Assembly (NCBI GenBank): GCA_964016885.1
Contig: OZ024743.1
Location: 207,824,001-207,888,000, forward strand
Length of the DNA: 64,000 nucleotides
Reading direction: 5' to 3'
DNA from: Eledone cirrhosa
Lineage: Eukaryota
Positions 1-64,000 of the stretch are shown here, piece after piece (within the stretch, counting starts at the first letter, position 1; the number at the start of each line of letters is the position of its first letter). Both the position numbers and the translations under genes were made by a program. The notes beneath the pieces are model-generated. The model was not told the origin of the DNA. It ran no database searches and saw only the letters and a program-made list of their open reading frames with translations.

Positions 1-972
1 AGTTAGACCTCTGTCAGTTACAACAAGTGTTCAAGTTAGACCTCTGTCAGTTACAACAACAAGTGTTCAATTGAGACGTGTCAGTTACAACAAGTGTTCA
101 AGTTAGACCTCTGTCAGTTACAACAACAAGTGTTCAAGTTAGACCTCTGTCAGTTACAACAAGTGTTCAAGTTAGACCTCTCTCAGTTACAACAACAAGT
201 GTTCAAGTTAGACCTCTGTCAGTTACAACAACAAGTGTTCAAGTTAAACCTCTGTCAGTTACAACAAGTGTTCAAGTGAGACTTCTGTCAGTTACAACAA
301 GTGTTCAAGTTAGACCTCTGTCAGTTACAACAACAAGTGTTCAAGTTAGACCTCTGTCAGTTACAACAACAAGTGTTCAAGTTAGGCCTCTGTCAGTTAC
401 AACAGGTTGTTGTAACTGACAGAAGTCTCACTTGAACACAAGTGTTCAAGTTAGACCTCTGTCAGTTACAACAACAAGTGTTCAAGTGAGACTTCTGTCA
501 GTTACAACAAGTGTTCAAGTTAGACCTCTGTCAGTTACAACAACAAGTGTTCAAGTGAGACTTCTGTCAGTTACAACAACAAGTGTTCAAGTTAGACCTC
601 TGTCAGTTACAACAACAAGTGTTCAAGTTAGACCTCTGTCAATTACAACAACAAGTGTTCAAGTGAGACTTCTGTCAGTTACAACAAGTGTTCAAGTTAG
701 ACCTCTGTCAGTTACAACAACAAGTGTTCAAGTGAGACTTCTGTCAGTTACAACAACAAGTGTTCAAGTTAGACCTCTGTCAGTTACAACAACAAGTGTT
801 CAAGTTAGACCTCTGTCAATTACAACAACAAGTGTTCAAGTTAGACCTCTGTCAGTTACAACAACAAGTGTTCAAGTGAGACTTCTGTCAGATACAACAA
901 GTGTTTAAGTTAGACCTCTGTCAGTTACAACAACAAGTATTCAAGTTAGACCTCTGTCAGTTACAACAACAA
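1..972. repeat. 33/36-bp minisatellite (AGTTAGACCTCTGTCAGTTACAACA[ACA]AGTGTTCA), runs off window start
   Basis: Tandem units read directly; length variant is one extra CAA; one unit is inverted at 406-439. Confidence 0.97.
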
Positions 973-996
973 AATAGTCAATAAAAGAAAACTCAC

Positions 997-1040
997 CAAA
1001 AACACGCAGTTGTCTTTCATGATGGCATGCTCAATGATTC
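997..1040 (-). other. Candidate 44-nt spliced exon of an unidentified minus-strand gene
   Basis: Minus strand reads tttctgtttatcttccag|GAATC...TTTTTG|gtgagt (good acceptor, consensus donor); one frame is open (xIIEHAIMKDNCVFL); unique sequence among repeats. Confidence 0.5.
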
Positions 1041-1089
1041 CTGGAAGATAAACAGAAATATTACTGGTATTAAAAATAATTATAGTTTT

Positions 1090-2390
1090 CAACATAGGCA
1101 CACAGTTTCAGATTTTGGGGTGAGGGTATAGGCTATTATGTCAACCCCTGTACATGACTGGTACTTATTTTGAAGTGAGGGTATAAGCTATTATGTCAAC
1201 CCCTGTACATGACTGGTACTTATTTTTTCTACTCTGGAAGGATGAGAGGTAAAAACAATTCCAGCAGAATTTAAACACAGAACATCAAGATACTTAACTA
1301 TGTAAGGCATTTTGTCAGTCACCATACCAGTTCTGCCAATCCATCGTCCTCTAATTGGAAATGATATTAAATAATACAGATTCAGGTTTTTTAAATATTT
1401 TTATATAATTTATAAAAGCAACGAAAATAATTTTCATAAATTGGACTTAAAACAGGAAAAAAGAAAAAATCGATGGCTTTGAGCCAAAATTAGAAGCTAT
1501 TATTATAATACACAAAAGGGCAGTGAATTGGCAGAATTGGTAGAGCTTTGGACAACATGCTTCATGTTCTGAGGCTAGCTTTACCTTTCATCCTTACAGG
1601 GTCAATAAAATAAAGTACCAGTAACATGCACTGGGGCTGATTTAATTGACTAACCCTCCTCCTCCAAAAAAAAAAAAAATTGGTTGGCCTTGGGCCTAGT
1701 TCAAAAACAATTATTATAAAATATAAAAAAATCAGTGGATTGGCAGTAATCGGTAGAGAGTCGGACGGCAACATGCTGTGCGACATGTAGTTACAGCCCT
1801 TTATATTCTGAATAAATCCAGCCAAAATTAGATTTGCCTTTCATCATTTTAGAATCAATAAAATAAAGTACCAGTAACAAACTGGTGTTGATTTAATCGA
1901 TTCCACCCACTTCCCTTCAAATTTCTGGCCTTGTGCTAAATGTAGGAACAATTATTATCAAATACATAAGGACTGTGGATTGGCAGTAATTGGTAGAGCA
2001 TCAGACTTTGTGGCATTTAGTTACAGCCCATTATATTCTGAGTTCAAGTACTACCAAGGATAAAGTACCAGTAACAAACTAGGGACTGAATTAATCAACT
2101 TTCCTCTTCCCTTCAAATTGCTGGCCTTGTGCCAAAAATAGAAACAATTATAAAATACAAATGGAAAAGGGAAGTAAAATGAAATAATTTCAAGAGAATC
2201 CCTTTAAACTGACACCCCACCAAATAATAATAATGGTTTCTGATTTAGGTATGAGGTCAACAAATATGAGGGGAAGGGAAAGTTGATTAAATTGACCCTT
2301 GTGTGGTATTGGTACTTTATTTTATCAACTCTATATGGATGAAAGACAAAGCTAATCTTGGCGAGATTTGAACTCAGAACGTAAAGGATT
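1090..2390. mobile_element. Cluster of tRNA-derived SINE family A copies: minus ~1090-1345, three plus ~1525-2150, minus ~2240-2390
   Basis: Recurring GGATTGGCAG..TGGTAGAGC head, GTTCAA B-box-like motif, CCTTTCATCC..ATAAAATAAAGTACCAG core and GGCCTTGTGCC tail; matches the copy at 57057-57245. Confidence 0.85.
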
Positions 2391-4955
2391 GTGAATATAT
2401 ACCACAGAGCATGTAGCCTGATACTACTACTAATTGTGAATATATACCACAAAGCATGTAGCCTGATACTACTACTAATTGTGAATATATACCACAGAGC
2501 ATGTAGCCTGATACTACTACTAATTGTGAATATATACCACAGAGCATGTAGCCTGATGCTACTAATAATAATTGTGAATATATACCACAAAGCATGTAGC
2601 CTGATACTACTACTAATTGTGAATATATACCACAGAGCATGTAGCCTGATACTACTACTAATTGTGAATATATACCAAAAAGCATGTAGCCTGATACTAC
2701 TAATAATTGTGAATATATACCACAAAGCATGTAGCCTGATACTACTAATAATTGTGAATATATACCACAAAGCATGTAGCCTGATACTACTACTAATTGT
2801 GAATATATACCACAAAGCATGTAGCCTGATACTACTACTAATTGTGAATATATACCACAAAGCATGTAGCCTGATACTACTACTAATTGTGAATATATAC
2901 CACAAAGCATGTAGCCTGATACTACTAATAATTGTGAATATATACCACAAAGCATGTAGCCTGATACTACTACTAATTGTGAATATATACCACAAAGCAT
3001 GTAGCCTGATACTACTACTAATTGTGAATATATACCACAAAGCATGTAGCCTGATACTACTACTAATTGTGAATATATACCACAAAGCATGTAGCCTGAT
3101 ACTACTAATAATTGTGAATATATACCACAAAGCATGTAGCCTGATACTACTAATAATTGTGAATATATACCACAAAGCATGTAGCCTGATACTACTACTA
3201 ATTGTGAATATATACCACAAAGCATGTAGCCTGATACTAATAATAATTGTGAATATATACCACAGAGCATGTAGCCTGATACTAATAATAATTGTGAATA
3301 TATATCACAGAGCATGTAGCCTGATACTACTAATAATTGTGAATATATTCCACAAAGCATGTAGCCTGATACTACTAATAATTGTGAATATATACCACAA
3401 AGCATGTAGCCTGATACTACTAATAATTGTGAATATATATCACAGAGCATGTAGCCTGATACTACTAATAATTGTGAATATATTCCACAAAGCATGTAGC
3501 CTGATACTACTACTAATTGTGAGTATATACCACAAAGCATGTAGCCTGATACTACTAATAATTGTGAATATATACCACAAAGCATGTAGCCTGATACTAC
3601 TAATAATTGTGAATATATACCACAAAGCATGTAGCCTGATACTACTACTAATTGTGAATATATACCACAAAGCATGTAGCCTGATACTACTAATAATTGT
3701 GAATATATACCACAGAGCATGTAGCCTGATACTACTAGTAATTGTGAATATATTCCACAAAGCATGTAGCCTGATACTACTAATAATTGTGAATATATAC
3801 CACAAAGCATGTAGCCTGATACTACTACTAATTGTGAATATATACCACAAAGCATGTAGCCTGATACTACTAATAATTGTGAATATATACCACAGAGCAT
3901 GTAGCCTGATACTACTAGTAATTGTGAATATATTCCACAAAGCATGTAGCCTGATACTACTACTAATTGTGAATATATACCACAGAGCATGTAGCCTGAT
4001 ACTACTAATAATTGTGAATATATACCACAAAGCATGTAGCCTGATACTACTACTAATTGTGAATATATACCACAAAGCATGTAGCCTGATGCTACTAATA
4101 ATAGTGAATATATACCACAAAGCATGTAGCCTGATACTACTACTAATTGTGAATATATACCACAGAGCATGTAGCCTGATACTACTACTAATTGTGAATA
4201 TATACCACAGAGCATGTAGCCTGATACTACTACTAATTGTGAATATATACCACAGAGCATGTAGCCTGATACTACTAATAATTGTGAATATATACCACAG
4301 AGCATGTAGCCTGATACTACTAATAATTGTGAATATATACCACAAAGCATGTAGCCTGATACTACTACTAATTGTGAATATATACCACAAAGCATGTAGT
4401 CTGATACTACTACTAATTGTGAATATATACCACAAAGCATGTAGCCTGATGCTACTACTAATTGTGAATATATACCACAGAGCATGTAGCCTGATACTAC
4501 TAATAATTGTGAATATATACCACAAAGCATGTAGCCTGATACTACTACTAATTGTGAATATATACCACAGAGCATGTAGCCTGATACTACTAATAATTGT
4601 GAATATATACCACAAAGCATGTAGCCTGATACTACTACTAATTGTGAATATATACCACAGAGCATGTAGCCTGATACTACTACTAATTGTGAATATATAC
4701 CACAAAGCATGTAGCCTGATACTACTAATAATTGTGAATATATACCACAAAGCATGTAGCCTGATACTACTAATAATAGTGAATATATACCACAGAGCAT
4801 GTAGCCTGATACTACTAATAATTGTGAATATATACCACAAAGCATGTAGCCTGATACTACTAATAATTGTGAATATATACCACAAAGCATGTAGCCTGAT
4901 ACTACTACTAATTGTGAGTATATACCACAGAGCATGTAGCCTGATACTAATAATA
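2388..4955. repeat. 45-bp satellite, ~57 copies (ATTGTGAATATATACCACAAAGCATGTAGCCTGATACTACTA(C/A)TA)
   Basis: Direct tandem periodicity; continuous with a minus-strand SINE at its left end. Confidence 0.98.
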
Positions 4956-4995
4956 ATGAGTATAAAGAAAGTGCTCAAGTGCAGAAATACTATAT

Positions 4996-5167
4996 AGATA
5001 GCTTATAAAATAGGGTGAAGACCCTTAAAAGACAGAGAAGAAGTTGCCATCGGTTGTTATGAGGAATTGAACCCCATATCTTCCAGGGGGTTCAATTCCT
5101 CATAGCGGCTGTTGCCAACTTCTTTTTCCGTCATTTAAGGGTATTTGCCCTATTTTATAAGCTATCT
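4996..5167. mobile_element. ~170-bp near-palindromic (foldback) MITE-like element
   Basis: AGATAGCTTATAAAATAGGG...CCCTATTTTATAAGCTATCT termini; arms pair inward to GAGGAATTGAACCCC/GGGGTTCAATTCCTC. Confidence 0.75.
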
Positions 5168-5231
5168 TTATACTTATATGTATATATATTCTCAGTGCTT
5201 CAAAAGCCAAAAATTCGGCTTCGTACATTGT

Positions 5232-8200
5232 TTAACTTTTTAGCATTTAGATTTATTCTATATTTACTATTATATTTTCATGGTAAAGGGTTTATCTCAC
5301 ATAACATTTCCATTACACTATATTTACTATTATATTTTCATGGTAAAGGGTTTACCTCACATAACATTTCCATTACACTATATTTACTATTATATTTTCA
5401 CAGTAAAGGGTTTATCTCACATAACATTTCCATTACACTATATTTACTATTATATTTTCATGGTAAAGGGTTTATCTCACATAACATTTCCATTACACTA
5501 TATTTACTATTATATTTTCATGGTAAAGGGTTTATCTCACATAACATTTCCATTACACTATATTTACTATTATATTTTCATGGTAAAGGGTTTATCTCAC
5601 ATAACATTTCCATTACACTATATTTACTATTATATTTTCATGGTAAAGGGTTTATCTCACATAACATTTCCATTACACTATATTTACTATTATATTTTCA
5701 TGGTAAAGGGTTTATCTCACATAACATTTCCATTACACTATATTTACTATTATATTTTCATGGTAAAGGGTTTATCTCACATAACATTTCCATTACACTA
5801 TATTTACTATTATATTTTCATGGTAAAGGGTTTATCTCACATAACATTTCCATTACACTATATTTACTATTATATTTTCACAGTAAAGGGTTTATCTCAC
5901 ATAACATTTCCATTACACTATATTTACTATTATATTTTCATGGTAAAGGGTTTATCTCACATAACATTTCCATTACACTATATATACTATTATATTTTCA
6001 TGGTAAAGGGTTTATCTGACATAACATTTCCATTACACTATATATACTATTATATTTTCATGGTAAAGGGTTTATCTCACATAACATTTCCATTACACTA
6101 TATTTACTATTATATTTTCATGGTAAAGGGTTTATCTCACATAACATTTCCATTACACTATATTTACTATTAAATTTTCATGGTAAAGGGTTTACCTCAC
6201 ATAACATTTCCATTACACTATATTTACTATTATATTTTCACAGTAAAGGGTTTATCTCACATAACATTTCCATTACACTATATTTACTATTATATTTTCA
6301 CAGTAAAGGGTTTATCTCACATAACATTTCCATTACACTATATTTACTATTATATTTTCATGGTAAAGGGTTTATCTCACATAACATTTCCATTACACTA
6401 TATTTACTATTATATTTTCATGGTAAAGGGTTTATCTCGCATAACATTTCCATTACACTATATTTACTATTATATTTTCATGGTAAAGGGTTTATCTCAC
6501 ATAACATTTCCATTACACTATATTTACTATTATATTTTCATGGTAAAGGGTTTATCTCACATAACATTTCCATTACACTATATTTACTATTATATTTTCA
6601 TGGTAAAGGGTTTATCTCACATAACATTTCCATTACACTATATATACTATTATATTTTCATGGTAAAGGGTTTATCTCACATAACATTTCCATTACACTA
6701 TATTTACTATTATATTTTCACAGTAAAGGGTTTATCTCACATAACATTTCCATTACACTATATTTACTATTAAATTTTCATGGTAAAGGGTTTACCTCAC
6801 ATAACATTTCCATTACACTATATTTACTATTATATTTTCACAGTAAAGGGTTTATCTCACATAACATTTCCATTACACTATATATACTATTATATTTTCA
6901 CAGTAAAGGGTTTATCTCACATAACATCTCCATTACACTATATTTACTATTATATTTTCATGGTAAAGGGTTTATCTCACATAACATTTCCATTACACTA
7001 TATATACTATTATATTTTCACAGTAAAGGGTTTATCTCACATAACATTTCCATTACACTATATTTACTATTATATTTTCATGGTAAAGGGTTTACCTCAC
7101 ATAACATTTCCATTACACTATATTTACTATTATATTTTCATGGTAAAGGGTTTACCTCACATAACATTTCCATTACACTATATTTACTATTATATTTTCA
7201 TGGTAAAGGGTTTACCTCGCATAACATTTCCATTACACTATATTTACTATTATATTTTCATGGTAAAGGGTTTATCTCACATAACATTTCCATTACACTA
7301 TATTTACTATTATATTTTCATGGTAAAGGGTTTATCTCACATAACATTTCCATTACACTATATTTACTATTGTATTTTCACAGTAAAGGGTTTATCTCAC
7401 ATAACATTTCCATTACACTATATTTACTATTATATTTTCATGGTAAAGGGTTTATCTCACATAACATTTCCATTACACTATATTTACTATTATATTTTCA
7501 CAGTAAAGGGTTTATCTCACATAACATTTCCATTACACTATATTTACTATTATATTTTCATGGTAAAGGGTTTATCTCACATAACATTTCCATTACACTA
7601 TATTTACTATTATATTTTCATGGTAAAGGGTTTATCTCACATAACATTTCCATTACACTATATTTACTATTATATTTTCATGGTAAAGGGTTTATCTCAC
7701 ATAACATTTCCATTACACTATATTTACTATTATATTTTCATGGTAAAGGGTTTATCTCACATAACATTTCCATTACACTATATTTACTATTATATTTTCA
7801 TGGTAAAGGGTTTATCTCACATAACATTTCCATTACACTATATTTACTATTATATTTTCATGGTAAAGGGTTTATCTCACATAACATTTCCATTACACTA
7901 TATTTACTATTATATTTTCATGGTAAAGGGTTTATCTCACATAACATTTCCATTACACTATATTTACTATTATATTTTCACAGTAAAGGGTTTATCTCAC
8001 ATAACATTTCCATTACACTATATTTACTATTATATTTTCATGGTAAAGGGTTTATCTCACATAACATTTCCATTACACTATATATACTATTATATTTTCA
8101 TGGTAAAGGGTTTATCTGACATAACATTTCCATTACACTATATATACTATTATATTTTCATGGTAAAGGGTTTATCTCACATAACATTTCCATTACACTA

Positions 8201-11200
8201 TATTTACTATTATATTTTCATGGTAAAGGGTTTATCTCACATAACATTTCCATTACACTATATTTACTATTAAATTTTCATGGTAAAGGGTTTACCTCAC
8301 ATAACATTTCCATTACACTATATTTACTATTATATTTTCACAGTAAAGGGTTTATCTCACATAACATTTCCATTACACTATATTTACTATTATATTTTCA
8401 CAGTAAAGGGTTTATCTCACATAACATTTCCATTACACTATATTTACTATTATATTTTCATGGTAAAGGGTTTATCTCACATAACATTTCCATTACACTA
8501 TATTTACTATTATATTTTCATGGTAAAGGGTTTATCTCGCATAACATTTCCATTACACTATATTTACTATTATATTTTCATGGTAAAGGGTTTATCTCAC
8601 ATAACATTTCCATTACACTATATTTACTATTATATTTTCATGGTAAAGGGTTTATCTCACATAACATTTCCATTACACTATATTTACTATTATATTTTCA
8701 TGGTAAAGGGTTTATCTCACATAACATTTCCATTACACTATATATACTATTATATTTTCATGGTAAAGGGTTTATCTCACATAACATTTCCATTACACTA
8801 TATTTACTATTATATTTTCACAGTAAAGGGTTTATCTCACATAACATTTCCATTACACTATATTTACTATTAAATTTTCATGGTAAAGGGTTTACCTCAC
8901 ATAACATTTCCATTACACTATATTTACTATTATATTTTCACAGTAAAGGGTTTATCTCACATAACATTTCCATTACACTATATATACTATTATATTTTCA
9001 CAGTAAAGGGTTTATCTCACATAACATCTCCATTACACTATATTTACTATTATATTTTCATGGTAAAGGGTTTATCTCACATAACATTTCCATTACACTA
9101 TATATACTATTATATTTTCACAGTAAAGGGTTTATCTCACATAACATTTCCATTACACTATATTTACTATTATATTTTCATGGTAAAGGGTTTACCTCAC
9201 ATAACATTTCCATTACACTATATTTACTATTATATTTTCACAGTAAAGGGTTTATCTCACATAACATTTCCATTACACTATATATACTATTATATTTTCA
9301 CAGTAAAGGGTTTATCTCACATAACATTTCCATTACACTATATTTACTATTATATTTTCATGGTAAAGGGTTTACCTCACATAACATTTCCATTACACTA
9401 TATTTACTATTATATTTTCATGGTAAAGGGTTTATCTCACATAACATTTCCATTACACTATATTTACTATTATATTTTCACAGTAAAGGGTTTATCTCAC
9501 ATAACATTTCCATTACACTATATTTACTATTATATTTTCATGGTAAAGGGTTTACCTCACATAACATTTCCATTACACTATATTTACTATTATATTTTCA
9601 TGGTAAAGGGTTTATCTCACATAACATTTCCATTACACTATATTTACTATTATATTTTCATGGTAAAGGGTTTATCTCACATAACATTTCCATTACACTA
9701 TATTTACTATTATATTTTCATGGTAAAGGGTTTATCTCACATAACATTTCCATTACACTATATTTACTATTATATTTTCATGGTAAAGGGTTTACCTCAC
9801 ATAACATTTCCATTACACTATATTTACTATTATATTTTCATGGTAAAGGGTTTACCTCACATAGCATTTCCATTACACTATATTTACTATTATATTTTCA
9901 TGGTAAAGGGTTTACCTCACATAACATTTCCATTACACTATATTTACTATTATATTTTCATGGTAAAGGGTTTATCTCACATAACATTTCCATTACACTA
10001 TATTTACTATTATATTTTCATGGTAAAGGGTTTATCTCACATAACATTTCCATTACACTATATTTACTATTATATTTTCATGGTAAAGGGTTTATCTCAC
10101 ATAACATTTCCATTACACTATATTTACTATTATATTTTCATGGTAAAGGGTTTACCTCACATAACATTTCCATTACACTATATTTACTATTATATTTTCA
10201 TGGTAAAGGGTTTACCTCACATAACATTTCCATTACACTATATTTACTATTATATTTTCATGGTAAAGGGTTTATCTCACATAACATTTCCATTACACTA
10301 TATTTACTATTATATTTTCATGGTAAAGGGTTTATCTCACATAACATTTCCATTACACTATATTTACTATTATATTTTCATGGTAAAGGGTTTACCTCGC
10401 ATAACATTTCCATTACACTATATTTACTATTATATTTTCATGGTAAAGGGTTTATCTCACATAACATTTCCATTACACTATATTTACTATTATATTTTCA
10501 TGGTAAAGGGTTTATCTCACATAACATTTCCATTACACTATATTTACTATTGTATTTTCACAGTAAAGGGTTTATCTCACATAACATTTCCATTACACTA
10601 TATTTACTATTATATTTTCATGGTAAAGGGTTTATCTCACATAACATTTCCATTACACTATATTTACTATTATATTTTCACAGTAAAGGGTTTATCTCAC
10701 ATAACATTTCCATTACACTATATTTACTATTATATTTTCATGGTAAAGGGTTTATCTCACATAACATTTCCATTACACTATATTTACTATTATATTTTCA
10801 TGGTAAAGGGTTTATCTCACATAACATTTCCATTACACTATATTTACTATTATATTTTCATGGTAAAGGGTTTATCTCACATAACATTTCCATTACACTA
10901 TATTTACTATTATATTTTCATGGTAAAGGGTTTATCTCACATAACATTTCCATTACACTATATTTACTATTATATTTTCATGGTAAAGGGTTTATCTCAC
11001 ATAACATTTCCATTACACTATATTTACTATTATATTTTCATGGTAAAGGGTTTATCTCACATAACATTTCCATTACACTATATTTACTATTATATTTTCA
11101 TGGTAAAGGGTTTATCTCACATAACATTTCCATTACACTATATTTACTATTATATTTTCACAGTAAAGGGTTTATCTCACATAACATTTCCATTACACTA

Positions 11201-14200
11201 TATTTACTATTATATTTTCATGGTAAAGGGTTTATCTCACATAACATTTCCATTACACTATATATACTATTATATTTTCATGGTAAAGGGTTTATCTGAC
11301 ATAACATTTCCATTACACTATATATACTATTATATTTTCATGGTAAAGGGTTTATCTCACATAACATTTCCATTACACTATATTTACTATTATATTTTCA
11401 TGGTAAAGGGTTTATCTCACATAACATTTCCATTACACTATATTTACTATTAAATTTTCATGGTAAAGGGTTTACCTCACATAACATTTCCATTACACTA
11501 TATTTACTATTATATTTTCACAGTAAAGGGTTTATCTCACATAACATTTCCATTACACTATATTTACTATTATATTTTCACAGTAAAGGGTTTATCTCAC
11601 ATAACATTTCCATTACACTATATTTACTATTATATTTTCATGGTAAAGGGTTTATCTCACATAACATTTCCATTACACTATATTTACTATTATATTTTCA
11701 TGGTAAAGGGTTTATCTCGCATAACATTTCCATTACACTATATTTACTATTATATTTTCATGGTAAAGGGTTTATCTCACATAACATTTCCATTACACTA
11801 TATTTACTATTATATTTTCATGGTAAAGGGTTTATCTCACATAACATTTCCATTACACTATATTTACTATTATATTTTCATGGTAAAGGGTTTATCTCAC
11901 ATAACATTTCCATTACACTATATATACTATTATATTTTCATGGTAAAGGGTTTATCTCACATAACATTTCCATTACACTATATTTACTATTATATTTTCA
12001 CAGTAAAGGGTTTATCTCACATAACATTTCCATTACACTATATTTACTATTAAATTTTCATGGTAAAGGGTTTACCTCACATAACATTTCCATTACACTA
12101 TATTTACTATTATATTTTCACAGTAAAGGGTTTATCTCACATAACATTTCCATTACACTATATATACTATTATATTTTCACAGTAAAGGGTTTATCTCAC
12201 ATAACATCTCCATTACACTATATTTACTATTATATTTTCATGGTAAAGGGTTTATCTCACATAACATTTCCATTACACTATATATACTATTATATTTTCA
12301 CAGTAAAGGGTTTATCTCACATAACATTTCCATTACACTATATTTACTATTATATTTTCATGGTAAAGGGTTTACCTCACATAACATTTCCATTACACTA
12401 TATTTACTATTATATTTTCACAGTAAAGGGTTTATCTCACATAACATTTCCATTACACTATATATACTATTATATTTTCACAGTAAAGGGTTTATCTCAC
12501 ATAACATTTCCATTACACTATATTTACTATTATATTTTCATGGTAAAGGGTTTACCTCACATAACATTTCCATTACACTATATTTACTATTATATTTTCA
12601 TGGTAAAGGGTTTATCTCACATAACATTTCCATTACACTATATTTACTATTATATTTTCACAGTAAAGGGTTTATCTCACATAACATTTCCATTACACTA
12701 TATTTACTATTATATTTTCATGGTAAAGGGTTTACCTCACATAACATTTCCATTACACTATATTTACTATTATATTTTCATGGTAAAGGGTTTATCTCAC
12801 ATAACATTTCCATTACACTATATTTACTATTATATTTTCATGGTAAAGGGTTTATCTCACATAACATTTCCATTACACTATATTTACTATTATATTTTCA
12901 TGGTAAAGGGTTTATCTCACATAACATTTCCATTACACTATATTTACTATTATATTTTCATGGTAAAGGGTTTACCTCACATAACATTTCCATTACACTA
13001 TATTTACTATTATATTTTCATGGTAAAGGGTTTACCTCACATAGCATTTCCATTACACTATATTTACTATTATATTTTCATGGTAAAGGGTTTACCTCAC
13101 ATAACATTTCCATTACACTATATTTACTATTATATTTTCATGGTAAAGGGTTTATCTCACATAACATTTCCATTACACTATATTTACTATTATATTTTCA
13201 TGGTAAAGGGTTTATCTCACATAACATTTCCATTACACTATATTTACTATTATATTTTCATGGTAAAGGGTTTATCTCACATAACATTTCCATTACACTA
13301 TATTTACTATTATATTTTCATGGTAAAGGGTTTACCTCACATAACATTTCCATTACACTATATTTACTATTATATTTTCATGGTAAAGGGTTTACCTCAC
13401 ATAACATTTCCATTACACTATATTTACTATTATATTTTCATGGTAAAGGGTTTATCTCACATAACATTTCCATTACACTATATTTACTATTATATTTTCA
13501 TGGTAAAGGGTTTATCTCACATAACATTTCCATTACACTATATTTACTATTATATTTTCATGGTAAAGGGTTTATCTCACATAACATTTCCATTACACTA
13601 TATTTACTATTATATTTTCATGGTAAAGGGTTTACCTCACATAACATTTCCATTACACTATATATACTATTATATTTTCATGGTAAAGGGTTTATCTCAC
13701 ATAACATTTCCATTACTCTATATATACTATTATATTTTCACAGTAAAGGCTTTACCTCACATAACATTTCCATTACACTATATTTACTATTATATTTTCA
13801 TGGTAAAGGGTTTATCTCACATAACATTTCCATTACACTATATTTACTATTATATTTTCATGGTAAAGGGTTTATCTCACATAACATTTCCATTACACTA
13901 TATATACTATTATATTTTCATGGTAAAGGGTTTATCTCACAACATTTCCATTACACTATATTTACTATTATATTTTCATGGTAAAGGGTTTACCTCACAT
14001 AACATTTCCATTACACTATATATACTATTATATTTTCATGGTAAAGGGTTTACCTCACATAACATTTCCATTACACTATATTTACTATTATATTTTCATG
14101 GTAAAGGGTTTATCTCACATAACATTTCCATTACACTATATTTACTATTATATTTTCTTGGTAAAGGGTTTATCTCACATAACATTTCCATTACACTATA

Positions 14201-14746
14201 TATACTATTATATTTTCACAGTAAAGGGTTTATCTCACATAACATTTCCATTACACTATATTTACTATTATATTTTCATGGTAAAGGGTTTACCTCACAT
14301 AACATTTCCATTACACTATATATACTATTATATTTTCATGGTAAAGGGTTTACCTCACATAACATTTCCATTACACTATATTTACTATTATATTTTCATG
14401 GTAAAGGGTTTATCTCACATAACATTTCCATTACACTATATTTACTATTATATTTTCATGGTAAAGGGTTTATCTCACATAACATTTCCATTACACTATA
14501 TTTACTATTATATTTTCACAGTAAAGGGTTTATCTCACATAACATTTCCATTACACTATATTTACTATTATATTTTCACAGTAAAGGCTTTACCTCACAT
14601 AATATCGAATCAATGAGATTTTGATATTATTTATTTTGAGAACAATACTTTAACATCAGTATGAGCAGCCAGTTACAGCCGGTTTGAACAGAAAGAGGTG
14701 AGAGAATTCTGGCCAGATATGGCCGGTTTAAATGCCAAAGGGTTAA
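5232..14746. mobile_element. TTAA-flanked (piggyBac-type) MITE expanded by an internal satellite
   Basis: Left end TTAA-CTTTTTAGCATTT, right end AATGCCAAAGGG-TTAA; 14600-14746 aligns with the ~200-bp element at 35345-35548. Confidence 0.75.
5255..14601. repeat. 60-bp satellite, ~155 copies, with higher-order structure
   Basis: Unit TGGTAAAGGGTTTATCTCACATAACATTTCCATTACACTATATTTACTATTATATTTTCA; diagnostic variants recur at 2100- and 3180-bp spacing. Confidence 0.99.
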
Positions 14747-14892
14747 ATTATTGTTTCTACTTTTGGCACAAGGCCGGCAATTACTGGTACTTTATTTTAT
14801 CGACCCCGTAAGGATGAAAGGCAGTACCAGTAATGTTAATGTTAAATAATAATAATAATTGAAATATATATATATATAATGTAAAAATAAAC

Positions 14893-15088
14893 CTTTGTTT
14901 GCGTTATTAGATTTTCCCTAAGTTGATAAACATCCATTTCTGAAGGAAGCAGTTGGTGTTCTGAAGATAATTGTCCTTGTTCCCATAAATGAGAATATAA
15001 TTCATGGTCTGTTATAGTGATGGGGCTGCTGAGATCATTGACAATCCTTTGTGTTGGCGCTAATCTGTGGAATATATCCAGTGCTTCT
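14893..15088 (-). other. Candidate 196-nt exon with one open frame (EALDIFHRLAPTQRIVNDLSSPITITDHELYSHLWEQGQLSSEHQLLPSEMDVYQLRENLITQTK)
   Basis: Strong acceptor ttttttctcttttattttcag|, weak donor AAG|gtttat, 65 codons without a stop; no family recognised. Confidence 0.45.
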
Positions 15089-15410
15089 CTGAAAATAAAA
15101 GAGAAAAAATATATCTGAATGATAATGCCTGGAGAATTTTTCTACTAACTTGATATATTTTAAATAAAATGTTCGGTCTATAATGTAATGTCGAATATAC
15201 TTGAATATAAACCGAGGAATATGTGACCAAAAAAAATTGATGGTAAAATAGGGGGTTGGCTTATATTTGGGGTCAATATTTTAATGATTTTCACCAACTA
15301 AAATATCTGGAGTGATTATTTCGCAACAAAACAGTTTTTCTACATTTACTACATCGTCATTAGTGTTATTTATGCATTCCCATGAAAATAATTTCAACAA
15401 AATTTTATAA

Positions 15411-16385
15411 TACGCAGACGACAGCAAGCTGTACCTTGAGATAACAAGGACAGATCCTGAACACTATAGATCTTGCTTGCAGTCTGACCTGGACACAATG
15501 CAACAATGGATCTCAGAGTGGCAACTCAAGCTAGCTGTGGACAAGTGCACCTCCATGCATTTTGGGAGTAAAAACCCAGTGTCCACATACTCCCTCCACA
15601 GCACTAATATCAAGAAGTCTTCCTGTGAATGTGACCTGGGCATTACGGTCAGTAGCGATTTGCGTTGGACGAGGCACGTCTCTAAAATTGTCAAGAGGGC
15701 CAAGGGTGTCTTAGCATCACTCAGCAAGACCTTTGTCAGCCGCTCTCCAGATATCTATTTAAGGCTGTATACAGCTATGGTGCGACCACACTTAGAATTT
15801 GCATCACCAGTCTGGAACCCCTATCTTGCTCAGGACATTGACCGCCTGAAAACTGTTCAGAGACGTGCAACCAAGCGAATACCCTCCATCAGGCATCTAC
15901 CATACTCTGAACGCCTTGCTTCCCTGGGCATGGATTCATTGAAGCTCCGACGCCTGGCATCTGACTTGGTAAACACCCACAAAATTGTTAACCATGTTGC
16001 CAATAACAACCCTGAGTACCTTTTTGATTTCCATGTGTCTAACACACGTGGAAATGCCCACAAAGTAAGAAAACAGCACAGTTCCCATGACTTTCGGAAA
16101 CATTTTTTCACGCTCAGAGTTGCTGAAGCATGGAACAAACTACCTGCATCAGTTGTTAGCTGTTGAGACACTGCATCCTTTAAGGCCTCCATGGAACAAA
16201 CTACCTGCATCAGTTGTTAGCTGTCGAGACACTGCATCCTTTAAGGCCTCCATGCTTCCCGAGATCCGCCAATACTACAGCTAACACATACACACATGTA
16301 CTTCCCTGACATTTGTGTATTATTCTATGTACTATATTGACGAGTTGTAGTGCACCTGAGCACTTTACACAATAATTTCATTATA
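15411..16385 (+). mobile_element. 5'-truncated CR1/L2-group LINE (RT C-terminus plus 3' end)
   Basis: YADDSKLY...LQSDLD...WQLKLAVDKC...RPHLEFASPVWNPY...HFFTLRVAEAWNKLP; 61-bp internal tandem duplication at 16130-16251. Confidence 0.92.
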
Positions 16386-17154
16386 TATAATTTGAACTTT
16401 TTAATACATAAATATCCCATTCACATACACTCATATACATGCAAACACACATATGTGCACACACCCACATACATGTTTTTCTCTGACAATATTTTTTTTC
16501 TGATTTTATTTTATTCTTCTTACTTTCTCTCTTCTCTCTCTTACCTTAACCTTTTTTCACTTGCTGTCTCCCCCTCCCTCTTCTACTTTATAAATCCCTA
16601 TACAAAGTTCTCTTATTCAATCTCTTTCTTTCAAACTACTCCCACAAGCCAGAAATAAACAAACGTTTGAGAAACTTGTTGAAACTATAAAACAAATGAA
16701 ACAATAAAAAATATTACATAATGGAGTTGTGAAACAAAAACTATATTTTAAATGACATTTAAAATATTTAAAACTTCATAAATATATTCTTCAAAACCAT
16801 ACCATCTAAACATAATGTGTTGATTAGCTGCCCCAGCTTATAAATGAGGTTTGGGTTTTTGCCCATTTCTCAGAAATAAAATAAGGCGTCAACTTATAGC
16901 TGTGTATATGCTGTAACTTTTAATATCCTGCAATAATTTAGCAGAAAATATATATTTAAAAAAATTTATTAAGGCAAATATTTATCATATCTCTACTTGT
17001 GGACAGATCGTTGTGAAAATTTATAGCAAACTAGATAGAGTAAATACTTTAATTTTTTATGTGATGTAGTCATAGTGCTGATTTTGTACTTTACAAGAAT
17101 CAAGAATGTCTTGCTAATGTGGTACAGGACGTTAAGAGTTAATGGTGTGTAAAG

Positions 17155-17460
17155 GTCTCTGGAGTAACGTTACTTGATAGAGTGTGTAGCTCAGAGATCA
17201 GAGAGTTACTCCAGGTAGAGACACTACTTCTCCAAATTAAGAGATCACAGCTCCAATACTATGGGCATGTGGTTAGAATGTCTCAGGACAAAACCAACCG
17301 GCGGTAGACCCAGGGATAGGCCCCAAATAAGATTGGTTGGATAACATCCACTTGGGGATCCGGGTGGATCACCTGGAGATGGTTGCTTCTGGCAGGATCC
17401 ACTTGAAGAATTGTTTGAGAACCCTGCTCCCATGACCCTCTCAAGAAGAAGAAGATCATA
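17155..17460 (+). mobile_element. Degraded RTE-type LINE C-terminal fragment
   Basis: Reads LQYYGHVVRM...GRPRDRP; inverted homolog at ~30346-30460. Confidence 0.55.
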
Positions 17461-17739
17461 GATGTACAACAAAACACTTTGATACTCTATAACATACAAT
17501 CATCATCACCACCATTTAATGTTTATTTTCTATGTTTCTATGTGTTAGACAAGAAGCTTGGCAGAACAAGTGCTCTTGTCCAGCTTATGTTTCATCTTAG
17601 GTTTGGATTTCTACTCTACAGTTGGATATCATTTCTAATGCAAACCATTTTGCTGGGTGTACTGGGAGATTTTGTTGTGGGACCAGCAGAACCACCTTAC
17701 AGGATGAACTGGGCACCTTTTGTTATGAAGTGTTAATAA

Positions 17740-17928
17740 GATAGACAGTGTCTTTCATTAGAAATATAGTAATGAAAGGGTTAATGACATAGACAGTGTC
17801 TTTCATTAGAAATATGGTAATGAAAGGGTTAATGACATAGGTAGTGTCTTACATTAGAAATATGGTAATGAAAGGTTTAATGACATAGGTAGTGTCTTTC
17901 ATTAGAAATATGGTAATGAAAGGGTTAA
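17740..17928. repeat. ~48-bp x4 minisatellite resembling a MITE end (GACATAG..AGTGTCTTTCATTAGAAATATGGTAATGAAAGGGTTAA)
   Basis: The same unit occurs at the end of a TTAA-CCC...GGG-TTAA element at ~25588-25850. Confidence 0.8.
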
Positions 17929-20900
17929 GTACAATTTTATTAAAGCTAATTTCTTTAAGGGAAAGAAAAAGAAATACAATACAGTCAATAGAATCTACAC
18001 TTCTGTAACATTTACTGTCAATATAATCTACCTTTCTATAACATTTACTGTCAACTATAACAAGTTAGAAACTGGCCAAATAAATAATGTACTGTACTTT
18101 ACTGATGATGATAATGCTGTTAATGATGGTTGCTTTCATAGGAAATAGATATATAATTTAAGGAGTTAATGAGCTGTGAGATATTGATCTGTTTATGCCA
18201 TGACAGGCCAGGTGTATAAATATGGAAAGAGATGGTATCAAGTGGAAGTTACTGTATATACTCATGTATAAGCTGAGAAATATGTGATAAAAGAAAAGTT
18301 GATGGTAAAATGGAGGGTCAGCTTATATTCAAGGTCAATATTTTACCAATTTTCACCAATATTACACCCGATTCACTTTGGGGGTGAATATTAGACCTGT
18401 TTCACTTTGGAAGTGAGTATTAGACCTGTTTCACTTTGGAAGTGAGTATTAGACCTGTTTCACTTTGGTGATTCTTTAAAACTTTCAATAATGCGCCTCT
18501 TTGAGGTTAGTCTGTGGCCTAGGTGGCTGTCTAATTGACCTTAGAAGTACCGACCCTGGACTCTAAGTCGGGGGAAAACCAGCTTAACATCATAGCTACA
18601 AGTCAGATACAGAAACATATAAATAAGCAACTAGGACCACCAACCACCTAAATCTGAACATAGATACACCTAGAACTAACACAAAGTAATCACTGAATGT
18701 TCCTACATGGAAATAATACAATCTAAAAACAAAACCAACAATAAACAAAACACCCAGGGGATAAGACCATCTAATGTCAAACTTGTAACTAATACACTCA
18801 TTAAAAAATGGCTAATTACAAACTAAATATCTATATTAGATCTAAGATATCCTCCATAATTCCTACCTCAGATATTATTCATATTTCCTGACTTATACTC
18901 CATAAACCCAGCCACCAACTTACTCTAAATATCAGTCTAGTGAGGAGACAGGTTTTTCAAGCTGCAGTTGTCATATTACATAGTTTCTGTATCAGAATAT
19001 ATAATATACAATATTTATTATTATCTGGTATTTAAAAACTTCAGATCTAACTTCATCAATATTACCACCATTTACTATATACAGATTTGTTTTTCATTCT
19101 GAGGTAATGTTTCTTGTTAAAATCTACTTCCAATGTTTTGTGGCAAAAAGAAATGACTTTGGAGGTCATGTATGTGAGGGGGGAGGTGTTAGGGAGAGAA
19201 TTAATCTATGGTAAATGCCTCAAACCGTTTCTTATATTTCTAATGAAAAATACTACCTCTACGTTTCAATTAATTTCGAAAATAATCAAGGTTCTTTTTG
19301 GGAGGAATTTAATAATATACCCTGTTTTTGTTAGAGAATTACTGAAAAACTGTTCTTAAATAAATTAAAACTTATCATAAAGTTTTAATTTTGGTATGGT
19401 ATGGTGTGGTCCTATAACTTCTGATGGAGTCATAGGGTCAATGTATTGACATACAGCATTTCTAGGGCATTTTAAAACCTGATAGAGCCCATCCCCTCTC
19501 CAGGTCTGAATATAGCAGATTTCTTCTTCCAGAGAAGGATAGAAAGTGAGAGGAAGTGAAAAAGAGGAAGAATCGACCCTAGTACTAGACTGGTACTTTT
19601 TTTTTTTAAATCGAATTTGAAAGGATGAAAAGCAAAGTTGACCTCAGCAGGATTTGAACCCGGAGAGCAGAGAACTGAAACGAATATTACAAAGCATTAT
19701 ATCCAACATTCAAACATAAAAGTATGAATGCTTTAAAAGAAGCAATTTTGTATCATAAAACCAGGGTGGTTCCAGACAAGTTGCTTATCATAACCCTAAC
19801 CCTCACTCTTATGTGACCATATTTCTAAGAAAAATACCCTACATTTTTCTTTTAATATGAGTTAAATCATTATACATGAAACTGGTGTTTGGGACACAAT
19901 TTAATGAAAATACCTTTTTAAAAATCTTATTTTAATGTTTATATTCCCTTATCTCTGTATATCTTGGTTTTGTTTTTCGACTGTAAGAAGTATTCAATAC
20001 TTCCCCTAGTCTGTCATGACTTACTAGCTCTATACGGACGTTTAAATTGATGTTTTATATTCCCTTATCTCTGTATATCTTGTTTTTAGTTTCTCAAAAT
20101 TATAAGAACTACTAGATACTTCCCCTAGTATGTCATGGCTTACTAGCTGTATATGGATGTTCAAATTGATTAAATAAATAAATATATAATTAACATGCAA
20201 GTGGCTGAATATTCCACAGACCTTAACGCAATTCTCAGGGAGATAGCATTTTTATGTACTGAAATCTCACTCTTTGATAGATTTGTGGTAGAGCCTGTAT
20301 CTGTGGAGACTTCCAGACCACATCCCTACTCTCTGCTATCAGAGTGAAGTGGTTATTCCAGCACAACTCCCTCACTGTCCCCCGAGGCAATGTATTCTCC
20401 ATCCTGTCTGCTGGGACACAGAGGCAGAGGGAAAGTTAGTTGGAGGTGGACGTCACTTTCTTTCTATTTCTTTAAAAATCTCTTTATACATTTAAATCTG
20501 ATGTTTAAGTAAGTATGGGTCTGGTCTCTTGTGCCAAACTACATCACAAAGATGTCAGAGGACTTCCTGATAGTACTGCTTGTTTTCTGGTGTGTATTCT
20601 GATGCCTCACTAGCCAAAGAAAGCAGTCAACATTACCCTGACTTGGCTGCGTACCTGGCATTACGAGGGGGGGGGGGGGCTTAGCAACATTGAATGTTTC
20701 CACTATGATGACAGAGCTTTGGTTTCTGGGTTATACCCATATACCCACATCTCACCTCCAATTGTCGTGGTATTAAGAAACTCAGGATTCCTGTTGACAG
20801 TATCAGGTGAAATGATTTTGTGACATGTAAGTAGTAGAGCACCTCACATACTGGCTGGTTGCCTGACAGTGAGTGACACAGCCAGCAAGCTTGTCAGAAA

Positions 20901-21485
20901 CGCCACGTGTATCAATATATACAGCACGACAATACAGACCGCACATACTGGCTGATTGCCTGACAGTGACTGACACATCCAGAAAGCTTGTCAGAAACCA
21001 CACATATATCAATATATACAGCACCATTCTGCACACTTTTCTCTCCCTAACATCATTACTTAGTCATTACTTCCCAGGGGAAATATAGTCAGATAATATT
21101 TCAACAGACCTCACATGTATTGAGTACAACTATGTTTTACATTCTAAATTTCAAGGCAACAAACTATTGAAGTGAAACAAGAAAAAATAGAAAAGTGAGA
21201 AAACAAAACAAAAAAAAAGATTGAAAGAATGATAAATAAAATAATAGCAATTTTTTTTTCATTAAAAAAAAACACAAAACAAATTCAGGGATTAAATATC
21301 CAGATTTTCTTTATAATTCAAAACTCATCTACAAGTTTAAAATTGTGTTAATAAATATTTAACTGAAAGATTTGGGCTGTTATTTGTTTGGACTATAATA
21401 TGGAATAAAATAACTTATTACAAGAAACTCCATGTCTCAATGACATGTTTCAATATAATCATTAATTTTCATTGATTGATTTTGT

Positions 21486-21812
21486 AGGAGAGGGGTTAAA
21501 GTATAAATTTAACAGCCCATGGAGTAAAAGGAGAGGGGTTAAAAGTATAAATTTAACAGCCCATGGAGTAAAAGGAATAGGGTTAAAAGTATAAATTTAA
21601 CAGCCCATGGAGTAGATGGAGTGGGGTTAAAAGTAGAAATTTAACAGCCCATGGAGTAAAAGGGTTAAAAGTAAAAATTTAACAGCCCATGGAGTAGATT
21701 TAAAAGTAGAAATTTAACAGTAGATGGAGTAGGGTTAAAAGTAGAAATTTAACAGCCCATGGAGTAAATGGAGTGGGGTTAAAAGTAGAAATTTAACAGC
21801 CCATGGAGTAAA
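21486..21812. repeat. ~40-bp minisatellite (GGGTTAAAAGTA(T/G)AAATTTAACAGCCCATGGAGTA), ~8 copies, in the likely ZNF 3' UTR
   Basis: Direct tandem periodicity; begins ~85 bp past the ZNF stop codon. Confidence 0.9.
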
Positions 21813-21895
21813 TTTTGCTGAGAAGAAAGTATATTGAAAATTTGAGATGAGAATATTAATGAAAGAAAAATTGGATATTTACCCACATTATTTAG

Positions 21896-23203
21896 TTATT
21901 TAACAAAACCTAACCCCAATGGTCTGTCCATAATGTTCATTTTTGGTACAGGGAAAGGTCGTAATGGTGGAAGACCTTTATTGTGGCAGTCAAACCCATA
22001 TGGTTGTATCTGTGGAGGTGCTGGTGGTTGGTGGTTTTGGGGTGGAATAATGTGAGGATTGGGGATGGATTCAACAGTAATGGATTTATCACACACATCT
22101 CGGTGTTGGACAGATGGATGTTGGGGTAGAACGGAGGGTTTTAAGTGATTTATAGGGGATGAATACATGCTAAATGTTTTATCTGAATTTCCAAATGAAA
22201 CAGATGTTGGGATGGAGAGGGCAGTTTTGGAAAGGCTTGGTAATGATGTTGGTGGAGGTGAAGTGACAGTAAATGCACCTTCAAGAATGTCTGAGGAGGG
22301 AGGATGTTGTTGGATCGGATTTTGTGGGGGTTTGTGAGGAGATGGAATTTGTGGAGGTGGTGAGACAGCAGAAAAAGTCTTGTCACAAGTGTTACAGTTA
22401 TTAGAGATAGAATGAGGTGGAAGTCCTGCTCCCATAACACTGAGGTCGGGTTTCACATGACTAAGCATGTGAACTTTAAGGGCACCATTATTAGCAAAGT
22501 TGTTACCACATGTCAGGCACTTAAAAAATTTATCTCCGGCATGAGATTTGATATGAATCCGACGAGCTCCTGGGTTGGAGAAATCTTTACCACAGGTTTC
22601 ACATTTATAGGGACGATCTCCGATATGGATTTTAAGATGTGTTTTCCAGGCACCAGAATTAGCAAATCTTTTGTCACAAATGTCACATGTGTAAGGTTTT
22701 TCACCAGTATGTGTACGAGAGTGTGTCTTCTGGGCACCAGAATTGGCAAATTTACGGCCACATGTGTCACACTTAAAGGGTTTCTCTCCCGTGTGTGTTT
22801 TCGCATGTGTTTTCCAGGCACCAGAATTAGCAAAACATTTCCCGCAGACTTCACATTTAAAAGGTTTTTCTCCAGTATGTGTCCTTAGGTGTGTCTTCAA
22901 GTGGCCAGATCCCGACAGAATCCGGCCACATATCTCGCAGTCGAAAGGCATTTTTAAGCTGGCAACAGCACTTGCAGCTGTAGAAACTGCAGGATATGTA
23001 AATCCTACAGGAGTTTGAGCTGGTGCTGCAGCCAAAGATGGTTGGGGATCAGATGTTGTGTTCTGTAGAGCAGTAAGACTGGTGAAGAAATTAAATGGAT
23101 ACCAGCAGTTATTGTCAACACCAGCACCAGCAGACGTACTGAAACAAGGCAGTGATGTCGGCGGTGGTGGTGAGGAGGAGGTGGAGGATTGTTGTTTACT
23201 CAT
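21896..23203 (-). CDS. C2H2 zinc-finger protein, 435 aa, six tandem fingers, Pro/Ser-rich N- and C-terminal regions
   Basis: Six CX2CX12HX3H fingers with TGEKP-type linkers in an uninterrupted ORF; upstream acceptor ttttctctttttctttcag| starts the exon at 23725. Confidence 0.95.
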   Translation of the reverse strand: MSKQQSSTSSSPPPPTSLPCFSTSAGAGVDNNCWYPFNFFTSLTALQNTTSDPQPSLAAAPAQTPVGFTYPAVSTAASAVASLKMPFDCEICGRILSGSGHLKTHLRTHTGEKPFKCEVCGKCFANSGAWKTHAKTHTGEKPFKCDTCGRKFANSGAQKTHSRTHTGEKPYTCDICDKRFANSGAWKTHLKIHIGDRPYKCETCGKDFSNPGARRIHIKSHAGDKFFKCLTCGNNFANNGALKVHMLSHVKPDLSVMGAGLPPHSISNNCNTCDKTFSAVSPPPQIPSPHKPPQNPIQQHPPSSDILEGAFTVTSPPPTSLPSLSKTALSIPTSVSFGNSDKTFSMYSSPINHLKPSVLPQHPSVQHRDVCDKSITVESIPNPHIIPPQNHQPPAPPQIQPYGFDCHNKGLPPLRPFPVPKMNIMDRPLGLGFVK

Positions 23204-23745
23204 TCAACAATTAGAACAGAAGATACTCCAAAATGGTGTCTTTTTTTCTTTACTTTTTTTTCCTTTAGCACAAATAAAATATATTTTTCAATATATTTTT
23301 ATAAAGAGTAAAAACAGAACTGAGAGAAATAAGTTTTCTCAACTTTCATTTATTTGATGTGTTTTATAACAACTCACAATATCTCCCTCTTTTAATAATA
23401 TGTAGCTATCATTTCTTGCAAATAAAAGCCATTCACAAACATTGATAGAGATAAATATTTTTTGTTTTTTTTTTGTTTTAGATATCTTTACACAGACACA
23501 CACATACTTTTACATACATACGCAAACACACATAATAATTAATTACAGAGACAGTTATGTCTTAAGACAGTCACACACGTACAATCATTTCTATCACTTT
23601 ATATTAGTTTAAAACCCATTTAAAAGAAGTCCTTTTAGTCCAACAAGATGACACTGCGATCATCTTGATAGTGTTCCAACAGGTTAGATCCGTAAGCAAT
23701 AGTTACATCAGATATTTATATAAATCTGAAAGAAAAAGAGAAAAT
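23204..23745 (-). other. Splice acceptor and 5' UTR part of the ZNF exon (exon starts at 23725)
   Basis: Long polypyrimidine tract plus CAG (23726-23728 on minus strand). Confidence 0.6.
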
Positions 23746-23859
23746 AGTTTATTAAACATTCATTAAATAAATTAATCAAAATGTTATAAAAACAAACAAC
23801 TCCAATTAAAGACTTATATAGATTTCTAAAAATAATCCCCATAACCCTTCCTGTAAAAG

Positions 23860-24190
23860 TAAAGACCCCCTTCAGTCACGAATGACCATGGGATTTGGAC
23901 CTAGAAAGTTCCCCTCAGAGGCACAAGCCTGGGCAAGGTGTGTTTCTGGAATACCAGCAGTCACTCATGTATACCTGTCTCTCTTCTCCACCTCACCGAT
24001 GTTGTCCAAGAGAAAGGCATAGGCCAATACAGTTTGACACAAGTGATATCGCATCTCATTTCTACGGCTGAGTAAACTGGAATAACATGAAATAAAGTGT
24101 CTTGCTGAAGGACATAAACATCACCCAGTCCGAGAATCAAACTCACAACCTCCCTATTTCAATCCCAATACTCTAACCACTAAACCATGC
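23860..24190 (-). mobile_element. tRNA-derived SINE family B (CORE-like GTCCTTGAGCAAGACACTTTATTTCA motif)
   Basis: Related copies at ~31360-31690(-), 36590-36700(-), 37140-37440(-), 38620-38830(+), 47280-47490(-), 58510-58830(+). Confidence 0.8.
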
Positions 24191-24255
24191 ACCTATCTGT
24201 TGGCTATATATATCTAGCCATTCAGCTTCACTACCTGTATGACACAGAACTTAAT

Positions 24256-24674
24256 TACTCTTGGGTCCCAAATAGTAGGGGTGGGGTGGGGTAGAAAATC
24301 AGTAATTTTTCTAGGTTGTCTTCATTGAATTTTTCAAAAAACCAGAATTAGTCGTTTAGTTTACATAGAGACTCCAACCCAACCTATTTATTTTATAACG
24401 TATGTGAGGGGGTACGATTGTTTGAGACCCGAGAGTAGGTATCTTTCCAGAGATCCAGGGTCTGAAAGATTAATAAGCAGGGTGGGGGACAATTGTTTGA
24501 AACTCAACAGTACTTAATCAAAGCAAAGCTCAAGTTACACAAAAGTAACAACTTACAACACTATGTTAGCACATCACAATTTCAACAGAGGTATATATAG
24601 TTCATGGCATTCATGGTACTTTTGGCTCCCAAATAATGGAGGGGGAGGGGGGGATTATTCGAGACTCAAGAGTA
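24256..24674. mobile_element. TA-flanked MITE-like element
   Basis: TA-CTCTTGGGTCCCAAATA...TATTCGAGACTCAAGAG-TA terminal inverted repeats; inverted homolog at ~36803-37119. Confidence 0.6.
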
Positions 24675-26251
24675 CTTGATTTGTGACATCAGAGAAATGA
24701 AAATCAAAGTTGACTGTAACAAGTTTTATACTCAAAGCTTCAAGAAAGCGAAACTAAATACTATGTAGCATAATTAGTTTAGCGCTCTAGGTGGGTGAGC
24801 CTGAGGTAAATTTACTTTCAACAAAGTTGCTATGTGACAAATAAGATTAAATAAAGTTAGGTATTCAAAGCCAAAGTGAATAGACCTGCACTAAATTTAA
24901 ACTTGCAGATCCTGGGTAGAATTTAGGAGGGCACATGCCCTTAATAATTGGAATAGTTATGAGTTATGTGGAGAGATTGCCATGGTAGAAAACATACACA
25001 CACATACATACACACATGGTAGAAAACACATACATACACACATGGTAGAACACATACACACACAGGGAAAACACAAACACACGCATATATACACACATGG
25101 CAGAAAAGACGTGATCCCTTAAAAGAGAATCAGGTTATCAGTCTTGAAACTTGTAATTGTTAATTTAGTGAAAATAATGAGTTTATTGCAATAATTGGAA
25201 GAAACAGAAATTATTATTGTTATAAAGTTTCAAGACTAAAAAAGAAATAAAAAGGCTTCAAGCAATTATGTTTTTTTTGTTTTGTTTTAAAACAAAAAAA
25301 ATAGTCCAACCCATGCCAGCATGGCGAGATGATGTATGATGGTGATGATGGTGGTGGTGATGATGTATGATGGTGATGGTGGTGATGATGAACATTCTCC
25401 GTGAGAACAACACAAAATATACTTTTAGAACAAAATTTAATCAGCTAAACTAATTGTTATGACACTTCTTTCTTCAAAATAACATTTGTTTCTAATAAAA
25501 TTCACCAACAATGGCCGACCGTTTAAAATCACTGAAACTTACGACAAACAATCTATAAAAAATTGCTTCTTCTTTTTATCAAAAATGTTAACCCTTTTGA
25601 TACCAAACTGCTTGGAACCACATGTGGTTCTACAATACAAAACTGTTTGTTTTGAAAGTGTTTATTTTTATCTAAAAATTTTCTTTCGTAATTTCATGTA
25701 CTCTCTGGTCCCAAATATTCAGGAGTAGGCAAGGGGGGAGTAGTAATCACATAGACAGTGTCTTTCATTAGAACTATGGTAATGAAAGGGTTAATGACAG
25801 ATAGTGTCTTTCATTAGAACTATGGTAAAAAAGGGTTAAAGACATAGGCAGTGTCTCTCAACAAAAATACATATTCTATTTTATTAGGAGAAGGTTACTC
25901 TGATATAAAACCTGCAACATCGTTTGCATCCAGTTATGTAGACCAGTTCTTCTTTTTGAGCAAATGCATTCAATGTTCAGAGAGTGGAACTGGTCCCATG
26001 AAAAGCCTTTCCTCAGTTAAAAAAGCTTCAAGCACAGGCATCGATTGATATGTGACATTATCTGCGATACATGGTATTGCTGGCCATAGGCAAGTCCCTA
26101 ACAAGACTAAAAAGCCATGTCTGTGATGCTCATGCTTAAGTATCAAGCAATGGTATTACTTGAAATCGAGTTGCAGCCATCACCATGAATGTATGTATGT
26201 ATGTACATACATTTATATGTGTGTATGTCTTTTTTATCTCCTGGGTGCAGC

Positions 26252-26297
<46 letters not shown>

Positions 26298-26748
26298 AAC
26301 TGACTTCTATTGTATGCTACCATTACAAAATACTTTAGTGAAATAAAAAACATTAAAACAGCAGCTGCAATATTTATTGCTTCTGTCTTTTTAGTCTCTT
26401 TACACATTGACACTAGAATGAACAGTTTTATGGTCTGCCATGATTAATATATATACATCACAAACATGTGATATATATATATATATACTAGTATTGCTAC
26501 CCGCTATTGCTCAGGTGCTGAGTATGGAAAGATTTGTTTTAGTAGAGTTAAGTGACTAATTCTTTATACACATTGGTTGACATACATACTCTTGTTGACA
26601 CTCGTACATACATACACATGCATGCATGTATATATATGTTTGTATTTTGTCTGAAGAAGGCATAACATATTTTTAATATGATATCCCTGAAATATATATA
26701 ATGAAATAAATATGGTTTTATAAATATAGTTTCCATTTATTTAATATC

Positions 26749-26789
<41 letters not shown>

Positions 26790-26937
26790 TATATATATAT
26801 CAATATATATATAAATAAATATATATACATATATATTTATATATACATATAAATAAATATATATATATTTATATTTATATAAAAAAATATATATATATAT
26901 ATATTTATATAAATAAATATATATATATATATTTATA

Positions 26938-26987
<50 letters not shown>

Positions 26988-27069
26988 TATATATATATAT
27001 TTATATTAAAAAATATATATATATATATATATATTTATATAAATAAATATATATCTATATCTATTTATT

Positions 27070-27620
27070 AAATACAAAGTAAAAACCTACTACAGTCAGT
27101 AGGCATCTCTATCAAAACACACCCCCGTCCCACCACCTCCACCCCACCCACACCGCCCCTTTCAATGTAAAGTTATGTTGGTCCCCTCCACCCCACCCAC
27201 ACCGCCCCTTTCAATGTAAAGTTATGTTGGTCCCACAACATCCAGGCCGAAACAAATGAGATTGTGTAGGTGTCACGACAAAAAACACACAGTCCACGCT
27301 GTAAATGTGGCCGTGTAGGCAACACGGTAAAAACCTCCCAGCCCCACACTGTAAATGTGGTTGGTGTTAGGAAGGGCATCCAGCTGTAGAAAACCCGCCA
27401 GACAGTCCACGCTGTAATGTGGCCGTGTAGGCAACACGGTAAAAACCTCCCAGCCCCACACTGTAAATGTGGTTGGTGTTAGGAAGGGCATCCAACTGTA
27501 GAAAACCCGCCAGACAGTCCTATGCGAGCAAGACAACCACTCTTGCCTCAAGTGGGAAAACCCCCGTCCAAACCCATGCAAGCGTGGAACACGGACGCTA
27601 AACCTGATGATGATGATGAT
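27070..27620 (+). mobile_element. 5'-truncated copy of the RTE LINE 3' UTR ending in (GAT)n
   Basis: Near-identical to 60416-60930, including the internal ~115-bp tandem duplication. Confidence 0.85.
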
Positions 27621-29099
27621 ACATTCACACACACAACTGTTTATGTTTAAGTGCTTATATTTATCTAAAAAAAACCTTCTATTGTAATTTTATGTAAAAA
27701 AAACCTTTCTAAACACCATCAAAATAATTCTTTCTAACAGCACAAAGCCAGCAATTAATTATATCCTTTATGGATTAATTATATCCTTTGTGGCCTTCAA
27801 TGCCATTCTGTGCGACCTTAAAGCCCCTTGCGCCCTTCTATGCCACTCTGTGTAGCCTTGAGGCCCCTCGCGCCCTTCTATGCTATTTTGTGTTGCCTTG
27901 AGGCCCCTTGCGCCCTTCTATGTTATTCTGTGCGGCTTTTTGAAAGAATCAAAAATTTCCAACAAATTTTTAATTTTTATTAATGTTTTTGTGTCTCATT
28001 TTTATTTAAACCACTTATTGCTGTGAATCTACATTCTCCTACCTAACCAAAATTAAGACACCTTTGAGAATACACAAATGGCAAATGCCCATCTCGAGGT
28101 TCATTTGAAACTTTGGACCTCCAAGTTGCAACCAAATATCAAAATTCTTTCCTACAATAAGTAGCCACAACAGAGTCATTAAAAGGTATTTAGCTTTAAA
28201 ATAAATTTTCTTCCATTTTTTTAGATAATTAGTACATAGTAATTAGATCTTTTTACAAAATAATGTATATTTTAAGAATTTATAATTATGGTTTCTTAAA
28301 TGTGGCCTTATTATATTACAAGTAACTTAATGTGGCCTTTCAACATAAAAGTGTTCCCCAGCTCAGGGCTATACCAAAACTCAGTACTTTACTAGAGCTT
28401 TCTATTCTTTATTCGTATTTTGCTTTATCAACCTGGACAAATGAAAGGTGAAGTTGAGTTCAGCAGGATTTGATCTTAGACTGTACTGGAATAAATACCT
28501 TAATTATATTTTAGCTGATCTATGCCCATCTAATGCTGAAGGTGGTGCATTACTGCACATAATTCAGCCTCCTGCCTTCCATCACTTGTGAACATAGCCC
28601 CAAGATACTTGAACTTCTCCACCTGCTTCAGTAGAACTCCGTTCACATGTTAAGTGGCACTACGCAGGCTTCCTTAAGCCAGTATTTTTGTTGATGTTCT
28701 AATTATTATCCCCAACTAATGCCTAAACACCATCTTGATAATTGTTTCTGATTCAGGCACAAGGCCAACAATTTGTGGAGAAGGGAAAGATACTTGAACT
28801 TCTTCGCCTGCTTCAGTAGAACTCCATTTCCATGAAGAAAAGTCCCCATCCCCCAAATTCGATGACAAGGCATTGGTCAGCCCACGGCTATAACAGAAGA
28901 CACTTGCCAAAAGTGTTATGTAATGAAACTGAACACGGAACCACATGGTTTACACAGACATCACTGTGCAGACAATTATAATTACTTGTGATGATTAAAT
29001 TTTGCACGTTTTAAATTTAAAATTTCTATTCAATTTCCAACTTAAACATAACAGCTTTACAACCCCCATCAACATCATCATCATCAATGTCATCGTTAT

Positions 29100-29320
29100 T
29101 GGCAGGATTGGCAGTAATCGGTAGAGCATAAAACACCATGCTTTGCAGCATAGAGTTATGTCTCTTTATGTTCTGGGTTCAAATCCTGCTGAGGTTAGCT
29201 TTGCCTTTCATCCTTATGAGGTCAATAGATTAAAGTACCAGTAATGCACTGAGGCGATTTGATTGGCTTTCCACTCCCCTTCAAACTGCTGGCCTTGTGT
29301 CTATAGTAGAAATAATAATT
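29100..29320 (+). mobile_element. SINE family A copy
   Basis: GGATTGGCAGTAATCGGTAGAGC head, GGTTCAAATCC B-box, shared core and tail. Confidence 0.85.
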
Positions 29321-29578
29321 ATTATTGTTGTTGTGATTACAATTTTATTTGAAATTAGATTCCTCTTAAGTTTCTTTTACAGTTCTCCCTCCCCCTCTTC
29401 TTATTTTCTCATTTAGAGATAAGAATAAAAAAGGGAGAAAAGTAAAGAGAACTAGAGAGGGGGTGGGGGGCTCAACAGAGTAGATAGAGTATAAGTGTAT
29501 GAGAGAGGGAAAAATCTAGAGAGTAAATAGGGTGTATGAGAGGGAGAGGATATAGAAAGAACAGAGTGTATTGCGAGC

Positions 29579-29615
<37 letters not shown>

Positions 29616-30046
29616 ACTGGTTCTTCATAAGTCTCAGAAAATGGAAATAAATTGATAAAAATGGCAATAATGATAATAATATTGATATAAAGTGAGGCAA
29701 AATAAATAGGAAAGGGAATTGGTAAAGTGCCAGGTCAGCAAAAAGATTTATGAGTTCTAATCATTGATTCTGTAGAGAAAGCAAATAGGGTAAGGAGTAA
29801 AAGATAAGGGTGGAAGTGTAGGGGTGTTAAGATGCTGGGACTCCAGCTAAATGAGAAGATAGTCTCCTTATCTTCCACCAAACCCCTTAAAAATACAATT
29901 ATTTTCTCTAAAATGCTGTAGAAGCAGTGGCTCTTCTCCAAGAAATGTGGTATTCTGCAGGAGAAATACAGAATATGTATTCGTGTATTCAACATAGTTA
30001 ATGTGGCATGGCGCATCAAGATAAGATTAAATATTGTTGAATAAAG

Positions 30047-30345
30047 TTTCTTAGAGAAAGATATGCTATGTTTGGGGACATGGCATGGCCATGTGATTAA
30101 GAAGTTGACAGGGTTTCTTAGAGAAAGATATGTTATATTTGGGGACATGGCATGGCCATGTGATTAAGAAGTTGACAGGGTTTCTTAGAGAAAGATATGT
30201 TATATTTGGGGACATGGCATGGCCATGTGATTAAGAAGTTGACAGGGTTTCTTAGAGAAAGATATGTTATGTTTGGGGACATGGCATGGCCGTGTGGTTA
30301 AGGGATTTACAGTGTTTCTTAGAGAAGGATACGTTATGTTTGGGG
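30047..30345. repeat. 67-bp x ~4.5 minisatellite containing a SINE-head-like motif
   Basis: Period 67 (30050, 30117, 30184, 30251, 30318); contains GGCATGGCCGTGTGGTTAAG, similar to the SINE-B A-box head. Confidence 0.85.
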
Positions 30346-31986
30346 TCCATAGTATCGGAGTTGTGATCTCTCAATTTGGAGAAATACCGACAGTATACCT
30401 GGAGTGACACTGATCTCCAAGCTATGCACTTTATCAAGTAATGTTACTCCAAAGAACCTTAAGAAGAACCTCATTTCAGCTGCTTGCATTTGTGATCGTA
30501 TGAAGATTCATGATCAGAGGTAAGGGTTGGTATGAATACTGAATTGAAGATAGCGAGTTTGGCTTTTTTTTAAAATAACATTTTAAGATCAAAATAAATA
30601 AATTGTGAAATGAGTTGTAAAATGTATGAGATTAAAACTTATAATAAAATAGAAGAAAGGAGTTGATCATCAGATGACACCAATGAAACAATGTTTCCAT
30701 TGGTCTTTCCATTGCTGATACTATCTACTGGTCGCAACTCCTGGCAGATGGAGCCCTGTGAAATGAAGTGACTTGCTTAAGAACATAATGCATTACCTGG
30801 TACAAATAAAAACCTACAACCTAATTTAATTACACTAATTAGATTCAAGTACAGGTAAAATATGAAATATATCATTTTTTTTTTTCTAACGATTGATTCC
30901 ACTCACCAAATAGGGTGGAACTCATCAGAGCAGACCAAGGAAACAATGTTTTCATTGGTCTTTCCATTGCTGATACTATCTACCAATAGCAACTCTTGGC
31001 AGAAAAAGCAATGTAAAATAAAGTGTCTTGCTCAAGGACATAATACATCCAGGCACAAGTGCAGGAATCAAACTCAAAACTTCATGATTGTAAATCCAAT
31101 TCTCTAACCACTAAGCCATATGTCTTTACTAACAATTAGAACAAACAATATCATCATTGCCATCACTATTGTCCTTTAAATAACACCACACTATTTTAGA
31201 AAATGACATATTAGATAATGTAATTTGGGGCTCCCTAGCCAAGCAAACAATGCACTTATCTACCTTTATTTATTCATCCAAAACTTGTTAAGCTGTATAG
31301 AGGACTTGCACAAGAGATGTTGCTACTCATTTATACACACTATAAATATTATATATAGTGTAAAAGGTAAAGGCCCTTTGGTCATGAACAACTATGGGAT
31401 TTGCACTTAGAAAGTTCCCTCCGAGACACAAGTTCGGGCAAAGTTGTTTGTGGAAGACCAGCAGTCACCCATGCATACCAGTCTCCCTTCTCCACACTAC
31501 CAATGTTGTTCAAGAGAAAGGTAATGGCTGATACAGCTTGGCACCAGTGCTATTACAACTCATTTATACAGCGGGGTAAACTAAAGCAACGTGAAATAAA
31601 GTGTCTTGCTCAAGGACACAACACACCTCTTGCTCTGGGAATCAAACTCACAATGTGACAATTGTAAGCCCAATGCTCTAACCACTAAACCTTCAAACAT
31701 ACACACATATATATGTATCCGCTCCAACCTGCCCTTCCATACATCTCCCACACATATAGTGAAGCCTCTGGCCCACACTGTAAAGTGGTGATGTAGGCGT
31801 CACAACAAAAAGCCCCACTACTCACTGTAAATGCAGTTGGCGTTAGGAAGAGCATCCAGCTGTAGAAGCCACACCAAAATCAGTTCTGTGTGAGCAAGAC
31901 ATGGTCATCAGACCTAGCATTTCTCACAACAGGACAACGCGTCTAGCTCATGTTAGTGTGAAAAAATGGATGTCAAACAGTGATGA

Positions 31987-32085
<99 letters not shown>

Positions 32086-32092
32086 TATATAT

Positions 32093-32135
<43 letters not shown>

Positions 32136-32733
32136 TATATATAATGCTTGCAATACTAGATGCAAAAATTAAAAAAAAATATATAGAAGACAAGTAAAAA
32201 TGAATTGATAAGAATTATTTGACAAAATGGCAGCAATGGGACTTATTTCTTTATTTGTTAAGTCTGTAAATTGTTTCTCTATGTTCTGTCTAATTCTAAT
32301 ATCTTAACACATATCAAGATTAATTATGCCAGCTGTTATCTTGTTGAAGAGAGACAAAAACGAAATGAAACGGGGGGGGGGGGGGGACTAGGTGGAAGCA
32401 ATTCATCTGTTGTTGAGTGACATAGAACTTGTCTTGAGAAAGTAAAAGAGAAAAAAATGAATTCCTTCCACCAATATTATCAGACACCAATCCTGTATCA
32501 GTGTATGAGTGTGTGTAGGTGTGACTGTGTGCGTGCATGTGCATCTACATACATTGTGTTTAAGTGAGTGTATCTATGTACGTATATGTGTGTGTGTATA
32601 CATACATACACGTATATCTAAACTGCTCAGCTCCCTTGACTTTCTTTCCTACTTATTAACCCTCCAATGTTATATTTGTATGTATTATGTGCAGACATAT
32701 ATATATAATTATGTCTGTAAGCTTGTGTGTGTA

Positions 32734-32787
<54 letters not shown>

Positions 32788-32857
32788 TGTCTGTAGGTTT
32801 GTGTATGTGTGTGTGTATATATATATAATTATGCCCGTAAGCTTGTGTGTGTGTGTG

Positions 32858-32895
<38 letters not shown>

Positions 32896-33281
32896 AAACC
32901 AGGTGGACCATAACACACCAGAGTACTCAATACTTAGGGTAGTAGAGTGGGTAATAGGAAAAGAGTCAAGACCCCGACAGATTTGAACGGATCTAGCTGT
33001 CGAAACGGCCGGAGCTCAGCCGTCGGGGTCCTGAATACGCACCTGTGTTTTTTCTTCCCCCACCCCCGGTTCCTTCCTCTTCCCACTCTTTATCTTTCTA
33101 TTTTATCTTCTATTTCTAACTATCTTCTGATGAAGGACTAGTGCTATTTCAAGCGTTAAACTAATAGATTTCTTCAATGTACTGTGTCATTTGCTTTGTT
33201 ATTTTTGTTTACTTTTTACATACATATATCTCTATCATCATCCTCATTGTTTAACATTCATTTTCCATGCTAGCAAAGGTA

Positions 33282-33341
<60 letters not shown>

Positions 33342-33599
33342 TATATATTAGTTACATTAATTTTATAGATAACTCTAATTAATTTATTCAATATTGCCAC
33401 TACATCACTAAATCTGTATGAAAGTACTCGGTTTCCTGAAGTCATTTCAGTTAATATTGAGTAAGTTAGGCTGTGGCATATGTGCACAGAGCATTTCGTG
33501 GTACTGTGATTTTTTAAATCAGTATATATTATGCATATATATATATATGTGTATGTGTATATATATATGATATGTGTGTGTATGTGTATATATATCAAA

Positions 33600-34500
33600 G
33601 TAAAAACCTAACCACGATGTCTGGAGGTTTTGGCTTGTATTCGGCAAACCTTTCCAAGGGTGTATTAAGATATGAAGAATTTTTCTCAAATTTATGTAGG
33701 AAGCCATTTGAAGGAATCTGCAAGTCGGACAACACCTTCCAACGAGTTAAGTAACACCTTGTCATCTGCAACTTCCAGCCAAGTAATTTTACATCCAACT
33801 GTCATGGCACCACTTTCGACCCGGCTGCACATGTAAATCCTATCCATGAAAATGACCAAATGCTGAAACAAGTGCATTACTGCACCAGCTCCTGCAATTC
33901 TTGTATTTACTTCAGCCTCCTGCCTTCCATCACCCATGAACACGGTCCCAAAATACTTGAACTTTTCTACCTGCTTCAGTAGAACTCCATTTACATGTAG
34001 AGTGCACTGTGTAGGCTTCCTTGAGAGGATGAGTGTCTCAGTTTTCACAGCAGATTTTCATCCCAGCCATGCAGCACTCAGCATCAAACCTATCATGTGC
34101 ATGTCAGAGATCACCTTTAATCAAGTTAAGTAACACCATGTCATCTGCAAATTCCAGCTGACTAATTTCACAGCCGCCAGTCGTGAAACCACTTCCAACC
34201 CAACTATGCCTGTCAATCTTGTTCATGATGATTATAAACAGGCGAGGTGACAGTATGCACCCCTGGCAGAGTCCGACACCCACATTGAATGATTTCGACA
34301 TAGCACAATTTAGCCCAACACAAATACTAAGTCATTCATATAGACTTCAGTGCAACAAGAAGCTGTCGTCGATCTACATACTCCTACAGAACCTTACACA
34401 ACAGGTTCCATGGAACATGGTTATATGCTTTTCTGAGGTACACAAAACAAGTTTACACTTCTTGGCAACACTCCCACAATTTCTCAAAGACCTGCCACAG
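33600..34500 (-). mobile_element. Degraded RTE-type LINE RT fragments
   Basis: GVGLCQGCILSPRLFII...LEFADDMVLL and LKQVEKFKYFG...EVNTRIA; related fragment at ~28530-28680. Confidence 0.85.
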
Positions 34501-34689
34501 AGTGAATAATTTATTTAATAAAGTATGGGATGTATGTTTTTGGTACACACACACACTTATATATATGTACATACACACACACACATATATATATATATAC
34601 ATATATGTACACACATATATATGTACATACATGTACATATATATGTACACATGTGTACATATACATATGTGCACATATGTATATCTCTG

Positions 34690-35006
34690 GATGAAATGGC
34701 TGACCAGAGACGGCTTGAGTCTCGAAGTCAGCATCTCGGCTGCAGAGGCAGCGGATCCGGAGGAGTTGGGAGTAGGGAATGGAGTGTTTGGTGTGTGTGT
34801 GTAGGGTGGGAAGAGGAGAAGTCGAAGTAGGAGTAGGAGTCGGTGGGTTTGAAGAAGGCAGAGGTGACGAGGGAGTGGTGGGTGGGGTCGATGGCAACAG
34901 AGATGTCCAGGAAGTGGACGTGGGAGGTGGAGATAGAGGTGGTGAAGGGGTGGAAGGAGCAGAAGAAGGAGAGAAAGGAGTCAAGCTGTTCTTGGGTGAG
35001 GGTCAT
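34690..35006 (-). mobile_element. Penelope-like element RT C-terminal fragment
   Basis: VHFLDISV...FKPTDSYSYFDFSSSHP...KHSIPYSQLLRIRCLCS, typical PLE RT thumb/linker; frameshifted. Confidence 0.85.
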
Positions 35007-35344
35007 GGCTCCGATCAGAACAAAATGCCTTTCCCTTCAGCGTTGTGTCAGAATCTCAATATTAGTCATTAAATGAACTGATAGTGTGTAAGATTTATTC
35101 ATTGTAACTCATTATAAATTCAATGACTCCTTTGATTGGTCACTTTGCCAGCATCTGATTGGTTACTTTGGTGAACTTACTTATGTGGTCACTTCTACAT
35201 TATGAATTTGTTTATTATGACCACTTTTTGTTTTATTATGTCAACTATATTTCACAAACAGAAGTTACATCAGAAGGAGTTGCCATCAGTGATATGAAGA
35301 ACTGGACCCTATATCACCCAGAAACCGGCTAGTTGCTTTAACCA

Positions 35345-35548
35345 TTAGCCCTTTAGCATTTGAACCGGCCATATCCGGCCGGAATTCTCTCACCTCTTTC
35401 TGTTCAAACCAGCCGTTCATACTTAGGTTAAGGTATTGTTCTCAAAATAAATAACATCAAAATCTCAGATTCGATATTATGTGAAATAAAGTGTTTACCA
35501 TGAAAATGCAATATTAAATATAGAGTAATGTGAATGCTAACGGGTTAA
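35345..35548. mobile_element. ~200-bp TTAA-type MITE carrying a single copy of the 60-bp satellite unit
   Basis: TTAG-CCCTTTAGCATT...AATGCTAACGGG-TTAA; reverse complement of ~35478-35538 aligns to the satellite monomer. Confidence 0.8.
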
Positions 35549-36052
35549 ACTAAGAAGTCGTGATATTCTAAATTATGTTATAAAGATCAAGTTATGTTGA
35601 ACGCTTACAGATAATTTTATATTAATATATACACACACACACACGTACATTTGGATATAAACATACATATATGTGTGCGTGTGTATCACACATATATAAA
35701 CGCACACATACACACTAAACTAAAACATACAAACTGACTGACATAGCTATGGAATATACCTCTGTTGGTTTCAATGAGATTTCCAGTTGTTTAATCAACA
35801 GAACATCCTGCTCATGAAACTAATGTGGAAGTGGCTGAGTATTCCACAGACACATGTACTCTTAACATTATTCTCAGATTCAGCATGACATAGTGTGTGA
35901 CAATAGTTTCCATCTACCCAAAGTATCACACGTGAACCTGAGGCTATGGTATAACACTTGACCAAGATGTCACAGTGGGATTGAATCTGGAATTGTCAAG
36001 TGAACTTCTTAACTGTTTATATGCACATGTGCATGTGTGTGTGTGCATGTGC

Positions 36053-36103
<51 letters not shown>

Positions 36104-38458
36104 CATAATGTGTCCATACTCACATATGTAGACAGATATACAGACACACACCTGCACATATACATTTATTTAATCAATTTAAACGTCCGTATAGAGCTAG
36201 TAAGGCATGGCAGACTAGGGGGAAATATTGAGTACTTCCTACAATTGAGAAACAAGATATACAGAGATAAGGAAATATAAAAATAAGATTAAAAAATTAA
36301 ATAGGGAAGGCCAATGGGAGACAAAATAAACAAAAAGAGAATGTAAAATATAGTGTAAAACAGCAAAACTTAGCAATTTAACAAATATAGAATAATTAGG
36401 TAGTCTATATCTAGTCTAAAGTCTGTCTCAAATCAGTTTGGTGGTGTGAAGCAGTAGAGAGTACAAGACTTCTACGGTGGACAGGACGTCAGTCCATCAC
36501 AAGGTTAAAGTCTGTCTCAAGCCAGGATCCCCATTAGGCTGGTACTTGTCCAGATTTCATAGTGGGAAGCGACTACGAGCACAAGACTCCCTGCCTCTGG
36601 ACAATTGCTGGTACTCAGCTGAGTATACTGAAGCAACGTGAAATGAAGTGTTTTGCTCAAGAACACAACACACAACCCAGCCCAAGAATCGAACCCACGA
36701 CACTAGTGTGGAGAAGGGCACCATCAGGCAGTCTAAAGTCCATTGAAATAACATGTCAGATTGGTCCAAGTGTGGAAAACAACAATTACAGACAGGCAAA
36801 TATTCTCGGGTCTCCGCTATTTAAGTCTTCAGAGTTACCCCTCCCGCCGCTTATTAAATTTTGCTAATCTATCTTCAGCGAAATTTAATTTTAAGTGGTA
36901 GCATTCCTGCGACAATTAATTTTCTTTATACATTAAAAAACATTACTAGAAATCCCATACATTATAAAATAAATACAATGAGTTGGGGTCTCAATATGTA
37001 AACTAAACGACTAATTCTAGTTTTTGTTTTTGTTTTTTTTAATCAACGGAGACAACCTAGAAAAATTACCACCACACCTAGCTTATTCCAACTGCCTCCT
37101 ATTATTTGCGACCCGAGAACCACACACTGTATGTTGGATTTCTGTTGGTTCCAACGATGTGTGTTCCAGTTAGATTCAATCAATGAAACAGCATACTCGT
37201 GAAGCTAACGTGTATGTAGCTGAGCATCCCCACAGACACGTGTACTCAGTCATTCAGCATGAAATACAGTGTGACAAGGCTGACTCTTTGAATTACGGGT
37301 ACAACTAATGTTTTGCCAGCTGAATGGGCTGGAACAATGTAAAGTGAAGTACATTGATGAAGGACACAGCACGCCACGAGGGATCGAAACTTACGACTTT
37401 AAAATCATGAATCGAACATCCTAACCACTAAACCACTCCACTTCACCACTAAACCACTCCACTTCACCACTGTGGATACAATAAAGGTCAATTACTGAAA
37501 AATAGATAGACACACACACACAAATACACACACCACATACAAACACGCACGTACACACACCACAAACACGCAGTATTAATGAAGGTAGCTGATAGTACAA
37601 TTCATCATCATCATCATCATCATCATCACACTCCGTTATTTTCTATTTCAGACAGGCGAGGCAAGGGTGAAGGAAAGGAAGATCTATCATATATAGTTAG
37701 TTGTTCAGCTTCAAACGTCCCACCCCGACCACCAGCACCACCCCATACCATATCCCACCCTTCTATTTGTACTTTATAGCTCATCTTAACAACAGGCAGA
37801 ACGTGCAGCTGAACAAACAGCAATTTACAGTCTCAACAATACAACGTCTCTTTAACGGTAACAACACACACATACATACATACATACAAACACACAAACA
37901 TACAAGCGCGCGCGCGCACGCACACACACACACACACAGACGGACACACTAACACAAACAAATACAGAAACACACATCAACTAACCAATTATGATCTTCT
38001 ATATCAATTTACAAATAGAAAATTGTTCAATGTATACTCGCTTTCGTCTTCTTAAAGTGCTACTTGCTCCATCTCTCTCTATATGTATGAATATATATAA
38101 TATATATACAGTAATTGTTTCTACTTTTTGGGCACAAGGCTACTAATTAGCCAGTGCATTACTGGCACTTTATTTTATCGACCCTGTAAGGATGAAAGGC
38201 AAAGTTTAACCTTGGCGGGATTTGAACTCAGATCATAAAGGGCCATAAATCTAAAATCCAAAGAAGACTCGATAAGGGTTTCTGCTTTCACTTTTAATCT
38301 GCACTAATAATTTATATATATATATATATATGACAAACTCAATCAGAATATTCAAAGGAACCTTATGCAACGAAAGCCTACTACCAAAACTATATCTCAC
38401 CACATGTAACTATCTCTACAAGACTGCATGGGGTTCTAACATTATTGGCCCCACCATA

Positions 38459-38622
<164 letters not shown>

Positions 38623-39813
38623 GCGTGTGTGGCTGAGTGGTTAGAGAATTGGATTCGCAATCGTAAGGTTGTGAGTTCGATTCCTGGACCAGGTGATGCG
38701 TTATGTCCTTGAGCAAGACACTTTATTTCACGTTGCTCCTTCTACCTGGAGTTGCGACCGATAGATAGTATTAGCAATTGGAAAGACCGACGGAAACATT
38801 GTTCCCTCGGTCCGATTTGACGAAAGTCGATCGTTCCTAAAATATATATATATGGCAAACTGGCATAAACCTTCCTAAGTACTCTGTTTCTTGAAGCCAC
38901 CTGGTGTTACTGCTGCTTTGGGAAACTCCGATGTATCTTATATAACATAATATATTTACTTCCACGTTTACATATTGAGGGCTGTTTCTTTAGTAATTAC
39001 AAGCCCACATTCAGGCAACTATATATATATCATCATCATTGTTGTTTTAACGTCTGATTTCCAAGCTAGGTTGGACAACTCCATATAGACCAAGTCAGTA
39101 CTGAAGCAGACTAGGGACCTGTGCGCTTATGCATGGTGGTGCTGATGAAGATGATGATGGTGGTTATTCAGCTTGACAGTGAATGACAAGGTTGGCCCTT
39201 GACATAGATCTACGTGAGGCTATAGTAAATAACATTTGCCGAAGTTCGAAAGTCTGGCTATGTTATGTCCAGACCTTTGATGAAAGAGCTGCAAATTTGT
39301 TGACTGTCAATATCACACTGAAAGCAAAGGTTCTCTTCTGATCACCAAAGATAAGCACCATTCAGCCTAAGTCAGTACTTAGATTAGTAACGACTTGGTA
39401 AACCTAGGAAAATTAACAAAGAGAGGACAAGACAACGAACGAAAACAAGGCAAAACGAAAACAATTTTTTTAAAAAGAAGAAATCTTAAAAAATTGTTTA
39501 AAAAAATAAAGATACAAACGAAAGACAGGTCTTCGGCAGTTTCGACCCCTACCAACAGTACTGCCGGTCCACTCGGGTTCACTGCGTCTGACACAAGCCA
39601 AAACGCTGTCCATATAGTAAGAGACAAGATGCGACACAAACCACAACAGAAACAAACCTTCCACCTAAATTTTACTTTTGAAAAGCATAAGAACTGTGAA
39701 ACCGGTAAAGTAAATAAATATTTTTAAAAGACTCCAGTTGCATTTTCAATTTCTTTTCCTTATACTTTCATCCGTGTAGAAGATCTGGGTTTTTTTAAGA
39801 AAACCCTCATTTT

Positions 39814-39855
<42 letters not shown>

Positions 39856-39889
39856 CACATGCATATATATATATATATTTTTTATGTAT

Positions 39890-39946
<57 letters not shown>

Positions 39947-40745
39947 CATATATATTTATATACATACATACATATATACATGATGGCTTCCCCCTCGTTA
40001 TCGAGTATGGCCATTGTACGATATAACATTATTAATAATAGCAGAAAAAACACCCTTTGGGTGGTTTTCTGCTAGCATGTGTAGTGTGTATATTGATGTT
40101 ATACGCAAGTATATATACATGTAGATATGATACGTCAAATAAAATAGTAATTGACAATATACACAGAAACTGAAGAGAGACTGTGTTACACTGTCTTATG
40201 TAATCAGTAGCGTAATCCATGATACATTTTAAAAAAAGACGATATTATATATAAACTGCATTAGGAGAAAATTAGTGACAGAAAATGTTTATTTAACCGA
40301 TCGCCACCGGAAGTGTTGACATTTGAAAATTTTAAAGAAGTGAATCTTTAAATAAATAATGGCAAAGGTATCACATAAAACAACCTGTGTTATTTTATGT
40401 GATATCTTTGCCATACAGTAATTATATATGCCTAGTACCATTGCTTGTTTCCTACCTAGCTGTCCTGTATATGCCTAACGCATTTGCACTCTATACGCTT
40501 GCATATGTACTGCTAATGTCCTCGTTTTACGAGTAACTTTCTGCCTTATTATACTATTCTCTTGGAATCTCTGTCACATGCATTCCACTCTGTGCCTCTT
40601 TAATTATTATACAATTCTCTTGTAATCTCTGTCACATCCATTCCACTCTGTAAATATGAAACTGTTGATGACAACATTAATATCCATGTATCTATATGAT
40701 TATTCAGTTGAATAGGAAGTTAATTATATGTCCAAAAGTTGCTAG

Positions 40746-40792
40746 TGCTCCGATGATTCCAAACGAAAGTTTGGAAGAAACGATTGTCAGCA
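40746..40792 (+). ncRNA. Minimal type I hammerhead ribozyme motif with variant core CCGAUGA
   Basis: TGCT-CCGATGA-TTCCAAAC-GAAA-GTTTGGAA-GAAA-CGATTG-TC-AGCA: stems I-III present, GUC cleavage triplet. Confidence 0.7.
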
Positions 40793-40851
40793 ATAAGATG
40801 TTTTGAACATAGTTTTGATTATTGTATAATTTACATATATATATATATGTA

Positions 40852-40996
40852 CTAGCAGAATGGCTCGGCGTTGCTCGGGATTTGCTATAGGGTTCTTATA
40901 TATTTGTATATATTTATCCTTATCGAACCTCGTGAAATAAATACGTTTGTTTATATTTTGTTATTGTGTATGCAAAAATATCTGTCCATAAATATA

Positions 40997-41060
<64 letters not shown>

Positions 41061-42196
41061 TAACAGACTAAAGTTTAAGCAAAGAATCACTGCTTTCACC
41101 CTTAACGGGATATTCTACCTAAAAGCAGTATGAAGTCCATACACTAAGACTAATTGATGTAATCTTTGGCCTTGTTTGTTTATATTTTGTTTTTGTGTAT
41201 GCAAAAATATCTGTACACGAATATCTATATTAAAATAACAAGCATACGTTAAGACGGGCGTTCCGGAAAGTGAAAGTAATTTTTGACAATGTGAATTTGT
41301 TTGTTTTCTTTTTTACAACAGGTCTCAATAGTGAAAGTTACGATACACACGCAATTGTATGGATTTCTTAATATATATATGTGTGGGTGTGTATATGTGT
41401 GTACACTGTGAATTTGTTTGTTTATTTACAACAGGTCTCTATAGTGATATGGTGTTAATTAGTATTGCGTGTTGTTTATTTACAACAGGTCTCTATAGTG
41501 ATATGGTGTTAATTAGTATTGCGTGTGTGATTATTTTTTCTTTAGATAGACGTTAAACGATGATGATGACACAAACACATATATATATATACATACAGAC
41601 ACACATATATATATATATATTAAGAAATCCATACAATTGCGTGTATATCGTAACTTTCACTGTAAAAACAAAAACAAATTCAGTGTTGTCATGTCAAAAA
41701 AATTTACTTTCACTTTCCCGAACGCCCGTCTTAACGTATGCCAAAATAACATATTAATGTTTAAGCAAAGAATCGCTGCTTTCAACCTTAACGGGATCTT
41801 CTTAAACTAAAAAAATCAATCTGGAAAACAGGAAGACGATACTTTGGTTCGTGAAGATGTTCCTTGGCATAAGAATATATACCCTGGCATAAGAATATAT
41901 ACACACACTGATCGCGTCATAATGACGTAATGCAGACAGTCAGGCATACAGACAGATATTATGAAGGCGCGACGTCATATCTATGTATCTATCTAAAAAG
42001 AGAAAGACTAAGAGAAAGAGATCGCTAAATCGCCTAATGCAGTCCCTAGGGCATTGAAAATTTGAAATTTTTTTTTGCTCAAAACACTTCCGGGGTCATA
42101 CGAGTTACATGTATAAAGTTTGAAAAAAACCGGTTGGGTACTTCTCGAGTTTTAGGGAAACAGACACACAGACATCCTCTGTTTTATATATATAGA
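40852..42196 (-). mobile_element. Non-autonomous Helitron-like element with a nested MITE
   Basis: On minus: 5' TCTATATATATAAAACAGAGGATGTCTGTGTGTCTG and 3' CCCGAGCAACGCCGAGCCATTCTG-CTAG. Confidence 0.7.
41241..41742. mobile_element. Mutator-like MITE with long TIRs and 9-bp TSD
   Basis: GCATACGTTAAGACGGGCGTTC.../...GAACGCCCGTCTTAACGTATGC; AAAATAACA duplicated at 41232-41240 and 41743-41751. Confidence 0.8.
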
Positions 42197-42670
42197 TGAT
42201 GATGATGATGATACATATATCTAAAGTCTGTCTTTAGCCAGAAGGCTCATTTGGCCGGTGCTTATCCCGGTTTCATGGCGTGAAGCGACTGAGAGTACAA
42301 GACTCCCCCCTAGATAGGACGCCAGTCCATCGCAGGGTTAAACCTCCAGCTATTGCTGGTTGATCCAGGGCTTTACTACCTCGCTCAGAACGCGAATGTC
42401 GTCATCGGTGTTCAGCTTGGAATAAGCAATATAAAATAAAAATTTCCTAAAAGTAGCCATCTTGTTACGCATAGGCAGATTTTGTTTACTATAGCCTCGA
42501 CAGATGCGTAATGCTTGTTTATAGCAGACATTTGAGCCCTCCAAGACCCTTTTCGGGAACTGCCAATCTGAGTAATCTTTACGGACACGTAACCCTCTTA
42601 TTTTATTTTATTTTATTTTATATTGCTTATTCCATTTTATCTATATCAATATTTTCATTATCTCATCTGA

Positions 42671-42794
42671 CGTTCTGAAGAACTGCTTCATAATATAACT
42701 TAAGTTACATATCTTTCTCTGAACCAGATCAATAACGATCTAATAATCGATTGATCCAAAAACATTATATGGAGTAGTGAAACAATTGTAAACG
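42671..42794 (+). ncRNA. Minimal type I hammerhead ribozyme motif with long loop II
   Basis: CGTT-CTGAAGA-ACTGCTTCATA...TATGGAGTAGT-GAAA-CAATTG-TA-AACG; palindromic stem III. Confidence 0.7.
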
Positions 42795-43124
42795 GACATT
42801 ATTATTAAACTGCAATTAATGTTAACACTCTTTATTCTTTACATTAAACTGCAACTAATGTTGACACTCTTTAACTAACGTCTTCCATGTGAATTTTGTG
42901 GTCTTGATTTGCTTAAACAATGAATATTTCCAGCTCTGTGCACCTAATCTCTGCATGAACCCAGTTCTCTAGCTGCTTCCCACTGCATATTGCACATTGA
43001 GCACATGCCTTTACGCTTTTGGCTTCTAATACCTTCACCAATCTCTCTTTTATCTCCATCTCTCTATTTAAGATTCGTTGACTCTTGAATTGTGTATATA
43101 TTGTATATATGTATATACTCACAT

Positions 43125-43187
<63 letters not shown>

Positions 43188-43498
43188 AAAATATACATAC
43201 ATACACATGCATACGCGTATACGTACACCATACATTATATATATAGATGCGTGTTTGTGTGTGCGGACATTGTAACTTCCCGAACACACACACACACACA
43301 CAGTCACAATACGTATTGTGTGAAAGAGAGAGAGAAAGAGGCGTAAGGTTGAGGAAAGGGGAGAGTTAAACTTTGTGAAGAATAAATAAAAGTTAAAATT
43401 ATCGAACGCTGCTATCATTTTCTCCCCTTCCAATACCCCTAGCTCTCTTTCTTTCTTTCTCAACCCCTGTCTCTCTCTTTTCACATATCCTCTCTCTG

Positions 43499-43580
<82 letters not shown>

Positions 43581-43650
43581 AGTACAATAAAGCAATGCAG
43601 ATATCGGATAAGAAGCACTCTACAGTTTGTAGGACTGGAGTATACATAAT

Positions 43651-45532
<1,882 letters not shown>

Positions 45533-48382
45533 TATATATTGGTTGAAGAGAAAAGGGTTTTTAGGAAGAAAGAGTTGGAAATGCAGACATAACCACGTTG
45601 CAAATATATATCTTTTAAATCATATTTAATTCCATCCATCAAGTTCAAGCTCTCTCTTGCTCAGAGAAAATAGTCCACTTGGAATCCAGAAATAAAACGA
45701 CAATTTCTTTCTCATAAGTCATCCGTTCATTTCAAAATTAAACTCTAGTGAAAAATAAATAAATGAAATAAAAATAATAATAAAAACCCAAAGTTTTCCT
45801 TCAATACCTTTCTCATACAAAACTATCAGGTGTAAATACCAATCTCGCTCTCACAAAAGAATCTGACCTAGAATTGAACTCCAGGAGTAAACACCGATTC
45901 CCTCAAATTATCTTTATCTATGTTTCTTTCTATCTATCTATTTTGATCTATATCTACCTGTCTATCTAGCTCTCTGTCTATCTATTTATTTATTTTGATC
46001 TATATCTACCTAGTTCTCTGTCTATCTATTTATCCAGCTCTATCTACATATCTCGTTTGACATTACTATCTATCAATCTAAACTTCCCCCTTTGTATTTG
46101 TGCCCCTGTGGCTAATAAAGAAACATATCTACATCTTATTTATATAGCGTCCTACCAGCCTACCTTCCACATTATAGAGCAATATATTCGTACATTCAAC
46201 TTTACAAGATACTCTCCCTCACTCTCTTATAAACAAAACAATACATTGTAAAATAAAACACGCCAATACACAGCTAAACAACATAAAAGGAAGGAAGGAA
46301 AAAATAAAAGAAAGTGGATTGCCATTTTTTTTCTATTATCCTGGCGCCGTTGCACAACTTGATAAACGAAGCATGTGAACTAAAACCAATTCAGTGCACA
46401 AAAGTATGTTTATGTGTTTAAAATATTTACATATAGTCATGCTGTGAAGGTAAAGAAAAAGAAGAAAATTTAGGGGAACAAATCGGGGAATCTACGAATC
46501 TACCCCCATGTGGACTGAAAAACAACTTTGATGTTTACTGGTCTTAAAACACGACAGGGTGATAAAATATCTATTTAAGAAATATACTCTGAATTTCGGG
46601 TCCTTTCATGTTTATGTTTCCAAAAGAGAGAGCCGGATTGTCCAGGGTTGATGGGATGAGAGACCCTGTGAGGTACTTACTTGTATGTGAGGTGGTGTTC
46701 ACCCGGGATGGGTTGAGCCGGCTCCATCGAAAGAATTCATGGTGTAAGTTCATTTCAATGGAGTTTCTGCGGGCGATTGGTTTCATAAGCGGTGCCCAGT
46801 TGCAAGTATATGCACTTTAGCATAGGGCAATCCAGGCATTGCATTGGTTATAGCGCCGAGCTCTGGCTTTCACAACCAACAAAATTTGGTGGAGCCAGTG
46901 CCGCGACGGAGACGCATGGGAGGGAGTTTTGCCAGGCAGGGGTAATAGACGTAACCTATTTGAGCCATTTTGTAGGTCAGCAGGAGCTCAAGCATTGACC
47001 CTCGAAAGTAAGAGGTCGATGTTTCATTTGGGATGTCTAGATGCTTCAGTGAAGGTGAGGGACATTACATCAGTAATGGAACGGAATAAACATTCTAAAA
47101 TACCAGTAATTATCGGTAAACTATTCTTGTCACCAATCGTGAAGTTTAGGGGAGCAGGACCGTTGACAACGAGGTTGTTATTGTTGATGGCTCACCTTAC
47201 CGATTGGAGGTGCTTGGTTATTCCAGCGTCTTAGCCATGCTATCAAACTTTTTGAAGTTATCAAACTAATGTTTGTTATCGGCCGCGAAAGGATGGCAGG
47301 CAACGGAACAGCATGCACGTGAAATTAACGTGCAAGTGGCTAAGCATTCCACAGACGCGCGCACCCTTCGAATTACATGTACAACTCATTTTTGCTAGCT
47401 GAGTGGATTGGAGCAACGTGAAATAAAGTGTTTTACTCAAGGACGCAACGCACAGCGGCAATCAAACCCTAGCCACTAGGCTACGCGACTTCTCCCTATA
47501 TATATATGTGTGTCAGGGCCTTCTGAAACTGTGATATATCAATCCGTGTACTTCTTTCTGCTTCGGTAAATGAAGCAATTAAATCTCTTTTACTCTTTGC
47601 TTACAAATAGCTGTACTCAATTTTCATGTGTCGCTGTTGTCTTTATTTTTAAGATATTTGCTCGCTTCGAAATATTTTTATCTGCGTCTCTTGATTAATA
47701 TTTCTCAGTCTGTACTAATCTATATACATAAAACTGAGGATGTGTCTGTGTATGTCCGAAACCACATAACTTCTAGTTTTTCTTCGAATTTGGAACAAAC
47801 ATGCGTTATGTTCCCAGGAGTGTTTTGGACTCATAAAATTTTCAAGTTTTTGTCTAATGCGGCTCCTAGATAAATATTGGTTGGTTGGTTGGTTGCACCA
47901 AAACTACACACACATATACATCTAAAGAGAGAGGAGAGGGAGAAAGAGTGAGATAGGCCGTTATACAGAGAGAGGCACAATATATTCTGAGAGAGAGAAT
48001 GGCGACGAACACTGGTTTACACGCACACACACATATATATATATAGAGAGAGAGAGAATGCTACCATTTCTGTTGGAAGCTCCAATAATTTGTTGAGTGC
48101 TTTATATCAGTTATATATATATATATATATTGTTATACTTGGGGAGGGTCATATTTGTGTAATATTGCCAGAATTAATAACAGAACACACTCACTGTTTG
48201 GTTGGTTTTCGCTTCTCGCTTCTGTGTCATTTATATCGGTAATCTAACTTACTCGGTCCTCAATGTGTGTTCTGTTATTAATTCTGGCAATATTACACAA
48301 ATATGACCCTCCCCAAGTATAACAATATTTGTTTCGACACACAATTTCATATAAAAAACCTCGCAAAACTAATTCATCGCTG

Positions 48383-48419
<37 letters not shown>

Positions 48420-48441
48420 GTATAAAAATCAATACAATATA

Positions 48442-48520
48442 ATTACCTCATTACCAGAGGTTTCCCGAATGAGGCGAATACGAAAGAAACGTCTTCATTC
48501 GTTCGTCAGACGAGGCAATA
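48442..48520 (-). ncRNA. Type I hammerhead ribozyme motif (inverted copy)
   Basis: Minus: TTGCCTCGT-CTGACGA-ACGAATGA..TCATTCGG-GAAA-CCTCTGG-TA-ATGAGGTAA; 9-bp stem I including G-U pairs. Confidence 0.75.
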
Positions 48521-48869
48521 TAAAACATGGGTAAATACTTGGAAAGTCTCATCAAGAAAAGCAAAAAAAATTATATAGACAAATGAATTACAATATGAAA
48601 TATATAAAAATCTTTCAAGAAATATAGTTAGGTGTGTGTATATGTATGTATATACGCTCACAGATGTGCATATATGTGTATGCAAAAATGTATACGTATA
48701 GTGAAAAAGTGTGCGTAAATATATATTTTAGGGCAAATGTATCTGTAAACTATTTGTAAATACTTATCCACAAGTTTTTTTACACCCTGTATCTATGTGT
48801 CTGAACGCCTTAATGTGTGTATACTTTCTATATATGTACACGAGCGCCTACGCATGTGCGCGCGCGTGC

Positions 48870-48905
<36 letters not shown>

Positions 48906-49577
48906 ATGTCTTTATATCCATGTTTTTACATCTAGGTTTTTTGTTTTGTTTCTTTTTTCTTCCTCCCTTTTTTTACATCCTCATTTTTATGCGTGTGCAT
49001 GCAAACAGGTCAATATGCGTGAGTGTAAGTATGTGTGTGTGTGTGTGTACGTATCGAATGTATGGATGTGTAAGTGTGCGTGTGTATATAAGCATGTATA
49101 TTTTTGTGTTTCTTTTGTGAGATATACGTGTGTGTGTATGCGTGTACCTTGTTTGTCTTCTTTTCTTTAATTTTTTCTTTCTAAATTATTGTTCCATTTT
49201 TATAAATATATCGAGATTGATACTTTCCTTTAATTATTACACTCCCTTACCTCTTTTACTTCCGCATATAAGTGTACGTGTGTGTAGGTGTGTTTATGCG
49301 CGTGCCTTCATATTCTTATGATGTATCTATTCTGTCTGTAGTTTACAGATACACAGATACATTTGCCCTAAAATATATATTTACGCACACTTTTTCACTA
49401 TACGTATACATTTTTGCATACACATATATGCACATCTGTGAGCGTATATACATACATATACACACACCTAACTATATTTCTTGAAAGATTTTTATATATT
49501 TCATATTGTAATTCATTTGTCTATATAATTTTTTTTGCTTTTCTTGAGACTTTCCAAGTATTTACCCATGTTTTATA

Positions 49578-49653
49578 TTGCCTCGTCTGACGAACGAATG
49601 AAGACGTTTCTTTCGTATTCGCCTCATTCGGGAAACCTCTGGTAATTAGGTTA
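49578..49653 (+). ncRNA. Type I hammerhead ribozyme motif (stem I partly mutated)
   Basis: CCTCGT-CTGACGA-ACGAATGA..TCATTCGG-GAAA-CCTCTGG-TA-ATTAGG. Confidence 0.65.
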
Positions 49654-49759
49654 ATTATATTGTATTGATTTTTTATACATTAAATTTTGCTCTGGTACTT
49701 ACATAGAGCACTCTTCACTTCTATGACCTTTTCTGTTTTCAACGGAAATCTCAATACTT

Positions 49760-51455
49760 ATATATATATATAAAACTGTGGTTGTCTGTCTGTCTATCGA
49801 TTTTTGGCACACATCTCCTCTTAGAATCTCTGACGGAATTGCACCGAAATTGCTATACTTGTACATTGAGCCCTAGCGAAGACATCGGGAAAAAAATATT
49901 TCAAATTGACCCGCCCTATCTGACGAAATCGAATATAATGTATCGATTTTTGAGCGTAAGTTATCAGTTATTTCCCTTTGTTCTGTTTACATTGAGCGTC
50001 TTACGTAAAAAATTACAATACACGAACAGTTGTCGAGCCAGCAAAATATTGACCTGCAAAATTCATCAGTTCGAACACTAAGCTTCCGTTTTGCTTCATT
50101 TCCATTTAAAAGCATTTTAAAACAATATTTTTACTTGAAAACAAGTCTATTTAAAGACTACGTAAAACAAGCAAATATTTCGTCGTTAGGCGTGCAGACA
50201 GACAGTCGTGCAGAGAGGTGATATAGGCGTGCAGACAGACAGTCGTGCAGAGAGGTGATATAGGCGTGCAGAGAGGTGATATAGGCGTGCAGACAGACAG
50301 TCGTGCAGAGAGGTGATATAGGCGTGCAGACAGACATAACTGATAATTTGGTTACGTTAATGTTTTTCTCTGCGTTGCAGTTTACATTTTCGATCTTTGT
50401 TAATAAATAACCAGTGCAGTTTCTATCCCCAGCATCCTCTTTTGTTACAACATTCGGGTTATCGTTATGTTTTCTTAACTTCATAAGGCATATTGTTGGT
50501 TGAGGGAATATTAATCAAAAACACCACATGCAAGTCTGCACAGTAGACACTACAGTTTTTAAGCCAAAAAAGAAACTTAACATTGTAACTTTAACACAGC
50601 TACTGAGCGACCCCGAGCAACGCCGGGCTTTACTGCTAGTATATAATATATATAATATATATATATCTATATAAAACTGAGGTTGTCTGTCTGTCTACTA
50701 AAACCTTCGGCACACATCTCCTCTTAAACCGTACGTTCAAATTGCTACACTTATAGATGAAGGTCCGGCGGAACCATCGGTCCAAATAAATTTTCAAATA
50801 AGTTCTTGTTTTTGATTATGTCATCTATCTATATATATAAAGCTGTGGTTGTCTGTCTGTCTATCGATTTTTGGCACACATCTCCTCTTAGAATCTCTGA
50901 CGGAATTGCACCGAAATTGCTATACTTGTACATTGAGCCCTAGCGAAGACATCGGGAAAAAAATATTTCAAATTGACCCACCCTATGTGACGAAATCGAA
51001 TCTAATGTATCGATTTTTGAGCGTAAGTGACGAGTTATTTCCCTTTGTTCTGTTTACATTGAGCGTCTTACGTTCTGTTTACATTTTCTGCGTGCAAAAA
51101 TTAAAAAAATTACGCTGGCTTTCTCAGCGTTTAAAATGACATTAACACAATACACGAACAATTGACGAGCCAGCAAAATTCATCAGTTCGAACACTAAGC
51201 TTCCGTTTTGCTTCATTTCCATTTAAAAGCCTTTTAAAACAATATTTTTACTTGAAAACAAGTCTATTTAAAGACTACGTAAACAAGCAAATATTTCGTA
51301 AAAAAAAGCAAAAATTATATAAGTTTATTTAAAATATATGTATCTGTAAATTTCGTTAGGCGTGCAGACAGACTTTAAGCCAAAAAAGAAACTTAACATT
51401 GTAACTTTAACACAGCTACTGAGCGACCCCGAGCAACGCCGGGCTTTCCTGCTAG
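49760..51455 (+). mobile_element. Tandem non-autonomous Helitrons (49760-50639, 5' fragment ~50665-50820, 50824-51455)
   Basis: TATATAAAACTGTGGTTGTCTGTCTGTC 5' ends; 3' hairpin CCCGAGCAACGCCGGG followed by CTAG-T at 50636-50639 and 51452-51455. Confidence 0.8.
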
Positions 51456-52176
51456 TATACAATAAATGTAATCTGAGTTTTTCGAATATTAATTGTTTCT
51501 ACTTTTGGCACAATGCCAGCAATTATCCCAGTCTATTGCTGGTACTTTAGTTTATCGACCCCGTAAGGATGAAAGGCAAAGTTAACCTCGGATCATAAAG
51601 AAAGGTAACTCTATGCTTCAAAGCATAGCGTCCGACCCACTGCCGATACATATATAATAAGAACTGATTAGAGTTTAAGCAAAGAATCGATACTGTCACC
51701 CTTTATAGGAACTTCTGAAACTAAAAAAAAAACAATCTGCGGACGCAGAGGTAAATGTTTCGAAAAACGTTACAACCGAAGGAAAACAGGAAGACGATAC
51801 TTTGGTTCGTGAAGACGTTCCCGGGCAAATAGGGAAAAAAGCTAGGATAATTACGGCCTTATGTGGAGCGTGGAGAACGATTTCTTGCAAAGACAAAAAC
51901 AGGTTTAAGGTATAAATGGAAACGTTAGACTAATATTCTATTTATACGGATACATATACATACACGCACACAAATATACTTATATATATATATACACATA
52001 CATGCATATATATAGACATATATACATACATACCTACACACGAATATACATACAATACACTCATATACATACATATACACACACACATAGATACATACCT
52101 ACACCTACATACGCATGTACATACAATACATTCATATACATATATATACATATATATACATACATACATACATTGA

Positions 52177-52530
52177 AAATGTGTTCTGTTGTGGAGATCA
52201 GCTGCCCACTTGTGTAAACGTTGTCAGAAAAATACAGGAGAAGGAGGACATCTACGGACCATTGGTGAGGAGTTTACAAATCCAATATCCAAGATACACC
52301 TTTAGCTTCATACCCATCATTATTGGAGCTGCGGGTTATATACCAAGCCGCTTGGACCAAAGTATGACTGAACTTGGATTTGCGGACAAAAAGCGCAGCT
52401 CCCTAATTCATAGTCTACAAATGGCTGCGATAGCTGGCACCTTCAAAATTTGCAAAACATTCTTGCAATTCAAGGGATGACAATTTCTTTTCTTTTACAA
52501 CCTTGCCACCAGGAAGGTGGCCGGTAAAAA
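52177..52530 (+). mobile_element. 3' fragment of an R4/Dong-type non-LTR element (restriction-like endonuclease)
   Basis: VVEISCP / NVVRKIQEKEDIYGPLVRSLQIQYP..IPIIIGAAG..GTFKICK; embedded in TA/CATA microsatellite. Confidence 0.8.
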
Positions 52531-52559
52531 AAAATAATACTCGAAATTTAGAGAAAGAG

Positions 52560-52619
52560 ATAACATACATACATGTATGTATATAAATGTATTGTATGTA
52601 TATGCGTATATAGGTATAC

Positions 52620-52652
<33 letters not shown>

Positions 52653-52658
52653 CATACA

Positions 52659-52710
<52 letters not shown>

Positions 52711-52843
52711 CATATATATACATACATATATATACATATATATACATACATATATATACATATATATATACATATATATATGTCAATAAATTCCTTTCAA
52801 CTAAACTGTATCCATTCAAATCTTTCTATATATATACATATAC

Positions 52844-52874
<31 letters not shown>

Positions 52875-53019
52875 CATATACATATATATATATATATATA
52901 TATACATATATATATACTTATATATATATACATATATATATATATATACATATACATATACATATATATATATATATACATATACATATACATACATATA
53001 CATATATATATACATATAC

Positions 53020-53053
<34 letters not shown>

Positions 53054-53515
53054 ATATATATACATACATATACATATACATACATATACATACATATATA
53101 TATACATACATATATATATATACATACATATATATATACATACATATACATATATATATACATACATACATATATATATACATACATATACATATATATA
53201 TACATACATATACATATATATATATATACATACATATATACATACATATACATATATATATACATACATATACATATATATATATATACATACATATACA
53301 TATATATATACATACATATATATATACATACATATACATATATATACATATACATATATATATACATACATATACATATATATATATATACATACATATA
53401 TATATATATATACATACATATATATATATACATACATATATATATATATATACATACATATATATATATACATACATATATATATATATACATACATATA
53501 CATACATATATATAT

Positions 53516-53548
<33 letters not shown>

Positions 53549-53564
53549 CATACATATATATATA

Positions 53565-53648
<84 letters not shown>

Positions 53649-53659
53649 CATACATATAC

Positions 53660-53716
<57 letters not shown>

Positions 53717-53985
53717 CATATACATACATATATATATACATACATATATATATATATACATATACATACATATATATATACATACATATACATATACATA
53801 CATATACATATATATATATACATATACATATACATACATATATATATACATACATATACATATATATACATATACATACATATATATATACATACATATA
53901 CATATATATACATATACATATACATACATATATATATATATACATACATATACATACATATATATATATACATACATATACATAC

Positions 53986-54016
<31 letters not shown>

Positions 54017-54201
54017 CATACATATATATATATATACATACATATACATACATATACATACATATACATACATATGTATATATATATATACATACATACA
54101 TATATATATATACATACATACACATATATATATACATACATATATATATATATATATATACATACATACATATATATATATACATACATACACATATATA
54201 T

Positions 54202-54232
<31 letters not shown>

Positions 54233-54441
54233 CATACATACATATATATATATACATACATACACATATATATATACATACATATATATATATATATATA
54301 TACATACATACATATATATATATACATATATATATACATACATACATATATATATACATATATATATACACATACATATATATATATATATATATACACA
54401 TACATATATATATATATACACATACATATATATATATATAC

Positions 54442-54498
<57 letters not shown>

Positions 54499-55180
54499 CA
54501 TATATATATATATATACATACATATACATACATATATATATTATATACATACATACATATACATACGTATACATATACATATACATACATATACATATAC
54601 ATACATACATATACATATACATACATATACATATACACATATATACATACATATACATATACACATATATATACATACATATACACATATATATATACAT
54701 ACATATACACATATATATATACATACATATACATATATATATATACATACATATACATATATATATATACATACATATACATATATATATATACATACAT
54801 ATACATATATATATATACATACATATACATATATATATATACATACATATATACATACATATACATACATATATATACATACATATACATATATATATAT
54901 ACATACATATACATATATATATATACATACATATACATATATACATACATATACATATATATATATACATACATATACATATATATATATATACATACAT
55001 ATACATATATACATACATATACATATATACATACATATACATATATACATACATATACATATATACATACATATACATATATATATATATACATACATAT
55101 ACATATATACATATACATACATATACATATATACATATACATATATACATATACATATATATATATATATATACATATCC
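52560..55180. repeat. ~2.6-kb compound (TA)n/(CATA)n microsatellite
   Basis: Direct reading. Confidence 0.98.
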
Positions 55181-55718
55181 TCCACTTGTTCCATCAATGG
55201 AACAACCTCCCCATGAAACTTACCCATAACGTCTCAAAGATTCAGCATGACACAATACATAAAACATTCCGTTTGTATTACAGGTACAGTCCATCCGGTG
55301 GGCTTCCAAAAAGTTCCAGAGGTTGTGGTAAATGATACCTGCCCAAGCTTACCACGCAGTGGAGTCGGACCAGGGTTGGATTTAGACCTGGAGGGGAGGG
55401 TGGGCTATAATACACACAAAAAATATAAAATACATACCACCCCGACCCCCAACCAATTTTACATATCAAAGTTAGCTTGGCGCAAGTAATTGGAATTGAA
55501 AAGTTATACATACAGGTATTAAATAAAAAAAATTCCAACCAACCTAAAACTAAAAAGCTCAGCTGAGAACACAAATAAATTTGTATGACTGTCGCTGCTG
55601 GGGCCCCCCACTGCAGGCAATTGCCTCACGACATTAAATAAAATCTACTAAAATGTAACTTTTACCGACATTTCTTCAGAAAATGAAGATCTCAACTTTT
55701 AGATTTGTAAACTCTTAC

Positions 55719-55870
55719 CTTATTTCTTGACTTACTGCTCCGTCTCTCTAGCTCTCCCCCATCTCTCACTATTATATATACAAATGGGGGCCAACGCGTC
55801 GGACAATAGAGAAAGCGTTTCCCCCAGAGGAAGGCGAGGGAGACGCATTGGTAGAGCCATTCCAGCTCGC
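55719..55870 (-). promoter_or_regulatory. Candidate promoter and short non-coding first exon
   Basis: Minus: CCAAT (~55850), TATATATAAT (55780-55771), then donors CA|GTAAGT (55735) and AAG|GTAAGA (55718); locally CpG-rich unique DNA. Confidence 0.4.
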
Positions 55871-56326
55871 GAGGTTTACACCTGCGGGTAGTCAACACCA
55901 CTACTACTACTACTATCAAAACTAGCAAAAGAAATAACGAAACGAAATATAAAATTCCATATTTTATTTACGAAAATTGAATAGAAATTTAGGCTGGTTC
56001 GCACCAATTCGCTGTACATCATCTTCACTCTACGTACGAACTTTTTGTAGAATTTAACGGCCGCCGGATGTAGAATGGTGACCACGATAACCCAGACAAA
56101 TTACAGTAACTATGACATACTGGTGTCGCGAGAGCATGAGGCGAGGCAAAGCAGTGAATTTTCGTCCTTTTCATTTTGATGGAAGTTCAATTTACAAATC
56201 ACGGAACATTCAGGCAGTGGCAGTTTCACTGTGGCTAGTTTACAATCTAAATCAGCTGTGAGAGCCATAAAAGCCATCTTCGTCTGTTCAGCCGCTAACA
56301 CAGCCTGTTGAGTCGTAATAAAGGTC

Positions 56327-56749
56327 TTAGCAGCAACATCTTCCGGGACATCCTGTTATCATGAGCCTACAAGAAGGTATTTTATGTACGTAATAACAGG
56401 GAGTATGACAATGACTATGGCAGCCATGACATCCGTGACAACTCTGACATCCGTGACAACCATGTCCGTGGCAGCAACTGTGGCAGTTTACAGGGAAGTA
56501 GTGAGGAGCGTGTCCGTGGCAGCAATGTCCGTGGCAGCAACTTCCATGTCCGTGGCAGCAATGTCCTTGTTTGTGGCAGTGTGTAGTTCCACAGCAGCTA
56601 CCACATCCGTGGCAGGAGCCGCCGTGACAGTGAACTGAGCCGTGGCAATGTCCATGTCCGTGACAGTGGGCATGTCCATGGCATGAATGATGGCATGGAG
56701 AGTGGATATGCATAAGAATGGAATCGGTTAAACAATCGCAACAACACAT
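56327..56749 (-). CDS. Intronless 140-aa Cys/His/Gly-rich protein (CHG repeats), family unknown; metal-binding or cross-linked structural protein suspected
   Basis: ATG in AAAAGC-ATG context through TAA; ~35 Cys and ~34 His by hand count; GC-rich unique DNA; repeats vary at synonymous positions; candidate AATAAA at 55963-55968 (minus). Confidence 0.8.
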   Translation of the reverse strand: MCCCDCLTDSILMHIHSPCHHSCHGHAHCHGHGHCHGSVHCHGGSCHGCGSCCGTTHCHKQGHCCHGHGSCCHGHCCHGHAPHYFPVNCHSCCHGHGCHGCQSCHGCHGCHSHCHTPCYYVHKIPSCRLMITGCPGRCCC

Positions 56750-57056
56750 GCTTTTGGTACTACTTACAATATGTCAAAATAATAGATATCGTATTTACTT
56801 CTGCGAGTTGATACAACTTTGGTCGGGCAAACTTGAATTTACTTTGACAATCTCCTTTCAGATTGCGAAAGCCTCACCAAAAAGCCTAATAGCCTAAAGT
56901 TGTTAAACGAAAGAGGATACCGCTTGATACGTGTCCACCTAAGTTGGCTTTCTACTTGATTTTAAAGTTTTTTTTTTACAAAGATTACGAAATAGATCAT
57001 TATGACGTCATAAACCACAACATTACACTTTTATATCGTTATAAAAATTGTTCTTG

Positions 57057-57245
57057 GATTGGCAGAATCGGTAGAGCGTCTGACATCATGCTTTGTAGTA
57101 TAGAGTTACATCCCTTTGCGTTCTGAGTTCAAATCCCGCCGAGGTTAGCTTTGCTTTTCATCCTCACTGAGTCGATAAAATAAAATACTAGCCTTTCTCC
57201 GGCTCCCCCAAAATGTTGGTCTTCTGCTTAAATCAGAAACCATTA
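57057..57245 (+). mobile_element. SINE family A, well-preserved copy
   Basis: GGATTGGCAGAATCGGTAGAGC A-box head, GAGTTCAAATCC B-box, core motif. Confidence 0.88.
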
Positions 57246-57809
57246 TTCCCAGTTGTGTAAATAACATTACAAATATTCACAAAGTTGGTTTTAAAAGCCA
57301 TTGATGATTACAGAAATACGAGAAAGATAAAAGCAAAATTAAGTAATGAAGATAGGGGGCAGGAGAAAGAAGGGCAGATATGGCTGAATAGGAAAGTAGA
57401 CGAAAGGATTATAAATACCACGAGGGGAAAAGTAAGAGCGTTAGAGCCACTGAAGAAAAAGGAAGAGAGGGGGGGGGGGGCGATGATAGGCTCTTTTACT
57501 GATGATTTCTAACAGAAAACACTGCGGTCTTGCTGGAGCACCGCTTTGATTTAGTCGATTAAATCGACCCCGAACACAGTAATTACTTTTTCGATCGAGT
57601 ATGGTACTTATTTCATCGCTCTCTTTGTTTTTGTCGAATTGCTAGGTTAAGGGACAAACACAGAGAAGGACGAGCAGAAACATCTCAATGTGAGTCCACA
57701 GGTGAAACTCCAGAGTAACTAGACTCATCATTTATAATAGGGAACATTATTAAGCTCTATTTTGGTATTGAGCACTCATTCTCACTTCAGTCAACATCAC
57801 ACGGATTTC

Positions 57810-58863
57810 TCTTATATATATATAATATATAATATATATATATAATATAGTATATAATATATATATAATATATAATACATATATATAATATATAATACAT
57901 AATATATATGATATATAATACATAATATATATAATATATAATTGTTTCTACGTTAGGCACAAGGCCAGCAATTACACAGTGTATTACTGGTACTTTATTT
58001 TATCGACCCCCGTAAGGATGAAAGGCAAAGTTAACCTCGGCGGGATTTGAATATATAATATATAATACATATATATAATATATAATATATATATACAATA
58101 TATATATATATATATACAATATATATACAATATATACAATATATATACAATATATAATATATATACAATATATAATATATATATATACAATATATAATAT
58201 ATATATACAATATATAATATATATATACAATATATAATATATATATATATACAATATATAATATATATATACAATATATAATATATATATATATACAATA
58301 TATAATATATATATATATAATATATATATATATACAATATATAATATATATATAATATATATACAATATATAATATACATACATACAAATACAATATATA
58401 ATATATATACAATATATAATATACATACAATATATAATATATATACATACATATAATATATATATATATATACATATAATATTATATATATACATATAAT
58501 ATTATATAATATAGTGGTTAGAGCATTGGCCTTGCAATCGAAAGGTTGTGAGTTCAATTCTCAGATCGGGTGATGTGTTGTTTCCTTGAGCAAGACACTT
58601 TATTTCACATTGCTCCAGTTTACTCAGCTGTAGAAATGAGATGATAGGGACTGGGGTCCCTATCATTCCACTGCAAAGTGGTCGTGGAGGTGCCACGGCA
58701 AAAAAGCACCCAGCACTCACTGTAAATGAGGTTGGTGTTAGGACATCCAGCTGTAGAAATCAAGCCAGAATCAGTTCTCGTCCCACCCTTGCAAGCAGGG
58801 AAAAAGCGGACGTAAAATGAAATGATGATATACATATAATATATATATATATATATATACATA

Positions 58864-58902
<39 letters not shown>

Positions 58903-59550
58903 TATTATATATATATATATATACATATAATATTATATATATATATATACATATAATATTATATATATATATATACATATAATATTATATATATATATAT
59001 ACATATAATATTATATATATATATATACATATAATATATATATATATATACATATAATATATATATATACATATAATATAATATATATATATATACATAT
59101 AATATATATATACATATAATATATATATACATATATACATATAATATATATATATACATATAATATATATATACATATATACATATAATATATATATATA
59201 CATATAATATATATATATATACATATAATATATATATATATACATATAATATATATATATATACATATAATATATATATATACATATAATATATATATAT
59301 ATACATATGATATATATATACATATAATATATATATATACATATAATATATATATATATATAATATATATATATACATATAATATATATATATATATACA
59401 TATAATATATATATATACATATAATATATATATATACATATAATATATATATACATATATATATATATATACATATAATATATATACATATATACATATA
59501 ATATATATATATATATACATATAATATATATATATATATACATATAATAT
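57810..59550. repeat. TA-rich compound microsatellite with SINE insertions (57940-58050 minus; 58510-58830 plus)
   Basis: TATATACA(A/T)ATAA-type units; SINE motifs as above. Confidence 0.9.
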
Positions 59551-59552
59551 AT

Positions 59553-60930
59553 AAAATTAACCTGGCTAAGACTAAAGTTCTAGTTTGTAGGAAAGAAAAT
59601 AAGGTGGCGGTCCCTTCTGGGAAATGGCCATGCTCAGTGTGTAGGAAAGGCGTAGGTAGAAACTCCATTCTGTGTCCCAAATGCAAAGTATGGGTGCATA
59701 AAAGATGTAGTGGGATCACAGGTAAGCTAACTAAGAACATAGATTTTACATGTGGCCGGTGCTCTGGTGCAATAAGTAGCAGCAAGTGCCCACAAAATAC
59801 TAGCTCCTTCAACTGCGCAGAGGGTTCTATAGAAATAGTGGACAGCTTCTGTTACCTGGGTGACAAAATCAGCAGTGGGGGAGGGTGCTCTGAAAGTACA
59901 GTAGCTAAGAGTCAGAACTGGATGGAAAAAGTTCAGAGAGCTTATACCACTATTAGCTGCTAAAGGGTTCTCCCTAAAAATGAAAGGCAGGTTGTATGAT
60001 GCCTGCATACGAACAGCAATGTTGCATGGCAGTGAGACCTGGGCATTGTGTGCAGAGGATATACGCAGACTAGAGAGGAACGAAGCTTGCATGCTCCGCT
60101 GGATGTGTAATAGTAATATACGTGAACGGCAAAGCATAAACGAACTAAGGAAAAAAATTAGAAATAAGAGGGATCAGATGTTGTTTACTCGAGAGAAGGC
60201 TACGTTGGTATGGACACGTGATGCGCATGAAAGTCGATAGCTGTATAACAAAGTGCAGGGCAATAAAGATAGACAGTAGCCACGGAATAGGCAGACCTAG
60301 AAAAACCTGGGACGAGCTGATAAACTCCGACCTCACACACTTACACCTCTCCAAGACAATGTCACTGGACCGAGACCTTTGGCGGTACTCAGTAATAGAG
60401 AAGGCCCACCTTACCTAAATACATAGTAAAACCTACTACAGCCAGTAGGCATCTCTAACAAAATACACCCCCGTCCCACCACCCCCACCCCATCCACACC
60501 ACCCCCTCCTATGTAAAGTTATGTTGGTGCCACACCATCCAGGCCGAAACAAATGAGATCGTGTAGGTGTCACGACAAAAAAAACACCGTCCACGCTGTA
60601 AATGTGGCCGTGTAGGCAACACGGTAAAAACCTCCCAGCCCCACACCGTAAATGTGGTTGGTGTTAGGAAGGGCATCCAGCTGTAGAAAACCCGCCAGAC
60701 AGTCCACGCTGTAATGTGGCCGTGTAGGCAACACGGTAAAAACCTCCCAGCCCCACACTGTAAATGTGGTTGGTGTTAGGAAGGGCATCCAGCTGTAGAA
60801 AACCCGCCAGACAGTCCTATGCGAGCAAGACAACCACTCTTGCCTCAAGTGGGAAAACCCCCGTCCAAACCCATGCAAGCGTGGAACACGGACGCTAAAC
60901 CTTGATGATAATGATGATGATGATGATGAT
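59553..60930 (+). mobile_element. 5'-truncated RTE-clade LINE with PHD-like Cys motif, 3' UTR and (GAT)n tail
   Basis: INLAKTKVL..WPCSVCRKGVGRNSILCPKCKVWVHKRCS..FCYLGD..KGRLYDACIRTAMLHGSETW..GRPRKTW; frameshifts present. Confidence 0.92.
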
Positions 60931-60949
60931 AATATACATATAATATATA

Positions 60950-61000
<51 letters not shown>

Positions 61001-61135
61001 ATATTATATATATATATATAATATTATATATATATATATATATTATATATATATATAATATTATATATATATACATATATATATATATATAATATTATAT
61101 ATATATATATATAATATTATATATATATATATATA

Positions 61136-61299
<164 letters not shown>

Positions 61300-61312
61300 T
61301 ACACATATATAT

Positions 61313-62258
61313 ACTAGACATGAAAAATGCGCAAGCTCAAAAGTGCCACAGAATGTTATAATAAACCTTCAAAAGTGTGGGACTAGAGTTGTTGCTAAAA
61401 AATATTGTAATCATTATATATCGTACATTCTGTGGCATCCTTTATAAAAATAGCTTAAACCAACGAAGCCTTTATTTTTACGCTATTTCACTTAGTTAAT
61501 TCTTAGAGTGTAACATATAAAAATATGATTTACAACTATAAAATAAATTAATTAATATAATAACAGAGCTGCGGAGCTGAAATTTAGGAAATAATGGAGT
61601 ATCGGATCCTGAGTTGGAGCCAGTCAATTTTTGGCCGACTCCGCAGCCCTGTATAATACATTTCATATTAAAGTTATTAATAAACCTATTTTACACTGCA
61701 TGCAAATTACCATGAGATATTGATATTAGATATAAGATACAGCGCAATATCTACAGCTGTAAAAGTACGAAAGCGAAGTAATAATAAGTGGCTTAAGGTG
61801 AAAGTTTGTAGTGATAAAAATTTGATAATGCAATACGATTGTTAATATTATAGTTCTATGAAAATGTAACAATAGATAACTAAATTATTTTACTATTAGT
61901 ATATTTAAGAAATTATCATTATAGATTTGATCGTTCATATAAGCATCATATTAATTTTCAACACAATTATTTTGTTACTATGAGTATATGATAATAATAT
62001 TACGTAATTATTTATAGCTGTTATTACATTAAACATAGATGTATTTATTTTTATATGTTACACTCTAAGAATTAACTAAGTGAAATAGCATAAAAATAAA
62101 GGCTTCGTTGGTTTAAGCTATTTTTATAAAGGATGCCACAGAATGTACGATATATAATGATTACAATATTTTTTAGCAACAACTCTAGTCCCACACTTTT
62201 GAAGGTTTATTATAACATTCTGTGGCACTTTTGAGCTTGCGCATTTTTCATGTCTAGT
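61313..62258. repeat. Long inverted repeat: ~213-bp near-identical arms (61313-61525 / 62046-62258) around a ~520-bp AT-rich spacer
   Basis: ACTAGACATGAAAAATGCGC...GCGCATTTTTCATGTCTAGT; arms pair almost perfectly. Confidence 0.92.
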
Positions 62259-63429
62259 TTAATATTTTTTTAAGGCAACGCTTCTAATAACTCTAGTTAA
62301 ACAGGATATATATTAATAATAAATTATCGTTGTAATGTAATTAGATTATGTAACTGTTATTATAAATTATCTTATAAATATTAGTGTAAGATGTATAAAA
62401 ATATGTTCAGACTTTTAATATAAACAACTACAAAAAACAATCAATATTAAATCAATATATTATACATAATAGAAAACATAAAATAAACAATACAAAAACA
62501 AAATATTTACATACAATTGCAATTATCAGTGTATATACATTTTCTTTATATTCCCTGAGCAAATTAATAAGATTTGTTTTTATTGTACATAATTTGATGA
62601 CTTGTTGGAGTGTATTAAAAGATAGCAACAATTTGTGATTAAATTGTTATCTTAAGCAACTCACTTTTTAATAGTTGTTGGCTGAGCGAAATTGTAAAAG
62701 CCTATGAGCAAATATAAAAAAAAATACGCAAACAACATTTCCTTGTGTTATTACAACATTAGATAAAATAATTGAGCAATGTCGTTATATTTTGCTCTTA
62801 TTGCATATTAATAGTGTTTCTATTTTTCGGCACAAATCCATTACGGCAGTCCATCGAATTAGTAAGTATGAAAGTCGAAGTTAACCTCGGCAGGATTTGA
62901 ACTTAGAATGCAAAGGACCATAACAATACTGCAAAGCATGGTGTCTGACGCTCTACCAATACTTGTGTTGAGCTGGTCATTAATTTATGGTGGTCGTGCG
63001 TGGAGTAGAGCAATCGCTAGTTGAAATATTATGAACAAAACATTTTTATTTGCCGAAGAACATATTTTCAATACTGTTTGTGAATGTGACGAAGGAAATA
63101 CATTCTGATATGGAACAGTGTACAAAGTGTGTCTGTGAATAACATAATGTTACCTCATGTTGTTGTCAAGACATAATGGATTTCGTATATCCAGTTAGAA
63201 GATGAAACCTAGCCATCTCGGATTAGTTATATTTCATGCCATGTGTAAACGTGTTTGAGGATAGCAAAATATGCGTGTTTCTTGTCTGGAAACTTTCTGC
63301 TAAACTGATTGGTTTCGTTTTTGGCACTATACAATACTCATCCAACAGATAGCTGTATTGGATCCTTGATTGGTTAATATTTAGGTGAGGGTGCTTGATG
63401 CAGAGTTAGTGCAAAATGGATCAATGAGT

Positions 63430-63737
63430 GTAATAATAATAATGATAATAATAATGAAAATATTGTGTACAATGCGGAGGTGCACTACAACTCATCAAAA
63501 GTGCATATATAATACATAGGGTAATATAAAAACGTCAGGAAAAAAGAACAGTGCATGAGTCATGATATACACATATGTGCATGTGTATGGAAGGGGGACA
63601 TCAGGTGTAGTTTTGGTGTATTTCGGAATGTATGATGGTTTTAAAGGATGCAGTGTGTCATCAGCTAACAACTGATGCAGGAAGTTTGTTCCATCCTTCA
63701 GCAACTCTGAGCATGAAGAAATATTTCCTAAAGTCAT
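63430..63737 (-). mobile_element. 3' end of the same CR1/L2-group LINE family as 15411-16385
   Basis: Reverse complement matches ~16086-16385; (TAA)n-type tail. Confidence 0.85.
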
Positions 63738-64000
63738 GGGAGATACATCACAGCTACACTATATATTTAAACATATATACAGTGATACCTCGCTACTTGG
63801 CGGTTCAACTATCGCGGATTCACGATTTCGCGCATTTTTAGAATATATATATGAACACCTAAAATTTTTCATTAAATCCATTAAAATATTAATAATAAAC
63901 ACAGTTCTAATCATACGCTATATATATATATATATAAATATAAGTAATTAATACCGTATAAATGGTACAAAGACTGTTTATGTAAAATGTATTTCTCAAC

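Follow-up and report, generated by a model that had tools for sequence, protein, structure and literature searches.

Features of the locus

The window analysed here is a stretch of 64,000 nucleotides of Eledone cirrhosa DNA. On its minus strand it carries a Cys/His-rich reading frame that belongs to a family with a four-exon parent gene elsewhere on the same contig. The features of the locus are the following.

56327..56749, minus: Cys/His-rich ORF of 140 aa, the coding region of the retrocopy
56684..56749, minus: N-terminus of the family, about 22 codons, CD..TDS..MH.H.PCH
56393..56695, minus: Cys-His-Gly repeat tract, predicted to be metal-binding and disordered
56326..56357, minus: zone of a net +1 frameshift that gives the terminal RCCC-stop, located by DNA alignment to the parent
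56260..56337, minus: heptad helix of the family, recognisable, out of frame, now mostly 3' UTR
56817..57055, minus: homologue of the non-coding exon 1 of the parent, joined to exon 2, with the 50.9-kb intron missing
57000..57013, no strand: perfect 14-bp palindrome with the core TGACGTCA (CRE-like), an element found in 8/8 family members
56184..56255, minus: decayed sequence homologous to the end of exon 2 of the parent (score 59, shuffled maximum 30)
56151..56177, minus: decayed homologue of the 35-nt parent exon 3, marginal (28 against a shuffled maximum of 25) and in the expected place
55886..56136, minus: homologous to exon 4 of the parent, with what was the end of the coding sequence and the 3' UTR (score 112, shuffled maximum 33)
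55963..55968, minus: AATAAA, a candidate signal for polyadenylation, with a T-rich stretch after it
G000:C4:375796996-375809370: parent gene, spliced frame of 583 aa

Elsewhere in the window, a single ORF at 21896-23203 on the minus strand encodes a C2H2 zinc-finger protein of 435 aa, whose six fingers are accompanied by a tail rich in Pro and Ser. Long minisatellite arrays of 45-bp and 60-bp units (2388-4957 and 5258-14602) contain spurious ORFs of up to 857 aa. The ORFs at 15498-16166, 52115-52480 and 59980-60240, all on the plus strand, are by eye what we take to be remnants of a LINE reverse transcriptase or endonuclease.

The Cys/His-rich reading frame

The 140-residue protein contains 35 Cys, 34 His, 21 Gly, 2 Asp, 0 Glu, 2 Lys and 2 Arg; it starts with MCCC and finishes with RCCC. 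The motif CHG occurs 12 times, CH 17 times and CCHGH 4 times. Cys and His together make up 49% of the protein, which is predicted to be disordered, has a computed pI of 7.7 and shows no hydrophobic leader. An earlier note, made from the letters alone, had reported about 35 Cys and 34 His, few acidic and basic residues, the two CCC ends and the lack of a signal peptide, and the recount (2 acidic and 4 basic residues) confirms this. With Arg and Lys at only 4/140, its statement that the protein does not fit the Arg-rich protamines also holds.

The note had further read the wobble differences between the repeats as a sign of selection on the protein. For the commonest CHG 9-mer, all 14 near-matches lie in the coding frame and 9 of the 13 mismatches fall at third positions (p=0.009), which argues that the repeats of the ORF are kept at the protein level; short DNA-level tandem repeats occur within the ORF as well. 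The stretch was spanned gap-free by single contigs in three sequencing runs of one sample. Since these runs behave as genomic contigs of a sample that is possibly the source of the assembly, they exclude only an assembly slip in the frame. The sole variant among the three runs, at 56519 and present in 2/3 of them, is a silent change of a Cys codon. Among the runs listed as carrying the stretch there was no RNA run.

A family with a four-exon parent gene

When the genome was searched at the DNA level, 10 matches were obtained, the window itself among them, and ORFs with the same N-terminus were found on the contigs C3, C4 (375.8 Mb), C5, C9, C12 and C28. The search with the upstream region (8 matches) added C1, and the search with the conserved middle (6 matches) added a fragment on C2. 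This fragment (L037, G000:C2:163281002-163281106) consists of the helix only, its 5' part is gone, and it is probably a dead, truncated retrocopy. Taking the copy number as a lower bound, the family comprises at least the four-exon parent and seven intron-free copies on seven contigs, the window copy included. The gene is therefore no orphan, as the note had called it, since the same genome has seven further family loci with ORFs and one fragment.

The parent locus lies on C4 at 375.75-375.81 Mb, 168 Mb away from the window. Its exon 1 is non-coding and ends with a GTAAGT donor, and its three introns of 50.9, 7.1 and 3.5 kb are all of the GT-AG type. The third exon of 35 nt, which encodes a basic KRKR patch, was found with a profile made from the copies (E 0.075) and has proper splice sites and frame. 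The spliced protein of 583 aa contains 216 Pro and 178 Cys, and about 370 of its residues are near-pure Pro/Cys repeats. Intron 1 showed no sign of an additional 5' mini-exon; instead, about 27 nt after the acceptor have been lost from the parent.

By exact look-up, all eight family proteins (window 0/1, relatives 0/7) were absent from a collection of 15 billion proteins, so annotation has probably missed them. In the literature searched, largely outside subscription journals, no account of the family was found. The family is apparently undescribed and restricted to its lineage.

The window copy is a truncated retrocopy

Five segments of the parent exons are colinear within 1.2 kb of the window, scoring 185, 145, 59, 28 and 112 against shuffled maxima of 46, 34, 30, 25 and 33, respectively. 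The six ends of the parent introns had no clear match in the window (best score 40 against 39 for shuffles). The exon junctions 1 (43 against 35, with a query one base off) and 2 (42 against 36) scored above the shuffles, whereas junction 3 (27 against 35) did not. In four or five other copies, some parent intron ends score above the shuffles, and these scores probably reflect AT/AC microsatellites. The six sibling copies sit on six other contigs, unlinked to the parent. Since the exons are colinear and the introns are absent, the window gene and its six siblings are shown to be retrocopies of the four-exon parent, an origin that goes beyond what the earlier note had seen.

The shared homology spans from about -380 to 100-150 nt beyond the AATAAA region, and further shared bits belong to a high-copy repeat. 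The copies are about 25-30% diverged, and the 3' alignments reveal no clear A tail. Where the parent homology ends, the shared 5' region is adjoined at 57057-57250 by a very high-copy interspersed repeat, SINE-like by depth. The tree of the eight members is star-like and fits separate insertions without proving them. With supports of 12-57 its branching order is weakly supported, and a single insertion followed by DNA duplication may be the history instead.

A CRE-like palindrome shared by the parent and its copies

The palindrome is located at -240 to -283 in the eight family members. Four members have the exact core TGACGTCA, three carry a CpG-type change on either strand and one carries another change. 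Its 16 columns have a mean conservation of 0.96, compared to 0.80 elsewhere in the 5' region and reached by 0/236 other windows, in an alignment anchored at the palindrome, which favours this score. That mirror-image changes are tolerated points to recognition of the palindrome as double-stranded DNA by a bZIP dimer. In mammals, spermatid genes are switched on through CRE sites and CREM. In four copies, the match to the parent continues upstream of the palindrome for about 100 nt, and the element would therefore have been part of the source RNA.

Genome-wide, the palindrome pattern is not enriched (203 matches against 854 for the control). A longer perfect palindrome with the same core occurs at nine sites on C5 (12.55-13.13 Mb), several of them at intervals of about 17 kb, which points to genes or repeats arrayed in tandem. 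A TATAAAA at -286 was rejected, as it is absent from the other copies.

Domain loss and a frameshift

Five parts can be distinguished in the family. The conserved N-terminus of 22 residues and the Cys-His-Gly tract are kept in all copies. The third part, present in 5/8 members, is a predicted helix in which Val and Gln recur in register through five heptads. The fourth, in 4/8 members, consists of Pro-Cys-X repeats with 11-56 overlapping PCxPC matches, in the form of Cys-Gly-Pro or Cys-Ala-Pro in C5, C9 and C12 and of Pro-Pro-Cys-Cys in the parent. The last part, a short Cys/His end, is found in the parent, C1 and C9. In a single-sequence model of the C12 copy (mean pLDDT 51), the helix at residues 104-137 is the only confident fold, and the region of the Cys-His-Gly tract has a low pLDDT.

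Truncation differs copy by copy. C1 and C9 have lost the helix by an in-frame deletion and stay open to the C-terminus of the parent, a point in favour of helix-less forms being tolerated or useful. The KRKR patch is in frame in C1 and missing from the window copy.

Read in the next frame from 56337, the window copy gives the family helix, with 13/18 residues identical to the parent (E 4e-6). The final CCC-stop is thus helix-coding sequence read out of frame. The earlier note had noticed the CCC at both ends; the letters are there, but their symmetry is accidental, the C-terminal one being a frameshift product that the note did not recognise. Beyond the frameshift, the former coding sequence has many more frame-breaking gaps. 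The out-of-frame helix itself is still well kept, with only 2 silent and 3 replacement changes, indicating that the frameshift came late. Programmed frameshifting or an edited read-through had no supporting sign.

Signs of selection on the Cys/His domain

When the first 22 codons of the window copy were compared with 5 relatives (C1 and C9 have gaps and were left out), pN was 0.14-0.23 and pS was 0.37-0.89. Among the changes specific to the window copy in the N-terminus, 6 are replacements (about 53 sites) and 3 are silent (about 13 sites), a modest silent bias in small numbers. At CpGs inside His-Gly codon pairs, silent changes exceeded replacement changes by 5 to 1 in the window and by 31 to 8 in six copies (p 3e-4), a test in which the repeats are non-independent and from which C1 and the parent were left out. 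An open ORF of 139-242 aa is found in 7/7 copies that retain the 5' region. Under a neutral simulation run along the branch lengths of the tree, 120 codons stayed open in the window copy in 8.5% of the cases without indels and in 1.9% with few, and jointly in the seven copies with a frequency of 1.5e-6 without indels; another version gave 0.4-24%. The simulation therefore rejects decay since insertion and does not reject a recent death.

In all seven copies the Cys/His domain is open and silent changes outnumber replacements, a comparison that supports the protein-level selection proposed in the earlier note. We conclude that the 140-aa ORF is a real coding sequence of a retrogene family. However, the selection signal in the window copy may predate the frameshift.

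This leads to the first alternative, which we regard as unlikely: the window copy was a working retrogene with N-terminus, tract and helix like C3 and C28, was recently disabled by the frameshift and now represents a young pseudogene within a family that otherwise functions. The helix has barely decayed since it left the frame, the terminal branch is long (0.216), and the tract of the window copy is less regular than that of C3 or C5; these observations speak for this reading. However, the frameshift spared the whole Cys/His tract, the palindrome is intact, the last 245 nt before the ORF contain no upstream ATG, and the AATAAA is present. In addition, C1 and C9 lost the helix independently with open frames, and the only variant observed among the sequencing runs is silent.

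Searches for homologues and likeness to known systems

The note had named a clear match to a characterised family as one finding that would speak against it, and neither Pfam nor the protein searches gave one. The window protein has no Pfam family, and among the 7 relatives scanned three have four weak matches, all below the curated cut-offs. With the window protein, the protein search gave 0 matches among 441 candidates and 0 among 1.84 billion representatives. A six-member profile gave 21 matches, which we consider compositional because none has the N-terminus or the helix motif of the family. The helix region of the parent matched 0/10 candidates (proteins of 289-923 aa). The PDB sequence search gave 5 weak matches (E 0.012 or worse), and Rfam gave none. 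In the Atlas, look-alikes were found only under 0.9, and none for the C12 copy.

Pfam scans of the window protein and 7 relatives detected no sequence homology to ODF1, Mst87F or SMCP. ODF1 has an N-terminal leucine zipper and C-terminal PCX repeats, according to the part of the source available (PMC6906709). At the family level, the likeness to ODF1/HSPB10 is in the plan: Cys/Pro-rich, Pro-Cys-X repeats at the C-terminus, a helical oligomerisation motif nearer to the N-terminus and no signal peptide. Unlike ODF1, the family has a Cys-His-Gly tract and, by the same scans, neither a small heat-shock (alpha-crystallin) domain nor detectable homology; the window copy itself lacks the helix and has 0 Pro-Cys-X repeats, the two elements on which the likeness is based. 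Cys-Pro repeats occur also in keratins and other proteins.

The fly proteins Mst87F and Mst98C (Mst98Ca/b) are likened to ODF proteins as a small testis multigene family in the part of PMC12584897 consulted. The C5, C9 and partly the C12 copies share Cys-Gly-Pro repeats with the Mst(3)CGP proteins; these repeats are absent in the window protein, and the family differs by its His-rich tract and heptad helix. The Drosophila Mst(3)CGP family has Cys-Gly-Pro repeats and is not known to have a His-rich tract or heptad helix. SMCP, the sperm mitochondria-associated cysteine-rich protein, has repeats of the Pro-Cys-Cys-Pro type, which the tail repeats of the parent resemble, whereas the parent is a protein of 583 aa with a His tract and a helix and shows no homology to it in the Pfam scans.

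With testis-derived retrogene families, ours shares the dispersed intron-free copies of an intron-containing parent. It differs in that each copy is truncated differently and appears to bring its own upstream control element instead of using the promoter of a neighbour. Compared with the alpha/beta1 metallothioneins of cephalopods, the window protein is likewise small, high in Cys and presumably cytoplasmic, but it is twice as long, His-rich and Lys-poor and lacks their domain patterns and an MRE.

Proposed function of the family

Of the two functional options in the earlier note, the Zn- or disulphide-linked structural one, in its sperm-tail form, was strengthened by the family, whereas the metallothionein-like one was weakened. 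By analogy, we give about an even chance to the window gene encoding a cytoplasmic spermatid protein that binds Zn and, by cross-linking, becomes part of the outer dense fibres or the sheath of the sperm tail. The family most likely works like the known Zn/disulphide sperm-fibre proteins and belongs to none of their families; by composition, without homology, the parent shares the ODF1 plan and would be convergent with ODF1 and Mst87F. This reading draws on the ODF1-like plan of the parent, the Pro-Cys-X repeats and heptad helix of the relatives, the need for germline RNA, the conserved CRE-like element and the fibres of cephalopod sperm. Heritable retrocopies require germline RNA, so repeated retroposition supports the sperm-tail option. 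Retrogene parents are often testis-expressed, as stated in the part of PMC5803294 that was available. For Octopus vulgaris sperm, nine outer dense fibres and a fibrous sheath are described in the accessible text of PMC11753710. However, retroposition shows germline RNA and not a male-specific function.

In the proposed mechanism, the parent RNA would be abundant in the male germline and would give rise to repeated retroposition. If this RNA starts upstream of the palindrome, every copy would have received a bZIP site (CREB/CREM-type) of its own and could thereby remain expressed. The heptad helix and the Pro-Cys-X tails may bring about the assembly of full-length members, and helix-less members such as the window copy may serve as small matrix proteins that chelate Zn and form cross-links. 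During assembly, Zn would protect the thiols, and it would leave before oxidation, as in mammalian fibres. There, zinc on cysteine thiols prevents early oxidation and its loss permits stiffening, according to the passages available from PMC7589359 and PMC8471410. A paper of 1976, known by its title and cited in PMC7589359, concerns zinc binding by the accessory fibres of mammals and cephalopods.

The same Cys-rich ends and missing signal peptide would suit a cross-linking matrix protein inside the cells of a somatic tissue that is hard or tough (skin, sucker cuticle or the cells that form the beak), similar to keratin-associated or cornified-envelope proteins. The best look-alikes in the Atlas, the clusters of NICE-1 (0.78) and a keratin-associated 3-1-like protein (0.77), are feature-level only and below the useful level, and Pfam gave no match to these families. 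Since dispersal by retroposition requires germline RNA, this function appears rather improbable. Skin genes of the keratin-associated or cornified-envelope kind are usually arranged in tandem clusters.

In the sperm head, a member of the family might serve as a nuclear or perinuclear scaffold linked by Zn or disulphides, in the manner of transition protein 2 or of the cysteine-rich Eledone protamine. The basic KRKR patch of the parent mini-exon, in frame in C1, is consistent with this, as is the existence of a cysteine-rich cephalopod protamine, named in the title of a reference (PMC5122968). The low Arg+Lys content and near-neutral pI of the window protein, which has no basic patch, make such a role quite improbable.

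A His-type metallothionein-like chelator that stores or detoxifies Zn/Cu/Cd in somatic tissue, to which the Cys/His content, the predicted disorder, the presumed cytoplasmic location and an added His/Cys motif in some snail MTs (in the part of PMC7826182 seen) would point, is highly improbable, since 0/8 members fit the mollusc alpha or beta1 CxC patterns as given in the parts of PMC7826182 and PMC9781358 consulted (in line with the misfit to classical mollusc metallothioneins in the note), the window protein has 1 CxC, Pfam detected no metallothionein in it or 7 relatives, the MRE core is absent within 1000 nt upstream of 7/7 copies and about 1 kb at exon 1 of the parent, the parent contains a helix besides its long Pro/Cys tail, and cephalopods possess ordinary MTs of 69-73 aa (PMC7826182, same part).

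Returning to the sperm-tail fibres, a fuller and more tentative version, possible rather than probable, is that the family represents the zinc-binding high-sulphur proteins of cephalopod sperm accessory fibres. These would have arisen independently of ODF1 and Mst87F with a new His/Cys module and spread as self-promoting retrogenes through a travelling CRE-like element, each copy being trimmed to a different mix of domains and the window copy to a pure Cys/His cross-linker. If this is true, the sperm-fibre proteins of cephalopods to which zinc binding was ascribed in 1976, judging by the title, would gain sequences. A third, independent origin of Zn/disulphide armour of the sperm tail would become testable, and the family would be a clean case of structural proteins built by retroposition, an inherited promoter element and copy-by-copy domain loss.
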